Origin: an uncultured delta proteobacterium
Lineage (GTDB): Bacteria; Myxococcota_A; UBA9160; SZUA-336
Assembly: GCA_963704165.1 (NCBI GenBank)
Contig: CAVPHD010000006.1
Location: 1 to 64,000, forward strand
Reading direction: 5' to 3'
DNA: 64,000 nt
In this document: piece by piece, positions 1 to 64,000 of the stretch
Layout of the letters: the number at the start of each line of letters is the position of its first letter
How positions within the stretch are numbered: the first letter of the stretch is position 1
Made by a program: the position numbers and the translations under genes
Notes under the pieces: generated by a model
The model's database searches: none
Told to the model about the DNA's origin: nothing
The model's input: only the letters and a program-made list of their open reading frames with translations

Positions 1-493
1 CGAAGACGAGTTCGAGCTTGAGATGCCGCTCTTCCTCGCCGATGGACTGACGCCCGGACGCGTCGTGCTCGGGCTCACGTCCCAGTCCCTCGAAGCGGCG
101 ATCCACGAGGCGTTCTCGCGCGTGCCCACCGCGGAGCTGCCCGTCCCGGCGCAGCGGATCGCGAACGCGATCGTCGAACGCGAGCGCGGCATGCCGACGC
201 TTCTCGCTCGCGGACTCGCCGCTCCGCACGCGCGCCTCGACGACGTCCGGAACTTCCTCCTCGTCTTCGCGCGCTCCGACATCGGCATTCCCGTGCCCGG
301 CCGCGACGAGCCCGCCCACCTGCTCTTCCTGATGGTGACCCCGGGCCGCGACCCGCGCGTGCAACTCCGAATGCTCGCCCGCGTCGCCGGCCTGCTCGAC
401 AGCGACTACGTCGTCGATCGCCTGCGCGAGGCCGAGACCCCCGAGCAAGTGGTCGAAGTCCTGCGCGCGGCGGATCCGGGAGCGCTCGGATAG
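1..493 (+). CDS. PTS EIIA (PtsN/fructose-type) domain protein, 5' partial; possibly the C-terminal domain of a transporter fusion
   Basis: ERE..PT..G.A.PHAR motif and HLLFLMVTP..LRMLARVA; frame is open to the window edge upstream of ATG 23. Confidence 0.75.
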   Translation, partial: EDEFELEMPLFLADGLTPGRVVLGLTSQSLEAAIHEAFSRVPTAELPVPAQRIANAIVERERGMPTLLARGLAAPHARLDDVRNFLLVFARSDIGIPVPGRDEPAHLLFLMVTPGRDPRVQLRMLARVAGLLDSDYVVDRLREAETPEQVVEVLRAADPGALG

Positions 494-509
494 ATCCCCG
501 AACGGCTCG

Positions 510-911
510 TTACGGCTTACACGGACCGAGCTTCTTTCCGCTCATCACGAAGGTCATCTTCCCTTCTTCGGACTGCAGCGTGTATTTCGCGTCGAGTCGA
601 TCCGCGGTTCGCGTCGTGGTCCCGCTGCCCTCCATCGGCTCGGGTGGACCACAGCGGACCTTGAAGCTCGTCGTGTCGCCCTTCACCTCGACCTCGCTGA
701 ACGTGCAGTTCGCGTCCACCGGCGGCGTTCGTTCCTGCGTCGGCTTCTCGCAGCGGGTGGTCGGCGGGATGGGCATCTTCATGCCCATCATCTCCATGCT
801 GCCCTGGTACTCCCATTGCTCATCCGCGGGATCCGCCGCGAGGGAATTCGCGTTCATCCCCGCGCTCGCGAGCAGAACCACCGTGATACCGATGAACCGG
901 GTCCAAGCCAT
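510..911 (-). CDS. Secreted DUF3617-like protein
   Basis: AGGAGG RBS before ATG 911; signal peptide MAWTRFIGITVVLLASAG; WEY..SMEM, paired Cys, C-terminal GKKLGPC. Confidence 0.7.
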   Translation of the reverse strand: MAWTRFIGITVVLLASAGMNANSLAADPADEQWEYQGSMEMMGMKMPIPPTTRCEKPTQERTPPVDANCTFSEVEVKGDTTSFKVRCGPPEPMEGSGTTTRTADRLDAKYTLQSEEGKMTFVMSGKKLGPCKP

Positions 912-1046
912 GGGATCTCTCCTCCTGATGTGGGGCGGAGTGTTCGGAACTCCTCGGAGGCGAGCAACTCCCGCGGTTGAACCGCGGGGACCCACGCTGT
1001 AGAAGGGACGGCGCGAGCTCCCCGACCGCAGAGGCAGGGTCCATTC

Positions 1047-2762
1047 ATGGCGCGAGCGTCCCGAAGCCAGAGCTTCCACCCCGACGGATCTCGGACCGTC
1101 GTGCTGCCGACGGGCCAGATCGCGCACCGTGAACACGCCGAGCAGTCCGCGTTGCTCGAGAAGAAGTTCTACGCGGTCCGACCCGGCGTCTGGTGCTTCG
1201 TCGGCAATGGCCTGTCGAACCAGTCTTTCGTCGAGGGGCCCGAGGGCATCATCGCGATCGACACGGGCGAATCCGTCGAGGAGATGGCCTCCGCGCTCCG
1301 TGAGCTCAGGGCGCACACGGCCGCCCCGATCGCCGCGGTCCTGTACACGCACTTCCATTACGTCGCGGGCACCCGAGCCGTCCTCGACGAAGCTGCGGGA
1401 CGGGAGGTCCCCGTCTACGGTCACGCGAAGATCGGCGCGAATCGGCTGCGCGCGGCAACCGAGATCGCGCCCGCCTACGGTCGCGGCGTGGTGGAGCAGT
1501 TCGGATTGGCACTTCCGCTGACCGGACCCGATGGCCTCGTCAACGTCGGACTCGGGTTCCATTTCCGAAACCCCGAGCACGCGCCGTTCACGCCCGGGTA
1601 CGTGCCACCGACGAACGTGTTCCACGAGCCATGCGAGATCCGAGCCGCTGGACTGACGGTCCGGGTCACGCCCGCGCCGTCCGATGCCGACGATTCGGTG
1701 ACGTTCTGGTTCCCGGAGCTCGCGACCGCCGTCAACAACCTGGTCTGGCCGACGCTCTTCAACATCTTCGCGATTCGCGGCGAGGAGTACCGTGATCCGC
1801 GGGTTCTGCTCGCGGGACTCGATCACCTTCTCTCGCTCCGAGCGGAGCACCTGGTGGGAACGCACGGGCCGCCGCTTCGCGGGCGTTCGGAGATCCACGA
1901 ACGCGTCACGCGGTATCGGGACGCGATTCAGTTCATCTGGGACCAGACCGTGCGCGGCGCCAACCGCGGACTCACGAGCGCCGAGCTCGCGCACGAGGTC
2001 GCGCTCCCCGCGACCTGCGGTGCGGACCCCCTGACGCGACAGCTCTACGGCGTGACCGAGCACCACGCCCGCCAGATCCGATCCGGCCTGTTCGGCTTCT
2101 TCGACGGGGATCCGGCGAATCTCTTCCCGCTGCCACCCGACGAGAGAGCGTCGCGATTGATCACGGGGTTCGGCGGTCGCGAATCGGTGCGCGAGCAATC
2201 GCGCACGGCGCTCGCGCGTGACGACCTTCGCTGGGCGATCGAAACCGCTTCCTGGCTGGTCGCGAGCCCGGGCGCCGATTCGCGCGACCGCGAGCTTCTG
2301 GCCGAAGCGCTGCGCAAGGTGGCGCAGCGCACGACGGCCGCCAACATCCGCAGCTGGTGTCTGACCCGCGCCCGAGTGCTCGAAGGCGAAGTGGACGGCG
2401 ACCGCTTCCGGGTGCACCGCTTTCATCGCTCCCAGATCCTCGCGTCGCCGCCCGAGCTCTCCGTGCGTGTGCTTCGCGTGATGCTCGACCCCGACCCGGC
2501 CGTCGGACTCGACGTGCACATCGGATGGAACTTCGACGGGTGTCGGACCGGGCTGCACCTTCGAAACTGCATCGCCTGCCCGACCGATGGCGCCGACGCC
2601 GAAATCGAGATCCGCTGCACGCTCGGCGACTGGGCGGACGTGCTGACGGGCCAGGTCACGCTCTCGGCGGCGCTCGAGAGTCAACGGTTGGGTGTCCGCG
2701 GCGACCGAGAGAGACTGCGCACTGCCCTCGCCTGCTTCGATCTGGAATCACTGAAGTCGTGA
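1047..2762 (+). CDS. Alkyl/aryl-sulfatase family (SdsA/BDS1) MBL-fold hydrolase with dimerisation and SCP2-like C-terminal domains
   Basis: GLSNQSFVEG, IDTG, FNIFAIRGEEYRDP, GTHGPP, DQTVRGANRG, GFFDGDPANL. Confidence 0.85.
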   Translation: MARASRSQSFHPDGSRTVVLPTGQIAHREHAEQSALLEKKFYAVRPGVWCFVGNGLSNQSFVEGPEGIIAIDTGESVEEMASALRELRAHTAAPIAAVLYTHFHYVAGTRAVLDEAAGREVPVYGHAKIGANRLRAATEIAPAYGRGVVEQFGLALPLTGPDGLVNVGLGFHFRNPEHAPFTPGYVPPTNVFHEPCEIRAAGLTVRVTPAPSDADDSVTFWFPELATAVNNLVWPTLFNIFAIRGEEYRDPRVLLAGLDHLLSLRAEHLVGTHGPPLRGRSEIHERVTRYRDAIQFIWDQTVRGANRGLTSAELAHEVALPATCGADPLTRQLYGVTEHHARQIRSGLFGFFDGDPANLFPLPPDERASRLITGFGGRESVREQSRTALARDDLRWAIETASWLVASPGADSRDRELLAEALRKVAQRTTAANIRSWCLTRARVLEGEVDGDRFRVHRFHRSQILASPPELSVRVLRVMLDPDPAVGLDVHIGWNFDGCRTGLHLRNCIACPTDGADAEIEIRCTLGDWADVLTGQVTLSAALESQRLGVRGDRERLRTALACFDLESLKS

Positions 2763-2777
2763 GCGGAGCGGGAGCCC

Positions 2778-3686
2778 CTATCCCGCGCGGTCCCAGAGCA
2801 GCCCGAGGATCGCGACGACGAGGAGAGCCGTTCCGAGCTTCTCGCGCCGGCTCGGATGCTGGCCGAGCCCGACGATCGCGACGCCGTAGCCGAAGAGCAC
2901 CTCGACGAGGCCGAGCATGCGCACGTGGGCCGCGGACTCGATCGTCATCGCGGTGAACCAGCACGCCGAGGCCGCGGCGCCGCTGAGGCCGGGCAGGAGC
3001 GACCGCTTCCACTCGCGCATCACCGCGCCGATCTGCCCCGGCTCACGACCGACGAGATAGAGCGAGATCAGAACGCTCTGGATCGCGAGCGTGACGGCGA
3101 GCGTAGCCGCGGCAGACACGGCGAACGGCAGGCCGAGCGAGAGCGATGCGGCGCGAAAGCCGACCGCCGCGATGGCAAAGCAGCCGCCCGTCGCCAGGCC
3201 GAGCAACGCCGGTCGCCCCGCGAGGCTCGCGAGCGCGTTGCGAAAGCCGAGCGCGCCCGCGTCACGCGCGAGAAGGACGAGACCGACGGTCGCGATCGCG
3301 ATCGCGACCCCCGCCCACACCGTGATCGCGTCGCCCAGCACGATCAGCCCGAAGAGCGCGACCTGCAGGACCTCGGACTTCGAGAATGCGATGCCCGCCG
3401 AGAAGTTCCGGAGCTGGAAGAGATGGAGCAGGCAGGCCGTCCCGACGATCTGCGCGACACCGCCGAGCGTCGCCCAGGCGAAGAACTCCGGGTCGGGCGA
3501 CGGCACGGGTGTCTTCGAGAGGCCGAACACGGCCAGCGCGTAGAGCACCGCGAACGGAAACCCGAACAGAAACCGCGTGGCCGTCGCGCCGAGCGGCGAG
3601 AGCGCGCCGGTGAGTCCCCGTTGGAAGGCGTTTCGCGCGGTCTGCAGCGCGGCGGCGGCGAGCGTGATCGGAATCCAGAGCACCAC
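2778..3686 (-). CDS. DMT/EamA family transporter
   Basis: About 10 hydrophobic helices; [31 protein letters not shown] before GTG. Confidence 0.8.
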
Positions 3687-3729
3687 GGCCTCCGACGCCA
3701 GGTATGAGAGCCGTCGGGTTCCGGACGGA

Positions 3730-4251
3730 TCAGGTCTTCATGCGCATCGGGCCCATGTAGTCGCGTTTTCCGAGCTTCACGCCCTTCATTCTCAGGATGT
3801 CGTACGCCGTGGTCGCGTGGAAGTACAGGTTCGGCAGCGAGAACGACATCAAGAAGCCCTCGGCGGTGAACGGGATCTTGAAGTCGCCGAGCTGGAATAC
3901 GACGTCCTTGCCCTGCAGCGCGTCGATCTCGTCACGCGAGAGCTTTCCCAGCGCCGAACTCGTGTCGGCAACCAGTTGCTGGAGCCCTGCGTAGTCCTGG
4001 TTCATCGCGCCCGCGGGCGGCTTGAACACGCCGGCCCTCACGCCCTCGATCGCGCCCATCGTGTGGTGCGCCACCGACACGATCTGGAATCGGAACGGCA
4101 GCATGTCGGCGTAGAGCCGTGTCTCGACGATCTCGTCGAGCGCGATGCCGTTCGCCTGAGCGTGCGCCTTTCCCTTCTCGAGGACGCCCGCGACGCCTCC
4201 GAGCGCCTGCAGATACGAAGCTACGCTGACGTCGTAAAGCGGAATTCCCAT
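3730..4251 (-). CDS. DUF1993 family (DinB-like) protein
   Basis: [36 protein letters not shown]. Confidence 0.9.
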
Positions 4252-4275
4252 GATCCGTCCTCCCGAAAACTGGAT

Positions 4276-4740
4276 TCAGGCCGACGCGCCGGGCCGGCTC
4301 TTCAGCATCATCGCCTGACGCTTGCAGATCGCGACGACTTCGCCGCGCTGGTTCACGCCTTTGTGCTCGAACGTGACGATTCCCCACTCGGGCCGCGACT
4401 TCGATTCCCGCTTCTCGAGGACGGTGGTGATCGCCGTGATCGTGTCGCCGAGGAAGACGGGCTTGGGGAACTCGACCTTCTCCATGCCGAGATTCCCGAC
4501 CGTGGTGCCGAGGGTGGTCTCGCCGACCGAGAGCCCGATCACGAGGCCGAGCGTGAAGATCGAGTTCACCAGGATCTTTCCGAAGTGACTCGTCTTGGCG
4601 AACTCGGCGTCGACGTGGAGCGGCTGCGGGTTCATGGTGAGCGTCGAGAAGAGCAGATTGTCGGTCTCCGTCACGGTACGCGACGGCTGGTGCGTGAAGA
4701 TCTGGCCGACCCGGAACTCGTCGAACGTGAGCCCGGGCAT
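4276..4740 (-). CDS. MaoC family dehydratase
   Basis: [34 protein letters not shown]. Confidence 0.9.
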
Positions 4741-6019
4741 CAGGTCTTTCCGACCGGATCTTCGAGCGGGATCGAGAGACCGCCGGCGCTCCCGGCCTTC
4801 TCCCGGTCGGGCACCTGCTGCTGGACGATCTGCCGTCCGAGCGCGTGCATGACCGGGATCTCGTCGTCGCGAAGCTCGCGCATGCGCTGCTTGCGCTTCA
4901 TCGCCTGCTCGATGTACGGCGCGAGCTCCGCCTGCTTTCGGCGTTCTCGTTCGCCGTCGCCGTCGTGGAATTCACGCATGACCTCGCCCGCGAAGAGCTC
5001 GAGCGACTCGCAGATGTGCTCGTGGCGGTTCTTGCCGCCCTGCTGGATGAACGATGACCTGATCGACGCCCGCGTCGGCGAATCCGCGCAGGTGCGCGCG
5101 CAGCTGCGCCGGCGTGCCGATGCCGCGGTTCGCGCCGCTCGAAGGCAGTGCGGAGCGCGCCTTCTCGAAGCGCTCCCAGATGTTCGTCCGGCCCGGCGTG
5201 TGCTCGCCGAAGATGTAGTGATGGCCGAGCGCGTAGCCGAAGAAGTGGAAGCCATCGAGGCCGCGCCGGATCGCCTCCTGCTCGTCGGGGTGACAGGAGA
5301 AGCCGGTCACCATGGCGATGTTCGGGTTCACGGCGTGCCCGATCGGCATGCACTCCGTCTTCAGGATCCGGTAGTAGTCGTCGACCCACTGCCTGGCCTC
5401 GCTCGGGTCGACGAACGCGAACGTCAGCGCGCCGATGCCGAGCTTCGCCGCGAGCTTGATCGTCTCGCGGTTGCAGCACGCCACCCAGATCGGCGGGTGC
5501 GGCTTCTGCACCGGCTTGGGTACGACGTTGCGGCACGGCATCGAGAAGTACTTGCCCTCGTAACCGGGGTACGGGTCCATCGCCATCATGTTGGCGATCT
5601 GCTCGACGGCCTCGCGCCACTGATCGCGCTTCTCCGCGACGGGAACGTCGAAGCCGTCGAGCTCCGCGATCGAGCTCGACTCGCCGGTGCCGAAGTCGAC
5701 GCGCCCGTTCGAGACGAGATCGAGCGTGGCGATGCGCTCGGCGATTCGCGCCGGGTGGTTGTAGCCCGGCGGGCATCAGCACGATGCCGTGGCCGAGCCG
5801 GATGCGCTTGGTGCGCTGGCTGCACGCAGCGAGGAAGACCTCGGGCGCGGACGAGTGCGAGTACTCCTCGAGGAAGTGGTGCTCGACCTCCCAGGCGTAG
5901 TCGATGCCGAGCTGGTCGGCGAGCTCGACCTGGTCGAGCGCTTCCTGGAAGAGGCGCTGCTCCGCGCCCTCGGTCCACGGCCGCGGAAGCTGGTGCTCGT
6001 AGAAGATCCCGAACTTCAT
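4740..6019 (-). CDS. LLM class flavin-dependent oxidoreductase (two apparent frameshifts near 5770 and 5050)
   Basis: [31 protein letters not shown] continues across three ORF fragments ([29 protein letters not shown]). Confidence 0.85.
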
Positions 6020-6501
6020 TTCAGATCCGTCAGAATTCCCTCGGCGCGGCTGACTTCGAACTTGCCCGGCGCTTCGACGTGAAGCGTCTTCACGACTCCG
6101 TCTTCGACGAGCGCGGAGAAGCGCTGGCCGCGAATGCCCATGCCGAAGCCCGAGCCGTCGAACTCGAGCCCGAGCGCACGAGAGAACTCCGCGTTTCCGT
6201 CGGCGAGAAGCGTGACCTTGTTCCCGACGTTGCGGTCCCGGCCCCAGGATTCCATCACGAACGCATCGTTGACGGAGATGCAGACGATCTCCGACACGCC
6301 CTTCGCCTTGATCTCGTCCGACTTCTCGACGAATCCCGGCAGGTGCTTCGCCGAGCAGGTCGGCGTGAACGCGCCGGGCACCGAGAAGAGCACGACCTTC
6401 CGGCCCTTGAAGAACTCCGCGGTGTCGATGTCCTTCAGGCCCTCGGCCGTCAGTCGTTTCAGCGTCGCCTTGGGAATGCGGTCGCCAACCTTGATCGCCA
6501 T
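6016..6501 (-). CDS. Peroxiredoxin (Prx5/type II)
   Basis: [42 protein letters not shown]. Confidence 0.95.
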
Positions 6502-6573
6502 GGGGAGTTCTCCTCGGTACGGGTTGGCCTGATTATGCGTGGTAGAATCCGCGCGCCGCAAGGAGATGCTCGT

Positions 6574-7623
6574 ATGCGCAGCCCCCGGAATTTCTTCACG
6601 CCGAAGGCGATCGGTGCTCCCGCCCCCGTACGCGAGGTTCCGGTGCGTCCGTCGCGCATGATCCACTTCTTCGACCCGAGCAATCCACGCATGGCGTCGA
6701 AGGTGCCCGACATCGCGAAGCAGGTGGACATCCTGCTCGGCAACCTCGAGGACGCGATTCCGACCGAGCGCAAGCTCGACGCGCGTGAGGGCCTGATCAA
6801 GATCGCGCGCGACGTCGACTTCGGAGAGACGCAGCTCTGGACGCGGATCAACTCGCTCGACAGTCCGTGGATGCTGGACGACCTGATCCGACTCGTCGGT
6901 GAGATCGGCGACAAGCTCGACGTAATCATGGTGCCGAAGGTCGAAGGCGCCTGGGACATCCACTACGTCGATCAGCTGCTCGCGCAGCTCGAGGCGAAGG
7001 CGGGGCTCAAGAAGCCCCTGCTCGTGCACGCGATCCTCGAGACGGCGCTCGGCGTCGCGAACGTCGAAGAGATCGCCGCCGCCTCACCGCGAATGCAGGG
7101 CATGAGTCTGGGGCCGGCCGACCTCGCCGCCTCGCGGCGAATGAAGACGACACGCGTCGGCGGCGGTCACCCGGGTTATCTCGTGCGCACCGACCCCGAT
7201 CCGGGAAACGCGGATTCGCCCCGCACGACCGCGCAACAGGACCTCTGGCACTACACCATGGGGCGTATGGTCGACGCCTGCGCCGCGACCGGCGCCCTGC
7301 CCTTCTACGGACCGTTCGGCGCGATCGACGACCCGGTCGGCTGCGAAGACCAGTTCCGCAATGCCTTCCTGATGGGCTGCGTCGGCGCCTGGTCTCTCCA
7401 TCCGAGCCAGATCGCGATCGCCAAGCGCGTCTTCAGCCCGCCGCCCGACGAGGTGCTCTGGGCCAAGCGCGTGATCGCCGCCATGCCCGACGGCAGCGGC
7501 ACGGTGATGCTCGAGGGCAAGATGCAGGACGACGCGACCTTCAAGCAGTGCAAGGTCATGGTGACGCTGGCGGAGTTGATCGCCTCGCGCGATTCGGATC
7601 TGAAGAAGCTCTACGAGCTTTGA
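6574..7623 (+). CDS. mcl: Malyl-CoA/methylmalyl-CoA/citramalyl-CoA lyase (Chloroflexus-type, HpcH/CitE family)
   Basis: [52 protein letters not shown] match Chloroflexus Mcl as I recall it; AAGGAG RBS. Confidence 0.8.
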
Positions 7624-8510
7624 GCGGCGCGCCCGAGTGGTTCCGACGCGCTCTGGCGCAGAAGCCCGAAGACCTCCGCGTCGAGGTCGAAGGCTGCGAG
7701 ATCCACTACCTGCGCTGGGGCGAGCAAGACAAGCCCGGGATCGTGCTCGTCCACGGCGGTGCGGCACACGCCCACTGGTGGAGCTTCATCGCGCCGCTGC
7801 TCTCGTCCCAGTACCACGTCGTCGCGCTCGATCTCTCCGGGCACGGTGACAGCGGCCGAAGGCCCGAGTACCGGCGAGAGGTCTGGGCCGAAGAGGTCAT
7901 GGCCGTCGCGCGCCACGCGGGCATCGTCGGCGCACCGCTGCTGGTCGGACACAGCATGGGAGGGATCGTCTGCATCGCGGCGGCCGCGCGCTTCGGCGAT
8001 CGACTCGCCGGCGCGATCATCGTGGATTCGCCGGTGCGGAGGCCCGATCCCGAATCCGAGGAGGGCACCCGCGGTCGCGCCTTCCGAAACCCGAAGACGT
8101 ACTCGGACTTCGAGACCGCGGTGCGGAAGTTCCGGCTGATTCCGCCGCAGCCGTGCGAGAACGACTGGATCGTCGATCACGTCGCGCGGCACTCGCTCCA
8201 CCGGACGGCCGACGGCTGGACCTGGAAGTTCGACCCGGTGGTCTTCCGCCGCGCATCGCCGGAGTCGATCCAGGAGAACCTCGCGCAGGTGCGCTGTCGC
8301 GTCGCGGTGCTTCGCGGCGAACTCTCGTTCCTCGTCACACCCGACGTCGCCGACTACATGTACGAGCTTCTCGATCGCAACGCCCCGGTGGTCGAGATCC
8401 CGCAGGCGCACCACCATCTGCTTCTCGACCAGCCGCTCGCCTTCGTCTCGGCCCTTCGCGCGATCCTCGCCGATTGGGAGCACTCGCTGCCGCGACGGCC
8501 GCGGCCGTGA
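7620..8510 (+). CDS. Alpha/beta hydrolase
   Basis: [35 protein letters not shown] start overlaps the mcl stop. Confidence 0.9.
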
Positions 8511-8547
8511 GATACTGAACCCGCCTCGACGCACGGGAGAACGCTGC

Positions 8548-9309
8548 ATGTCGCTTCAAGGTCGTGTCGCTCTGGTCACCGGTGGCAGCCGGGGAATCGG
8601 TCGTGGGATCGCGCTCGGACTCGCCGAGGACGGCGCGGACATCGCCGTGAACTACCGGAAGGACGAGGCCGCGGCCAAGGAGACCGTCGCCGCGATCGAA
8701 GCGCTCGGCCGGCGCGCACGCGCGTACGCGGGCTCGGTCGACAGCTACGACGACTGCAAGGCGCTCGTCGACGCCACGATCCGCGACTTCGGCTTCGTCG
8801 ACATCCTGGTCAACAACGCCGGCATCGCGAGCCGTGGGAACAGCGTGAAGAACACCGACCCGCTCGAGTTCGAGCGTGTGGTCCGCACCCACACCTTCGG
8901 GCCCTTCTACCTCTCGCAGCTCGCGATCCCGAGCATGCGCACGCGGCCGCGCGGCGACATCGTGATGATCTCGTCGGTGGCGACGCTCGGCATGGCCGGC
9001 GGCGGCTCGCCGTACAACGTGGGCAAGGCGGGAATGGAGGCGCTCGCGCTCACGCTCGCAAGGGAAGAGAAGAAGCACGGAATCCACGTGAACATCGTCG
9101 CGCCGGGCCTGGTCGAGACCGACATGGGCGTGCGCCTGGCGAAGGCGACGATGGGCGTGAAGGACATCCGCCAGCTCGACGCGGCCATGCCGTTCGGCCG
9201 GGTCTGCCAGCCGGACGACATCGCGAACGCCGTACGCTTCCTGGTGTCGGAGCGCGCGAGCTACATCACCGGCGAGAAGATCAACGTGTATGGCGGCGGA
9301 TCGGCCTGA
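8548..9309 (+). CDS. SDR oxidoreductase (FabG-like)
   Basis: TGGSRGIG, NNAG, YNVGK. Confidence 0.9.
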   Translation: MSLQGRVALVTGGSRGIGRGIALGLAEDGADIAVNYRKDEAAAKETVAAIEALGRRARAYAGSVDSYDDCKALVDATIRDFGFVDILVNNAGIASRGNSVKNTDPLEFERVVRTHTFGPFYLSQLAIPSMRTRPRGDIVMISSVATLGMAGGGSPYNVGKAGMEALALTLAREEKKHGIHVNIVAPGLVETDMGVRLAKATMGVKDIRQLDAAMPFGRVCQPDDIANAVRFLVSERASYITGEKINVYGGGSA

Positions 9310-9324
9310 GACGGCGATCCGTCT

Positions 9325-9867
9325 TCAGTCGCCGATGCGCTTCCAGCTCGCGCGCCAGACGCAGACCGGATCGGACGTCGTGGTGCAGCCGAGCTTCTCG
9401 ACCGTGATGTCGTCGGCGTCGTTCAGCCCGATCGTTCCCCGGATGTAGCCCTGGATCAAGAGACAGAGCTCGCGCCTGGGGCTCTTGAATTCCTGGAGTT
9501 CCACGCGCGCGCGCCCCGGCGCCTCCGTGATCCGTTGCATGCGCCCGGCGTCGAATTGCGTCGACCAGAGCGCGAAGACGCGGCTCGTCGATCCGATCCC
9601 GCGAAGCAGGTCACCGTAGAACTCCGCGTGTGCACGCGCGGCGAACTCGCCCATGAATTCGAAGGCCGCGTCGCGCCCGGTGCCGAGCAGGTCGGCACAC
9701 ACGGCGACGAGGTCCAAGAGGTCCGCGAGCGGATACCACGCCGAGCTCTTGATCGTCTCGTCGAGGTAGTGCTGATGCTCGGGTGCGAGGAACTTGATCG
9801 CCTCGCCGCGTCGAGAACGCAGGAACTTCACGGCACCCAGGAGCGTCGATCCCTTCACGCGTCCCAT
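9325..9867 (-). CDS. V4R/DUF2378-like protein, paralog 2
   Basis: VKG..GAVKFLR, WYP, FALWSTQFD.G, C..IQGY, CTTTSDPVC.WR.SW. Confidence 0.6.
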   Translation of the reverse strand: MGRVKGSTLLGAVKFLRSRRGEAIKFLAPEHQHYLDETIKSSAWYPLADLLDLVAVCADLLGTGRDAAFEFMGEFAARAHAEFYGDLLRGIGSTSRVFALWSTQFDAGRMQRITEAPGRARVELQEFKSPRRELCLLIQGYIRGTIGLNDADDITVEKLGCTTTSDPVCVWRASWKRIGD

Positions 9868-9868
9868 C

Positions 9869-10408
9869 TCACCCCTCTTCGCTCTTCCACGAACCTCGCC
9901 AGGCACAGCGGTCGTCGCCGCGGAGGCGACATCCGATCTTCTCGATCGCGAGGTTCTGGATTCCGTTCATCAAGAGAACTCCGCGGAAGTAGCCCTGCGT
10001 CAGCAGGCACATCTCGTGGGAGGGATCCTCGTAGCCGACGATCTCCATCCGTACGGTCGACCGCGTCTCCTCGGTCATCCGCAGCTCGCCGGTGTCGTGC
10101 TGCGTCGACCAGAGCGCGAATGCGCGGCTCGTCGAGGAGCCGTCCAGAAGGCCGCCGTAGACCTCGGCGTGCCCTCGCGCGCTCGCTTCGCCCATGGCCT
10201 CGAGCACGCGGTCGGTCGGTCCCGGCATGAGCCGTGCGGTCGCGCGGATCAACTCGAGCATGTCGCGCTCGGGGTACCAGATCGACATGCGGATGTGTTC
10301 GTCGAGGTAGGCGTGCAGCGCCGGAGGCAGCGCCACGAGCGCTTCGGCGCGGTGTTTCCGCAGGTACTTGACCGCCCCGACGAACGCCGTCCCCTTGGCT
10401 TTGCCCAT
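9869..10408 (-). CDS. V4R/DUF2378-like protein, paralog 1
   Basis: AKG..GAVKYLR, WYP, FALWSTQHD.G, C..TQGY, CRLRGDDRC.WR.SW. Confidence 0.6.
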   Translation of the reverse strand: MGKAKGTAFVGAVKYLRKHRAEALVALPPALHAYLDEHIRMSIWYPERDMLELIRATARLMPGPTDRVLEAMGEASARGHAEVYGGLLDGSSTSRAFALWSTQHDTGELRMTEETRSTVRMEIVGYEDPSHEMCLLTQGYFRGVLLMNGIQNLAIEKIGCRLRGDDRCAWRGSWKSEEG

Positions 10409-10410
10409 CT

Positions 10411-12045
10411 CTAGGCCTCGCTCTTGGCGCGCAGGTAGCGCGCGAGGAGCGCGAAGAATCTCTCTCTCTCCACCGGCTTGGTCGCGAAGTCGTCGCAGCC
10501 GGCGGAGACGCAGCGGCCGCGCTCGGAATGCATCGCGTGCGCGGTCAACGCGACGATCGATCCGGTGTAGCCGCGACTTCGGAGCAGACGCGTCGCGGTG
10601 TAGCCGTCCATGACGGGCATCTGCATGTCCATCAGGATCAGATCGAACGGCGTCCCCGCCTCGCGCGCGAGCAGCGCCCGCTCGACACCCTCTTCACCGT
10701 TCTCACAGATCGAGATCTCGAGCCCGAGCTTGGCCAGCAAGAGGCGAATCAGGCGTTGGTTGTCCACGCCGTCCTCGACGAGCAGCACCCGCCCCGACAG
10801 CCGGGGCACCGGTTCGCGTTCGTTTCCGGTGCGCGGCGTGTCCACGAGCTCCTCCGAGACGTGTACGCGCTCGACACCTTCGAGCGGGCCGGTCGGGAGC
10901 GAGACGCGGACGGTGGTGCCCCGCCCGGTCTCGCTCTGGAATTCGATCGATCCATCCATCAGCTCGCAGAGGTGCTTCGAGATCGCGAGCCCGAGGCCGG
11001 TTCCACCGTAGCGGCGCGTCGTCGAGCCGTCGGCCTGGCGAAAGGGAAGAAACAGCCGTCCTCGCTCGTCGTCTGCAATCCCGATCCCCGTGTCGGCCAC
11101 CTCGAATACGATCCGGCTCGAAACGCCGTCGTCGTGGAACGACGTGCGAAGTCGCACCGAACCCGTGGACGTGAACTTGATCCCGTTTCCGACCAGATTG
11201 ATCAGCACCTGTCGCATGCGCGTCGGATCGCCCTCGATGCTCACGGGCAGCTCGGACCCGAACTCGAGTCGGAACGAGATCCCCTTCGCTTCCGAACGCA
11301 CGCGCATCAGCCGCGCGACGTCGCGAACGATCGCGATCGGCGAGTACGCGACGCGCTCGACCTCGAGCCGACCCGATTCGATCTTCGACAGATCGAGGAT
11401 GTCGTTCAGGAGCGTGAGCAGGTAATCGCCGTTGCGCTGGATCGTGCGCAGTGCGTCGACGGTCGCGCGCGGCGCTGCAACGTTCGCGGCCTCGTCGAGC
11501 AACTCTTCGGTGAAGCCGAGGATCGCCGTCATCGGCGTTCGGATCTCGTGGCTGACGTTCGCGAGGAACTCGCTCTTCACGCGCGTCGCCTGCTCGGCGT
11601 GCAGCATCGCCTCGCGCAGCGCGGAGTTCGCCTCTTCGAGAAGCTCGATGCGATTCTGGTCGGAGCGAAGCTTCCTGCGCTCCGTGGCGTCGCGCACGAC
11701 GAGCGCGAATCTCCCGTCCTGCGTGGCCCCGAGCCGGTACAAGGTCGCGAGGCCTGCGAATGCGCCACCGTCGTGCCGCGCGAGCTTGAACTCCCGCTCG
11801 CGGTCCGGCCGCACGTCGGCCGGGGCCGAGCGGCTCTCGGTGAGCATGCTCTGCCAGGTCTCGGCGAACCCCGGCGCGATGAGTGCATCGATCGAGCTGC
11901 CCTCGACGATCTCGGAGCGGTGCCCGAGTCGCCGCTCGACTGCGGCGTTCACGCCGATGATCCGAAGCTCGCCATCGAGGGTGATGACGAGGTCGGAAAC
12001 CAGCGACAGGAGCGTCACCTCGGCGCGCGCCAAGCTCATACCCAA
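10411..12045 (-). CDS. Cytoplasmic PAS-HisKA-HATPase-REC hybrid histidine kinase
   Basis: PAS N-terminus; [43 protein letters not shown]; no TM helices. Confidence 0.92.
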   Translation of the reverse strand: MGMSLARAEVTLLSLVSDLVITLDGELRIIGVNAAVERRLGHRSEIVEGSSIDALIAPGFAETWQSMLTESRSAPADVRPDREREFKLARHDGGAFAGLATLYRLGATQDGRFALVVRDATERRKLRSDQNRIELLEEANSALREAMLHAEQATRVKSEFLANVSHEIRTPMTAILGFTEELLDEAANVAAPRATVDALRTIQRNGDYLLTLLNDILDLSKIESGRLEVERVAYSPIAIVRDVARLMRVRSEAKGISFRLEFGSELPVSIEGDPTRMRQVLINLVGNGIKFTSTGSVRLRTSFHDDGVSSRIVFEVADTGIGIADDERGRLFLPFRQADGSTTRRYGGTGLGLAISKHLCELMDGSIEFQSETGRGTTVRVSLPTGPLEGVERVHVSEELVDTPRTGNEREPVPRLSGRVLLVEDGVDNQRLIRLLLAKLGLEISICENGEEGVERALLAREAGTPFDLILMDMQMPVMDGYTATRLLRSRGYTGSIVALTAHAMHSERGRCVSAGCDDFATKPVERERFFALLARYLRAKSEA

Positions 12046-12128
12046 GTCCCATCGTCCGCGGACTCCGGTGTCTGAATCCAGCGAGCGTCGGTATGCTACC
12101 CGCGGCCGTCGGGGCCGGGGGGCATCGG

Positions 12129-13640
12129 GTGGAGCGCGAGGCGGGCAGGCCGGTCGGTGCGGAGCGCTCCCGGTTCGAGATCGTGCGCGAGCGCGCCGGA
12201 CTCGCGCTCGCGCCGATCGTGTTCACGGCGCTCTGGCTCGCACCGCTCGATCTTTCGCTCGAGGCTCATCGACTGGCGGCGATCATGGGCACGGTCGTCG
12301 TTCTCTGGGTCACGGAAGCGATCCCGATGGCGATGACGGCGTTTCTCGGCGTCGCCTTCGCGGTCGTGCTCGGGGTCGCGCCGGCCAGCGTCGCCTTCGC
12401 GCCGTTCGCCGACCCGCTGATCTTCCTGTTCATCGGGACGTTCATGCTGGCGCAGGCGATCTTCTTCCACGGCCTCGATCGCCGCTTCGCGTTCGCGATC
12501 CTGTCACTCCCCGGTGTCGGCGAGAGCCCGGGGCGCGTGCTGGTCGCCTATGCCGGCGTCGCCTGCGCGCTCTCGATGTGGATCAGCAACACCGCGACGG
12601 TCGCGATGATGTTTCCGATCGGCGTCTCGCTGCTCGGCGCGCTCGAAAGCCGTTCCGGCGGCCGCCTGCCGGCGCAGTTCGGCACGGTGCTTCTGCTCTC
12701 GAACGCGCTGGCCGCATCGATCGGCGGACTCGCGACGCCGGTCGGCACGCCGCCGAACCTGATCGGACTCGGCTTCATCCGGCGCGAGCTGGGCGTCGAT
12801 CTGCCCTTCTTCACCTGGATGGCGCTCGGCCTTCCGATCGCCTTGCTCCTGCTCTCGTGGGCGCTCTTCGATCTCTCGCGCTCGGGCGCCCCGCGCGGCC
12901 TGCGACTGACCGGCGCGAGCGAGGTCATCCGGCGCGAACGCGAGGCGCTCGGACCGTGGTCGCGCGGCGAGCGGAACACGCTCGCCGCGTTCGCGATCAC
13001 CGTCTTCCTCTGGGTGCTGCCGGGCGCGGTCGCGCTGATCGCCGGGCAGGACACCCCCGCGTACTCGTTTCTGATCCAGCATCTGCCCGAGGGCGTGGTC
13101 GCACTGCTCGGCGCGGGACTTCTCTTCGTCCTGCCGACGGACGTCCGGCGAAGCGAGTTCACCCTGCCCTGGAACGAGGCGCTGAAGATCGACTGGTGGA
13201 TCGTCTTCCTCTACGGCGGCGGGATCGCGCTCGGCACGCTCGCGTTCAAGACCGGACTCGCCGAGGCCCTCGGGCGATCGCTCACCGATCTGCTCGGCGT
13301 GCAGTCCGCGTTCGGCCTGATCGCGCTCTCGACCGCGTTCGCGACCGTGCTCTCGGAAACGACGAGCAACACGGCATCCGCGAACATGGTGGTGCCGGTC
13401 GTGATCGCGTTCGCCCACTCCGCCGGAATCGACCCGCTTCTGCCCGCCGTGGCCGCGACGCTCGGTGCGTCGCTCGGCTTCATGCTGCCGGTCTCGACGC
13501 CCTGCAACGCGATCGTCTACGGCTCGGGGCGAGTTCCGCTTGGGCGCATGATCCGACACGGGATCGTCTTGGACGTCGCCGGGATCGTCGTGATCGTCGC
13601 CGTCGTCAGCACGCTCGGTCCGTTCATCCTCGGTCGCTAG
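12129..13640 (+). CDS. SLC13/DASS family sodium:anion symporter (start uncertain, 12093 or 12129)
   Basis: SMWISNTAT, TPVGTPPN, TTSNTASA, MLPVSTPCNAIV. Confidence 0.92.
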   Translation: MEREAGRPVGAERSRFEIVRERAGLALAPIVFTALWLAPLDLSLEAHRLAAIMGTVVVLWVTEAIPMAMTAFLGVAFAVVLGVAPASVAFAPFADPLIFLFIGTFMLAQAIFFHGLDRRFAFAILSLPGVGESPGRVLVAYAGVACALSMWISNTATVAMMFPIGVSLLGALESRSGGRLPAQFGTVLLLSNALAASIGGLATPVGTPPNLIGLGFIRRELGVDLPFFTWMALGLPIALLLLSWALFDLSRSGAPRGLRLTGASEVIRREREALGPWSRGERNTLAAFAITVFLWVLPGAVALIAGQDTPAYSFLIQHLPEGVVALLGAGLLFVLPTDVRRSEFTLPWNEALKIDWWIVFLYGGGIALGTLAFKTGLAEALGRSLTDLLGVQSAFGLIALSTAFATVLSETTSNTASANMVVPVVIAFAHSAGIDPLLPAVAATLGASLGFMLPVSTPCNAIVYGSGRVPLGRMIRHGIVLDVAGIVVIVAVVSTLGPFILGR

Positions 13641-14170
13641 GTCACGCGCATGCCGCGGGCCATCACGAGCTTCCCGGAGCGGACGAGATCGCCGAGCTTG
13701 AACGGGCGCAGGAGATCGATGAACGCGTCGAGCTTCTCGCTCGGACCGTGCACCTGCAGGATCAGGGACTCCGAGCCGTAGTCCACGACCTTGGCCTTGA
13801 AGTGCTCGGCGATCTGCAGGATCTCGGTCCGGCGGTCGAGCGGCGCGAAGAGCTTCAGGAGCGCGATCTCCGTCTCGTAGCTCTCGTCGCCGGTGTGGTC
13901 GATCGCGTGCACGACGTCGACGAGCTTCGCGAGCTGCTTGATGATCTGTTCGAGATCCGCGCCATTGCCCGAACAGGCGATCGTCATTCGCGAGAAGCGG
14001 CCCTCCGCTCCGGCGGACACGACGAGGCTCTCGATGTTGAACCCGCGCCGCGAGAACACCAACGCGACGCGGACGAGCACGCCGGGCTTGTTGTTGACGA
14101 AGAGCGAAATCGTGTGCAGGGGCGCCTTCGGCACGGTCTCGATCGGCGCAACGACGGCGGCGGTGGACAT
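13637..14170 (-). CDS. ilvN: Acetolactate synthase small subunit
   Basis: HTISLFVNNKPGVLVRVALVFSRRGFNIESL, QIIKQLAKL; directly after ilvB. Confidence 0.95.
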   Translation of the reverse strand: MSTAAVVAPIETVPKAPLHTISLFVNNKPGVLVRVALVFSRRGFNIESLVVSAGAEGRFSRMTIACSGNGADLEQIIKQLAKLVDVVHAIDHTGDESYETEIALLKLFAPLDRRTEILQIAEHFKAKVVDYGSESLILQVHGPSEKLDAFIDLLRPFKLGDLVRSGKLVMARGMRVT

Positions 14171-14171
14171 C

Positions 14172-15887
14172 TCAGGTGCTCCCGGACGGCTTCTCGAGCC
14201 GGTGTTTGGGCTTCTCGATCAGCATCTCCGAGAGCGACGCGCCGGCCGGGATCATCGGGAAGACGTTGTCCTCCTTCGCCACCTCGGCGACGACGATGCA
14301 GGGACCCGCGTCCCACGCATGCGCCTCGCGCAGGATGCGGTTCACATCGGCGGAGCGCCGGATGCGAAGACCCTTCGCGCCGTAGGCCTGCGCGAGCTTG
14401 ACGAAGTCGGGATTGCCCTCGAGATCCGCGCCCGAGAGACGGTTGTCGTAGAACATCTCCTGCCACTGCCGGATCATTCCCAGGTAGTTGTTGTTGATGA
14501 TCAGGCACTTCACCGGGAGCTTGTTCACGCACGCCGTCGCGAGCTCCGGGCAGGTCATCTGGAATCCGCCGTCACCGACGACCGCCCAAACCTTCTTGTT
14601 CGGGTGGGCGAACTGCGCGCCGATCGCGGCGGGAAAGCCGAATCCCATGGTTCCCGCGCCGCCGCTCGAGATCCAGGAGCGGTTGCTTCGCGTCAGGCAG
14701 AACTGCGCGGCCCACATCTGGTGCTGTCCGACGTCGGTGGTGATGATCGCGCGGCCCGCGGTGATCTCGTTCAGCCGGTCGAGCACATGCTGGGCGCGCA
14801 GCCCCCCCTGCTTCGGGTATTTCAGCGGGTACTGCCTTCGCCAGCGCGCGATCTGCGCCAGCCACTCCGCGGTGTCGGCCAGCTCGACCTGCGGCACGAG
14901 ATCTTCGATCACGAGCCGCGCATCACCGAGAATCGCGACGTCGGGGGTGATGATCTTGGCGAACTCGGCCGGGTCGATGTCGACGTGGATCTTGACGGCA
15001 CGTCGGCAGAAATCGGACAGGCGCCCGGTGATGCGGTCGTCCCAGCGGCCGCCGATCGACATGATCAGATCGCAATCGGCTACGGCCTTGTTCGCGTAGG
15101 CGGTGCCGTGCATGCCGAACATTCCGAGGTGCAACGGGTGCGTCTCGTCCACCGCGCCCTTGCCGAGCAGCGTCGTCACGACCGGCGCGCGCAGCTTCTC
15201 GGCCAGCGCCGTGATCGCCTTGCCCGCATCCGAGATCACCGCGCCGTGACCGACGTAGAGCACCGGCCTTCTCGCCTCGCGCAGGAAGCGCGCGGCCTCG
15301 GCGATCCGTGCGGGTTCCCCGCGACCCGGAACGGTGTAGCCCGGCAGGTCGAGCTCGTCGGTGAAGGCCGCCGTGCACGGACCCTGGCCGATGTCCTTGG
15401 GCAGGTCGATCAGCACCGGACCCGGCCGCCCCGAGGTCGCGATGTGGAACGCCTCGCGAACGATCCGCGGGATGTCCGCCGGATCCTTCACCAGGTAGGA
15501 GTGCTTCACCACCGGGTAGGTGATTCCGGTGACGTCGGCCTCCTGGAACGCGTCCTTGCCGAGCATCGGTGAGATGGTCTGGCCGCAGATCACGATCATC
15601 GGGGCCGAGTCCATCTGCGCCGTGAGCAATCCCGTGACCGTGTTCGTCGCCCCGGGTCCCGAGGTCACCAGCACCACGCCGGGCCGACCGGTCGAGCGCG
15701 CATACCCGTCGGCCATGTGAGTGGCGCCTTGTTCGTGGCGAACCAGGACCAGTTTGATCTTGGAATCGACCAGGGCGTCGAAGATGGGCATCGCCGCGCC
15801 GCCAGAGAGACCGAAGATGTACTCGACACCCTCTCTTTCAAGACAGCGGACGATCATCTCCCCGCCAGTTGGGGCTTTCTTCGACAA
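14172..15887 (-). CDS. ilvB: Acetolactate synthase large subunit, biosynthetic
   Basis: RHEQGA.HMADGYAR, TSGPGATN, DAFQEAD, DVGQHQMW, GDGGFQM; TTG start with AGGAG RBS. Confidence 0.95.
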   Translation of the reverse strand: MSKKAPTGGEMIVRCLEREGVEYIFGLSGGAAMPIFDALVDSKIKLVLVRHEQGATHMADGYARSTGRPGVVLVTSGPGATNTVTGLLTAQMDSAPMIVICGQTISPMLGKDAFQEADVTGITYPVVKHSYLVKDPADIPRIVREAFHIATSGRPGPVLIDLPKDIGQGPCTAAFTDELDLPGYTVPGRGEPARIAEAARFLREARRPVLYVGHGAVISDAGKAITALAEKLRAPVVTTLLGKGAVDETHPLHLGMFGMHGTAYANKAVADCDLIMSIGGRWDDRITGRLSDFCRRAVKIHVDIDPAEFAKIITPDVAILGDARLVIEDLVPQVELADTAEWLAQIARWRRQYPLKYPKQGGLRAQHVLDRLNEITAGRAIITTDVGQHQMWAAQFCLTRSNRSWISSGGAGTMGFGFPAAIGAQFAHPNKKVWAVVGDGGFQMTCPELATACVNKLPVKCLIINNNYLGMIRQWQEMFYDNRLSGADLEGNPDFVKLAQAYGAKGLRIRRSADVNRILREAHAWDAGPCIVVAEVAKEDNVFPMIPAGASLSEMLIEKPKHRLEKPSGST

Positions 15888-15949
15888 GTTCCGTTCTCCT
15901 GATCAGGTCATCGGCCGGTGAATCCATGAAAACTGCGTATCGGCTTCGC

Positions 15950-15979
15950 ACTTTACATTGAATCCCGATCGATTGCCAA
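15950..15979 (-). promoter_or_regulatory. Putative sigma70 promoter of ilvBN
   Basis: TTGGCA-N18-TAAAGT on the minus strand in an AT-enriched spacer. Confidence 0.45.
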
Positions 15980-15990
15980 GAACTTTGGGT

Positions 15991-16036
15991 TTGACGGGTA
16001 AACTTCGCATCGCTTACGGTGGCACAGTTCTAAAAT
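15991..16036 (+). promoter_or_regulatory. Putative sigma70 promoter of the divergent SDR
   Basis: TTGACG-N18-TACGGT; alternative -10 TAAAAT at 16031. Confidence 0.35.
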
Positions 16037-16056
16037 ATGGCACCAAGGAGGCGAAA

Positions 16057-16878
16057 ATGGCCGCTCGATTCGAAGGCAAGGTTGGAATTCTCACGGGAGC
16101 GGCCTCGGGGATCGGGGCGGCCAGCGCCCGCCGGCTGGCCAGCGAAGGCGCCCGGCTGATCCTGGCCGACGTCAATCGGGACGCAGGTGAGGCCCTCGCG
16201 AAGGAGCTCGGCGGCGGCGGCGACCGAGTCGGCTTCGCGCTCTGCGACGTGCGCGACCTGGCGCAGGTCGAGTCGCTCGTGGACTCGACGGCGAGCCGAT
16301 TCGGGCGGCTCGACCTGCTGTTCAACAACGCCGGCGCGGCCGCGTTCGGCACCACACCCGAGATCGACCCGGCCGCGTGGCACGACCTGTTCGAGCTGAA
16401 CGTCCACTCGATCTTCTACGCATGTCGCGCCGCGATTCCGCGGATGCGGAAGTCCGGCGGCGGCGCGATCGTCAACACCGCCTCGATCTCCGGCCTCTTC
16501 GCCGACTACTCGATCCCCGCCTACAACACGACCAAGGGCGCGGTCGTGAACCTGACCCGTTCACTCGCGGTCGATCACGCGCGCGACGGGATCCGCGTCA
16601 ACGCCGTCTGTCCCGGACCGATCGACACGCCGCTGATCGCGGGAATGAAGGCCGTGCCCGCGATCATCGACGAGTACGCGCGCCAGATCCCCGCCGGCCG
16701 GATCGGCCGGCCCGACGAGATCGCCGCCGCCGTCGCGTTCCTGCTCTCGGACGACGCGTCCTACGTCTCGGGCGCGATGCTCGTCGTCGACGGCGCGCTG
16801 ACCGCGCACACCGGCCAGCCGAATTTCCGGCGCGCGATCGAGGAGCTTCGGGGCTCGTCCGGCGGGAGCGGTTCCTAG
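16057..16878 (+). CDS. SDR oxidoreductase
   Basis: [29 protein letters not shown]. Confidence 0.9.
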   Translation: MAARFEGKVGILTGAASGIGAASARRLASEGARLILADVNRDAGEALAKELGGGGDRVGFALCDVRDLAQVESLVDSTASRFGRLDLLFNNAGAAAFGTTPEIDPAAWHDLFELNVHSIFYACRAAIPRMRKSGGGAIVNTASISGLFADYSIPAYNTTKGAVVNLTRSLAVDHARDGIRVNAVCPGPIDTPLIAGMKAVPAIIDEYARQIPAGRIGRPDEIAAAVAFLLSDDASYVSGAMLVVDGALTAHTGQPNFRRAIEELRGSSGGSGS

Positions 16879-16927
16879 GTTCGCAGGCGTCGCCTGGATC
16901 GCGTGGCGGGAGAGAGCCGCGCGGGCT

Positions 16928-17734
16928 TCAGCGAGTCCAAGAGAGCGACACGCGCTCGTCGGCGCCGATCCGCACGTGGGGCGCGGGCATGAGCCGCAGG
17001 CCGCGGCCGTCGCAGCTTCGCCCGCTCGCGAGATCGAAACGCCACCGGTGCCAGGGACACTCGAGTGTGTCGGACTCGGGCGTCGCGTCCTCGAGCGGGC
17101 CGAGCCGATGCGGGCAGAGCGTCGAGTGAGCGACGAGCGTGCCGTCGCCGAGCGCGATCACGCGGAACGGGCGGCCGTCGTATTCGACCCGAAGCGGCAG
17201 CCGCGCGCGCACGTCGGCATGCTCGCCGAGGTCGAGCGGTAACCGCCCGCGCTCGGGGAGCGAGCCGAGCCCTGCGAGCATGCTCTCGCGCCGGATCATC
17301 ATCGCCTCGTCCTCGTCCCAGAGCCTCGCGTACAGCGCAGCGTAGCCGCGGCCGAGCGCCTCGACGCTCGCGGACGGAACGCCGGGCAGCAGGAACTCGA
17401 CCCGGATCTCGGTCGCGTCTTCCCGCCCGGGTTCGAGCCGGGTCCGGATCTCGGAGCCGGCGCCCGGACCGGCGACGGTCGCGGTCACGTAGCGCAGATT
17501 CGGCCGGTCGAGGCGGACCTCGACCTCGATTTCGCCGGATTCGTCGGCACCGCGCCCGCGCAGGCGCGCGCGCCAGCCGTCGGCGCTGGACTCGAGGCAG
17601 CGGATCGCGTCGAACGAGCCGCGGTGCAGACCCGGCAAGTGCTCCCAGTCGAGCACGTTCTCCCAGATGCGCTCGAGCGAAGCGCGGATCGTGCGCTCGT
17701 AGACGCCGACGCGGACGAGATCGGTCGCGCTCAC
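16928..17734 (-). CDS. SRPBCC-Rieske [2Fe-2S] protein with inverted domain order
   Basis: N-terminal [14 protein letters not shown] and LWDED; C-terminal CPHRLG...CPWH; leaderless GTG start. Confidence 0.8.
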
Positions 17735-17740
17735 CCGGCG

Positions 17741-17770
17741 ATGATAGCAGCCCACCTCCCCTGCTATCGT
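17741..17770. promoter_or_regulatory. Back-to-back leaderless extended -10 promoters
   Basis: (-) TGcTATCAT-N6-GTG(17734); (+) TGcTATCGT-N6-ATG(17777). Confidence 0.6.
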
Positions 17771-17776
17771 TCGCGC

Positions 17777-19426
17777 ATGACCGACTTCATCTACCAGCCG
17801 ATCTTCGAGCACGGACACGACGAGACGCCGTACCGCAAGCTCACCGCGAACCACGTCTCGACCGCGAAGCTCGACGGGCGCGAGCTCCTGCTCGTCGATC
17901 CCGAAGCGCTCGTGCTTCTCGCGCGCGAGGCGCTCGACGACGTCTCTCACCTGCTGCGTCCCGGTCACCTCGCCCAGCTCGCGAAGATCCTCGACGATCC
18001 CGAAGCGAGCGAGAACGACCGCTTCGTCGCGCTCGAGCTCCTGACGAACGCGAACATCGCCGCGGGCCGCGTGCTGCCGAGCTGCCAGGACACCGGCACC
18101 GCGATCGTGATGGCGTACAAGGGCCAGCAGGTCTGGACGACCGGCGACGACGCCGAGGCGCTCTCGCGCGGGATCTTCGACGCGTATCAGCAGCGGAACC
18201 TGCGCTACTCGCAGATGGCCGCGCTCGACATGTACACCGAGAAGAACACCGGCACGAACCTGCCCGCACAGATCGACGTCTACGCGGAACCCGGGAACGA
18301 GTACCGCTTCCTGTTCATCGCCAAGGGCGGCGGCTCCGCGAACAAGACGTTCCTGTACCAGGAGACGAAGGCGCTCTTGAATCCCGCGTCGCTGACGAAG
18401 TTCGTGTCCGAGAAGATCCGTTCGCTCGGAACCTCCGCCTGTCCGCCGTACCATCTGGCGCTCGTGATCGGCGGCACCTCGGCCGAGATGACGCTGAAGA
18501 CCGTGAAGCTCGCCTCGGCGCGGTACCTCGACGACCTGCCGACGACCGGCAACGAGCACGGCCGCGCGTTTCGCGACGTCGCGTTCGAGGAGCAGGTGCA
18601 GAAGCTCTGCAACGAGACGGGGATCGGCGCGCAGTTCGGCGGCAAGTACTTCGCGCACGACGTGCGCGTGATCCGCCTGCCGCGGCACGGCGCGTCGTGC
18701 CCGGTCGGGCTCGGCGTCTCGTGCTCCGCGGACCGACAGATCCTCGGCAAGATCACGCGCGACGGCGTCTTCCTCGAGCAGCTCGAGGCGAACCCCGCGA
18801 AGTATCTCCCCGAGGTGACTCACGCGGACCTCGGCGGCGAGGTCGTGAGGATCGACCTGCGTCGACCGATGCGCGAGATCCTGGCTGAACTCTCGAAGCA
18901 CCCGGTCGGAACGCGGCTCTCGCTCAGCGGTCCGATGATCGTCGCGCGCGACATCGCCCACGCGAAGCTGAAGGAGCGACTCGATTCCGGCGCGGGCCTG
19001 CCGCAGTACTTCAAGGATCGGATGGTCTACTACGCCGGGCCGGCGAAGCAGCCGAAAGACCGCGCGTCGGGGTCGTTCGGCCCGACGACGGCGGGCCGCA
19101 TGGACTCCTACGTCGATCTCTTCCAGAGCCAGGGCGGCAGCATGGTCATGCTCGCGAAGGGCAACCGCTCGAAGCAGGTTCGCGACGCGTGCGCGAAGTG
19201 GGGCGGCTTCTATCTCGGCTCGATCGGCGGACCGGCTGCGCGCCTCGCCGATCACTCGATCAAGAAGGTCCGCGTGCAGGAGTACGAAGAGCTCGGCATG
19301 GAGGCGATCTGGTCGATCGACGTCGAGGACTTCCCCGCCTTCATCGTGACCGACGACAAGGGCAACGACTTCTACGCGGACCTGCTCGAGAGCAAGCCCG
19401 GCCCCGTCCTGCAGATTGGGCAGTAA
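17777..19426 (+). CDS. fumA: Class I fumarate hydratase (Fe-S)
   Basis: [46 protein letters not shown]. Confidence 0.95.
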
Positions 19427-19547
19427 GTCCCATCGCCGAGTGACTGCAAGCTGACTTGCTGATCGCGACGCTCATTCTTCGCTGACCGATCTTCGGAATC
19501 GAGTATGCTCCGCGGACTGCGCCGTAGCTGAGCGCTCCGTGGGTGCG

Positions 19548-19652
19548 ATGAAGCGGTTCGACGTGGACGAGCTCTCGAAGTCGATCGAGAGCACCTACGC
19601 CACCGCGACGCGGGTCGCGGGGCGGGCGAGTCGCCTGGAGCGCGCCTCGTGA
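19548..19652 (+). pseudogene. 34-aa ORF: internally deleted remnant or leader of the downstream LuxR-type paralogs
   Basis: MKRFDVDELSKSIESTYATATRVAGRASRLERAS*; the last 40 nt match 20792-20831 at 37/40; same GTGA overlap with the next gene; TATGCT -10 at 19504. Confidence 0.6.
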
Positions 19653-20830
19653 TCGCGTCGAATTCCAGCCGTTCGCAAGCGCAGCTGAACTCGCTGATCG
19701 GCGACATCTACGACGCCTCTCTCGACACGTCGAAGTGGCCAGCGCTCTTGCCGAAGCTGCTGGACGCCGCGGGCGCGCACCGCGGCGGACTCGGCATCGC
19801 CATGCCTGGCGACACGGCATCCGACCTCACGCTCACGCACGAGCTCGATCCCGACCTGATGGGGCGATGGCAACGTGAGTTCTCTGGATTCGACCCCGTC
19901 TACGAGCGACAGGGAATGCCGCCGGTGGGCTCCGTGTTCCGCGCGTGGGACGTCGTCCCTCCCGATGAGTTCAGACGGCTCGCGGTCTACCGCGAGATCT
20001 TCGGCCCGGGTGGCGTCGACGACCACCTCGTGACCATCCTGACCCGGGAGGGCGATCGCAGAGCGTTCTTCTCGGCCTACCGGAGTGAGTCCGAGGGACC
20101 GTTCTCGGAAGAAGATGTGCAGGCGTACACGATCCTCTCGCCGCACCTCACGAAGGCAGCCCGAATCCATGAGAAGCTCTCCGCGGTCTCCAACGCCAAT
20201 ACCGCCCGGGAAATCGCATTCGAGATCCTGCCGTTCGGCGTGCTGGTGCTCGATCGGGACGGATTCGTCGTCTCGCTCAATCGAGAGGCGGAGCGAATCA
20301 TCGCGGCGGGCGACGCGCTTCGGGTCCGCTCCGCCCGATTGACCTTGGTTCATCCACACGCGGACTCCGAGCTGCAGCGGGCGGTGGGACGGTCACGCGT
20401 GCCGCTGGCGGCCGAGACCGCGCCTCGAGCCAGCGTCCTCGCAGCACCGCGTGCGGGTCTCAGGAAGCCCTACCAGCTCTTGATCACGCCGGTTCCGCGG
20501 CCCTCAGCCGAGACGATCTTCGGCACGATACGCCGGGTTGCCGCGAGCCTGATCGTCGTCAGCGACCCCGAAGTCAGCGCTCGGCCAGCGGCGGAAACGC
20601 TCCTGCAGCTCTTCGCCCTCACGCCGGCGCTGTCGCGGCTTGCCGCAGCGATCGCGGCCGGCAAGACCCTCCGCGAGTACGCCGACGAGGCGCGCGTGAC
20701 CGAGGGCACGGCGCGCCAGCAGCTGAAGGAGCTCTTCGTGCGAACGGGAACGTCGCGACAGGCGGAGCTCGTGCGGGTGATCCTCTCGAGTGTCGCGGGG
20801 CTGGCGAGTCGGCTGGAACGCGCCTCGTGA
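19649..20830 (+). CDS. Sensor (GAF/PAS-like)-LuxR HTH transcriptional regulator, copy 1
   Basis: LIGDIYDASLD..W N-terminus; PFGVLVLD..NREAE PAS; LTPA..GKTLREYA..TARQQLKELF.RTGTSRQAEL. Confidence 0.85.
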   Translation: MIASNSSRSQAQLNSLIGDIYDASLDTSKWPALLPKLLDAAGAHRGGLGIAMPGDTASDLTLTHELDPDLMGRWQREFSGFDPVYERQGMPPVGSVFRAWDVVPPDEFRRLAVYREIFGPGGVDDHLVTILTREGDRRAFFSAYRSESEGPFSEEDVQAYTILSPHLTKAARIHEKLSAVSNANTAREIAFEILPFGVLVLDRDGFVVSLNREAERIIAAGDALRVRSARLTLVHPHADSELQRAVGRSRVPLAAETAPRASVLAAPRAGLRKPYQLLITPVPRPSAETIFGTIRRVAASLIVVSDPEVSARPAAETLLQLFALTPALSRLAAAIAAGKTLREYADEARVTEGTARQQLKELFVRTGTSRQAELVRVILSSVAGLASRLERAS

Positions 20831-21990
20831 TGTCTTCGAACCCCGGTCGTTCCCACGAGCGACTGGTCACGCTGATCACCGACATCTACGACGCCGCGCT
20901 CGACGCTTCGCGGTGGCGGGCCCTCCTTCCGGAGCTCGTTCAGTTCGTCGGAGCGACGCGCTGCGGATTCGGCATCGCGGCGCCGGACGACACGACCACC
21001 GACCTGACCCTCACGCACGAGCTCGACCCCGAGCTGCTCGAGAGATGGCAGCGCGACTTCGCGGGATTCGACCCGGTCTACGAGCGGGTCGGCGCGCTGC
21101 CCGAAGGCATGATCTTCCGCGCCTGGGACGCGATTTCCGCGCAGGAGCTCCGGCGGCTCGAGATGTACGCAGACTGCATCTCCCCGCTCGGCATCGACGA
21201 CCAGCTCGTCACGATCCTGACGAGCTCGGGCGATCGCCGGGCGTTCTTCTCCGCCTATCGCAGCCAGTCCGAGGGGCCGTTCTCGGCGGAGGACGTGCGC
21301 GCCTACCACGCCATCGGATCGCACCTGGTGCGGGCGGCCCGGATCCAGGAGAAGCTCCACTCGCTTTCCTTCGCCGAGGTTTTCCGCGACGTCGCGTTCG
21401 AGGTGCTCCCGTTCGGCGTCCTGATTCTCGACCCGGCGGGCGCCGTGGTCTCGGTCAATCGGGAAGCGGAGCGAATTCTCGCGGTCGGCGACGCGCTTCG
21501 GATCTGCGCGCGTCGCCTGACGTTGTACTCCCCGGAGGCCGAGGCCAAGCTGCACCGGGCGATCGGCCGGGCACGCGCGCCCGTTGCGCCTCCGGGCCTG
21601 TCGCAGGCGAGCGTTCTCGCGGCGCCGCGTCGCAACGCGAAGAAGCCCTACCAGCTTCTGGTCGCCCCGATTCCGCCGCATGCCGCGGAGGCGGTGTTCA
21701 GCTTCGAGAGCAGGAGTCCGGCGGCCCTCGTCGTCGTCAGCGACCCGGAGGCGAGTGTGGCTCCGGCTGCGGAAACGCTCCGGCGCCTCTTCTCCTTGAC
21801 GCCCGCGCTCTCGCGGCTCGCCGCAGCGCTCGCCTCGGGAAAGACCCTCCGCGAGTACGCCGGCGAGTCCGGCGTGACGGAGGGCACCGCACGCCAGCAG
21901 CTGAAGGAGCTGTTCATGCGGACCGGCACGTCGCGCCAGGCGGATCTCATGCGGGTCCTGCTCAGCGGAGTGGGGCAGCTGCGGATCTGA
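20827..21990 (+). CDS. Sensor (GAF/PAS-like)-LuxR HTH transcriptional regulator, copy 2
   Basis: Colinear paralog of copy 1 with many identical blocks (DLTLTHELDP, GDRRAFFSAYRS, GKTLREYA). Confidence 0.85.
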   Translation: MMSSNPGRSHERLVTLITDIYDAALDASRWRALLPELVQFVGATRCGFGIAAPDDTTTDLTLTHELDPELLERWQRDFAGFDPVYERVGALPEGMIFRAWDAISAQELRRLEMYADCISPLGIDDQLVTILTSSGDRRAFFSAYRSQSEGPFSAEDVRAYHAIGSHLVRAARIQEKLHSLSFAEVFRDVAFEVLPFGVLILDPAGAVVSVNREAERILAVGDALRICARRLTLYSPEAEAKLHRAIGRARAPVAPPGLSQASVLAAPRRNAKKPYQLLVAPIPPHAAEAVFSFESRSPAALVVVSDPEASVAPAAETLRRLFSLTPALSRLAAALASGKTLREYAGESGVTEGTARQQLKELFMRTGTSRQADLMRVLLSGVGQLRI

Positions 21991-22020
21991 TTCCGCTCCG
22001 CGGCAGCGCGGCGCGGGGAG

Positions 22021-22974
22021 TCACGCGCACTCCCAAGTCACGACCCCGATGCAGCCGGTCTCGACGTAGGTTGAGCGGGCGATCCGGTCGGCGGGAATCT
22101 CGGAGCCCAGCGCCTCGATCTCTTCGCGTCTGCGATAGATCAGGGACCAGTCCTGGAACGCCTCCATCGCGGCGATGTTCGGCGTCGAAGGCAGGAAGTT
22201 CGCGACCAGCAGGCGGCCAGCCGGCTCGAGCGCGGCGAAGAGCCGGGCGACGACTCCGCGCGCGACTCGATCCTGAAGGTAGTCGAGCAGACAGAGCGCG
22301 TAGATGAAGTCGAATCGCTCGGCCGCCCCGACGCTTCCGACGAGGACGCCGAGCGTCTGTCGGCGGAGCTCGAGTCCGGCGAACGCCCGATAGCGCGCGA
22401 TGTGACTCAGGCTCTCCTCGTCCTGATCGTGCGCGACGAAACGCCGGAACCTGCCCTGGGCGGTCGCGCTCCCGGGAGACACCTCCCGCAAGTGACCGCA
22501 CGCGACGGAGAGCACGCTGGCGCCGGGCTGACGCGAGGCGAGCTGATCGAGTTGCGCCTCTGCGAAGTCGCGGCGCGCACGGACGGCGGCGGCCGCCGGT
22601 GACTCCACCCAGAAATCGCAGATCGCGCGGCCGAGCGGTGTCGCGCGCTCCCAGAGCGAGGCGATCGTCGGCTCTCGATAGAGGAAATCGAGGAGCAACG
22701 CGTCGCCGGCGTAGCCGCGCGGCTTCGCGCTGGCACGCGCCGAGAACGGGCACTGCATCGCGTGACCGTAGAGCGGGTGCAGGTGCAGCATGGGCAGGAG
22801 CTCGCGCCGCCAGACCTCGACGCCAACGCTGCGGCGGATGGCGTCCAACCCGTGAAGCAGGACATCGAACTCCGCGTCGTCGACGACCTTGCGCGCCGCG
22901 GAGTCGAGCCACTGGGGAAACCGTCCGACGGCCGCCGACCCGAACTCGTCCTCTGACCGCGCCGGCACCGACAT
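22021..22974 (-). CDS. Class I SAM methyltransferase, PhcB-like family
   Basis: KPRGYAGD.L.DFLY, VLSVACGHLRE, DQDEESL, FDFIY..L.DYL, GRLLVANF, ME.F.DW.LIYR. Confidence 0.75.
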   Translation of the reverse strand: MSVPARSEDEFGSAAVGRFPQWLDSAARKVVDDAEFDVLLHGLDAIRRSVGVEVWRRELLPMLHLHPLYGHAMQCPFSARASAKPRGYAGDALLLDFLYREPTIASLWERATPLGRAICDFWVESPAAAAVRARRDFAEAQLDQLASRQPGASVLSVACGHLREVSPGSATAQGRFRRFVAHDQDEESLSHIARYRAFAGLELRRQTLGVLVGSVGAAERFDFIYALCLLDYLQDRVARGVVARLFAALEPAGRLLVANFLPSTPNIAAMEAFQDWSLIYRRREEIEALGSEIPADRIARSTYVETGCIGVVTWECA

Positions 22975-23055
22975 CGATTCAGCCCGGACCCACGAGATCT
23001 TTCTTCACCGCCGCCGCCCCCCGGACAAGGACTCTTGCTCAGAGCAAGTGACCAA

Positions 23056-23077
23056 ACATCTCCCGAATGGGGGATGT
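23056..23077. promoter_or_regulatory. 22-bp palindrome, candidate LuxR/NarL-type operator
   Basis: ACATCTCCC-GAAT-GGGGGATGT (8/9 arms); a second perfect palindrome CTTGCTC-A-GAGCAAG lies at 23034-23048. Confidence 0.5.
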
Positions 23078-23109
23078 GTGGTGGAGGCCCGGCCGAGTAG
23101 ATTCGGGGG

Positions 23110-23205
23110 CGCTAGTGGCGCTGTCTTTTGCACCTGAGACCGCTCCGTGCGGTCGTATCCCGGGGACGGGGTTGTTCCTTCCCACTCGTCTCCGGGGTAC
23201 ACCGC
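23110..23205 (+). ncRNA. Putative structured small RNA
   Basis: Hairpin 23138-23154 abuts a 16-bp stem 23155-23200 whose three non-Watson-Crick pairs are all G-U on +; upstream TAGATT -10 at 23098. Confidence 0.35.
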
Positions 23206-23251
23206 GTTTCCGGCGAGACAAATGCGGCGACCGCCCTATGCTCCCGGCCCG

Positions 23252-25132
23252 ATGCCGCTCCTCAGCTTCGAAAATGTCTCGCTCGCCTTCGGCCGGCACG
23301 CCCTCTTGGAAGGGGCGAGCCTGCAGGTCGAGGCCGGCGAGCGCGTCTGCCTGATCGGCCGCAACGGTGCCGGTAAGTCCACGCTCCTGAAGATCGTCGC
23401 GGGCGAGGTCGTGCCGGATGCCGGCGAGCTTTGGCGGATGCCCGGACTCTCGATCGCGACGCTCTCGCAGGAGCTGCCCCGCGACGACGACGCGACGGTC
23501 TTCGACGCGGTCGCGTCGGGACTCTCCGAGGTGGGGCGGCTGCTCGCGGAGTTCCACCACGTCTCGCACGACCTGGAGCACGACCCGGCCCTGCTCTCGC
23601 GGATGGAGGACCTGCAGCACGCGATCGAGGCGTGCGACGGCTGGAGCCTCGGCCAGCGCGTCGATCAGATCCTCGCGCGGCTCGAGCTTCCGGCCGATGC
23701 GCGGCTAGGCGAACTCTCCGGTGGCTGGCGCCGGCGCGTGGCGCTGGCGCAGGCGCTGGTGCGCGAGCCGGATCTGCTCCTTCTCGACGAGCCGACGAAC
23801 CACCTCGACATCGAGGTGATCTCGTGGCTCGAAGAACGGCTTCTCGAGTTCCGCGGCGGCGTGCTCTTCGTGACCCACGACCGCACCCTGCTCGCGCGGC
23901 TCGCGACGCGGATCGTCGAGCTCGATCGCGGCACGCTCAGATCGTGGGCGTGCAGCTACCCGGACTTCCTCAGCCGCAAGGCCGCCGCGCTCGAAGAAGA
24001 GGCGCGCCACGCATCGCTCTTCGACAAGAAGCTCGCGCAGGAAGAAGTCTGGATCCGCCAGGGAATCAAGGCGCGCCGCACGCGCAACGAGGGCCGCGTG
24101 CGCGCGCTCGTGGCCTTGCGCGAGGAGCGCTCGCAACGGCGCGAGCTCGAAGGCAAGGCGCGGCTCTCGCTCGACGAGGGCACTTCGTCGGGGAAGCTCG
24201 TCGCCGACGCGGAGCACGTCTCGTATTCGTGGGGCGATACGCCGATCGTGCGCGACTTCTCGCTGCGCATCATGCGCGGCGACCGGATCGGCCTGGTCGG
24301 GCCGAACGGCGTCGGCAAGACCACGTTGCTGCGCGTTCTGCTCGGCCAGCTCGCGCCGACCGCGGGCCGCGTTCGGCTCGGCACGAAGCTCGAGATCGCC
24401 TACTACGACCAGCTTCGCGCGGTGCTCGAGCTCGAGAAGACCGTGATCGAGAACATCGCCGAGGGCCGTGAGTACGTGGACGTGAAGGGCCAGCGCCGGC
24501 ACGTGATCAGCTACCTGCAGGACTTCCTCTTCAGTCCCGATCGCGCGCGCGTGCCGGTGAAGGCGCTCTCGGGCGGCGAGCGCAACCGGCTTCTGCTCGC
24601 GCGCCTGTTCGCACAGCCCGCGAACCTGCTCGTGCTCGACGAGCCGACCAACGATCTCGACATCGAGACGCTCGAGCTTCTCGAAGAGATCCTGATCGAC
24701 TACCGCGGCACGCTGCTCCTCGTCTCGCACGACCGCGCGTTCCTCGACAACGTCGTCACGTCGACGCTCGTCTTCGAGGGCGGCGGCCGCGTGCAGGAGT
24801 ACGCGGGTGGCTACAGCGACTGGCTGCGGCAGCGCGCGAAGCCGGTGTCGATCGCGGCGAAGCCGGTCGCCGACGCGAAGCCCGCGGTGCCTGCAAGACC
24901 GAAGGGAGCGAAGCTCGGCTTCAAGGAGGCGCGCGAACTCGAAGAGCTTCCCGCGGCGATCGAGTCGCTCGAGCGCGAGCAGGACGAGCTCTCCGGACGC
25001 CTCTCCGTGCCCGCCTTCTACAAGATCGATTCCACGGAGCAGGCGCGCGTGCACGCTCGACTCGCGACTCTCGACGACGAGATCCGCGCAGCGTACGCGC
25101 GCTGGGACGCGCTCGACGAGCGGCGGCGTTAG
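23252..25132 (+). CDS. uup: ABC-F ATPase Uup
   Basis: Two ABC domains (GRNGAGKST, LSGGW, DEPTNHLD; GPNGVGKTT, LSGGE), EEVWIRQGIKARRTRNEGRVRAL linker, coiled C-terminal domain. Confidence 0.93.
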   Translation: MPLLSFENVSLAFGRHALLEGASLQVEAGERVCLIGRNGAGKSTLLKIVAGEVVPDAGELWRMPGLSIATLSQELPRDDDATVFDAVASGLSEVGRLLAEFHHVSHDLEHDPALLSRMEDLQHAIEACDGWSLGQRVDQILARLELPADARLGELSGGWRRRVALAQALVREPDLLLLDEPTNHLDIEVISWLEERLLEFRGGVLFVTHDRTLLARLATRIVELDRGTLRSWACSYPDFLSRKAAALEEEARHASLFDKKLAQEEVWIRQGIKARRTRNEGRVRALVALREERSQRRELEGKARLSLDEGTSSGKLVADAEHVSYSWGDTPIVRDFSLRIMRGDRIGLVGPNGVGKTTLLRVLLGQLAPTAGRVRLGTKLEIAYYDQLRAVLELEKTVIENIAEGREYVDVKGQRRHVISYLQDFLFSPDRARVPVKALSGGERNRLLLARLFAQPANLLVLDEPTNDLDIETLELLEEILIDYRGTLLLVSHDRAFLDNVVTSTLVFEGGGRVQEYAGGYSDWLRQRAKPVSIAAKPVADAKPAVPARPKGAKLGFKEARELEELPAAIESLEREQDELSGRLSVPAFYKIDSTEQARVHARLATLDDEIRAAYARWDALDERRR

Positions 25133-25161
25133 ACTCGGGAACTCGGAAGGAGGATGGCTGA

Positions 25162-25932
25162 GTGACGCGGATGCGTGTGCTCGTGGTCACCGCGACCTGT
25201 CTCGCGAGCGCTCACGCCGCCATCGCCAGCGCCGCTTCTCCGCTCGAGTTCGCACCGGCGCAGGTGTCGATCGCGGCGCCGCCCTACCCGGTTCCCCAGC
25301 TCGCGACGGCTGTCTCGGTGGACGAGGGCAGCGGCCCGGAGACCGTCGAGAGCTTCGCGGTCATCGTGCACGCCGCGGATGCGCTGAACCCCTCCGCCGC
25401 GCTGCCGATCACCGCCGTCGCGGGGACGGCACCGGACGGCAAGTCGTTCGAAGTCGAGCTCCGCTGGACGCCGGCGGGACAGGAGTCCTTCCCCGACGAG
25501 CTCCTCTTCGACCTGCGCATCGCGCTTGCGCCGGCGGGCGGCCGCACGCCGGAGCAGACCGGCCTCGACACGGGTGAGATCACGCGCGGCTTGCTCGTGA
25601 CGCTGGCCGCCGAGCTCGCCGACCTGCAAGGCCAACTCGCGTCGGTGTACGCGAGCCACTTCGTCGAGGTCGCGGCCGGACCCTCGCTCGACGCGGCGTG
25701 GCTCGACCCCGACGTGTCCACGCTCGCCTTCGAGCCGCCGCTCGTGCGCGTCGGCTTCCGCCTCGCGCGCAACGGCCCGGCAACGCCCGCGCCGGGAGAG
25801 CCGATCTTGATCTTGACCGCGACCGGAACGACGGCCGGGTCCACACCGGGGGTATCGACACTGCCGCGTTGGGGAATGCTCGTCCTCGCTTTGGCCCTTT
25901 TCGCGGCGGCGCGGCTGCGCGCGCGAGACTAG
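25162..25932 (+). CDS. Secreted protein with IPTL-CTERM-like sorting signal
   Basis: Signal peptide; C-terminus VSTLPRWGMLVLALALFAAARLRARD; AGGAGG RBS. Confidence 0.6.
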   Translation: MTRMRVLVVTATCLASAHAAIASAASPLEFAPAQVSIAAPPYPVPQLATAVSVDEGSGPETVESFAVIVHAADALNPSAALPITAVAGTAPDGKSFEVELRWTPAGQESFPDELLFDLRIALAPAGGRTPEQTGLDTGEITRGLLVTLAAELADLQGQLASVYASHFVEVAAGPSLDAAWLDPDVSTLAFEPPLVRVGFRLARNGPATPAPGEPILILTATGTTAGSTPGVSTLPRWGMLVLALALFAAARLRARD

Positions 25933-25971
25933 CCGCTGGCGGTACACTGCGATCCACAGGAAGGAACTCCG

Positions 25972-26982
25972 ATGCCGAACGTCGAAATGTGGGGCAAGGC
26001 GCTCACGGTCATGCCGCGGATCAACAAGCAGGACTGGGACGGGCTCGACATCGTCTCGCGCTGGCTGATCGCGACCCGCTCCGCGGTCATCATCATGACG
26101 TTCACCTCCGCGGCGTTCGCGGGGCTGCTCGCCGCGAAGGCGGGCCAGTTCGACGCCCTGCTCTTCGCGCTCGTGACGCTCGGGCTCTGCCTCGCGCACG
26201 CGACGAACAATCTGGTCAACGACCTCACCGACTACTGGAAGGGCGTGGACGAGGGCAACTACTTCCGCACGCAGTACGGGCCGCAGACGGTTCAGGACGG
26301 ATTCCTCAGCGTGAAGCAGCTCCTGCTCTACGCGGCGCTCACGGGAGCGGCGGCGCTCGCGGTCGGCGGCTACCTGGTCGCGCTGCGCGGCGAGATCGTG
26401 TGGATCCTGCTCGGCGCAGGCGCATTCTTCGTGCTCTTCTACACCTGGCCACTGAAGTACATCGGGCTCGGCGAGCCGGCCGTGCTCGCGGTCTGGGGAC
26501 CGCTGATGGTCGGTGGCGGCTACTACGTGATCACGGGTGAGTGGAGCAACCACGTCGCGGTCGCGAGCATTGCCTACGCGCTCGGCCCGACGGCGGTGCT
26601 CTTCGGCAAGCACATCGACAAGCTCGACGCCGACAGCGCGAAGTCGATCCGGACGATGCCCGTGATCCTGGGCGAACGGAAGTCGCGCTACACCGTTCTC
26701 GGTATGCTGGTCGCTCAGTTCGGCGTGATCGCCTACCTCGTCGCCGTCGGCTATTTCACCCCCGCGATGCTGATCCCGTTCGCGGCCGCACCGTCGCTGC
26801 GGCGCGTCTTCGCCACCTACAAGCACCCGCGCCCGGCGCAGGCGCCCCCGGAGCTTCCGAAGGGCGTCTGGCCGCTCTACTTCGTCGCGGTCACGTTCTG
26901 GTACAACCGCCGCTTCGGCATCCTGTTCCTGGTCGGACTCGTCGGCGACATCCTCTGGTCGCGAGTGGTCGCCGGCGCCTGA
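25972..26982 (+). CDS. menA: UbiA-family prenyltransferase, MenA-like
   Basis: NNLVNDLTDYWKGVD, FYTWPLKYIGLGE, HIDKLDAD..K.IRTMPV.LG. Confidence 0.75.
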   Translation: MPNVEMWGKALTVMPRINKQDWDGLDIVSRWLIATRSAVIIMTFTSAAFAGLLAAKAGQFDALLFALVTLGLCLAHATNNLVNDLTDYWKGVDEGNYFRTQYGPQTVQDGFLSVKQLLLYAALTGAAALAVGGYLVALRGEIVWILLGAGAFFVLFYTWPLKYIGLGEPAVLAVWGPLMVGGGYYVITGEWSNHVAVASIAYALGPTAVLFGKHIDKLDADSAKSIRTMPVILGERKSRYTVLGMLVAQFGVIAYLVAVGYFTPAMLIPFAAAPSLRRVFATYKHPRPAQAPPELPKGVWPLYFVAVTFWYNRRFGILFLVGLVGDILWSRVVAGA

Positions 26983-27990
26983 CTAGCGCTTCACGAAGTC
27001 GGCGACGATCCGGGCGAGCTCGACGCCGCGTCCCTCCTGCAGGAAGTGCCCGCCGCCGGCGATCGTCACGTGCGGCTGCCCCTTCGCTCCCGGCACGCGC
27101 TCGCGAAAGACCGCGTCCCCGCCACGCGTCACCGGGTCGTTGTCGCTGAAGGCGCAGAGCAGAGGCTTCGTCCACTTCGAAAACACCTCCCAGGCGCGCG
27201 CGTTCGCTTCGAGGGACGGATCGTCGGAGAGCGTCGGCACCTGACTCGGCATCGCGCGCGGTCCCATCTTGTACGACGGATCGGGGAATGGCGCGTCGTA
27301 GGCGGCGATCTCGGCCGGAGTGAGCCTGCGTCCGTCGACGCTGCCCGCGATCAACGGGCCAACCGGTGGATCGACCGTCTCCCAGGTGAACTTCTGCCAG
27401 TAGGCGAACGTGCGCTCGGGCCGCTCGCGATCGGGATTTCCGATCGCCTGCATCATCTCGACCATCGTCGGCGTCGGTGCGTCGCGCCGGAACGCCTTCA
27501 CGGCGTCGATCCGCTCCTGCGGGACGTTCGCCGGCAGCGGCAGTCCCGTGTTCGCGACCACCACGCGCTCGAAGCGCTCGGGGTGCTCGGCGACCATCCG
27601 TAGCCCGATCAGTCCGCCCCAGTCCTGACCGACGAACGTCGCGCCGCGGAGGTCGTTCTGCACGAGCCACGCCGCGAGCCAGTCGACCTGACGCTGATAG
27701 GTGTAGTTCTCGCGCGCGGCCGGCTTGTCGGAGCGCCCGAAGCCGACCAGATCCGGCGCGATCACGCGCAGGCCGGCGCCGGTCAGCACGGGGATCATGT
27801 GCCGGTACAGGTAGCTCCAGGTGGGCTGACCGTGCATGCAGAGCACGATCGGCGCGCCCGCGGGTCCCTCGTCGACGTGGTGGATCCGGAGCGTTCCCCC
27901 CTCGCCGTCCGGCACGTCGGTATAGCGCGGAGCGAACGGGAAACCGGGCAGGTTCGAGAATCGATCGTCGGGCGTGCGCAGGGTCTTCAT
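26983..27990 (-). CDS. Haloalkane dehalogenase family
   Basis: LRTPDDRF, HGQPTWSYLYR, PDLVGFGRSDKP, QDWGGLIG, AYDAPFP, GHFLQE. Confidence 0.9.
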   Translation of the reverse strand: MKTLRTPDDRFSNLPGFPFAPRYTDVPDGEGGTLRIHHVDEGPAGAPIVLCMHGQPTWSYLYRHMIPVLTGAGLRVIAPDLVGFGRSDKPAARENYTYQRQVDWLAAWLVQNDLRGATFVGQDWGGLIGLRMVAEHPERFERVVVANTGLPLPANVPQERIDAVKAFRRDAPTPTMVEMMQAIGNPDRERPERTFAYWQKFTWETVDPPVGPLIAGSVDGRRLTPAEIAAYDAPFPDPSYKMGPRAMPSQVPTLSDDPSLEANARAWEVFSKWTKPLLCAFSDNDPVTRGGDAVFRERVPGAKGQPHVTIAGGGHFLQEGRGVELARIVADFVKR

Positions 27991-28038
27991 GCCCGAGAGC
28001 CTACATGGGTGCGCGTCGCCTTTCAGCGCGGTTGTCGA

Positions 28039-28827
28039 TCACCCGCGCATCTGCCGCAGCATCAATCGATCGTAGAGCGACGGCATCCACCGGATGATCC
28101 ACCACGACGCTTTGCCGACGGTCGAGAGGACCCGCAGGCGTCGCCGCGCGACCACGGCGCGGAGGATCGCGTCGGCGACGCTCTCCGGCGTCGCCGCCTT
28201 CCCCACGGTCGCGCGCTCTCCGCTGCCGAGCGCGTGCTGTTCGATCGCGGTGTCGGTGAATCCCGGACAGACCATCGTCACGTCCACGCCGCTGCCGTCG
28301 AGCTCGCAGCGCAGCGTCTCGAAGAGCCCGTGCAGGGCGTGTTTGCTCGCCGAGTAGCCGCTCCGCCCGTAGAGGGGCGCGAGCCCCGCGATGCTCGACA
28401 ACACGACGATGGCGCCGCGCCGCGCGACCAGGCTCGAGAGCGCCGCCTGCGTGCAGTGGATCGCGCCGAAGACGTTGATGTCGAAGACGCGGCGGTACAG
28501 CGACGGCTCCGTGTCGGCGAACTTCCCGAGCTGCGTCACGCCGGCGTTGTTGATCAGCACGTCGACGCCGCCCCAGCGCTCGATCACCGCGGCAATCGCC
28601 GCTCGGCTCGCCTCTTCGCGCGTGACGTCACAGGGAAGCGCGATGGCGTCGAGTCCGCGCGCGCGCAGATCCGTCGCAACCGCCTCGCCTCCACCGGCAT
28701 CCACGTCGAGGATCGCGACCTTCGCTCCAGCGCGCGCAAAGCGATGCGCCAGCGCGCGACCGATTCCGCTGGCCGCACCGGTGATCACGACCACGCGACC
28801 CGAAATCGTACGCTTCGACCGGCGCAT
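28039..28827 (-). CDS. SDR oxidoreductase
   Basis: [20 protein letters not shown]. Confidence 0.9.
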
Positions 28828-28949
28828 CGACGGACCTCCTCGAGCACGAAGACGTGTCTCTGGCGGCTGTTGTATCAGCCTTCGCGCCACTCGGCTTCGT
28901 CACGCGCGCCACGGATCTGGCTTATCCTCGCGGAGGAAGGAGGTGCCCC

Positions 28950-29685
28950 ATGGCTGCTGCCGCGTTCGCGTATGGCGTCCTCAGCTACCTGATCTTCTTC
29001 GCGAGCTTCCTCTACTCGATCGGCTTCGTCGGCAACCTCGGGGTCCCGAAGGCGATCGACACCGGGCCGGCGGGGCCGGCGCCGGAGGCGCTTCTCGTCG
29101 ACGTGCTTCTGCTCGGCGTGTTCGCCGTTCAGCACAGCGTCATGGCGCGCCGCGGATTCAAACGCTGGTGGACGCGGTTCGTGCCGGAGTCGGCCGAGCG
29201 CAGCACCTACGTCCTGCTCTCGGGCCTGCTTGCTGTTCCTGCTGTTCTGGAAGTGGCAGCCGATCCTCGGCGTGGTCTGGCAGGTCGAGAACGCCCTCGG
29301 CGTCACCGCGCTCGGGGTCCTGTTCTGGCTCGGCTGGGCGCTGGTCCTCTACTCCACGTTCGCGATCGACCACTTCGATCTCTTCGGCCTGCGCCAGGTC
29401 TGGTTTCGGCTCCGCGGCGCCGAGTACGTGCCGGTCGCCTTCGAGCAGCCGTGGATCTACACGGTCGTGCGGCATCCGCTGCTGCTGGGCTTCTTGATCG
29501 CCTTCTGGTCGACACCGACGATGACGCAGGGGCACCTGCTCTTCAGCGCGACCGTCACGGCCTACACGTTCCTCGGAATCCTCCTGGAGGAACGCGACCT
29601 CGTGGACGTCCACGGCGAGGCCTACGTGCAGTATCGTAAGGAGGTGCGCATGCTCCTGCCGCTTCGGCGGCGGAAGCGAGGATGA
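28950..29685 (+). CDS. mddA: Methanethiol S-methyltransferase (apparent frameshift near 29230)
   Basis: [64 protein letters not shown]. Confidence 0.8.
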
Positions 29686-29696
29686 GGGGAGAACGC

Positions 29697-31159
29697 ATGA
29701 CGACGATACCCAAGCGCGGCCTCGAGACCGAGGCTTTGTTCCGCCGCCTCGAGGACTTTCGAAAGCACGACGTGAACTGGCGCGACGGCCGGGTCTGGGC
29801 GTACGTGTACGACCCCGGAGCCGAGGCCGAGGCCGTGATCAAGCGCGCGTACACGATGTACCTGACCGAGAACGCGCTCGACCCGACGGCGTTTCCGAGC
29901 GGGATGCACCTCGAGAACGAACTGGTCTCAATGGCCGCGACGCACCTGCGCGGCGACGCGAACGTGGTGGGCAACTTCACGAGCGGCGGCACGGAATCGA
30001 TCATCTGTGCGGTGAAGGCGGCGCGCGACTTCGCGCGCGAGCAGCGCCCGAAGGCGCTCCGGCCGCACGTTCTCTTGCCGACGACCGCGCACGCTGCGTT
30101 CCACAAGGCCTGTCACTACCTCGACATCGACACCCGCCTCGTTCCCGTCGATCCGAAGAGCTTCCGCGCCGATCCGCGCGCGGATGCGCGACGCCGTCGA
30201 CGAGAGCACGATCCTGATGGTCGGTTCCGCGGTCTCCGTACGCGCACGGCGTGGTCGACCCGATTCGCGAGCTCGGCGAGATCGCGATCGAGAAGGACCT
30301 GCTCTTCCACGTCGACGGCTGCATGGGCGGGTTCCTGCTGCCCTACTTCCGCCGGCTCGGCGCGAACGTGCCGGACTTCGAGTTCAACGTGCCGGGCGTG
30401 ACGAGCCTCTCGATGGATTTCCACAAGTACGCGTTCGCCGCGAAGGGCGCGTCGGTGATCCTCTACCGCAGCGCCGATCTGCGGAAGTACCAGATGTACG
30501 CGTGCGCGAACTGGACGGGCTACACCGTGATCAACCCGACCGTGCAGAGCACGAAGTCGATCGGCCCGCTCGCCGCGGCCTGGGCCGTGCTCCATCACTT
30601 CGGCGACGAGGGCTACCTCGAGATCGCGCGCCAGGTGCTCGACGCGACCCGACGCATCGCGGACGCGATCGAAGCGATGCCCGAGCTGCGCCTGCTCGGA
30701 CGGCCCGACATGAACCTGGTCGCATTCGCTTCGGACACGGTGAACGTCTTCCACGTGATCGACGAGATGAAGCTGCGCGGTTGGTACATCCAGCCGCAGC
30801 TCGGCTACGCGAGCTCGCGCGAGAACATCCACCTGTCGATCATGCCGTCGAATGTACGCTGGGTCGACGCGATGCTCGCCGACCTGCGGGAGTGCGTCGC
30901 GAAGGCCGCCACGCTTCCGAGCGGAGAGATCGCGGCCAAGATCCAGGCGGCGTTCGGGAACGTGGACCCGGACTCGATCGGCGACGAGACGATCCGGGGA
31001 TTGCTCGCGATGACCGGCGCCGCGGGGAACGCCCTGCCCGATCGCATGGCGGAAGTGAACGAGGTGCTGAACGCCCTGCCCGTTCCGATCCGCGAGAAGC
31101 TCCTCGTCGGCTACCTCAACACGCTCTATCGGCAGCCCGAGGACTCCGGCGGCGGCTGA
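29697..31159 (+). CDS. PLP-dependent group II decarboxylase / sphinganine-1-phosphate lyase-like (frameshifts near 30180 and 30235)
   Basis: NALDPTAFPS, TSGGTESI, AHAAFHKA, HVDGCMGG, SMDFHKY. Confidence 0.85.
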
Positions 31160-31174
31160 GCCGCACCTGGGCCG

Positions 31175-33891
31175 TCAGGCCGACTCTCCGCGCGCCTTGT
31201 CCAGGTGGCGGGCGATCGTCGCGAGCAGAGTCGCACGGTCGATCGGCTTGGTCGCGTAGTCGTCGCAACCGGCTTCCACGCACTTCTCGCGCTCGCCGGT
31301 CATCGCGTGCGCGGTGAGCGCGACGATCGGGCCGCGGTAGCCATCGGCGCGCAGGCAGCGATGTCGCCTCGTAGCCGTCCATCTCCGGCATCTGCATGTC
31401 CATGAGCACCACGTCGTAAGGCTCGTTCGCCAGCAACGAGGCGAGCGCCATGCGGTGCGCCTCGACGCCGTTCTCGGCGACGTCGACGCTGAGCCCCGCA
31501 CGGACGAGCAGGTGGCGCACCAGCTTGCGTGAATCGGGGGTGTCCTCGGCCAGCAGAACCCGACCGCGCAGGTTCGTCGGAACCGCCACGGGCGTTGCGG
31601 CGACCGCCTGCACCACGGGCTGCTCCAGGTCGGTCATCCACTCGACTCCGTCGAGCGGCCCAGGGTCGAGCGAGACCCGGAAGTGGCTGCCCTCGCCCGG
31701 GATCGAGGCTCACGGAGATGTCGCCGCCGAGGAGCTCCGCCATGCGTCGGGAGATCGCGAGGCCGAGACCCGTCCCCCCGAAACGGCGCGTGGTCGATGC
31801 GTCGGCCTGCGTGAAGGGCTGGAACATGCGACCGATCTGTTCCGCGGTCATGCCGATGCCCGTGTCGACGACGTCGATGACGAGCTTCGCGTCGCTGAGC
31901 CCGACGCGCACGCGCACCGAACCCGATTGCGTGAACTTGATCGCGTTGCCCACCAGGTTGATCAGGATCTGCCGCATTCGCACCGGGTCGGTCCGGATGA
32001 TCGCAGGGAGCGGCAGGACCCACTCGCTCGTCAGCTCGAGGCCCCTCTCGTCGGCTCGGACACGGAGCAGGGAGAGCGTTTCCTCGACGATCTGACGCGG
32101 CGAGCACGCGATGAACTCCACGCGCATGCGGCCGGCCTCGATCTTCGAGAGATCGAGCACGTCGTTGAGGATCGCGAGCAGGTGACGTCCGTTGCGCCGG
32201 ATCGTGTCGACCAGCTCCGCGCGTTCGCCCACTTCGGCGTCGTGTTCCGCGAGCACGTCCGCGAAGCCGAGGATCGCCGTCATCGGCGTGCGCATCTCGT
32301 GGCTCACGTTGGCGAGGAACTCGCTCTTGGCCTGGTTTGCGGCTTCGAGCGAGGCGTTGGTCTCGGCCAGCTCGCGCGTGCGCTCCGTGACCAGCTCTTC
32401 GATCTGGCGCGTGCGCTCGCCGATCACGTGCAGCCAGCCCGTGAGCAGCCCCGTGATCACCCAGCCGACGATCAGCGCCGCGAGCGGAGTCCACGTCCGG
32501 GTCGCTCGGAGAAAAGCCGGCGCGGGAGCCCAGATCGTCGGGAGGTTCCGATCTCCGAAGTGCAGCGTCGTGCGGATGGCGGCGTCCGTCGAGAGCCCGA
32601 GGAGCCGCTTCGCGTCTCGCGGCTCGAGTGGCGTTTCGCGTGTGCTCTCCCAGCCCAGATGCACGACGCGTGCATCGGGCCCCGGCCCGTCGGTCACCAC
32701 GACGTCGAGCCCGACGGGAAGCCAGTCGGCGAAGACCTGGTCGATCAACGGTCCCATCTTCACGATCGCCACCGCAAAGCCGCGGAGCTCGCTGACGGGG
32801 CCGAACGGGTCGCTCCCGCCCTCGTAGATCGGCATCAGCATCAGATGCGTCGGCTCTCCGTCGGCCTCGTTCGGCAGGAGGATCGCGGGCGACGCCGCGA
32901 TGTCGCGCGCGAGCCTCGCCTGCTCGATCGCGCCCGCGATCTCGGGAGACGACGTCAGCTCGTAGTCGAGCAAGCGTTCGTTGCCCGCCCGCGGAGCGAG
33001 CGCGGTGATGGCGAAGTGGTCTTCACCATCGCGCGTCGAGCGCGAGGCGAACGCGAACGCCTGCACCGACCAGGCGTGGATCAGCAACCGGTCGCCGAAG
33101 GCCTCGAACTCCTCCGGCGAAACGTACTCGGAAGCGTCGTGGAGACCCGCGACCGCGTCGAGCGCGTCGCTGACCACGGCGAAGCCGCGTTGGATCGAGA
33201 GCGTTCGTTCGAGCGCGGCGTGGTCCAGGCGACGCGCGGCCGCGTCGACCTCGAGCCGGTTCAGCGCGTCCCAGCCGGCGAAGCTCGCGGTCAGGCCGAT
33301 GATGACCGCGACGCGCACCGTCCAACTCGTCCGCGCGCCGAGGAGCGAGATCGCGATCGGGGTGAACGCGATCGTTCCGATCAGCTCCGACCCGAGCCAC
33401 GCGATCCAGGTCGACGACACCTCCCCGCGCGGCAACAGACCCGCCAGGTACATCACGGCGACGCCGTACGAAGAGCAGAAGAGCGCGACCAGCGGGGGCG
33501 CGACGATCACGACGCGCACCAGCGCGCGCAGATCGCGAATGTCCTGGCTCGACGCAACCCATCGCCCCGCGGCCGCGGCCACGAGGATCGCGAAGCTCGC
33601 GCCCGTCGCGTAGGTGAATGCAGCGAGCACGCGCGCGAGAGGTTCTTGGAAGTTGAGCGGCATCAGGAGCCCGACGGCGACGATCCCGCAGAAGAGCCCC
33701 GGCCAGACGCGCCAGCCCCAGATCAACGCACCCGCCAACGCGATTCCCGAGGCGGGCCAGACCGGCGCGATCCCGTCGGCGCGAACCGGCGTCATCCAGA
33801 CGACTTGCGCGCAGATCATGTACCCGGCCGCGAGGAGCAAATTGGCTCCCCAGGGGAATCTGCGGACGAGACTCGACCACGGCCCGGACAT
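31175..33891 (-). CDS. MASE1-CHASE hybrid histidine kinase with REC (frameshifts near 31710 and 31360)
   Basis: [17 protein letters not shown]1, periplasmic CHASE-like region, [27 protein letters not shown]. Confidence 0.85.
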
Positions 33892-34024
33892 GTTCCTCGT
33901 ATCGGGAAGGACCCGTTTCGGCTTTGGAGTCAGATCACGCGCGAGGCGCGGATCTGTGGCGGACGCTTCCGCGAACGGGCCATGTACGACACCCCTGTCT
34001 CGCGGGTGTCGACACCGCAAACGG

Positions 34025-34750
34025 TCAGTGGCTCGCGAACCCCCGTCGGAGAACGAGGAGCGCGACGCCGGTGGAGAGAAGCCATACGGCCGACGGTTCG
34101 GGAACGGCGGTCACGACGACGTTGTCGATCTTGCCGTAGTCGCCCTCGCCATTGTCGAGCCAGAACGCGACCCAGATCGAGGCTTGGTTGTCGGGCAGCG
34201 CGAAGTTCGCGTGCTGCATGACATCGTTCTTGCCGCTGAGCAGCGGCGTCCAGTTCGACCACGCGTAGGGCGTCGATCGCGCGTCGAAGAAGTCGCTCGA
34301 TGCGAAAGCCGGAATCGCGCCGACGAAGTAGCCCACCCGGAGCCGATCCGCGCCCGAAGCCGAGAATGTCCGCCAGTCGAAGTCGAGCAGCGTGTTCGTC
34401 ATCCCGATCGTGTTGACCTGGAACACGAGACCCGCTTCGTCCTCGAAGCGACCGACCGGCGTGAGATTCGCGGAGCTGCCATAGCGCTGGACCGCGAGGT
34501 CGTTGTTGATCGTGCCGCTGTTGCTCGGGTTCTCGAATCGGATCCCGTACCACCTCTCGTCGGCGCCCTCGGCGATCGTCGGAAGCCCAAGATTCACCGG
34601 ATCGTTCGCGGGATCGAAGGATGGAAAGCTCGTGTAGCCGTTGAACGTCTCCAGGAAGAGCGTCGCTGCGCCTGCGGGGCTCGCACCGAGGCCGAGCGCG
34701 CCGGATATGGCCGTGACGATCAGAGCTGCCCTTGCGATTCGAAGCGACAT
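34025..34750 (-). CDS. PEP-CTERM sorting domain protein
   Basis: Signal peptide; C-terminus [30 protein letters not shown]. Confidence 0.88.
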
Positions 34751-34790
34751 CCGAGTCTCCCTCCGACGCTCGACGCTGAGAACTCTTGAA

Positions 34791-34865
34791 TCGCGTGGTG
34801 TGAATCGACCACGCGACCGAGGGCATCCTACCCGCACCGAGTCCGGCAGCACAACGAAATTGTGC
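34791..34865 (-). promoter_or_regulatory. Putative promoter with operator palindrome and 5'UTR hairpin for the PEP-CTERM gene
   Basis: TTGTGC-N18-TAGGAT on minus; GCACAA-N5-TTGTGC (34849-34865) overlaps the -35; 9-bp perfect inverted repeat 34791-34816. Confidence 0.4.
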
Positions 34866-34915
34866 AGTTCCGCCACAGAGAGACTGCGTCGTATGTGAAC
34901 CCGGAGAGGGCGGGA

Positions 34916-36396
34916 TCAGCGCATGCGCTCGAAGCTCTCGAGCTTGGGCTGCGCCATCTCGTCGCGGAAGCGCTCGAAGGTCCACGGCCAGATCGCGGGG
35001 ATGCCGCGGTCGTCGAGGTACCAGCTCCGGCAGCCGGTGGTCCAGATGCGTGTTCTTCGCGGCCATCTCGCTGCGCTCGGCCTCGAACGTCTCCGTCGCA
35101 GCCTCGCGCTCGGGCTGATCTCTCGGCAGCGGCCCGACGCGGAGCTGCTCGACGAGCTGCAGGATGTAGCCGAACTGCAGCTCGGCGACCTCGATCAGCG
35201 AGAAGTTCCCGACCGGTCCGTTCGGGCCGTTCAGCATGAAGAGGTTCGGGAAGTCCGGAATCGAGATCGACGAGGTACGCGCTCGGCCGCTTCGCCCAGA
35301 CGCTCGTCGAGCGTGACGCCGCCGCGCGCCGACGATCTTCGATCGGGCCGCATGAAGCGATCGACCGGAAGCCGGTCGCGAGCACGAGCACGTCGAGCTC
35401 GTGCAGGCGCCCGTCCGCGCGTTCGCACGCCCTCGGCTCGATGCGCTCGATCGCCTCGGTCACGAGCTCGGCGTTCGGCTTCTGGATCGCGGCGTAGAAG
35501 TCCGGCGAGATGACGAGCCGCTTGCACGCCGCGCGGTAGTTCGGCCGCAGCTTCTCGCGCAGCACGGGATCGGTCACGCTGGTCTCGAGGTTCGCGCAGG
35601 CACGCCGCCTCGATCACCTTCATCTGCGGCGAGTTCGCATCGACCACGGCGTTCGCGAACATGCCGGCGAACAGACTGCGACATGTTCTCGTGCAGCTCG
35701 CGCAGGAGCTCCGGGTTGCGGCGGAAGCTCTCCTTCTCCTCCTCGCTGTAGGCGAGGTTCTCGTGCGGCATGATCCACTGCGGCGGTGCGCTGGAAGAGC
35801 GAGAGCTTCGCCGACGCGGTCGACGAGCGCCGAGACGATCTGCACCGCCGTCGAGCCGGTGCCGATGATGCCCGACGCGCCGCCCGTCGAGCGTCGCCGT
35901 GTGATCCCAGCGCGCGCTGTGGAAGCACGCGCCGGCGAAGCGAGTCGAGGCCCGCGATGTCGGGCATGCGCGGGTGGTGCAGGACGCCGGTGGCCGCGAT
36001 CACGACGTCGGCCTGGTCGCGAGGCCCCGACTTCATCTCGAGCTGCCAGCGACCCTCGCGGAATTCGGCCATCGCGAGCTCCTGGCCATACCGGATGAGC
36101 TTCTCGACGCCGTACTTGCGCGCGACGCCCTCGAAGTACGTCTGGATCTCGCCGCCGAGGCGAGAAGTGCTCGGCTCCAGTCGGGATTCGGCTCGAAGGA
36201 GTAGGTGTAGAGGTGCGACGGCACGTCGCATGCGACGCCGGGGTATGTGTTCTCGCGCCACGTCCCGCCGAGCCGGTCCGTCTTCTCGTAGATCGTGATG
36301 TCGCGTGAAGCCGGCCTCGTGCAGCTTGATGGCCGACAGGATTCCCGACATTCCCGCACCGATGATCGCGAATCGAAGCTCCCGCTCGCCCGACAT
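34916..36396 (-). CDS. Flavin-containing monooxygenase (BVMO/CzcO family), many frameshifts
   Basis: [57 protein letters not shown] spread across frames. Confidence 0.8.
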
Positions 36397-36493
36397 GCGC
36401 ACCTCCACCTGGGTTTCGTGGAATCCGCCTTCAATTCGCGCGCCAGCGAGCGCTGCGCTCCTCGAGCGGGCCGCGTGTATATTCCGCGCGGGC

Positions 36494-37794
36494 ATGAGCA
36501 ACGTCGCGCTCGCGGTGCAGTTCTTCCTCCAGCTGGCCGCCATCCTGGCGTTCTGCCGGATCGTCGGCGCCGTCGCTGCGAGACTCGGCCAACCGCAGGT
36601 CGTGGCCGAGATGATCGCGGGCGTGATGCTCGGCCCCTCGCTCTTCGGGCTGCTGCTGCCGGAGGCCCAGGCGTGGCTCTTTCCGTGGGACGAGACGCCA
36701 GTCGGGGCGCGACACGCAGAGCTACCTCTTCCCCGCCTCGCAGCTCGGCCTCGCCCTGTACATGTTCGTGGTCGGCATGGAGTTCCGCACCGACATCGTA
36801 CGGCGCCGACTGCGGAGCTCGATCGTCGTCTCGCTCGCCGGGATGGCCGCGCCGTTCGCGCTCGGCGCCGGTCTGGCCTGGGTCTTCTTCCATCACACGG
36901 ACTGTTCCCGGCGCAGACGACGCTCGTCGAGGCGATGCTCTTCCTCGGCGCATCGATGTGCATCACGGCGTTCCCGATGCTCGCGCGGATCATCCACTTC
37001 AAGCGGCTCGCGGGCACCACGATGGGTACCGTCGCGCTCGGCGCGGGCGCGATCGACGACGCCACCGCGTGGTGTCTGCTCGCGGTCGTGCTCGCGAGCT
37101 TCGACGGCGATTGGAGCCACGCCATCTACAACATCGGCGGCGGACTCGCGTACGTGGCCTTCGCGCTCGGCGTGCTCCGCCCGCTTCTCCGCCGCGCACA
37201 GCACTGGTTGCTCCGCGACGGCGCCCTGGGCGAAACCGGGCCTCGCCGTCGGTCTCGCGTTCCTGTCGGTCGGCGCGTGGTTCACGGATTGGATCGGCCT
37301 GCACGCGGTCTTCGGCGCGTTCGTGATGGGAGCGGCGATGCCGCGCGGTGTCGTATCGCGCGGACTGACCACACGCATCGAGCCGCTCACCGTGGCGCTT
37401 CTGCTGCCCGCTCTTCTTCACCTACTCGGGTCTGAACACGAAGATCGGCCTGCTCGACTCGGCGTCGCTCTGGCTGATCTGCGGCGCGGTCCTCGTCGCA
37501 GCGGTGCTCGGCAAGGGCGTCGCATGCGGGCTCGCGGCGCGCGCGACGGGCATCGCCTCGCGCGAGGCGATCGGCATCGGCGCGCTGATGAACGCGCGCG
37601 GGCTGATGGAGCTGATCATCATCAACATCGGCCTCGCTCGCGGCGTGATCTCGAACGAGCTCTTCGCCACGCTCGTGATCATGGCGATCATCACGACGCT
37701 GATGGCCTCGCCGATCTTCGAGCTCGTCGTCGGCAGTGGGAACGTCGTGGCCGAACCGGAAGCGGACGCGTCGCGCGACGCCGAAGCGGCCTGA
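36494..37794 (+). CDS. Cation:proton antiporter (CPA2/KefB-like), frameshifted
   Basis: [44 protein letters not shown]. Confidence 0.85.
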
Positions 37795-37816
37795 CCTCGG
37801 GGAGAGCGGGCGGCCG

Positions 37817-38993
37817 CTAGCCGGGTTGCCCGTCGAGACGCGGACGCACGAGCATCGGCACGTAGTGCAGCAGGAAGACCGCGTACGCCGCGGCCCAGAG
37901 AAACGCGGCGAGCGCGATCACGTGCAGGTACGGATCGGGAAACACGAGCGCGCCCAGCGTGCGCACGAGCGCGGCGGCGCTGACGAGCAGATAGGCGATG
38001 GTCGCGGCGCGCGGAGCCAGGCAGCGGACGGCCGGTGTGACCGAGCACGACGCGGGTCATCACGGCGAGAATCATCGTGCCGATCGCGCCCGTCGTCTCG
38101 GCGTGCAGGCCGACGCTCGACGGGATCGCGCCCGTGAGGTCGGCGAGCGCGACCGCGCCGAGCCCGATCGCGACCCACGCATAGCCGAGATGCAGCGACC
38201 AGAGCAGCGGATCGTGCTTCGTGCGCAGCGTCTGCCAGCCGGACATGCGCAGAGCGACGGCGAGCGCGGCGAAGAGCGCGATCGCTCCGCTCGCGGCCGT
38301 GCGCGGGAAGAGCAGGTTCGCGAGCGCGACGCCGACCGCCCCGACGATCGCGGCGCGGTCGAGCCACGGCCGGGTGACGACGACGGCTGCGATGCCGTCA
38401 CGGCGGAAGGTGTTCGCGGTGAAGGCCGGCGTGATGCGGCCACCCATCACGACGATCAGGACGATCGCGAGATCGACGCCGACGCGAAGACGCGATCGGC
38501 GCCAGGCCGGGCGCGAGGCCCAGCGCGTCGAGATGCGCGATGACGTTCAGGAGCGCGAGCGCCGTCAGGATCAGCGGGAAGCCGAAGTTCCGCTTCTGCC
38601 GCGCGGCGACGATCGGCCGCGCGATCACGAACGCGAGCGCCGGCAGGAACGCGACGTCGATCGCCCGCGACCCACGCGACGCGGAACGACCCCCGCGAAG
38701 ACCATCGCGACGCGGCCGGCGAGCCAGAGCGCCGCGAGAGCTCCGAGCCCGGCGCCGGTGACCGGTCGCGACTGCGTCCAGGTCGGCGCCGCCGTGAGCA
38801 GGAACCCGGATGCGGCCGCGACGACGAAGCCGAAGACCATCTCGTGCGCGTGCCAGAGCGAGGGCGTGTAGGCGAGCCAGCCCGGCTCGGGCAGGACGCC
38901 CGCGTAGATCGCGAGCCAGGCGAGCACGGCGACCGACGCCTGCAGGCCCGCGAGCAGGAAGAACGGACGGAACGCGCGACCGAGCAGCGTCAC
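37817..38993 (-). CDS. nnrS: NnrS family protein, frameshifted
   Basis: FRPFFL, WHAHEMVFGF, GFLLTA, GGRITPAFT.N, LLWSLHLGY, MTRV.LGHTGRPL. Confidence 0.88.
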
Positions 38994-40185
38994 GCCGGGA
39001 CCGCGGTCGTCGAGCACGCAGCGCACGCCGCCGACATCCATCTCGGCGACGCAGACGTTGCAGTGCGTGCAGCGCGAGCGCGCGCGCCGCATCGCTCGCC
39101 ATGCGCCGAACCAGATCGGGATCGGCGATCAGCGCGCGGCCCATCGCGACGAAGTCGAACCCTTCCGCCATCGCGGCGTCGACGTTCGCGCGCGAGACGA
39201 TCCCGCCGAGCAGGACGAGCGGCATGCGACACGGCCGCTCGCACCTCGCGCGCCTGCTTCAGGAAGAACATCTCCTCGAACGGGTACTCGCGGATCACGC
39301 GCTCGCCAAAGTAGCGCAGCACGAACTTCTGCCCATCCGGCTCTTGTCCGCCGCGATCATCTCGGCGAGCGGGCGCTGGCCGCGGAACAGGTAGAACGGC
39401 GACTTGCTCGTGAAGCCGCCGGACAGCACGAGGGCGCTCGCGCCCTCGCGCTCGAGCAGGCGCGCGAGCGCGACCGCGTCGGGAAGCTCGAGCCCGCCGC
39501 GGAAGCCGTCGCGCAGGTTCATCTTGCACAGGATCGGAAAGCCCGGCGCCGACCACCTCGCGCACGCGCCGCAGCACCTCGAGCGAGAACCGCGCGCGGG
39601 CCTCGAGATCGCCGCCGTAGCCGTCCTTGCGCCGGTTCGTCGCCGGGCGAGAGGAACTGCGAGAGCAGGTAGCCGTGACCGAGGTGGAGCTCGACCGCGT
39701 CGAAGCCGGCGTCGCGCGCCAGACCCGACGCGCGACCGAAGTCCTCGACCACGCGCGCGATCTCGCGCGCGTTCATCGCAAGCGCCAGCGGCTCGCCCGC
39801 GCTGAGCCCGTAGCCGTTCACGGCGAGCGACGGGCCGCGCGGAAACCACGTCGAGAGCTCCGCGTTCTTCGTGAACCAGCCGCAGTGACCGAGCTGGAGC
39901 GACGCCGCGCCGCCCTCGCGGTGCACCGCGTCGGTGACGCGGCGCAACGGCGACACCGTCTCGGGCCGCATCGTCATCTGCTCCGCGAACGTGCGGCCGT
40001 CGGGCGAGACCGCGCAGTACGCGACGGTCGTCAGCCCGACGCCCGCCGGCGGCGAGCACGCGGTGGTGCTCGACGAGCGCGTCCGACGGGATCCCGCCCG
40101 GGCACATGCCCTCGTAGGTCGCCGTCTTGATCACGCGGTTGCGCAGGTCGAGCGCGCCGAGGCGCGCGGGCGCGAAAGCATTCAT
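38990..40185 (-). CDS. NADH:flavin oxidoreductase (OYE-like), frameshifted
   Basis: LRNRVIKTATYEG, QLGHCG, GFDAVELHLGHGYLLSQFLSP, GRALIADP, CTHCNVC. Confidence 0.85.
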
Positions 40186-40198
40186 TTCCGTGTCCACC

Positions 40199-40967
40199 TC
40201 AGAAGCGATCGGGTCGGATCTCGGCGTCGTTCCCGCCGTCGATGTAGTGGATCGAGCCGTGGATCCAGCTCGCGCGGCGACCGAGCAGGAACGCCGCGAA
40301 CTCGGCGATCTCCTCGGGCTCGCCGATCCGCCCGAGCGGGATCTGAGAGCCTTTCGATCGCAGCGCCGGTGACGGGATCGGCCATGTCCCCCGCGAGCAG
40401 CGGCGTTCTCACCGGACCGGGCGCGACGGCGTTGAGCCGCACACCCGCGCGTCCCCAGTCGCCCGCTCGCCGACGCACGGCGCGCCCGAGTGCGTGCTTC
40501 GCGCCGAGGTACGCGACGATCGAGCTGTCGCCGGCGTCGGCGAGCCGGCGCGCCTCGGCCTCGTCCTGCGCGAGCAGCGCGACGACGTACGGATGCTCGT
40601 CGAGCCGGGCCATCTGCGCGGAGTTCGAGCAGACCACGAGCGCCGCGGGATCGGTGCCCGAGCGCAGCGCGGGAAGCAGGCGATCGAGAACCTCGACCGC
40701 CCCGAAGAAGTTCACCGAAGCGACGCGCGACGGCGGCCGCACGTGCGTCCCCACGCCGGCCGAGAGCACCAGCCGATCCAGGCACTGCTCACTTCGCGAG
40801 AGCACGGCCTCGACCGCCGCCTCCCGGCCATCGCGCGTCGAGAGATCCGCGATCACCTCGGCGTCCCGCAGATCGATCCCGATCACCCGCGCGCCATCCG
40901 CCTCGAGGCGGCGTCGGATCGCCGCGCCAATCCCCGACGCGCTGCCCGTGACCGCGGCGACGCTCAT
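40199..40967 (-). CDS. SDR, 3-alpha-hydroxysteroid dehydrogenase-like (frameshift near 40345)
   Basis: TGSASGIG, GIDLRDAEVIADLST..GR, SVNFFGA, YLGAKHAL..VRRRA..WG.AGVRLN resemble Comamonas 3alpha-HSD. Confidence 0.75.
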
Positions 40968-42321
40968 CAGAACTCCGCGTACCCGGGAACGCGCGGAAAC
41001 GGAATGACGTCGCGGATGTTCGCCATTCCCGTCAGGTAGAGCACGAGCCGTTCGAAGCCCAGACCGAAGCCCGCGTGCGGCACCGATCCGAAGCGCCGCA
41101 GGTCGAGGTACCACTGGTACGGCGACTCGGGAAGGCCGCACTCCGCCAGGCGCGCGCGCAGCACATCGACCCGGTCCTCGCGCTGCGAGCCCCCGATGAT
41201 CTCGCCGACCTTCGGCACGAGCACGTCCATCGCCCGCACGGTCCGGTCGTCGTCGTTCAGGTACATGTAGAAGGCTTTGATCGTCTTCGGGTAGTCGGTG
41301 ACGATCACGGGGCGGCCGACGTGCGTCTCGGTCAGGTAGCGCTCGTGCTCGCTCGCGAGGTCGGCGCCCCACTTCACCGGAAACTCGAAGTCCTGGCCGG
41401 AACGCTTCGAGGATCGCGACCGCATCTCCGTAGGTCAGGTGCTCGAACGCGCTCTCGGCCACGTGCTCGAGCGTCGCGCGCAGTCCCTTCGAGATCCGCT
41501 CGTCGAAGAACGCGAGGTCCTCGGCCGACTCGTCGAGGACGGCCTTCACCACGTAGCGCAGGAACGACTGGGCGAGATCCATGTCGCCGCGCAGATCGCA
41601 GAAGGCCATCTCGGGCTCGATCATCCAGAACTCCGCGAGGTGGCGGCTGGTGTTCGAGTTCTCGGCGCGGAAGGTCGGTCCGAAGCGTGTAGACGTTCGA
41701 GAGCGCGAGCGCGCCGATCTCGGCCTCGAGCTGGCCCGAGACGGTCAGGAACGCGGGCCGGCCGAAGAACTCCGCCGTCGAACTCCGGCACGGTCACGCG
41801 GAACATCGAGCCCGCCCCCTCCGCGTCGCTCGTCGTGATGATCGGCGTGTGCAGCCAGACGAAGCCCCGCTCCTGGAAGAAGCGGTGCACGGCGCGCGCG
41901 GCGACGTTTCGCACGCGCAGCACCGCGCCGAGCGTGTTCGTGCGCGGGCGCAGGTGGGCGATCGTGCGCAGGAACTCGAAGCCGTGGCGCTTCTTCTGCA
42001 GCGGATAGTCGGGATCGGCCCAGCCGACGACCTCGAGCCGCGTGGCGCGAAGCTCGACGCGTCTGCCCCTTGCCCTGCGAGGGAACGAGCTCACCGTCGA
42101 CCACGACCGCGCAGCCGGTGTCGAGCTTCGACGATCTCCGCTTCGTAGTTCGCAAGCTCGGGACCGGCGACGACCTGCAGCCCCGCGAGGCTCGATCCGT
42201 CGGAGAGATCGAGGAACGAGACGCCCTTCGAGTGCCGCGCCGTGCGCAGCCAGCCGCGCACGCCGACCGATTCGCCCGCGCTTCCGCGCGCGAGCAGGTC
42301 CACGACCCGCGAGAACGCCAT
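40967..42321 (-). CDS. asnS: Asparagine--tRNA ligase, frameshifted
   Basis: [71 protein letters not shown]. Confidence 0.93.
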
Positions 42322-42370
42322 CCACCTCTCCCCGGAGCCGATCCGTTCGGGCCATCCTAGCGGAGCGAGA

Positions 42371-42399
42371 TTGACAGCGAGAGTGCGTTTCCGTTTCAT
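42371..42399 (+). promoter_or_regulatory. Putative sigma70 promoter of the MFS gene
   Basis: TTGACA-N17-TTTCAT; divergent TAGGAT (minus, 42354-42359) for asnS. Confidence 0.4.
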
Positions 42400-42411
42400 C
42401 CGCGCGCGCGC

Positions 42412-43847
42412 ATGTCAGACGACCCCGACGACGAGCGGCCGTTCGGAATCCTGGGCGGACGACGCTACCCGCGAGTGCCGATCGCGCGCGACGCGGCGAT
42501 CCTCCGCCGCGACCTCGCCTACGTCCACACCGACGCGATCGCCGCGAGCGTGATGGTCGGCACCGGCGAGACCTACATCGCCGCGTTCGCGCTCGCGCTC
42601 GGCCTCGGCGACATCGTCGCCGGCATCGTCGCGTCGGGGCCGCTGCTCGCCGGCGCGGTGCTCCAGCTGATCTCACCCTGGGCGGTTCGACGTCTCGGCT
42701 CGCACCGACGCTGGGTGGTGTGGACGGCCGGAGCTGCAGGCCGCGAGCTTCGTCGCCGCTGATCGTCGCCGCGCTGCTCGGACGGCTCAGCGCCATCGGC
42801 TTGCTCGCGATCGCGACCTTCTACTGGGCCACCGGCATGGCCGCGGGCCCGGCCTGGAACACCTGGGTCGGCACGATCGTTCCCCGCCGCCTGCGCGCGC
42901 GCTTCTTCGCGCGTCGCAGCCGCGTCGGCCAGGCGGCGCTGCTCGCGGGCCTGCTCGGCGGCGGCGCGATCCTGCACGTCTGCGAGTCGGCGGGAGAGAA
43001 GCTGATCGGCTTCGCGCTGCTCTTCGCGCTCGCGGGAGCTGGCGCGCGGCGTATCTCTGCCTGGCTGCTCGCGCACCAGAGCGAGCCGGACCCGCTCGTC
43101 GAACGCGTGAGCGGCGGCCTCGACCTCGCGCCCCCGCCCTCGACCCCCGGCAATCGCCGTCTGCTCGCGTACCTGCTCGCGGTGCAGACGAGCGTGCACA
43201 TCGCTGCGCCCTTCTTCACGCCCTACATGCTCGGCGAGGGCGCGCTCGGCCTCTCGTACGTCGGCTACATGACGCTGATCGCGGCGTCGTTCGTCTCGAA
43301 GATCTTCGCGCTGCCCTGGCTCGGGCACTTCTCGGCGCGGCACGGCGCACGGCGATTGCTGCGGCTCGCGGGCCTCTCGATCGTGCCGCTGCCCGCACTC
43401 TGGACGTTCTCGAACGACTTTTCGGTTCTGCTCGCGATCCAGCTCGTCAGCGGCGTCGCGTGGGGCGCGCACGAGCTCGCCACCTTCCTGCTCTTCTTCG
43501 ACGCGATCCGCCCGGAGGAGCGCACGCGTGTGCTCACCTGGTTCAACCTGGCGAGCGCGACGGCCATGGTCGTCGGAGCCGCGGCCGGCGGCTGGTTCCT
43601 GAGCTCGCAGGGCGCCGATCTGCCCGGCTACGCGACACTTTTCTGGATCAGCGCGGGAGCACGCGCGCTGACGCTGCCGCTGCTCGCGTGGATGCCGGAC
43701 ATCAAGATCTCGGCCCCGCCGCCGGCGATGCGCATTCTGGCGGCGCGTCCGTCCTCGGGCTCGATCGACCGGCCGGTGCTCTCCGACCGCGAGGACAGCC
43801 CGATCGACGGGCCGCCCGAGCCCGCCCCGCTCAGCGCGCCTCCGTAG
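42412..43847 (+). CDS. MFS transporter (frameshift near 42735)
   Basis: [42 protein letters not shown]; about 12 TM helices. Confidence 0.8.
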
Positions 43848-45379
43848 CGCGGAGCCGCTCGAGCGCGCGCAGCGCGCGCTCGTCGCCGGGCAGGAGCGCG
43901 AGGTGTACGCGGTACTCCGCGATCGCGTCGTCTCTCCGGCCGGCCTGCTCGAGGGCGGACGCGAGGTAGAGATGGCGTTCGCCGTTGCCCCCGGTCGAGG
44001 GATCGATTCCCAACGCGAGCGTCAAGTGGTGGGCGGCTTCCTCCGCGCGGCCGACGCGAAGCAGCACGAAGCCGTAGTTCGCCTGCGCCCGCTCCCAGTT
44101 CGGCGCGATCGAGACCGCGCTCGCCAGCCGCGCGAGCGCCTCCACGTCGCGCCCGCGCGCGGCCAGCTCGATTCCCGCTTCGGTGTCGGCGAACCAGTTT
44201 CGCTCGGTGACGTCCACCGCGCGCTGCCAGAGCACGAGGTCGTCGATCCAGAAGGCCAGCTGCGCGCGGCTGGTCGCGGCGAACGCGACCAGCGCGGCGC
44301 AGACGGCGAGCCGTCGCGACGCGGAGAGCCAGCCTCGTGCCCGGCACCGCGAAGACCAGCGCGAGCCAGACACCGATCTGTGGCAGGTAGGTGTAGCGGT
44401 CGGCGGTCGATTGGAAGCCGACTTGCACGACGCCGAGCGTCGGCGCGAGCCCGATCGCGAAGAACGCCAGCCCCGAAGCGATGAACGGCATGCGCCTGCG
44501 GAGCGCGAACGCGATCGCCGCGAGCGCCAGGACCGACGCGCCCGAGGCGATCACCGTGCCGAGCGGCCAGGTTCCCGGGTGCGGGTACAGCACCGCGAGA
44601 TCGCTCGGCCAGAGCGCGCGGCCGAGCTGGCTCGCGAGGCCGACGAGCGCGTTCGAGATCCGGTCGATGAGCCCGAGGTCGGGCGAGATCGCGCCGACCT
44701 GCGCGCGGAGCGTGACGAGCGAGGAGCCGAGCGCGAGCGCTGCGTACGGGAGCTTCTCGATGATGCGCAGGCCCCGACGCAGCGGCCAGAAGTCGAAGAC
44801 GAAGAGCATCAACGGCAACGACACGAGCATCGGCTTCGCGAGCAGCCCGAGCGCCATGCAGGCGAGCGAGATCCCGTAGGCCGCGAACGAGCGGCTCCGG
44901 GCGAAGCGCGTCCACGCCAGCAGCGAGAGCAGCGTGAAGCCCGCGCAGAGCAGGTCCTTGCGTTCGGCGATCCAGGCCACCGACTCGACGCGCTGCGGGT
45001 GCAGTGCGAAGAGCGCGGCGATCGCCGCACTCCGGCCGGTCGAGCCGGTGAGTCCCGCGAGCCAGAGGAAGACCAGACACGCGTTCAGCGCGTGAAGAAG
45101 CGCGTTCTCGACGTGCGGTCCCGATGCGCCCGTCCCGAAGACCTCGACGTCCACCATGTGCGAGAGCCAGGTCAGCGGATGCCAGTTGCTGGCGTGAAAG
45201 CTCGTGAACGCCCAGCGCACGCTCGCGACGGTGAGGCCCGCCTGGACCTCGGGGTTCTCGGTCACGTACTGCTCGTCGTCGTAGAACAGGAACGGAAGAC
45301 CGCGAACCGGGGCGTAGACGACGAGCGTCGCGGCGACGAGCGCGGCACAGACAACGATCGAACCCGCCCGGCGGCTCAA
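43831..45379 (-). CDS. TMTC-like GT-C membrane protein with C-terminal TPRs (frameshift near 44335)
   Basis: YDDEQYVTENP, SNWHPLTWLSHMVD, HPQRVESVAWIAERKD, ADRYTYLP, TPR-like tail. Confidence 0.8.
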
Positions 45380-45455
45380 AGCGCGCCCCTCCCCGCAGAG
45401 ACGGCAGTCTACAACGCGGGCTATCATCCGCCGACTCGAGCCGAGGAGATCTGCG

Positions 45456-46301
45456 ATGCGCTGGAAGATCGGAAACGTGACGATCACGCGGGTGGTCGAG
45501 GTGGAGATGCCGACGTCCGGCGACTTCGTGCTGCCGGACGCCAGCCCGGCGAACGTCGCGAAGATCCCCTGGCTTGCGCCGCACTTCGTGACCCCCGACG
45601 GGATGCTCCGGCTCAGCATCCACGCGCTCGTCGTCGAATCGCAGGGCCGGAAGATCCTGGTCGATACGTGCCTCGGCAACGACAAGAAGCGCGCGATCCC
45701 GGACTGGAACATGCGCACCGGTCCGTTCCTGAAGCAGCTCAGCGACGCGGGCGCCGCGCGGGAATCGGTGGACACGGTGGTCTGCACGCACCTGCACGTC
45801 GATCACGTCGGCTGGAACACGATGCTCGTGAAGGGCGAGTGGCTTCCGACCTTCCCCAACGCCCGATACCTGATCGGCCGCAAGGAATGGGAATACTGGA
45901 AGGGCGAGCCCGAGAGCCCGGACATGCCGATCATGAGCGACTCGGTGAAACCGATTCTCGACGCGGGGCTCGCGGATCTGGTCGATGCGGACCACAAGCT
46001 GACGAGCGAGGTCTGGCTCGAACCCACGCACGGCCATACACCGGGACACGTCAGCGTGCGCATCTCGTCGGGCGGCGCGGATGCGGTGATCACGGGCGAC
46101 ATGATCCATCACCCGTCGCAGTTCGCGAAGCCGGAGTGGGCGTCGAGCTTCGACTGGAACTCGGGGGTGAGCACGGCGACGCGGAAGTCGTCCTTCAAGC
46201 GCTGGGCCGAGGCCGGGTATCTCGTGATCGGCACGCACTTCGCCACGCCAACCGCCGGCAAGATCGTCCGCGACGGCGACGCCTGGCGCTTCGACGTCTA
46301 G
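45456..46301 (+). CDS. MBL-fold metallohydrolase
   Basis: THLHVDHVGWN, GHTPGH, GDMIHHP. Confidence 0.92.
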   Translation: MRWKIGNVTITRVVEVEMPTSGDFVLPDASPANVAKIPWLAPHFVTPDGMLRLSIHALVVESQGRKILVDTCLGNDKKRAIPDWNMRTGPFLKQLSDAGAARESVDTVVCTHLHVDHVGWNTMLVKGEWLPTFPNARYLIGRKEWEYWKGEPESPDMPIMSDSVKPILDAGLADLVDADHKLTSEVWLEPTHGHTPGHVSVRISSGGADAVITGDMIHHPSQFAKPEWASSFDWNSGVSTATRKSSFKRWAEAGYLVIGTHFATPTAGKIVRDGDAWRFDV

Positions 46302-46311
46302 CGGGGAACCG

Positions 46312-47220
46312 ATGAGCGAAGAGGTCACGAGCTTCCCGGGCGCGCGCCGCCCGGATCGAACCCGCCGCGTGGACGCGCACGGCGTCGGCATCGCCGTCTA
46401 CGAGTGGGGCAAGCCCGAGGCCAGACCGCTGCTGCTCGCGCACGGCGGGTTCGACTTCGCGGGCACCTTCGACGGCTTCGCCCCGCTGCTCGCCGACGGT
46501 GGATTTCGCGTCGTGTCCTGGGATCACCGCGGACACGGGGACTCCGATCACGCCGCGCTCTACTCCTGGCAGGCGGACCTGCGCGACGCGCTCGTGGTGA
46601 TGGACTCGATCGGTCACGAACCGATGCCGATCGTCGGTCACTCGAAGGGCGGCGGGGTCTGCATGCAGCTCACCGAGGCGCGGCCGCACCGGGTCGAGCG
46701 CTTCGTGAACCTGGACGGCATGCCCGGCAAGTCGCGGCACCCCGACGTCGCCGATCGCGAGCGCACCAAGCTGCTCGACAGCGAGCTCTCGAACTGGCTC
46801 GACTGGCGCAAGCGCGCCGGCACGCTCGCGCGCAAACCCGGCACGATCGACGAGCTGGCCACGCGCCGCGGCCGCATGAACCCGAGGCTCTCGCGCGATT
46901 GGCTGCGCTACCTGGTGCCGATCGGTGCGCGCCGCGACGCGGACGGCTGGCGCTGGAAGATCGACCCGTCGATGCGCTTCGGCGGCTTCGGCCCGTGGCG
47001 ACCCGACTGGTCGCTCGAGCGCATGCGCGGATTCCCCGTGCCGCTGCTCGCGATCCTCGGCTCGATCGAGGAGGAAATGGGCTGGGGAACGACGGCTGCC
47101 TTCCTCGAGCCCTACATGCCGCGCGACACGCGCATCGTCACGCTCGAGGACTCCGGTCACTTCGTGCACATCGAGCACCCCCGCCGCGTCGCGGACCTGG
47201 TTCTGGAGTTCCTCGCGTGA
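46312..47220 (+). CDS. Alpha/beta hydrolase with intact catalytic motifs
   Basis: HGGFD, DHRGHGDS, GHSKGG, GHFVHIE. Confidence 0.9.
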   Translation: MSEEVTSFPGARRPDRTRRVDAHGVGIAVYEWGKPEARPLLLAHGGFDFAGTFDGFAPLLADGGFRVVSWDHRGHGDSDHAALYSWQADLRDALVVMDSIGHEPMPIVGHSKGGGVCMQLTEARPHRVERFVNLDGMPGKSRHPDVADRERTKLLDSELSNWLDWRKRAGTLARKPGTIDELATRRGRMNPRLSRDWLRYLVPIGARRDADGWRWKIDPSMRFGGFGPWRPDWSLERMRGFPVPLLAILGSIEEEMGWGTTAAFLEPYMPRDTRIVTLEDSGHFVHIEHPRRVADLVLEFLA

Positions 47221-47873
47221 GCGCAAATCCCGTGCTCCTCCGACACAACCTCGTCGATCTGGCGCTGCACACGCTTCGCTCCGGCGACGGCGCGGCGCTT
47301 CTGCTCCTGCACGGGCTCGGCGAGCGCTCGCCCACGCGCATTCCGCCGGAGTTCGAGTCCTGGCCGGGACCGGTCTTCGCGCTCGACTTCACCGGTCACG
47401 GCGACTCGAGCATCCCGCACGGCGGGGGCTACACGAGCGAGATCCTGATGGGCGACGTCGACGCCGCGCTCGCGCAGATCGGCGCTTCGACGCTGGCCGG
47501 GCGCGGACTCGGCGCCTACATCGCACTCCTGTCCGCGGGCGCGCGGCCCCGGCTCGTGCGCGGTGCGATCCTGCTCGACGGACCCGGGCTCGCGGGCGGA
47601 AGCGCGCGGCCCGGCACGCCGCTCGTGCCGATGCCCGATCCCGGCGCCGTCGCCCCGCCCGATCCGTTCGCGCTCGTCGAGCTCGCGACCGACGTGCGTC
47701 CGCCCGACTACGCGACCTCGTTCGTGCGCCAGGCCACGCACCTGTCCGGGCTCGAGCGGCCGATCAGCGTCTGCACGCTCGAGCGCCCGGACTGGCTGCG
47801 CGCCGTGGTCGACGAGCCCGGCGTCGAGACGACCGATCTCGACGAGGCGCTCACCATCTACGCTTCGCGCTGA
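47217..47873 (+). CDS. Truncated alpha/beta hydrolase fold protein lacking the nucleophile
   Basis: GTG overlaps the upstream stop; LHGLG, LDFTGHGDS, but GRGLG at the nucleophile elbow. Confidence 0.8.
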   Translation: MSANPVLLRHNLVDLALHTLRSGDGAALLLLHGLGERSPTRIPPEFESWPGPVFALDFTGHGDSSIPHGGGYTSEILMGDVDAALAQIGASTLAGRGLGAYIALLSAGARPRLVRGAILLDGPGLAGGSARPGTPLVPMPDPGAVAPPDPFALVELATDVRPPDYATSFVRQATHLSGLERPISVCTLERPDWLRAVVDEPGVETTDLDEALTIYASR

Positions 47874-47913
47874 GCCGCGCCCCGTCCGAGATCCCGCGAA
47901 TCCGAAGTCCGCG

Positions 47914-49095
47914 CTAGTAGATCTCGAAGAGCCCCGCGGCACCTTGCCCGCCGCCGATGCACATCGTGACGACGCCCCACTTGGCCTTGCGGCGCTTGCC
48001 TTCGAGCAGCAGGTGACCGACGCAGCGCGCGCCCGTCATGCCGAAGGGATGGCCGACCGAGATCGAGCCGCCGTTCACGTTGTACTTCGACGGGTCGATG
48101 CCGAGCGTGTCGCGGCAGTAGAGGCACTGGCTCGCGAACGCCTCGTTGAGCTCCCAGAGATCGATGTCGTCGATCGAAAGGCCCGCGCGTTTGAGCAGCT
48201 TGGGAACCGCGTAGATCGGACCGATGCCCATCTCGTCGGGCTCGCAGCCGGCCGCCGCGAATCCGCGGAACGCGCCGAGCGGCTCGATGCCACGCCGCTT
48301 CGCCTCGCCGACCTCCATCAGAACGACCGAGGCCGCGCCGTCGGAAAGCTGCGACGCGTTGCCGGCCGTGATGAACTGACCCTCACCGCGGACCGGCTTC
48401 AGGCTCGCGAGACCCGCGAGCGTCGTGTCTGGACGATTGCACTCGTCCTTCGTCACCGTGTAGTCGACCTCGGACGTCTCACCGGTCTCCTTGTTCGTGA
48501 CGACCATCCGCGTCTTCATCGGGACGATCTCGTGGTCGTACAGCCCGGCATTCTGCGCGGCCGCCGTGCGCTTCTGACTCTCGAGCGAGTACTGGTCCTG
48601 GTACTCGCGGCTCACCTTGTAACGCTCGGCGACGATGTCGGCGGTCTCGATCATCGGCATCCAGAGGCCCGGGTACTGCGCGGCGAGCGGCTTGTCGACC
48701 TGGAGCGTGAAGCCCTTGCCGGTCTGGCTGTGGGTGATCGACTCGACGCCCGCGCCGACGACGATCTGCTCGCCGTCGACGATGATGCGACCGGCGGCGG
48801 TCGCAATCGCGTTCAGGCCCGAGGAGCAGTGGCGACTCACCGTCACCCCCGTCGTCGTCACCGGGCAGCCCGCCTTGATCGCCGCGAGGCGCCCGATGTT
48901 GTTGCCCGTCGTGCCCTGCGGCGTGCCGCAGCCGAGGACGACCTCGTCCACCTCGGCGGGATCGATGCCCGCGCGCTCGATCGAATGGCGGATCGCGTGG
49001 CCCGCCATGGCGACTCCGCCGGTGTTGTTGAATCCGCCGCGGTGGGACTTGGCGAGTCCGGTCCGCGCGGTCGAGACGATGACGGCTTCACGCAT
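47914..49095 (-). CDS. Acetyl-CoA C-acyltransferase (thiolase)
   Basis: [40 protein letters not shown]. Confidence 0.95.
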
Positions 49096-49546
49096 TTTCG
49101 TTTCCTCCTGGATCGAGAACGACGACCGGGATCACGCGCGCGGCTGCGCGCTTCTGGTAGTCGGCATACGGTGGGTAGAGTTCGACCATCCGCTTCCAGA
49201 TCTGCGCGCGCTCGTCGCCTTCCGCGACGCGCGCTCGAGCCCGGAGCTTCCTGGCGCCGACCTGCAGCTCGCACTCGGGCTTCGCCTCGAGATTGCGGAA
49301 CCAGATCGGGTGATCGGGCATGCCGCCCTTCGACGCGATCACGACGTAGCTCTCGCCGTGGCGGCCGTAGATCAGCGGCAACGCGCGCGGCTGACCGGAG
49401 CTGCGTCCGGTCGTCGTCAGCAGCAAGGTCGGAAGCAGGCCGGGTCCGCCGAGCGCGGACGAGTCCCACATGTGCGCCTTCTCGGGGTCGCTGCGGTAGA
49501 GCGCGATGTGTTCCGCGATCCAGGGAATCGCACTGAAATCGGCCAT
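49088..49546 (-). CDS. Deazaflavin (F420)-dependent nitroreductase family (DDN/FDOR-A)
   Basis: LLLTTTGRSSG.PR..PL, IASKGG.PDHP.WFRNL, YADYQ..R.IPVVVL; GGAGG RBS. Confidence 0.88.
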   Translation of the reverse strand: MADFSAIPWIAEHIALYRSDPEKAHMWDSSALGGPGLLPTLLLTTTGRSSGQPRALPLIYGRHGESYVVIASKGGMPDHPIWFRNLEAKPECELQVGARKLRARARVAEGDERAQIWKRMVELYPPYADYQKRAAARVIPVVVLDPGGNENA

Positions 49547-49614
49547 GAATCCTCCGCTGGGGGGCCGAGTATGTGTCATCGTTCCGGCCGATGCACATCC
49601 TCGAAGAGGGGGCG

Positions 49615-50091
49615 ATGGACCGGCTGCAGCGAATCATGATCGGGCACGGCCTGCTGGTCATTCTCGTGGCGATGTTGGCCGGCTTCATGCTGATGTTCTC
49701 GCTGCTCGGCGGGTTCGAGATCTGGCCCGGTCGCTTCCTGCCGTTTCGCGTCTACGGGACGCCCGAGGGTTGGATTCGCGCGCACTCCGGCGGCACCATG
49801 AATGGCCTGTTGGTGATCGTCGTCGCGCTCGCCTTGCCGAAGCTGAACCTCGGAACGCGGATGCAGAAGTTCACCGCATATGGATTCGCCTACGTCGCGT
49901 GGTCGTTCACGGTCTTCTACTGGTTCGGAAACGCCGCTGCCAACCGCGGGCTCAGCGTCGGAGACAACACCTTCGGCGCGTCGGATTGGATCGGCGTCCT
50001 CGCGTTCCTGCCGGCCCTGCCGAGCGTCGTGATCGTCGTCGTGCTGCTGGCGATCGCCGCGACGGGTGTCGCTTCGGCACGTCGCGACTAG
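49615..50091 (+). CDS. Styrene-oxide isomerase (StyC)-like membrane protein
   Basis: GHG, GGFEI.PG, G.PEGW.RAHSG..NG, FY, NRGL..G.N.FG..D match StyC as I recall it. Confidence 0.8.
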   Translation: MDRLQRIMIGHGLLVILVAMLAGFMLMFSLLGGFEIWPGRFLPFRVYGTPEGWIRAHSGGTMNGLLVIVVALALPKLNLGTRMQKFTAYGFAYVAWSFTVFYWFGNAAANRGLSVGDNTFGASDWIGVLAFLPALPSVVIVVVLLAIAATGVASARRD

Positions 50092-50489
50092 CGCGGGTCG
50101 AGCCGGACGGAGAGCGGGTCGCTGCGCTGGACGAGGCCGTACCACCCATCGACCCAGCCGTACTTCGCGGCAAACGCGCGCTCGACCGCGCGAAGCTGCG
50201 CGTCGTCGCGGACGATCACGGCCGTACACCGGACGGTGACGCCCGCGCGCGTGAGTTCGACTTCGGGGTTCGCCCGAAGCTCCGCACCCAAGCTCCGAAC
50301 CGAGCGCGCGATGCGCACGTACGGGCGACCATCGACGTCGACGATCCAGAGCTTCGTTTCGTGCGGGCGCCCGGCGTCGTCGAAGCTGCGCAGCTCCGCG
50401 ACCTCCGTTCGCTCACCCGCGAGCCAGGCGCCGAGTGCGATCAGGAACAGGCCCGAGAGCGAGATCGACGCGATCCTGCGGAGACTCAC
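50088..50489 (-). CDS. Membrane-anchored split beta-barrel (DUF2255/FDOR-like) protein
   Basis: N-terminal TM; G.PHETKLWIV.VDG..YVR, LRANPEV, AKYGW. Confidence 0.55.
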   Translation of the reverse strand: MSLRRIASISLSGLFLIALGAWLAGERTEVAELRSFDDAGRPHETKLWIVDVDGRPYVRIARSVRSLGAELRANPEVELTRAGVTVRCTAVIVRDDAQLRAVERAFAAKYGWVDGWYGLVQRSDPLSVRLDPR

Positions 50490-50546
50490 CCCGCCAACTT
50501 GACTTCGCCGACGCTCCCGTAGAAGGCAGCGAATCGCTGCACCGGA

Positions 50547-50936
50547 TCAGCCGCCCAGGAGCCACCGGGCGACGACCTGACCGACGAGACACGCGACCAG
50601 ACAGCCGACCAACGTCGCAGCGGCGTAGCCGGTACCCAGAACCCACGCGCCGTCCTGCAAGAGGGCGAGCGTCTCGACGCTGAACGCCGAGTAGGTCGTG
50701 AAGCCACCGAGGAATCCCGCACCCAGCGCGATCCGAAGCCCGGGCGGAACCGCGTCGGTCTCGAGCGAGACGACGACGAGCGCGGCCAGAAGCGCGGATC
50801 CGAGCAGGTTCACCGCCAGCGTCCCGAGCGGGAGCGCGGTCGGGAAGCGCTCGAGCAGGAACGATCCGATCCAGTAGCGCAGGCCCGAGCCGAGTCCGCC
50901 CGCGAGAAACACCCACCCGAACGTCGTCGTGCTCAT
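50547..50936 (-). CDS. crcB: Fluoride channel Fluc/CrcB
   Basis: GGLGSGLRY, GTLAVNLLG, GFLGGFTTYSAF..E; leaderless TATGCT-N6-ATG. Confidence 0.93.
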   Translation of the reverse strand: MSTTTFGWVFLAGGLGSGLRYWIGSFLLERFPTALPLGTLAVNLLGSALLAALVVVSLETDAVPPGLRIALGAGFLGGFTTYSAFSVETLALLQDGAWVLGTGYAAATLVGCLVACLVGQVVARWLLGG

Positions 50937-50996
50937 CGCGCGAGCATACCCCTGCGGCCCGGGAGTCCGCCGCACGCAAAGTGCTAGGCTGCGCCG

Positions 50997-52421
50997 GTGC
51001 AGGACGTCAGCGAACTCGAGCCCGGGACGGAAGCGAAGCTCGAGCGCCAGAGCCTGATCGGGTTCTTTCGCGACCGCGATCACACCCGCGGCAACCTGCT
51101 CGTCTCGACGCTCGTGCTCGCGCTGCCGTCGATCCTGACGATGACGTTCTCGTTCGGCGTGTTCCAGGTGATCGAGCTCTCGTTTCTCGGCCGCCTCGGT
51201 GATCACGCGCTCGCCGCCGCGGGCTCGAGCGATCAGGTCCTGCGCCAGGGACTCATGCTCCTGGTGATGGGCATGACGGTCGCGTCGCAGATGATGATCT
51301 CGCGGCTCGTCGGCGCCGGGCAGGTCGAGGGCGCCGAGCACGTCGCAGGCCAGACCTTCCTGCTCGGAGCCGGTCTGGCGCTGATCGCCGCGCTGACGGG
51401 CGGGCTCTTTCCCGAAGCGCTCGTGCGCCTGATCACGAGCGACGCCGAGGTGATCGCGCTCGCGACGGTCTACGTGCGGATCGTCTTCCTCAGCTTCTTC
51501 GTGATGGTCGCGAGCCAGATCTTCTCGACCGTGCTGAACGGCGCGGGCGATTCGACGACGCCGATGCTGACCTCCTTCGTCGTGACGCCGGTCTCGATCT
51601 TCTCGCAGTGGGCGCTCACCTTCGGCCACGCGGGCTTCTCGCCGATCGGGATCGCGGGAATTCCGCTCGGTGCGGCGATCGGCGGCGCGTGCGGCGCGGC
51701 CGTCTCGCTCTACATGCTCTTCAGCGGCCGCTGTCGCGTGCACTTGCGCGCGCGCCACGTCGTTCCGGACTTCCCGCTGCTCGGCCGGATTCTCGCCACC
51801 AGCTTGATGCCCGCGGCCCACATGCTCGCGCGCTCGCTGATCGTGATGTTCTTCATGATCATGGCGGGCCGGCTCGGAGGAAAGGTGCAGGCCGCGTACA
51901 CCGTCGGACTCCGGCTCGAGATGCTCGCGATCATGCTCGCCTTCCCGATCGCGAACGCGTGCGCGACGCTGGTCGGCCAGAACCTGGGCGCGAAGAACCT
52001 GCGCCGCGCCTGGGGCGCGGTCTGGGCGAGCTCCCTCGTCGAGCTCGCCGCGCTCTGGCCGCTCGCGCTCGGCATCTTCCTGTTCCGGCACGCGCTCGTC
52101 GCTCTCTTCGTCGACGACGCCGAGGTCGCCGCGATGTCCGAAGAGTATCTCGCCTACTCCGCCGGGGTCCTCGCCTTCTACGGTCTGTACTTCGTCGCGT
52201 TTCGCACGCTTCAGGCCGCGGGCGACATGCTCTCGCCGATGCTCATCTCCGTCTCGACGGCGGTCTTCGTCGGCGCGCCGCTCGGCTGGTATCTGGCCAC
52301 GCGCACCGATCTGGGCGCGACGGGGATGTGGATCGCGAACGTGGCGTATGCACTGGTGAACGCCGGCATGATGATCGGCTGGCTGCTCACCGGACGTTGG
52401 GCGCGCAGACACGCGACGTGA
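50997..52421 (+). CDS. MATE family efflux transporter
   Basis: About 12 TM helices; LGRLG..ALAA, GAGDSTTPM, TLVGQNLGA; leaderless TAGGCT-N6-GTG. Confidence 0.9.
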   Translation: MQDVSELEPGTEAKLERQSLIGFFRDRDHTRGNLLVSTLVLALPSILTMTFSFGVFQVIELSFLGRLGDHALAAAGSSDQVLRQGLMLLVMGMTVASQMMISRLVGAGQVEGAEHVAGQTFLLGAGLALIAALTGGLFPEALVRLITSDAEVIALATVYVRIVFLSFFVMVASQIFSTVLNGAGDSTTPMLTSFVVTPVSIFSQWALTFGHAGFSPIGIAGIPLGAAIGGACGAAVSLYMLFSGRCRVHLRARHVVPDFPLLGRILATSLMPAAHMLARSLIVMFFMIMAGRLGGKVQAAYTVGLRLEMLAIMLAFPIANACATLVGQNLGAKNLRRAWGAVWASSLVELAALWPLALGIFLFRHALVALFVDDAEVAAMSEEYLAYSAGVLAFYGLYFVAFRTLQAAGDMLSPMLISVSTAVFVGAPLGWYLATRTDLGATGMWIANVAYALVNAGMMIGWLLTGRWARRHAT

Positions 52422-52485
52422 TCGGGCTCGTCGAAACGGGCGCTCATCCTGCGCGACGTCTCGCGATCCGGGCTAGACTTCGCGG

Positions 52486-53277
52486 ATGAACGACGAGACG
52501 TACTACAAGGATCACTGGGTCGAGATCGAGCCCGAACGGATCGAGGCCTACGAGCAGATGTTCGAATGGCGGCCGCAGAACGCGCCGCTGCTCGAGCCGG
52601 CCGGGCTCGCACCCGGACAGACGGTGATCGACTACGGCTGCGGACCCGGCGGGCTCGCGGTCGAGCTCGCGAGGCGCGTCGCCCCGACCGGGCACGTGCA
52701 TGGCGTGGATCTGAACAAGCTCTTTCTCGAGCGTGCCCGCGCACGCGCAAAGCGCGACGGTGTGGAGCCGCTGATCGACTGGCATCACACCGACGGCGAT
52801 CGCATCCCACTCGATTCGGGGCTGGCCGACCGGCTCGTGTGCAAGAACGTGATGGAGTACGTGCCCGACGTCGCCGCCACGCTCGCGGAGTTTCGCCGTG
52901 TCTTGAAGCCCGGCGGGCTCGCGCACGTGATCGACAGCGACTGGGGAATGCTGGTCGTGGAACCGATCGGCGCCGAGCGCATCGCGGAGCTCTTCGAGGC
53001 CGCGAAGCCCGCCTACAAGACGCCCCTGATCGGCCGCAAGCTCTGGGGCGCGATGCGCGGCGCCGGCTTCTCCGACGTGAAGGTGAAGATCCTCACCAGC
53101 GCCGACACCAAGGGCTTCACCGCACCGATCGTCTTCAACATGATGTCGTACGCACGCGCCTCCGGTCGGCTCTCGAAGCCGGCGCTCGACGCGCTCACGG
53201 CCGACCTGAAGACGTCCCTCTCGGACGGCACGTTCCTGCTGATCCTGCCGCAGTTCCTCGTCACGGGGATGGCGTGA
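52486..53277 (+). CDS. Class I SAM methyltransferase (UbiE-like)
   Basis: IDYGCGPG, RVLKPGG; leaderless TAGACT-N6-ATG. Confidence 0.88.
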   Translation: MNDETYYKDHWVEIEPERIEAYEQMFEWRPQNAPLLEPAGLAPGQTVIDYGCGPGGLAVELARRVAPTGHVHGVDLNKLFLERARARAKRDGVEPLIDWHHTDGDRIPLDSGLADRLVCKNVMEYVPDVAATLAEFRRVLKPGGLAHVIDSDWGMLVVEPIGAERIAELFEAAKPAYKTPLIGRKLWGAMRGAGFSDVKVKILTSADTKGFTAPIVFNMMSYARASGRLSKPALDALTADLKTSLSDGTFLLILPQFLVTGMA

Positions 53278-53923
53278 AGATCAGGAAGGACTGATCCGCG
53301 AGGAAGTCATCCTGCTCGACGAGCTGGTATCCGGCGGCCTCGAGCTCCTGCTGAATCACCGCGATCGCCGTTCCGTGCCCGCCGGATCGGTACTCGACGA
53401 TCGCGATCCGCCCCCCGGGGCGAAGCCGATCCTGCAGCGCTGCGAAGTAGGCGATCCGATCCGAGAGGTGGTGGTAGGTGTTGCACACGAAGATCAGGTC
53501 GACGCCGTCGGCGGGGATGCGCGGGTCGTCGGGTGCGCCCTCGATCACCCCGACGTTCTCGCGCTTCTCCTTCGCCACGCGACTGCGCAGGTAGCCGAGC
53601 ATGTCGGGATCGACGTCGATGGCGTAGACGCGCCCCTCGGGCCCGACCGCATCGGCGAAGCGAAACGTGAAGTAGCCGCCCCCCGCACCGAGATCCGCGA
53701 CGTGCGCGCCCGGAACGATCTCGAGCGCCGCGACGACGCGCTCGGGCTGCTGCGAAGCGTCGCGGCCCGGACCCGCGTAAGCGAGGCGCTTGAGCGCGCC
53801 GCACCCGGACACGACCGAGAGCGCGAGCAGCACGGCGATCCAGAGCCGCGCGTGCGACGAACGAAGCCCGGGATCATCGCGATCCCGATCCATGGATTCG
53901 ACATCGAGAGCGTCGATCGACAT
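53261..53923 (-). CDS. Class I SAM methyltransferase, possible lipoprotein
   Basis: VADLGAGGGYF, VYAIDV, NTYHH, LRPGGR; LSVVSGC lipobox-like. Confidence 0.8.
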   Translation of the reverse strand: MSIDALDVESMDRDRDDPGLRSSHARLWIAVLLALSVVSGCGALKRLAYAGPGRDASQQPERVVAALEIVPGAHVADLGAGGGYFTFRFADAVGPEGRVYAIDVDPDMLGYLRSRVAKEKRENVGVIEGAPDDPRIPADGVDLIFVCNTYHHLSDRIAYFAALQDRLRPGGRIAIVEYRSGGHGTAIAVIQQELEAAGYQLVEQDDFLADQSFLIFTPSP

Positions 53924-53961
53924 GCCTGAATCGTAGTCGATCGGCGGGCTATGATGGGGAA

Positions 53962-54810
53962 ATGGCTGACTCACCGCGAAGTGACGAGCGAATCATCGGC
54001 CCGGTGTCGGTAGAAGGCGCGGGAATCGCACCCGGTCGCGACCGGCTCGCGGGACGCCGGATCCTGGTCGTCGGCGCGGGCACGCAGGCCAGCCCCGAGC
54101 TCGACGCGCCGATCGGCAACGGGCGCGCGATCGCGCTGCTCGCCGCGCGGGAAGGCGCTTCGGTCGCGTGCGCGGACATCGATCCGAACGCGGCGAGAGA
54201 GACGCTCTCGCAGATCGAGAAGGAAGGGGGCCGCGGCTGCGTGATCGTCGGCGACGTCTCCGAACCTTCCGCCTGCGTTCGGATCGTCGCCGAGGCCGAG
54301 CACACGCTCGGCGGAGTCGACGGCTTGGTTCTGAACGTCGGCATCGCGGCGGGCGCACGGCTCGCCGGCACCGATGCCGAGGCCTGGGACCGGACCTTCG
54401 CGGTGAATCTGCGCGCGCACTTCCTGATCGCGCGCGAGCTCCTGCCCCGCCTGGCGCCCGGCGCCTCGATCGTCTTCATCAGCTCGATCGCCGCGCTCGG
54501 TCCGGGCTCGCGCCTGCCGTCGTACGACGCGTCGAAGGCCGGGCTCGCGGGGCTGATGCGCCACGTCGCGTTCGAGGGCGCGCGAAGCGGAGTCCGCGCG
54601 AACGTCGTACTCCCCGGACTGATCGACACGCCGCTCGGCCGCAGCGCGACGCGCGGCCGTCCGTCGCGCGCGCGCACGCCGGTTCCGCTCGGGCGCCAGG
54701 GGACGGGCTGGGAAGTCGCGCACGCCACGGTCTTCCTGCTCTCGGGCGAAGCGAGCTACATCACGGGCCAATCGCTCGTCGTGGACGGCGGACTCTCCGC
54801 GCTGACCTAG
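53962..54810 (+). CDS. SDR oxidoreductase
   Basis: VGAG..IGNGRA, NVG, YDASK, GWEVA; leaderless TATGAT-N6-ATG. Confidence 0.88.
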   Translation: MADSPRSDERIIGPVSVEGAGIAPGRDRLAGRRILVVGAGTQASPELDAPIGNGRAIALLAAREGASVACADIDPNAARETLSQIEKEGGRGCVIVGDVSEPSACVRIVAEAEHTLGGVDGLVLNVGIAAGARLAGTDAEAWDRTFAVNLRAHFLIARELLPRLAPGASIVFISSIAALGPGSRLPSYDASKAGLAGLMRHVAFEGARSGVRANVVLPGLIDTPLGRSATRGRPSRARTPVPLGRQGTGWEVAHATVFLLSGEASYITGQSLVVDGGLSALT

Positions 54811-56282
54811 CGCCGAGACGGCGCGTTCATGCGCGCGAGCCGCGGGTCGAGCTCCGGCTGAAGCGTCGACGGACGCGATGCGGCCTCGATCTCGACGAGC
54901 GCGTCGTCGAGATCGCGTCCGAGCTGGTCGAGGTCCGGCGCGAGCTCCCAGTCGCCGATCAGTCCCCAGCAGAGCTTGCCGTCGTAGCTGAGCGCGGCGA
55001 CGCCAAGACCCTGGCGCGCGAAGAGCGGCAGCTGCGGATGGATCTCGAGAACGCGCGCGCCGAGCAGGTAGAGCGGCTGCTGCGGCCCCGGCACCGTCGA
55101 GACGATCAGGTTGTAGGGATGCAGCCGCGTCGCGAGATCGACCCCGAGGCGCGTCAATGCGACCGATCCCGTTGCGTCGGCGAGGTTGCTGAGCAGCTCG
55201 ATGCCACGGGCCGCGTCGGTCTGCCTCAGCCGCAGCTTCTGTTCACGGATCTGCCGGAAGCGCTCGCGCGGGTCGGGCTCGTCGATGGGCAGCGAAACGA
55301 AAAGGGCCGAGACGTGGTTCGCTTCGTCGATCTCGCCCGACGTCCCGCGCCGATTCACGGGGATGCACACCTTGTAGTCGAGCTTCGCGAGCGGCACGCC
55401 GCGTCCGATCAGGTAGCTGCGGATCGCTCCCGCGACGAGCGCGAGCACGACGTCATTCAGCGTTCCGTCGAGCCGGTTCTTCAGCGCCGTCAGCCGTGCG
55501 AGCTCGGTGGTGCGGAGCGCCGCGCGTCGGTGCGGGCCGATACGCTCGTTGAAGGGCGTCTCCGCGGGTGGGAGCAGCGCGCCCGAGAGCGACGTCGCGA
55601 CCGCGCGGCCGCTCTCGACGAGGCCCGTGAGCGCCGCCCCGGGATCCCGCGCGACGGCCGCGGCCGCCCCGAGCAACCGGATCGGAAGCGCCAATCGCCG
55701 AACGAGCTCGTCGATGCCGAGCCGGAACGTGCCCGGATGCGCGCGTGCCTCGAAGTCGAGAACGCGTGAACCCTCGTGGACCTCGGGCGAGGGCGAGAGC
55801 AGCTTCGCGAGCACCCCCATTCCGCCGACGGCATCGACCATGCAGTGGTGAAGTTTGGAGATCATCGCGAATCGGTCCCCGGTGAGGGAGTCGACGATCC
55901 ACGTCTCCCAGAGCGGTTTCTCGCGATCGAGGTGCTGGGAGAGGATCCGACCGACGAGCGCCTCGAGCTGGGCGTCGGTTCCCGGGGTGGGCAACGCGGT
56001 GTGGCGCACGTGGTAGCCGAGGTTGAAGTGTTCGTCGTCCACCCAGATCGGCCGGCGCGTGATCGGCGTCCACGCCAGACGCTCCCGGTGGTGCGGCATG
56101 TCGTCGAGCGTCGCCTCGATGTGCGCGGCGATGCGATCGAAGTCGAGCGCGCCGTCCGCGCGCGCGAGCTTCGCCCGCTCGAAGATCGAGACCGCCGCCA
56201 CGTGCATCGGCGTGGCCCGGTGCTCGAAGTGGAGGAACCAGCGGTCCTTGGAGGAAAGGGGCTCGTAGCCCGACGTTCGCAT
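54807..56282 (-). CDS. Wax ester synthase/diacylglycerol acyltransferase (WS/DGAT)
   Basis: LS..D.WFL, TPMHVA, LDREKPLWE, KLHHCMVDA, GTLNDVVLA, NLIVSTVPGP. Confidence 0.92.
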   Translation of the reverse strand: MRTSGYEPLSSKDRWFLHFEHRATPMHVAAVSIFERAKLARADGALDFDRIAAHIEATLDDMPHHRERLAWTPITRRPIWVDDEHFNLGYHVRHTALPTPGTDAQLEALVGRILSQHLDREKPLWETWIVDSLTGDRFAMISKLHHCMVDAVGGMGVLAKLLSPSPEVHEGSRVLDFEARAHPGTFRLGIDELVRRLALPIRLLGAAAAVARDPGAALTGLVESGRAVATSLSGALLPPAETPFNERIGPHRRAALRTTELARLTALKNRLDGTLNDVVLALVAGAIRSYLIGRGVPLAKLDYKVCIPVNRRGTSGEIDEANHVSALFVSLPIDEPDPRERFRQIREQKLRLRQTDAARGIELLSNLADATGSVALTRLGVDLATRLHPYNLIVSTVPGPQQPLYLLGARVLEIHPQLPLFARQGLGVAALSYDGKLCWGLIGDWELAPDLDQLGRDLDDALVEIEAASRPSTLQPELDPRLARMNAPSRR

Positions 56283-56294
56283 GCCCGACGGGCG

Positions 56295-57437
56295 TCAGCC
56301 GGCGGCGTTTGCGGCGCTCACCGGCGCGATGCCCAGATCGTTCATCATCATCGTGAACTTGCTGCGCGGGATCCGATCCTCGAATCCGGCACGGCGCAGA
56401 CGGTGGAAGTACTCCTGCATCTGCTTCACCTGCAGGTCACCGACGATCTTCACGCCGTCTGCGATCTGGGCGGGTTTCGTGCCCTTGCCCGCGAGCACGA
56501 TCATGCACTCGGTGAGCGCGGCGTCGAACTGGCTGATCGTGACCGACTCCCCCTCGTCGAGCGCCGAGTGAAGCTGTTCCTTGCGCTCCGGCGTATGGTC
56601 GATGGTCCACTTCAGGTGCTGCAGGCCGTACGAGACGTGACGTGCCTCGTCCTGCATCACGAGCTGGAACATGCGCTTGTCCACGGGCGTCGGCGAAATG
56701 AACTCGCTGAAGCGGAACATCGTCAGGATGTTGCCCTCGGCCAGGAGGTGCATGAACGCCGAAGCGTCGCTGTAGGTGTCGCCGTCGAGGATCGCCTTGA
56801 GGGAGTGCTCGGCCTGCGGCAGCGCCTCCATCAGACCGACGCCGCCCGCGAGCGCCCGCTTTCGGAACACTTCGGCGTGTCGCGCCTCGTCCATCGCTTG
56901 CGTGGCGATGAAGTGCTTCACCTCGTGGAACTGGTTGTTCATCCGCCAGAGCCACTTCGCCGGCAGGTCGGTCGCGATCATCTCGACCTCGGTGAAGAAC
57001 GTGCAGAGCTGCGCGAATGCGACCTCGAGCTCCTCGCTGCGCTCGTACTTGTCGAGATCGCCCCAGGGAATGTCCGTCGTCGCGTCCCACTGGCGCGAGA
57101 CCGCTTCCTCCGTGAACGACGCCACCTTGTACGCCCAGACGTCGGACTTGCGGTTCAGCTCCGGCTCGAGATCGGCCTGGACCTTCGGGTCGAAGGCCGC
57201 GCCCCGCGGCACCGCGCCCCGCGGCCCGCGCGGAACCTCGGGGAGCTCGTCGTAGCCGTAGCTGCCCTTGTTCACGTCGAGGTAGGTGAACCCGCGCTTC
57301 GGGTTCTCCTGCGAGAATCGCAGCTTCTCGGTGCCGGCCTTCATCCAGCCGAGATCGAGGTTGCCCTTGCGGATGTCGCGCATGCGCAACGCGAGGTCGG
57401 AGTTGCGGCTCCAGTCGATCGGTCCGTAGTAGCTCAT
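56295..57437 (-). CDS. Ferritin-like diiron protein with complete ligand set (putative alpha subunit)
   Basis: TEVE..MDEARH..LAEG..QDEARH; RQWD..DIPW; GGGAGAG RBS. Confidence 0.85.
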   Translation of the reverse strand: MSYYGPIDWSRNSDLALRMRDIRKGNLDLGWMKAGTEKLRFSQENPKRGFTYLDVNKGSYGYDELPEVPRGPRGAVPRGAAFDPKVQADLEPELNRKSDVWAYKVASFTEEAVSRQWDATTDIPWGDLDKYERSEELEVAFAQLCTFFTEVEMIATDLPAKWLWRMNNQFHEVKHFIATQAMDEARHAEVFRKRALAGGVGLMEALPQAEHSLKAILDGDTYSDASAFMHLLAEGNILTMFRFSEFISPTPVDKRMFQLVMQDEARHVSYGLQHLKWTIDHTPERKEQLHSALDEGESVTISQFDAALTECMIVLAGKGTKPAQIADGVKIVGDLQVKQMQEYFHRLRRAGFEDRIPRSKFTMMMNDLGIAPVSAANAAG

Positions 57438-57456
57438 CGCTCTCCCCTTCCCCGGC

Positions 57457-58539
57457 TCAGCTGCGGAGCAGCCGCAGGAACTCCGGCAACGGGCTGCGCG
57501 AGCGGCGGTCGCCAAGACCCGCCGCCATGCAGCGCCTGAAGTATTCGTCGGTCGTCCGCTCGTAGAGGCCGGCGACGGGCTCGAATCCGCCCGAGATCAG
57601 CACGAGCGGCTCGATCATCTCGGGCGCGCCGAGCGCCCCGACGAGCGCGTTCTCGGACAGGTCGAGGTGGTTCGAGATCCGCTCGGCCTCGATCGGCCGC
57701 GCGTGCAGCAGGCCGCGGATGTGATCGACGCCGTAGGCGATGAAGCGCGTCGCATCCTGCGCGAGTCGAACGCCGAGGAACGAGTCCACCGCGTTGGTCG
57801 CGGTGTATTCGAGGTGACGTCCGATCGCCTGAATCCACGAGAAGAGCAGGAGGTTCATCGAGGCCGAGGCCTCGGGGTACGAGTCGGCGGTGAAGATCGA
57901 CTTCAGAAACGCACCGAACTCCGGACAATCGACCCCGAGCTGGCCGTCCCCCGCGAGCGCGCGTTTCCGGAACGCCTCGGAGATGCGCGCGGCGTCGTAC
58001 ATCTGCACGCACATCAGGTACTTGATCTCGTGGAACTCCTGGTTCATCCGGAACTCGTACGAAGCGGCCGTGTCGCAGGCGACGAATCCGGCCGAGACCA
58101 GATTCGTCGAGAGCTGGCGGATGGCGTGCGCGACCTGCTCGGAGTGACCCGGCTCGTCGAGCGCGGTCCAGGGCACGTCGTGCGCCGGCGCCCAGCGCCG
58201 GGACTTCGCCTCCTCGAAGAGGGTCGGTGCGACCTCGGCCCAGACATCGCTCTTTCGATTCAGGCGGTAGCCGAGCGACGGCAGGCCCGGGGGCAGGATC
58301 GCCCCGCGCGGCGCCATCGAGAAGTTGTGCCGCACGACCTCGGGGAGGTGATCCGGCGAGTACGCGCCGTGGTTGATGTCGGTGAGCGTCAGCCCCCGCG
58401 CGGGTTGGCTGGGCCGGAACGAGGCCCGCTCGCCGATCTTCTTCATCCACGACAGGTCGAGCTGGCCGGAGATCGTGCGGATCATCTTCGCGACGATCTC
58501 GGGATCCTGGCTGTAATCCTTGGGTGCGATGTAGGACAT
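57457..58539 (-). CDS. Ferritin-like paralog lacking iron ligands (putative beta subunit)
   Basis: Colinear with 56295-57437 (LNRKSDVWA, FHE.K, FRKRALAG) but VSAG/YDAARI/LFSW/QDATRF at the ligand positions. Confidence 0.8.
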   Translation of the reverse strand: MSYIAPKDYSQDPEIVAKMIRTISGQLDLSWMKKIGERASFRPSQPARGLTLTDINHGAYSPDHLPEVVRHNFSMAPRGAILPPGLPSLGYRLNRKSDVWAEVAPTLFEEAKSRRWAPAHDVPWTALDEPGHSEQVAHAIRQLSTNLVSAGFVACDTAASYEFRMNQEFHEIKYLMCVQMYDAARISEAFRKRALAGDGQLGVDCPEFGAFLKSIFTADSYPEASASMNLLLFSWIQAIGRHLEYTATNAVDSFLGVRLAQDATRFIAYGVDHIRGLLHARPIEAERISNHLDLSENALVGALGAPEMIEPLVLISGGFEPVAGLYERTTDEYFRRCMAAGLGDRRSRSPLPEFLRLLRS

Positions 58540-58547
58540 CGGTTCTC

Positions 58548-58970
58548 CTACGAGGCCTTCACTTCGAGATACCGCGCCTGGTCGAAGAACTCCTGGATCG
58601 ATGCCATGAAGCGGTAGAACTTGTCGTGCCCTTCGGCGTCGGCGGTTTCGACCCGGAGCAGGTCGCCGACGTGCGAGAGCGTGTTCAGGGTGTGCTTCGC
58701 GTCCGCGCCGCCGTGCTCGACGATCGCCTCGATCATCTCCTTCCAGATCGCCGGCGAACCGCTGAGGACGAAGTCGAGCCGCGCGGGATCTCCGCCCTCC
58801 TGGACGTGGACACACTCGTAGACCTCGAACCCGATCGTGTAGAGGTCCTTCCCGACCCGAACGCCGAAGCTCGTGTCGCAGTAGCCGAGCTTCTCGAATC
58901 GGACCTTGTCTTCCTTCGTGCGCTGCTGGAGCGCCTGAAAGAACTCGAGCGATGGGAAACGGATCGCCAT
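58548..58970 (-). CDS. Small SCP2-like protein
   Basis: FPS.EFF.AL, LGYCD..FGV, FE.YEC..V, DFVLSG...WKEM; GGAGG RBS. Confidence 0.6.
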   Translation of the reverse strand: MAIRFPSLEFFQALQQRTKEDKVRFEKLGYCDTSFGVRVGKDLYTIGFEVYECVHVQEGGDPARLDFVLSGSPAIWKEMIEAIVEHGGADAKHTLNTLSHVGDLLRVETADAEGHDKFYRFMASIQEFFDQARYLEVKAS

Positions 58971-59006
58971 GACATCCTCCGCGCGGGTCTAGAACGATTT
59001 TACGCC

Positions 59007-59022
59007 AGCAAGGTCCGTTCCC
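59007..59022 (-). promoter_or_regulatory. Putative sigma54 (-24/-12) promoter
   Basis: gGGAACGgaccTTGCT compared with consensus TGGCACG-N4-TTGCW; GG-N10-GC spacing is exact. Confidence 0.5.
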
Positions 59023-59074
59023 GCAGCCGACGTCGCACGGGCGGGATCTCCCGCGCGGCCTGCTGCAACCCGCC

Positions 59075-59845
59075 TCAGCTCCCGAAGGAGCCGTGGCGCC
59101 CGGCCCCTCGCGCGAATCGCGAAGCCCCCTCGAGCGTCTCGCCCGAGGCGATCACCTCGAGCCCGAGGCGCGTCTCGAGGCGAAGCGCATCGTCCTGCGA
59201 GAGCGGCCACTGCTGATAGGAGGAGAGCCGGTCGCTGCGCAGGCATCGCTGCGGGAACGCGGCGAGCTGGCGCGCGAGCTCGATCGCTTCCGGCAGGGCG
59301 CGGCCCGGATCGACCAGCCGGTTCGCGAGCCCCATCATGCGCGCCTCTTCACCCGAGACGCCGCGGCCGGTCAGGATCAGATCGAGCGCGTGGGAGTGGC
59401 CGATCATGCGGGCGAGGCGAATCGTTCCGCCGTCGATCAGCGGCACGCCCCAACGGCGGCAGAAGACGCCGAAGACCGCGTCGCGCGCGGCCACGCGCAG
59501 GTCGCACCAGATGGCGAGCTCGAGGCCGCCGGCGACCGCGTAGCCCTCGACCGCGGCGATCACCGGCTTGCCGAGCAGCATGCGCGACGGCCCCATCGGA
59601 CCGTCGCCGTCGGGGCTGACGCGATTCCCGCGCCCCTCCGAGACGCCCTTCAGATCGGCACCGGCGCAGAAGGTCCCCTTCGCTCCGGTGAGAACCGCCA
59701 CCGACGATGATTCGTCCGCGTCGAAGCGCCGGAACGCCTCGGCGAGCGCCGATGCGGTCGGACCGTCCACCGCGTTGCGCGCGGCCGGCCGGTCGATCGT
59801 CACGATCGCGACCGGCCCGTCGGTCTCGTAGCTGACTTCCGCCAT
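59075..59845 (-). CDS. Enoyl-CoA hydratase/crotonase
   Basis: FCAGADLK, KPVIAAVEGYAVAGGLELA, RRWGVPLIDGG. Confidence 0.93.
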   Translation of the reverse strand: MAEVSYETDGPVAIVTIDRPAARNAVDGPTASALAEAFRRFDADESSSVAVLTGAKGTFCAGADLKGVSEGRGNRVSPDGDGPMGPSRMLLGKPVIAAVEGYAVAGGLELAIWCDLRVAARDAVFGVFCRRWGVPLIDGGTIRLARMIGHSHALDLILTGRGVSGEEARMMGLANRLVDPGRALPEAIELARQLAAFPQRCLRSDRLSSYQQWPLSQDDALRLETRLGLEVIASGETLEGASRFARGAGRHGSFGS

Positions 59846-59912
59846 CGTGCCCTCCGAAATCCGTCCAGCGACCGTACCACGCGCGCGCGTCTGCTAGCGT
59901 ACGCGCGCCGCC

Positions 59913-62291
59913 ATGGATGCCCCGATCCTGTCACTTCCTCCGACCGGGCTCGTCGCCATCCTGGTCTCGCTCACGTACCTCGCCCTCGCGGTCGTGCGCA
60001 TTCGGCCGGAATGGGTGGTGGACCACGCGCGCGCCGTGCTCGGCGTGCTCGCGGCGATCTCGCTCGTCGCCGCCGTCGCGCTCGTCGATCTGCGCACGCT
60101 CGAGCCGCGCGTCCGCCTCGACGCCTCCGAAGAGCCGCTGATGCTCCGCCACGATCCGGCGCGGGCGGTCTACGCCGAGGCCATCCGCACGTTCGGCAAC
60201 GACGACATCTACGTGATCGCGATGCTCACCGACGACGTCTTCACGGAGGCCGATCTCGGAGCGCTGCGTCGGATCAGCCACGCGGTCCTGAAGCTTCCAG
60301 GCGTGCGGCGCGCCGAGAGCCTGGTCGACATCCCGAGCTATCGCTGGGATCCGGAGAAGCTCTGGCTCGACGTCTCGGACTTCATCGACGACATCCCCTC
60401 CGAACCCGCGAGGCTCGTGGATCTGCGCCGGCGCGCGCTCGCCGATCCGATCTATCCGAAGCTGGTCGTGTCGCGCGACGGCTCGGCCGCCGCGATCAAC
60501 CTGTCCTTCCACGAGATCGGCGACCGGGCGTTCGTCGATCTCGGGCTCGACGACGCGATTCGCGCGATCGCGCAGGCGGAGACGGCCCCCGGCCGCGAGT
60601 TCCGTTTCGCGGGACGCCCCCACGTGAAGTCGCGCGCCGCGCTGATCATGGCGCGGGATCTCTCGCTCCTGATCCCGCTCGCGGTCCTCGTCGCGGCGTT
60701 GGTGGTCTTCCTGACGACGGGCTCCGTGCGCGGGGTGTTCTCGCCGCTGCTCGCGTGCCTGACGTCGGTGCTCTGGACGTTCGGCCTGCTCGCGTTCGCC
60801 GGGCTCTCGATCAACCTGATCACGATCGTGCTCGGCCCGATCCTGATCACGCTCGGCGGGCTGTACGGCGTGCACATCATCGCGCGCTGGGAGCAGGAAC
60901 GAGAGCACGTGGACAACGCGCGCGATGCCGCGCTCGCGACGCTCCGCGACGTCTTCGTTCCGGTCGTCCTGTCGGGCGTCACGACCAGTGCGGGATTCGC
61001 CGCGCTCGCTCCCGGTGGCATTCCGGGCATCGAGGAGCTCGGCACGTTCGCGCTCTTCGGAACGTCGGTGCTGACGCTGATCTCGATCACCGGGATCCCC
61101 GCCGCGCTCGCGCTGCTTCCGCACCGAAAGGGCGCGAGCGGGACGACGCGCTCCGGTGCGACCTTCGGACGAAGACTCGACGACGGGCTCGCCCGGCTCG
61201 CCGTCGCCTGCTGCACGCACGCGACTCCGATTCTGATCGCTTGGGGCGTGATGACGGCGATCGGGATCGCCGCGCTGCCGCGAATCGTGATCGACACCGA
61301 CTACCTGACCTACTTCGCCGAGAGCTCGCAGGTCCGACGCGACTTCGCGTCGGTCAACGAGCGTCTGATCGGACCGGTGCCGCTCTACGTCGAGCTGATC
61401 GGCGAGATCGAGGGCACGTTTCGGGAGCCCGAGAACCTGCGCCGGATCGAGGCGCTTCAACGCGAGATCGAGGCGCTTCCCGGAGTGGCCGCGACGATCT
61501 CGATGGTGGACCCGCTTCGGCTCCTGAATCGCGCGCTCGAGCGCGGCGATCCCGACGAGGAGCGCATCCCGGACACGCGCGAAGAGGTCAGCGATCTCGT
61601 CTTCATGGTTCCGAAGGCGGAGCTGCGCCGCTTCGCGAATTCGAACCACAGCGAAGCGAACGTGATCGTGCGCACGGGCGAGCTCGGCTCGCGCGCGGTG
61701 CGAACATTGGTCGGACGGATCGAGGACGTCGTCGCGCGGCTCGAGCTCGAGCCCGGGCTGCGTGTCGAGGTGACCGGCAATGCGGTCGTGCTGAACCGCA
61801 GCGCCGATTCGCTCTCGGGAAACCAGATCGCGAGCATCGCGCTCGCGAGCGCGACCATCTTCGCCCTCGTCTACGGGGTCTTCCGCTCGTTGCGCGTCAG
61901 CCTGCTGGTGATGATTCCGAACCTTGCGCCGGTGATCCTGTTCTTCGGCTTGCTCGGGCTCGGGCTCGCCCCGCTCTCTCTGCCGACGAGCATGATCGGA
62001 TGCGTCGTGCTCGGAGTCGCGGTGGACGACACGGTCCATGTGCTGGTGTCGTACCGGCGCATGCGCGAGCGGGGATCGTCGCCCGAGGACGCGGTGCTCG
62101 AGACCCTGCGTCGGGTCGGCCGGCCGGTCGTGATCTCCTCGCTGATGCTGGTCGCGGGGTTCCTGACGATCATGATCTCGGGCTTCGCGACGATCGTCGA
62201 GTTCGGCTACCTAACGGCGCTCACGATGGCGATCTGCCTCTGCGCCGATCTGATCATGCTGCCGGCGCTACTCGTTCGCGCTCGCGCGTAG
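59913..62291 (+). CDS. MMPL/RND family exporter
   Basis: Two TM-loop-TM repeats; TTSAGFAAL, GVAVDDTVH, GRPVVISSL. Confidence 0.88.
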   Translation: MDAPILSLPPTGLVAILVSLTYLALAVVRIRPEWVVDHARAVLGVLAAISLVAAVALVDLRTLEPRVRLDASEEPLMLRHDPARAVYAEAIRTFGNDDIYVIAMLTDDVFTEADLGALRRISHAVLKLPGVRRAESLVDIPSYRWDPEKLWLDVSDFIDDIPSEPARLVDLRRRALADPIYPKLVVSRDGSAAAINLSFHEIGDRAFVDLGLDDAIRAIAQAETAPGREFRFAGRPHVKSRAALIMARDLSLLIPLAVLVAALVVFLTTGSVRGVFSPLLACLTSVLWTFGLLAFAGLSINLITIVLGPILITLGGLYGVHIIARWEQEREHVDNARDAALATLRDVFVPVVLSGVTTSAGFAALAPGGIPGIEELGTFALFGTSVLTLISITGIPAALALLPHRKGASGTTRSGATFGRRLDDGLARLAVACCTHATPILIAWGVMTAIGIAALPRIVIDTDYLTYFAESSQVRRDFASVNERLIGPVPLYVELIGEIEGTFREPENLRRIEALQREIEALPGVAATISMVDPLRLLNRALERGDPDEERIPDTREEVSDLVFMVPKAELRRFANSNHSEANVIVRTGELGSRAVRTLVGRIEDVVARLELEPGLRVEVTGNAVVLNRSADSLSGNQIASIALASATIFALVYGVFRSLRVSLLVMIPNLAPVILFFGLLGLGLAPLSLPTSMIGCVVLGVAVDDTVHVLVSYRRMRERGSSPEDAVLETLRRVGRPVVISSLMLVAGFLTIMISGFATIVEFGYLTALTMAICLCADLIMLPALLVRARA

Positions 62292-63125
62292 CGCGTCCAC
62301 CGATTTCAGGCGCTGGGGCGCGAAGATCGAATCCTCGATCACCGGGTTGTCGACCACACGATCGATCTCGAGCACGGACTTCGTCTTCTCGGACAGGTCG
62401 TACATCGTGCTCTCGAGCGGAATCCAGACGCCGGAGTACGGCTTGATCTTCCCGCGCGGAATCTCGAGCTGCTTCACTTCGACGCCCGCTTCGTCCCAGT
62501 GTCGGGTGCGCAGCGGGACGTCGTAGTCCTTGTCGACGTAGAGCAGGCTCCGAGCGTAGGCCGGGTCCGTCTCGGGTCGGTGGTTCACGTCCACGACCCA
62601 GACGGGGACGCCCTGGACCTCTTCGTCGGGAAGACGTTCGTAGGTCGCGTCGTCGATGTGACTGACCACGGCCAAGTCGTCGAGGCTGAAGTCACTGCCG
62701 AAGATCGACTCCTTCGCGGGCGCGATCCGCATCACACGCTCTCGCTTGCGCGAATAGTGGAACCCCTCGTCCTCGGTGCCCTTCCGCTCGATGAACAGGT
62801 ACGCGGTGTCGCGTTTGTCGTAGGGCTCGGTGAACTTCATGATCGTCTTCGAGATGACCGTGCCCTTGGGCGCGGACTCGGACGTGCGAAGATCCTTGAA
62901 ACGCGACCAGAACTTCAGGTTCTGGACGCTCCCGCCGGGATCGGTCGAAGACATCCGATGCTCGAAGTACGCCGTCTCGAGCTTGTTGTCGAGAACGCGT
63001 TGGTAGATCGCGCGCCCGTCGAGCCCGTCGGTCCCGGGCAAGGCATCGTCGGCGGCGCGCGACGTCGGAGCGACGAGCGGGAGAGACAGGAAGAGCAGGA
63101 GGATCCGGGCGTTCCGCACTCGCAT
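62268..63125 (-). CDS. LolA-like outer membrane lipoprotein-sorting protein
   Basis: Signal peptide; KF.EP.D.R.TAYL, RV.RI....ESIFGSDFSLDD, G.WIP. Confidence 0.8.
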   Translation of the reverse strand: MRVRNARILLLFLSLPLVAPTSRAADDALPGTDGLDGRAIYQRVLDNKLETAYFEHRMSSTDPGGSVQNLKFWSRFKDLRTSESAPKGTVISKTIMKFTEPYDKRDTAYLFIERKGTEDEGFHYSRKRERVMRIAPAKESIFGSDFSLDDLAVVSHIDDATYERLPDEEVQGVPVWVVDVNHRPETDPAYARSLLYVDKDYDVPLRTRHWDEAGVEVKQLEIPRGKIKPYSGVWIPLESTMYDLSEKTKSVLEIDRVVDNPVIEDSIFAPQRLKSVDALRASANE

Positions 63126-63168
63126 GGCCGGACATCGTGCGAAACCGACGCGGCCGCTTCAACTCCGG

Positions 63169-64000
63169 CTAGTCCCGCTTCGGCTTCGCTCCTCCCTTGC
63201 GGCCGGAGCGGGTCCGGCTCCCGTAGTCACCGAACGGATCGTCGCGATCGCGCACGGCGTCGCGGAAGCCCTTGCGCTGAGCGTTTGCGACGAAGTCGAG
63301 CCCCTCCTGGGTATGGCGAGCGATCCCGTCGAAGAGCGTGCCGAGCAGGCGGCTCGAGGCCAGGCCCATGTTCTCGGCGGTCTGGTTGCAGAGCAGCTTC
63401 AACATCACGAGCTGATTGGTCGGAACGCGCGCCATGCGCTTCGCGAGCGCGAGCGCGTGATCGTCGAGCTCGGCGTCGGGAACGGTTTCGAGAATCAGCC
63501 CGATCTCCGCGGCTTTGCTCGCGGAGATCTCGTCGCCGGTCAGCATGTAGCGCTTGGCCTGCTCGAGACCCATGCGGTAGACCCACATCGCGGTCGTCGG
63601 CGTGCCCCAGACGCGCGACGGCGGATAGCCGAAGCGCGCGCCCTCGCCGGCGACGATCAGGTCGGCGCAGAGAACCATGTCGGTGCCGCCGCCGATGCAC
63701 CAGCCCTGCACGGCCGCGATCGTCGGCTTCTTCGCGTACCAGAGCTTCATGTAGGTCTCGACGAAGCGGCCCATCATGCGCAGGTCGGAGACCGAGTCCC
63801 AGACACGCTTCCGTGTCGCCCCGCCCTCGGCGCCCTGGGCGGCCGTTCCCCAGTCGAGCGCATAGCCGGCACAGAACGCCGGGCCTTCGGCGCGGAGCAG
63901 GATGACGTGGGCCGCCGTCGCGGCGTCACCGGCATCGATGGCCGCCTCCAGCTCGTCGCGGAGCTCGGGCGTGATGGTGTTGTACTCGCTCGCCCGCGAG
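63169..64000 (-). CDS. Crotonase/enoyl-CoA hydratase family, 5' partial
   Basis: NTITPE..FCAGY, KPTIAAVQGWCIGGG, GYPPSRVWG; frame is open past the window end. Confidence 0.88.
   Translation of the reverse strand, partial: SRASEYNTITPELRDELEAAIDAGDAATAAHVILLRAEGPAFCAGYALDWGTAAQGAEGGATRKRVWDSVSDLRMMGRFVETYMKLWYAKKPTIAAVQGWCIGGGTDMVLCADLIVAGEGARFGYPPSRVWGTPTTAMWVYRMGLEQAKRYMLTGDEISASKAAEIGLILETVPDAELDDHALALAKRMARVPTNQLVMLKLLCNQTAENMGLASSRLLGTLFDGIARHTQEGLDFVANAQRKGFRDAVRDRDDPFGDYGSRTRSGRKGGAKPKRD

Follow-up and report, generated by a model that had tools for sequence, protein, structure and literature searches.

A short-form PhcB-like methyltransferase beside tandem GAF-PAS-LuxR regulators and their predicted operator: a candidate lipid-signal circuit in an uncultured deltaproteobacterium

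Introduction

Methyl-ester quorum signals are known from Ralstonia and its relatives, where they are read by membrane kinases, and the products of the synthase PhcB are methyl 3-hydroxymyristate or -palmitate. The locus described here lies in a window of 64,000 nucleotides (the whole stretch of DNA that was analysed) on contig CAVPHD010000006.1 of an uncultured delta proteobacterium, and it raises the question of whether an ester of this kind could instead be read by LuxR-type one-component regulators. Because the duplicated regulators adjoin a PhcB relative that is preceded by the genome's best predicted site of the regulator family, an undescribed lipid-signal circuit is likely. That the circuit is small and self-contained, with the methyltransferase product sensed by the two regulators acting on this site, is a tentative reading to which we give somewhat less than an even chance.

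Regulator genes

Features of the locus are listed in Table 1. The original prediction described two GAF/PAS-like LuxR-HTH paralogs ending 30 nt from a convergent methyltransferase, and the open reading frames, the domains and the intervening gap were all confirmed. R1 and R2 share 63% identity over 385 gap-free residues with a repeat period of 1178 nt, the identity being highest in the HTH (79%) and lower in the GAF (62%) and PAS (58%) domains; the dN/dS ratio of the pair is 0.42 at a dS of 0.67. An AlphaFold model of the regulator has a GAF-like alpha/beta domain at the N-terminus, then a PAS domain, and a helical HTH at the C-terminus. The Pfam PAS matches of the regulators are borderline, and PF00196 is present in many homologues. 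A hydrophobicity scan finds no membrane-like segment in R1 and a single borderline one in R2. These are the only two members of the family found in the genome; tandem copies are common class-wide, and the family also occurs in Alphaproteobacteria.

Table 1. Positions of the features in the window.
Feature	Position	Strand	Remarks
-10-like hexamer TATGCT	19504..19509	+	Promoter of the regulator operon, predicted from sequence; housekeeping type
34-codon ORF	19548..19652	+	Probable remnant of a third copy of the regulator gene; internal in-frame deletion proposed
R1	19649..20830	+	GAF-PAS-LuxR(HTH) one-component regulator, 393 aa
R2	20827..21990	+	Tandem paralogue of R1, 387 aa
Methyltransferase	22021..22974	-	Short-form PhcB-like class I SAM methyltransferase, 317 aa; convergent with R2 (30-nt gap, 21991-22020)
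-10-like hexamer AAGAGT	23031..23036	-	Weak; predicted methyltransferase promoter, 20 nt after the box; start ~23024
Palindrome CTTGCT-CAG-AGCAAG	23034..23048		Over the predicted methyltransferase promoter
20-bp palindrome (box)	23057..23076		Predicted operator of the GAF-PAS-LuxR family; best PWM site of the genome
-10-like hexamer TAGATT	23098..23103	+	21 nt after the box (commonest spacing); predicted start ~23110
Candidate small RNA or leader	23110..23213	+	Both ends inferred
-10-like hexamer of uup	23237..23242	+	Near-leaderless promoter, 9 nt before ATG 23252; host backbone

The 34-codon ORF preceding R1 is probably what is left of a third regulator copy, as judged from its last 40 nt, which are 92.5% identical to the R1 3' end and lie in the 1178-nt register; its GC3 is 0.94, and the likeness of its N-terminus to the regulator family is not significant (E 0.13-0.24). 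The stop codon of this ORF and the start of R1 overlap (GTGA), as do the R1 stop and the R2 start, and the ORF may retain translational coupling. None of the top eight PWM sites of the window lies near the predicted operon promoter at 19504, and a palindrome at 19446-19459 was rejected as a site of the regulator family, there being no enrichment.

The methyltransferase and its family

The motif KPRGYAGD (residues 84-91) had been taken as a link between the methyltransferase and PhcB. Homology of the domain is borne out, with 26% identity over 261 aa to the 468-aa enzyme of a phcBSRQ-like operon (E 4e-16), but the motif itself points elsewhere: KPLGYAGD is present in 120 of 120 PhcB-clade proteins, and KPRGYAGD in 104 of 120 members of a short sister family. 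The enzyme has all the hallmarks of this short family (KPRGYAGD, VACGHLRE, a length of 300–350 aa and the conserved core) and neither the length of the PhcB type (~463 aa), nor its N-terminal extension, nor KPLGYAGD. In an unrooted tree with 16 PhcB-clade rows, among them the named PhcB proteins of Cupriavidus necator N-1 and R. pickettii DTP0602 (the R. solanacearum protein is absent), it falls outside the PhcB clade, on a branch separate from the named proteins (SH-aLRT 99), and the phylogeny, read literally, goes against the original prediction. On these sequence comparisons the methyltransferase is not PhcB proper, and is a member of the short sister family. It keeps 51 of the 55 family-conserved residues; Gly228, near-invariant in both the short and the PhcB families, is Cys here and in its closest relative (P0004, 84% identical; the next, P0124, is 71%). 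At E 1e-30 some 2,000 representatives of the short family are found, a number that takes in long forms; the family is itself unnamed, and the PhcB product name has been attached to many of its members by JGI. A PDB sequence search gave weak TehB-like matches only, a metagenome scan with the methyltransferase alone found no relative, and no fusion to a regulator is seen among the top profile matches of the family.

The short family as a whole has a lipid-signal context, in line with the original prediction. Of 86 loci, 46 have a signal-transduction gene no more than 600 nt away; FadL (14 loci), desaturase (11) and ketosynthase (7) genes are also among the neighbours, and fusions to ACP and to desaturase were found. 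Sensor domains encoded beside short-family genes match PhcS (hhalign 99.5%), including in four genomes of the same class. Given such neighbours (PhcS-like sensors, FadL, desaturases) and the ACP fusions, the product of the methyltransferase is likely, on these sequence grounds, to be a lipid methyl ester, and the short family appears to be a source of lipid signals that has yet to be explored. At the present locus no desaturase, ketosynthase or FadL gene adjoins the methyltransferase, which we count against the circuit, and no PhcS sensor kinase, PhcR or PhcQ is adjacent to it. Because no PhcS-like sensor was found anywhere in the genome (84% complete), the usual receptor appears to be missing here.

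The predicted operator

An unseeded palindromic EM search of 116 flanks of regulator homologues, related and partly redundant and with the studied window excluded, returned CnTCnCCCAnnTGGGnGAnG. This is a palindrome of 20 bp, and the -10 box that comes after it is spaced much as in the case of a lux box. When the 3.87-Mb genome is scanned with this matrix, the palindrome upstream of the methyltransferase gene scores highest (22.8 bits, with the next site at 16.4), and remains first when the close clade is omitted from the matrix (21.4 vs 16.6 bits). Of 80 regulator loci, which in part make up the training set, 36 have a site of at least 15 bits (71 per Mb); the corresponding figures are 8 of 93 for methyltransferase loci (7 per Mb) and 0 of 11 for fum-slot loci of relatives. 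The box is also present in two of five held-out alphaproteobacterial regulator loci, and a same-genus genome (G001) has two boxes on its regulator's contig, compared with none in G010, where the regulator was not found. Comparison of the EM likelihood with shuffles was dropped as proof of the motif, because generic solutions score equally high. The box is the only strong one in the genome, with no wider regulon visible by matrix scan; it lies 1.1 kb from the regulator genes, and the methyltransferase gene intervenes.

The region 22975-23110, singled out by the original prediction for binding or reporter assays, therefore contains the predicted family operator, and the palindromes and hairpin that it placed upstream of the methyltransferase are indeed there (23034-23048, 23057-23076 and 23149-23205). 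Two other candidate sites were rejected. First, the palindrome at 23034-23048 occurs once in the genome and has no match at three mismatches in 80 regulator loci, without enrichment. Secondly, the 8-mer TATGCTCC, found at 19504 and 23237 and earlier regarded as a shared box, is a -10-like element that is kept before uup in four of seven same-genus relatives that do not have this module.

Hexamers of the form nAnnnT stand 21 nt after the box on 18 of 72 site-sides and 20 nt after it on 6 of 72, with 0–5 at other offsets, and we note that this spacing is a feature outside the matrix that agrees with the motif. Both sides of the present box carry such a hexamer (chance 4.4% per side), an arrangement seen in a minority of sites (1 of 36 in one count, 4 of 39 in another). 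As read from the sequence, the canonical spacing faces the hairpin element and not the methyltransferase. A promoter scan gave 0 strict sigma-70 matches.

The hairpin spans 23149-23205; its 21-bp stem includes three G-U pairs and closes a C/U-rich loop of 14 nt. Folding is better on the + strand (z -3.2, with 1 of 200 shuffles as good) than on the - strand (z -1.9); among 1048 tiled segments of 61 nt, one folds equally well, and a 130-nt segment with the hairpin has a z of -4.4. Rfam has no match in the element, and one chance-level match inside the methyltransferase gene. Homologues were not found in 224 other genomes of the class, where a search gave seven weak matches of 23–39 nt; the four inspected appear to be chance, lying in other contexts without a strong box.

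A proposed circuit and its alternatives

The circuit that we propose builds on the observed genes and their families, the match of the palindrome to the regulator-flank motif, and the -10 spacing. By analogy with PhcB, which has a link to ACP, and from the ACP and desaturase fusions, SAM-dependent methylation of an ACP-bound acyl chain would yield a fatty-acyl methyl ester. The ester would diffuse and be bound in the GAF or PAS pocket of R1 and R2, which is the weakest step. The regulators, as homo- or heterodimers, would then bind the palindrome and activate the methyltransferase gene on one side and the hairpin RNA on the other. In the geometry of the lux box an activator site stands at just such a distance before the start, and activation from a site centred ~42–44 nt upstream would feed back positively on the synthase, as LuxI/LuxR does. 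Given their similar HTH domains, R1 and R2 would use one common site, and would differ in ligand preference, their sensor domains being ~60% identical. The circuit may also switch on a small RNA; the full version, in which the ester is read directly by the cytoplasmic regulators and a single bidirectional operator serves both synthase and small RNA, is slightly more doubtful than the closed loop. It is likely that the module was acquired as a whole, into the variable slot between fum and uup. Counted against the circuit are the unrepeated adjacency, the many genomes with the regulator and no such enzyme, the few boxed family genes, the hairpin-facing spacing and the rarity of two-sided sites, the lack of a visible wider regulon, the position of the enzyme outside the PhcB clade, its missing N-terminal part, and the Gly228Cys change.

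The strongest alternative, which we rate somewhat below the circuit, keeps the regulators at the box, in control of both the methyltransferase and the RNA, and has them respond to an unrelated input, such as a metabolite or a foreign signal, the ester being output and not ligand. The distribution of the genes speaks for it: because the regulator is present in 97 of 225 class genomes and the methyltransferase in 12, most regulators would be without such a ligand source, with no methyltransferase found in at least 85 of the 97. Against the proposed circuit itself, conservation of the pairing, on which the original prediction depended, is not seen, as the regulator adjoins the methyltransferase in 0 of 86 methyltransferase loci (flanks up to 7 kb) and no family methyltransferase is present in the regulator loci, including 48 metagenomic (many of them short contigs) and 35 wider ones. 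Boxes elsewhere precede varied targets (secreted proteins, an iron-redox enzyme, the regulator itself), and the recurrent receptors of the short family are membrane PhcS-like or STAND/TPR proteins. A PhcS-like receptor was, however, not found in this genome, and the location of its only strong box at a synthase promoter is the LuxI/LuxR pattern, as given in PMC11298618. Moreover, a related methyltransferase is boxed in an unrelated alphaproteobacterial genome (G225), which has three regulators and four boxes vs 0 control matches; one of these boxes has its -10 at offset 20 and precedes a methyltransferase-desaturase operon whose enzyme belongs with that of the window to one 20-member clade (FastTree 0.94; SH-aLRT 81). 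Overall, 2 of 105 methyltransferase-family genes have a box upstream (~0.4 expected); in the second (G1045) the regulator was not found and a -10 is absent at the usual offset. A wider search, of 250 genomes from the order of G225, 86 from its family and two phylum sets of 280 each, brought up a single further case, which is doubtful.

Less probable again is that the box drives the + strand transcript alone, as a small RNA or a long leader into uup, with the methyltransferase an orphan in the same variable slot. TAGATT has the commonest offset and is the stronger hexamer, compared with a 3-of-6 match on the methyltransferase side; the fum-uup interval of relatives carries differing genes over about 0.5–2 kb; and the pairing is unrepeated. 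Yet the methyltransferase-side hexamer is at an observed offset and resembles those at offset 20 in G225 (GATCCT, AAGACT), where a box before the enzyme recurs, and the methyltransferase gene stands between the regulators and the box. That the palindrome is not a site of these regulators at all (a terminator, a repeat or the site of another factor) and the three genes are unrelated neighbours is very improbable, even with a matrix from related, partly redundant flanks and an EM likelihood not above generic GC-pattern solutions (179 vs 177), given the tenfold enrichment, the leave-clade-out and held-out matches, the fixed -10 spacing, the fact that the top-scoring site of the genome is 1.1 kb from R1 and R2, the sole members of the family there, and the contrast between G001 and G010.

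If the proposed circuit is correct, a LuxR-type one-component receptor for a methyl ester would unite two separate signalling paradigms. A class of ligand and a DNA site would be assigned for the first time to this very widespread orphan family of regulators, and one wiring scheme would have been arrived at in two phyla. The predicted 20-bp operator and its fixed -10 spacing make the regulons of this uncharacterised family predictable regardless of the ligand.

Comparison with known systems

The Phc system of Ralstonia and Cupriavidus (PhcB, PhcS-PhcR-PhcQ, PhcA) shares with the locus a homologous SAM methyltransferase domain and the motifs xPxGYAGD, GLxDY and WxLxYR, and short-family members other than that of the window pair with PhcS-like sensors. 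It differs in that PhcB has about 463 aa, including a ~150-residue N-terminal part absent from the 317-aa enzyme here, with KPLG for KPRG and GCGPA for ACGHLRE, and in that the predicted receptor here is a cytoplasmic one-component regulator, no PhcS-like kinase having been found.

Among LuxR-type systems, PluR/PpyS of Photorhabdus combines a LuxR-type receptor with a non-LuxI synthase, and the Photorhabdus PAS4-LuxR solos form clusters of tandem PAS-LuxR paralogues whose signals are unknown, according to PMC4235431; the latter resemble R1 and R2 in being tandem paralogues, and have PAS alone where R1 and R2 have GAF and PAS. The N-terminal domain of the regulator model matches the ligand-binding domain of Pseudomonas VqsR (5xhx; TM by target 0.79, rmsd 2.9, 20% identity), and the Vibrio regulator VqmA was also matched in the structure search; identity to known regulators is low, and in the model the resemblance to AHL-type receptors is limited to the level of the fold. 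VqmA activates a small RNA, VqmR. The literature searched, mostly as titles and the beginnings of abstracts, contained no link of the PAS4-LuxR solos, VqmA or VqsR to a PhcB-type enzyme, and no report of short PhcB-like enzymes outside Burkholderiales, of an operator of this regulator family, or of a PhcB-LuxR pairing.

The LuxI/LuxR systems share with the locus a LuxR-type HTH and convergent synthase and regulator genes. Further likenesses would be the 20-bp palindrome ~42–44 nt before a predicted start and the predicted positive feedback on the synthase; the -10 on the synthase side of the box is weak. Unlike these systems, the regulators here have an additional PAS domain, and the synthase is a methyltransferase; neither the autoinducer-binding domain (PF03472, Autoind_bind) nor a LuxI synthase has a Pfam or NCBIfam match at E 0.1, and the sequence of the palindrome differs from that of the lux box. 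The module may thus be a new variant of Phc/LuxI-LuxR-type signalling, the closed loop itself having somewhat less than an even chance, in which a relative of the Phc synthase would be coupled to a regulator and an operator arranged as in LuxI/LuxR.

Organization of the locus

The source genome (3.87 Mb, 84% complete) carries the module on a 199-kb contig, where it is flanked by a class I fumarase gene (fum) and uup. The ORF coordinates bear out the original prediction of tandem LuxR-type paralogues closely facing a convergent methyltransferase, and all three reading frames are intact, unlike several apparently frameshifted genes elsewhere in the window. The latter lie at 29682–31317, 31116–34020 and 29158–29685 (by eye decarboxylase-like, a hybrid kinase and membrane methyltransferase-like), and the frameshifts are possibly sequencing errors. 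Upstream of fum, a Rieske-type gene (16928–17734) has its domain order reversed.

Features of the fum–uup interval
Feature	Position	Strand	Remarks
34-codon ORF	19548–19652		first ORF in the interval
R1	19649–20830		regulator gene
R2	20827–21990		tandem regulator gene
Methyltransferase	22974–22021		convergent to R1/R2; 30-nt gap to R2
Intergenic region	between methyltransferase and uup		277 nt
Predicted operator (box)	23057–23076		20-bp palindrome
TAGATT, -10-like	box offset 21	+	
AAGAGT, -10-like	box offset 20	-	
Hairpin element	23149–23205	+	candidate small RNA

R1 and R2 are the sole full-length members of their GAF-PAS-LuxR family in the source genome, share 63% identity, greater in the HTH (79%) than in the GAF (62%) and PAS (58%) domains, and have a dN/dS of 0.42. 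The 34-codon ORF is probably the remnant of a third regulator copy, because its 3′ end is a 92.5% copy of the last 40 nt of R1 in the same 1178-nt register; profile comparison of its N-terminus with the regulator family gave no significant match. Regulator decay seems frequent, given homologues with an internal stop codon or in pieces at L123:5948–7411 (G007), L139 and L163.

The methyltransferase family

A homologue search with the 317-residue enzyme returned 615 matches, many with the JGI name 3-hydroxypalmitic acid methyl ester biosynthesis protein. The PhcB clade was sampled through a Paraburkholderia plasmid operon, 120 homologues and a set of proteins named PhcB, with the R. solanacearum protein not among them; the operon encodes a 468-residue methyltransferase, a kinase and two receivers. 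This phcBSRQ-like operon (L173:5416–9791), on a conjugative P. graminis plasmid, adjoins a cyclopropane fatty-acid synthase gene. The proposed link to PhcB stands as homology (26% identity over 261 residues with a PhcB-clade protein) and fails as membership, since in an unrooted tree of selected sequences (73 rows, 16 of them from the PhcB clade) that clade splits from the short family of the enzyme (SH-aLRT 99). The motif KPRGYAGD, linked to PhcB in the original prediction, marks the short family (104 of 120 proteins), whereas the PhcB clade has KPLGYAGD in 120 of 120. By sequence, the separate branch and the motif place the enzyme in a sister family of PhcB, outside PhcB itself. It retains 51 of 55 conserved columns of the short family, and a near-invariant glycine is cysteine in both the enzyme and its 84%-identical relative.

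Of 86 short-methyltransferase loci, which include many close relatives, 46 have a signal-transduction gene no more than 600 nt away. Pfam assignments for 32 selected proteins of this neighbour cluster include GGDEF-EAL proteins, histidine kinases, kinase-STAND-TPR hybrids and wHTH/BTAD-TPR regulators. A scan of one representative per cluster also shows recurring FadL (in 14 of the loci), desaturases (in 11), ketosynthases (in 7) and MMPL proteins (in 5). The membrane-domain profile of three neighbouring kinases matches PhcS (probability 99.5%), and in four genomes of the same class the cluster includes a PhcS-like kinase; no such sensor was found in the 84% complete source genome. In single proteins the methyltransferase domain is also fused to desaturase plus ACP, to ACP (a weak match) or to a dehydratase. 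The methyl 3-hydroxy-fatty esters that PhcB synthesizes are sensed through PhcS-PhcRQ (PMC11298618, PMC6989110, PMC9102662), and by this analogy, together with the lipid and signal context, the product is likely a lipid methyl ester.

The sensor partner varies by lineage (L007–L086, L190–L195): a divergent 6-TM GGDEF-EAL gene in Alphaproteobacteria, PhcS-like kinases in Planctomycetota and the same class, Ser/Thr kinase-STAND-TPR-GAF-histidine kinase hybrids, often convergent with a gap of at most ~25 nt, in Myxococcota and Planctomycetota, and wHTH/BTAD-TPR regulators as a further type. A cluster conserved within the class, at L191–L194 (G176, G039, G152, G167), with a wHTH-STAND regulator, fatty-acid desaturase, short methyltransferase, MMPL transporter and PhcS-like hybrid kinase, is a candidate unsaturated-lipid signal locus. 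L190:2179–6044 (G151) has two convergent short methyltransferases, one with a small LuxR-HTH gene upstream and the other with a 14.9-bit box ~740 nt before it. The fusion proteins are P0504 (desaturase and ACP), P0472 (ACP) and P0481 (dehydratase, with a PPTase-like stretch seen by eye); P0388 is a tandem double methyltransferase.

The predicted operator

Each of the palindromes noted was searched for near regulator homologues, and only the box recurred; an unseeded palindromic search of 116 regulator flanks that left out the window arrived at this motif again, with a likelihood by itself no better than generic solutions. The density of sites of at least 15 bits is 71 per Mb for regulator loci (a partly circular figure) and 7 per Mb for enzyme loci; such sites are also present in two of five held-out regulator loci, and in none of 11 fum-slot loci of relatives. 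The box is the top-scoring site in the source genome (22.8 bits; the next 16.4), and is still first with its close clade left out, site choice still coming from the first matrix. This palindrome, in the promoter region singled out by the original prediction, is a predicted operator of the regulator family. The sequence nAnnnT, at a spacing outside the scoring matrix, starts 21 nt past the box on 18 of 72 site-sides and 20 nt past on six (other offsets 0–5; chance occurrence at the box 4.4% per side), which would put the box centre ~42–44 nt before the predicted start. This is the activator geometry of lux boxes. Two-sided sites number one in 36, or four in 39 with those of G225. Near-identical boxes flank the regulator gene on both sides in L124 (6534 and 7814) and L126 (6776 and 8176), and after the upstream box the downstream promoter is duplicated, which suggests autoregulation or repeated cassette insertion.

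Conservation and interpretation

We tentatively favour an ester synthase with cognate one-component receptors, in which positive feedback and a small-RNA output would complete the circuit. A second case of a box before the enzyme is found in the alphaproteobacterial genome G225, which has three regulators and four boxes (no control matches): one box, with a -10 at offset 20, precedes a short methyltransferase and then a desaturase, and a box of identical sequence is found at a distance of 1.3 kb from one of the regulators. This methyltransferase groups with the window enzyme with moderate support. In G225 the gene for a heme-oxygenase-like iron-redox enzyme has a two-sided box in front of it (L242:747–1469), at ~1.3 kb from a regulator.

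Conserved pairing of methyltransferase and regulator was not borne out: none of 86 enzyme loci has a full-length regulator, and no enzyme was found in 48 metagenomic and 35 wider regulator loci (overlapping sets, with many short contigs). The enzyme is present in none of 11 same-genus and 12 of 225 class genomes and the regulator in three and 97, respectively; ten other genomes examined have tandem regulators, and genes around regulator homologues are miscellaneous. A box lies upstream of two of 105 short-family genes (~0.4 expected), and no regulator was found in the genome of the second, so that the box–enzyme link is rare and no family trait. That the regulation operates as in the favoured reading with a ligand unrelated to the enzyme product is somewhat less likely than that reading.

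The proposed hairpin upstream of the methyltransferase is supported by the folding of the + strand from the predicted start (z -3.2 to -4.4), and three G-U pairs favour this strand; no match was found in Rfam and no homologue in the class genomes. A conserved, near-leaderless -10 of its own precedes uup, which makes a separate RNA of ~100 nt plausible. In another lineage (L132, L134) a long hairpin whose loop differs lies downstream of the box and upstream of a gene. That the box drives only RNA is doubtful; -10-like elements face both strands, the weaker one on the methyltransferase side. The fum–uup interval is a variable slot, as that of relatives spans ~0.5–2 kb with other genes. That no functional link joins the parts is improbable.

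The gene of an EipA-like secreted protein has a leader (L134:6412–6560) in which a 16-bp hairpin, its loop a CA repeat, comes after the box. Of the 83 copies of TATGCT genome-wide, 19 have an ATG 6–9 nt downstream (compare 23237–23252), which suggests that leaderless transcripts are common in the source genome.

We found no published description of a PhcB-like enzyme paired with GAF-PAS-LuxR regulators, although supplements could list such homologues. The module is predicted to work like LuxI/LuxR and like PluR/PpyS, as the latter is described in PMC4235431, but with Phc-type chemistry, and belongs to neither; that chemistry would be shared with Phc, of which it is likewise not a member.

Follow-up and report, generated by a model that had tools for sequence, protein, structure and literature searches.

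A conserved, separable unit of three genes, rather than four, was found on the minus strand of the analysed DNA, a stretch of 64,000 nucleotides hereafter called the window. It encodes a small protein (S), a ferritin-like protein that has lost its metal ligands (beta) and a second ferritin-like protein with a full dimetal ligand set (alpha). We consider it probable that the trio forms a putative oxygenase that activates O2 at a carboxylate-bridged dimetal site, where alpha would be the metal-bearing subunit, beta its structural partner and S the protein that delivers a hydrophobic substrate. The uncharacterised dimetal enzyme, the conserved ligand-less paralog and the SCP2-like partner proposed by the first-pass annotation of this DNA were thus retained, whilst its tentative inclusion of a neighbouring WS/DGAT acyltransferase was not.

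Gene organization and conservation of the trio

Four co-oriented open reading frames, each with an ATG start, lie on the minus strand with gaps of exactly 8, 19 and 12 nt, as first annotated: S (58970-58548, 140 aa), beta (58539-57457, 360 aa), alpha (57437-56295, 380 aa) and a WS/DGAT acyltransferase (56282-54807, 491 aa). The upstream flank is an enoyl-CoA hydratase-family gene on the same strand (59075..59845), 104 nt from S. In agreement with the initial description, a Pfam search of the window proteins found no reductase or ferredoxin gene within the operon. A promoter and terminator scan found no sites, and a search of a plasmid collection returned a single weak partial match and nothing else.

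The trio was conserved in two gene orders. Of 55 related loci, 49 had beta adjoining alpha and the remaining six end at a contig edge. In a class sample that overlaps this 55-locus set, the same adjacency was seen for 41 of 42 full-length alpha rows, and S adjoined the pair in 46 of 49 pair loci. Among 58 loci, the recurrent neighbours were a TetR regulator at 14 and the enoyl-CoA hydratase family at 9, with no other family at more than seven loci, and no substrate-defining gene travelling with the trio was found among the neighbours of the 58 loci.

The fourth gene, downstream of alpha, is an incidental local neighbour outside the conserved module. Its identity was confirmed by TIGR02946 (383.5 bits, cut-off 309.95), as was the motif HHCMVDA, a variant of HHxxxDG, which reads HHCMVDG in the ortholog of a same-genus genome (G018). 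A co-oriented WS/DGAT gene occurred in 0 of 55 related loci (four have one nearby on the opposite strand), and five same-genus-level close loci have only the trio in common with the window. The G018 ortholog (75% identical) sits beside the same flanking genes with the trio absent, the enoyl-CoA hydratase-family gene there being 84 nt from WS/DGAT. Furthermore, WS/DGAT genes are multi-copy (present in 28 of 31 genomes at E<=1e-90), so chance proximity is to be expected. That all four genes serve one pathway, in which the oxygenase makes a hydroxy-lipid and WS/DGAT esterifies it, is therefore highly improbable and largely refuted by the locus comparison and G018, despite the gap of only 12 nt to alpha, which makes read-through transcription plausible, and a WS/DGAT-like gene preceding a single-subunit alpha at one locus (L207).

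The metal-bearing subunit and its nearest relatives

Alpha carries the motifs TEVE (149-152), DEARH (183-187), LAEG (232-235) and DEARH (263-267), and its predicted ligand set is E152, E184, H187, E234, E264 and H267, encoded within 56637..56984 of the minus strand and assigned by position and conservation. Across 42 diverse intact relatives, E184, H187, E234 and H267 were invariant, and conservation of E152 and E264 was at least 90%. E152 is thus the most likely first ligand, and E150 was rejected because its conservation fell below 90% in the same relatives. F191 is also invariant in the alpha family and occupies what we take to be the position of the radical tyrosine in class Ia R2, with Phe there as in R2lox. 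The E / ExxH / E / ExxH set and four-helix bundle assign alpha to the ferritin-like carboxylate-dimetal superfamily, within which every named family model scores its family far below cut-off. A search of the PDB with the family profile gave a VlmB homolog as best match (6d9f/8wvr, E 1.4e-13), followed by R2lox at E about 7e-9, and all matches at E<0.01 were ferritin-like dimetal oxidases, bar one designed helix bundle. The AlphaFold2 model of alpha was a helical bundle but weak (pLDDT 57, 36-row alignment), and Foldseek searches with it placed VlmB, ADO, R2lox, toluene monooxygenase and PaaAC at the top, although no match reached E<=0.001. By sequence profile, the nearest solved relatives of the family are VlmB and R2lox.

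As the best match by both sequence profile and Foldseek, VlmB raises the prospect of a VlmB/AurF-type N-oxygenase oxidising a lipophilic amine, hydroxylamine or hydrazine. The ligand spacing of alpha is identical to that of VlmB/AurF, PF11583 (AurF) is annotated in 12-50% of Atlas cluster members, and VlmB is reported to form an azoxy product from a hydrazine and to accept various aliphatic chains (PMC11705231). However, the match is confined to the helical core, PF11583 itself reached 15.5 bits where the cut-off is 29.6, and the biosynthetic cluster context of VlmB is missing here, since neither VlmO- or VlmA-type genes nor any further biosynthetic family recurred among the neighbours. The available text of PMC11705231 also describes no partner subunits for VlmB. 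We regard N-oxygenation as distinctly unlikely. That the best PDB match oxygenates nitrogen and is not a C-H hydroxylase does count against the oxygenase proposal.

The same three-protein assembly might alternatively be an R2lox-like Mn/Fe or Fe/Fe oxidase that desaturates or deformylates a fatty substrate or cleaves a C-C bond in it. R2lox itself is marked by a Mn/Fe cofactor and a bound fatty acid. R2lox and alpha share the ferritin-like fold and the ligand set, with homology over alpha residues about 99-292, and the R2lox model was matched weakly by all 72 family members scanned. R2lox and ADO are also among the nearest folds, and the invariant F191 is as in R2lox, its R2 correspondence being our assumption. 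Alpha nevertheless scored 29.9 bits against a cut-off of 194 (NF006200) and 13.2 against 315 (NF006202), its family has its own ~100-residue N-terminal arm, and it lacks a Tyr-Val cross-link pair, the residue five before E234 being M229 (Met, Leu or another non-Tyr residue in relatives), whereas GkR2loxI is reported to form a Tyr162/Val72 ether (PMC10867098). A long-chain hydrophobic substrate has been proposed for R2lox, with alkane loss reported for crude GkR2loxI (PMC10867098), and haloarchaeal R2lox genes are reported to cluster with ferredoxin and sterol-carrier genes (PMC9314684, citing Kumar 2020), as genes of both types adjoin alpha's family. The ligand-less paralog conserved here has no counterpart described for R2lox in the available text of either source (PMC9314684, PMC10867098). 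On balance an R2lox-like oxidase appears unlikely, and oxygen insertion and R2lox-like chemistries are outcomes that sequence cannot separate.

The pair had initially been recognised as neither a soluble diiron monooxygenase (sDIMO) nor PaaA/PaaC, and Pfam, NCBIfam and profile searches, together with the tree, likewise found no orthology. sDIMOs (sMMO, TMO, phenol hydroxylase) share the design of a diiron alpha subunit with an iron-free beta paralog, of separate origin by the tree. They are reported to need a hydroxylase as well as a reductase plus a coupling protein (PMC11825192), whereas no reductase or coupling-protein gene was found in the window and no such family recurred in the 58 loci. 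Nor was there a PF02332 match at E<=1 (profile comparison gave E 0.46-0.62 for MmoX and phenol hydroxylase), and the subunits here are of 360-380 aa. The phenylacetyl-CoA epoxidase PaaABC(E) likewise combines a catalytic ferritin-like subunit with a metal-free paralog and a small third subunit (PaaA/PaaC/PaaB), PaaC being described as the structural partner of PaaA, and BoxB of the benzoyl-CoA epoxidase BoxAB is reported to be fed transiently by BoxA, a reductase with two [4Fe-4S] clusters (PMC4498308). In contrast to PaaABCE and BoxB, which act on aryl-CoA thioesters, neither alpha nor beta matched PF05138 or an NCBIfam Paa/Box model at E<=1, and the NCBIfam models matched none of 72 family members at E<=0.01. 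PaaA and PaaC are 17% identical compared to 36% for alpha and beta, the small subunit here is SCP2-like unlike PaaB, and PaaE, PaaD and paa/box pathway genes were not recurrent near the 58 loci.

A ligand-less paralog under purifying selection

Beta and alpha align over their whole length (130 of 362 residues identical, 36%; E 2e-72), with beta reading VSAG, DAARI, LFSW and DATRF at the ligand motifs of alpha and thereby lacking all six ligands, which matches the first description of one intact and one ligand-less ferritin-like paralog. None of 38 closest-type betas keeps any ligand. Beta is under purifying selection: its reading frame was full-length in 48 of 49 loci (the exception, L023, is contig-cut), 63 positions were at least 95% conserved across 61 betas, the gene was kept in two bacterial classes, and each of the 25 closest pairs listed had more synonymous than non-synonymous differences between codons. 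These raw codon counts replaced pairwise dN/dS (1,432 pairs; medians 0.43 for alpha, 0.52 for beta and 0.43 for S), which was dropped because synonymous sites were saturated in the GC-rich genes. A decaying duplicate, a possibility raised together with the first-pass annotation, would fit non-synonymous differences accruing ~2-6x faster in beta than in alpha among the closest pairs. It is practically untenable, and was ruled out by the open frames, conservation, retention in two classes and codon differences. The best-conserved residues of beta lie in the N-terminal arm (49-124), a region that presumably corresponds to the dimer contact of R2-like proteins.

The alpha and beta clades were sisters (support 100/99) with mirrored branching, and their pairwise distances correlated (r=0.96). 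Beta is dispensable family-wide, since many relatives carry alpha and S without it, and in Binatia it was beside alpha for 23 of 26 alphas and apart from alpha in 3 of 26 genomes. Both observations would suit a separate ligand-binding pseudoenzyme (a sensor, chaperone or carrier) accompanying an alpha homo-oligomer with S. We consider this very unlikely, as within the pair clade alpha was practically never without beta, the two trees are mirrored, and a dead copy appears to have arisen repeatedly and independently beside a live one, which fits drift from homodimer to heterodimer. Under the preferred oxygenase reading, beta would be the structural partner of alpha in a heterodimer derived from an ancestral homodimer.

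The SCP2-like protein, electron supply and proposed reaction

S is a probable SCP2-fold protein. PF02036 (SCP2) matched neither the window S nor any of 38 S members at E<=0.1, but profile-profile comparison (hhalign) with SCP2 domains gave probabilities of 37.5-45.5%, against at most 1.2% for 30 column shuffles. The best PDB profile match was the Thermus SCP2 2cx7, a weak one (E 0.032), and 13% of members of one Atlas cluster carry an SCP2 annotation. A single-sequence AlphaFold2 model (pLDDT 58) was too weak, and fold searches gave nothing usable. The invariant polar residues D116, R120, Q126 and W76 appear more like those of an interface subunit than of a generic lipid carrier. Prediction of the alpha+beta+S complex with S as scored partner gave a median of 0.49, compared to 0.80 for a control with alpha replaced, a result that bears on binding in neither direction. 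An MmoB-like coupling role for S was rejected, there being no Pfam match.

Single-subunit relatives, one of them in this genome (G000:C3:196300-198270), have the order alpha > SCP2-like > 2[4Fe-4S] ferredoxin, and the ferredoxin (Pfam Fer4) directly followed S in 42 of 43 such loci with enough DNA. One independent alpha/degenerate pair (L153) also has a ferredoxin within its operon. No Fe-S-motif gene co-oriented with a window-type pair was found in the related loci, and the electron donor is therefore one that we infer from the paralogs. The genome encodes a candidate [4Fe-4S] ferredoxin elsewhere (G000:C3), which may supply two electrons per turn. The Fe/Fe or Mn/Fe centre predicted in alpha would be reduced and then bind O2, S would bind the enzyme and pass on its hydrophobic substrate, and a lipid-like molecule or acyl-CoA would receive one oxygen atom, through hydroxylation or epoxidation, as a step by which it enters catabolism. 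Neighbour families that name no substrate, a donor drawn from paralogs, weak SCP2 profile scores and the invariant polar residues of S weigh against the oxygenase proposal. In its favour, the genome carries three heme-copper oxidase-family subunit I genes.

Evolution and distribution of the family

The family is without a named model, and a literature search, with subscription journals and supplements outside its scope, found no paper describing it. Within it, forms with a single subunit coexist with Binatia betas that are half degenerate and with betas that are fully so, and the tree indicates that a ligand-less partner arose at least twice (AU p=0.015). More tentatively, with the odds somewhat against it, the family could represent an undescribed class of multicomponent dimetal oxygenases, built on a ferritin-like plus SCP2-fold unit fed by a 2[4Fe-4S] ferredoxin, that passed from homomer to catalytic-plus-dead heteromer on two or three separate occasions, in one of which the SCP2 subunit was duplicated as well, and that occurs widely among uncultured aerobic heterotrophs in soil and sea. 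Such a class would open a new way into the breakdown of a recalcitrant lipid, steroid or terpenoid, and would re-enact in present-day organisms the origin of sMMO alpha/beta and PaaA/PaaC. Two questions could be put to the test with this family: by what route a beta subunit without iron evolves, and whether the missing partners that PMC9314684 proposes to deliver substrate to R2lox-like enzymes are proteins of the SCP2 fold. New dimetal oxygenases are also sought as C-H activation catalysts.

Overall, 1,439 proteins at E<=0.001 were recovered among 7,999 candidates scored, with 163 clusters at 50% identity reaching E<=1e-30. The family is frequent in lineages regarded as recyclers of hydrophobic carbon, and was detected in 45 of 121 genomes from the class to which the window belongs, in 48 of 101 from Binatia and in 36 of 101 from one gammaproteobacterial family, with further members labelled Dehalococcoidia and Acidimicrobiia.

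A three-gene unit conserved across genomes

In the window, alpha (56295-57437, minus strand), a ferritin-like protein with intact ligands, and beta (57457-58539, minus strand), a ferritin-like paralog that has lost them, accompany the 140-aa protein S and a WS/DGAT gene. The strand, the 8-, 19- and 12-nt gaps and all motifs quoted for the four ORFs in the first-pass annotation were reproduced, as was the end-to-end alignment of alpha with beta (36% identity). The four-gene diiron system that it described is real, conserved and uncharacterised, but the unit is three genes, with WS/DGAT outside it. Purine-rich stretches precede the ATG of S, beta and alpha, and none was obvious upstream of the WS/DGAT start.

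Scanning GTDB genomes with alpha as the query yielded 55 loci, labelled mostly as Myxococcota or Deltaproteobacteria MAGs, with some Binatia and one Pseudomonadales. Beta adjoined alpha in 49 of these, the other six being partial alphas at contig ends, and S was adjacent in 46 of the 49 pair loci; two were truncated by the contig start, and the genome of the third (L002) carries S on another contig. Two gene orders were found, S-beta-alpha, as in the window, and S-alpha-beta, usually preceded by a co-oriented TetR gene. Family members occurred in 45 of the 121 genomes sampled from the window's class, and beta lay beside 41 of the 42 full-length alphas (tallied from a table, in a set overlapping the 55 loci), the remaining one lying at a contig end. 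Binatia genomes matched in 48 of 101 cases, and their pair-type alphas (n = 26) had beta adjacent (n = 23) or farther away (n = 3). Across the phylum sample 15 of 151 genomes matched, the seven outside the window's class through distant single matches only. In one Binatia group (L175-L181), genes of the Gfo/Idh/MocA oxidoreductase, TetR and AurF-like ferritin-fold (~333 aa) types lie 3' of beta.

The window's genome holds three loci: the window trio, an S-alpha-beta copy on contig C2 and a single-subunit copy, without beta, on contig C3. The second trio (C2:55653-58371, minus strand; TetR, S, alpha, beta) shares 59% (alpha), 44% (beta) and 50% (S) identity with the window copies.

The first-pass annotation had also placed WS/DGAT, a full member of TIGR02946 (NCBIfam), in the pathway as an enzyme possibly esterifying the product. 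Its closest ortholog (75%) belongs to G018, a 96% complete genome of the same genus, in which SDR, WS/DGAT, enoyl-CoA hydratase and MMPL genes follow one another as in the window; there WS/DGAT lies 84 nt from the hydratase with no trio between them, and therefore the 2.7-kb trio was, as a block, either gained in the window's genome or lost in G018. The sole family member in G018 is of the single-subunit type. WS/DGAT occurred in the fetched flanks of only 4 of the 55 loci, on the opposite strand in all four, and eight close loci had only the module in common with the window at the DNA level. A WS/DGAT-coupled pathway is thus very improbable, and the association is incidental. HHCMVDA is a local form of the motif, which reads HHCMVDG in the G018 ortholog. 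Upstream of the hydratase, window positions 59913-63125 encode an MMPL/RND-family membrane protein, syntenic in G018, and a convergent LolA-like (DUF1329-like) protein.

Retention and repeated origin of the ligand-less partner

Pfam returned nothing useful for beta. None of 38 window-type betas keeps any of the six ligands (E152, E184, H187, E234, E264 and H267, alpha numbering), while those of Binatia (n = 23) keep E184 in 10, H187 in 15, E152 and H267 in one each, and E234 and E264 in none. Because E184 and H187 are partly kept and E234 and E264 absent, ligand loss is graded, and a complete site is out of reach for every beta. Synonymous exceeded non-synonymous codon differences in beta in every one of the 25 closest locus pairs among those listed, which are not independent (for example, 57 versus 21 in beta and 41 versus 6 in alpha); formal dN/dS was saturated, so these counts were relied upon. 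Together with the adjacency of beta to alpha in 49 of 55 loci, this excess makes decay of a duplicate, for all the lost ligands, practically discountable. The conserved residues of beta are concentrated in its N-terminal arm and at non-ligand helix positions common to alpha. Beta is best read as a kept pseudo-subunit; that it is instead a separate pseudoenzyme we consider quite improbable.

In a tree of 68 rows, picked to span clades from a set of 107 and two further sets, window-type alpha and beta formed sister clades (100/99). Intact and degenerate copies were sisters a second time, again at 100/99, in a group of gammaproteobacterial-family loci and of proteins from clusters labelled Chloroflexota, the latter known from sequence and cluster labels. 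Forcing all 26 degenerate rows of both groups into a single clade was rejected (AU p 0.0147; test selected after the tree was seen, single model LG+G4), and the dead partner therefore appears to have arisen more than once in the family. The gammaproteobacterial family matched in 36 of 101 genomes, and all 17 fetched pair loci (L216-L232) encoded alpha', a degenerate copy and S, with a second, diverged S in 15 and a zinc-ribbon gene (PF09723) in 15; about half had a CoA-transferase III gene in the fetched flanks. The apparent duplication of S in parallel with the dead partner suggests a basic unit of one ferritin-like chain and one S. At locus L153 (3770-7228, minus strand) a ferredoxin gene is followed without interruption by an intact copy, a degenerate one that keeps both histidines and has lost the glutamates, and S; this locus falls in another clade, on a long branch, and probably represents a third independent origin.

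S probably adopts an SCP2 fold, judging from profile comparisons: hhalign against 13 SCP2 domains gave 45.5% (30 column shuffles, at most 1.2%), the top PDB match was Thermus SCP2 (E 0.032) and SCP2 was found in 13% of members of one Atlas cluster. Pfam matched none of 38 S members and gave nothing useful for the window S.

Predicted metal site, candidate electron supply and proposed function

E184, H187, E234 and H267 do not vary among 42 diverse intact proteins, and E152 and E264 hardly do; since E150 is less well kept, E152 is likely the first metal ligand of alpha. One window-type alpha (L032:7001-8137) reads QARAAARH for QAMDEARH, losing D183 and E184 through either an assembly error or inactivation. 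Pfam gave alpha sub-threshold ferritin-like matches only (DUF455, Ribonuc_red_sm, AurF), and the NCBIfam R2lox model scored 29.9 bits, below its cut-off of 194. In the PDB the family profile matched a VlmB homolog best (E 1.4e-13), followed by R2lox proteins (E ~7e-9), with MmoX and phenol hydroxylase at E ~0.5; the R2lox cross-link tyrosine position is Met or Leu.

Among 58 loci, a scan limited to cysteine motifs found no co-oriented Fe-S-motif gene at any window-type pair, and any Fe-S-motif ORF in 5, C3 among them. Single-subunit relatives hold a candidate for this missing redox part. At the C3 locus (~195600-198270; L067:6607-9266) a divergent TetR gene is followed by alpha, S and a 93-aa 2[4Fe-4S] ferredoxin; it is the simplest candidate for expression, and its ferredoxin could be the pair's electron donor. 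A metagenome scan with this copy returned 73 loci, many on short contigs; with C3 added (74 loci), 55 carried S, 45 a member of the ferredoxin family and none was found to carry beta. In 42 of the 43 loci whose contig extends 330 nt or more downstream, the ferredoxin gene comes immediately after S. In other single-subunit clades S is present and the ferredoxin absent. A divergent ferredoxin upstream of 8 of 26 Binatia pair regions may reflect lineage synteny.

Observation covers ligand patterns, conservation, modularity and phylogeny, and the linkage of paralogs to a ferredoxin; beyond it we infer a complex, a donor in trans and a chemistry, and moderately favour the trio being a ferredoxin-fed dimetal oxygenase of a hydrophobic substrate. 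Alpha would assemble a carboxylate-bridged Fe/Fe or Mn/Fe site, be supplied with two electrons by a [4Fe-4S] ferredoxin whose gene lies elsewhere in the genome and activate O2, a step in keeping with three heme-copper oxidase-family genes in the window's genome; it would then oxygenate a hydrophobic molecule that S presents, while beta would make up the other half of a formerly symmetric dimer. Other oxidative chemistry is unlikely, and N-oxygenation somewhat more so.

No orthology to a characterised system emerged. The trio resembles PaaABC (PMC4498308) and sDIMO hydroxylases (PMC11825192) in design, yet by the membership tests applied it belongs to neither; haloarchaeal R2lox-ferredoxin-sterol-carrier clusters have similar parts (PMC9314684), yet the trio does not qualify as R2lox either. 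Further comparison drew on PMC10867098 (R2lox) and PMC11705231 (VlmB). Searches of the literature outside subscription journals and supplements yielded no description of the alpha/beta/S family; specialists would recognise the design, though not the family itself. Because single, half-dead and fully dead forms coexist, the family is a good test case.

Other ferritin-like genes were also seen. In a distant clade (L150:3793-7007; L210-L212) the gene for a ferritin-like protein, extended at its N terminus by a TusA-like stretch, follows those for an acyl-CoA dehydrogenase and a phosphonate-binding-type protein, with no adjacent S. Genes for ferritin-like proteins that score weakly as AurF, ADO or PaaA/PaaC (L149:142-1832, L148:7689-8654) lie near single-subunit members whose first ligand motif is MGE. 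The window's genome encodes further distant ferritin-like proteins at C1:211827-212144, C4:324457-324846, C11:228806-230196 and C11:157350-157751, including a tandem pair on C11.
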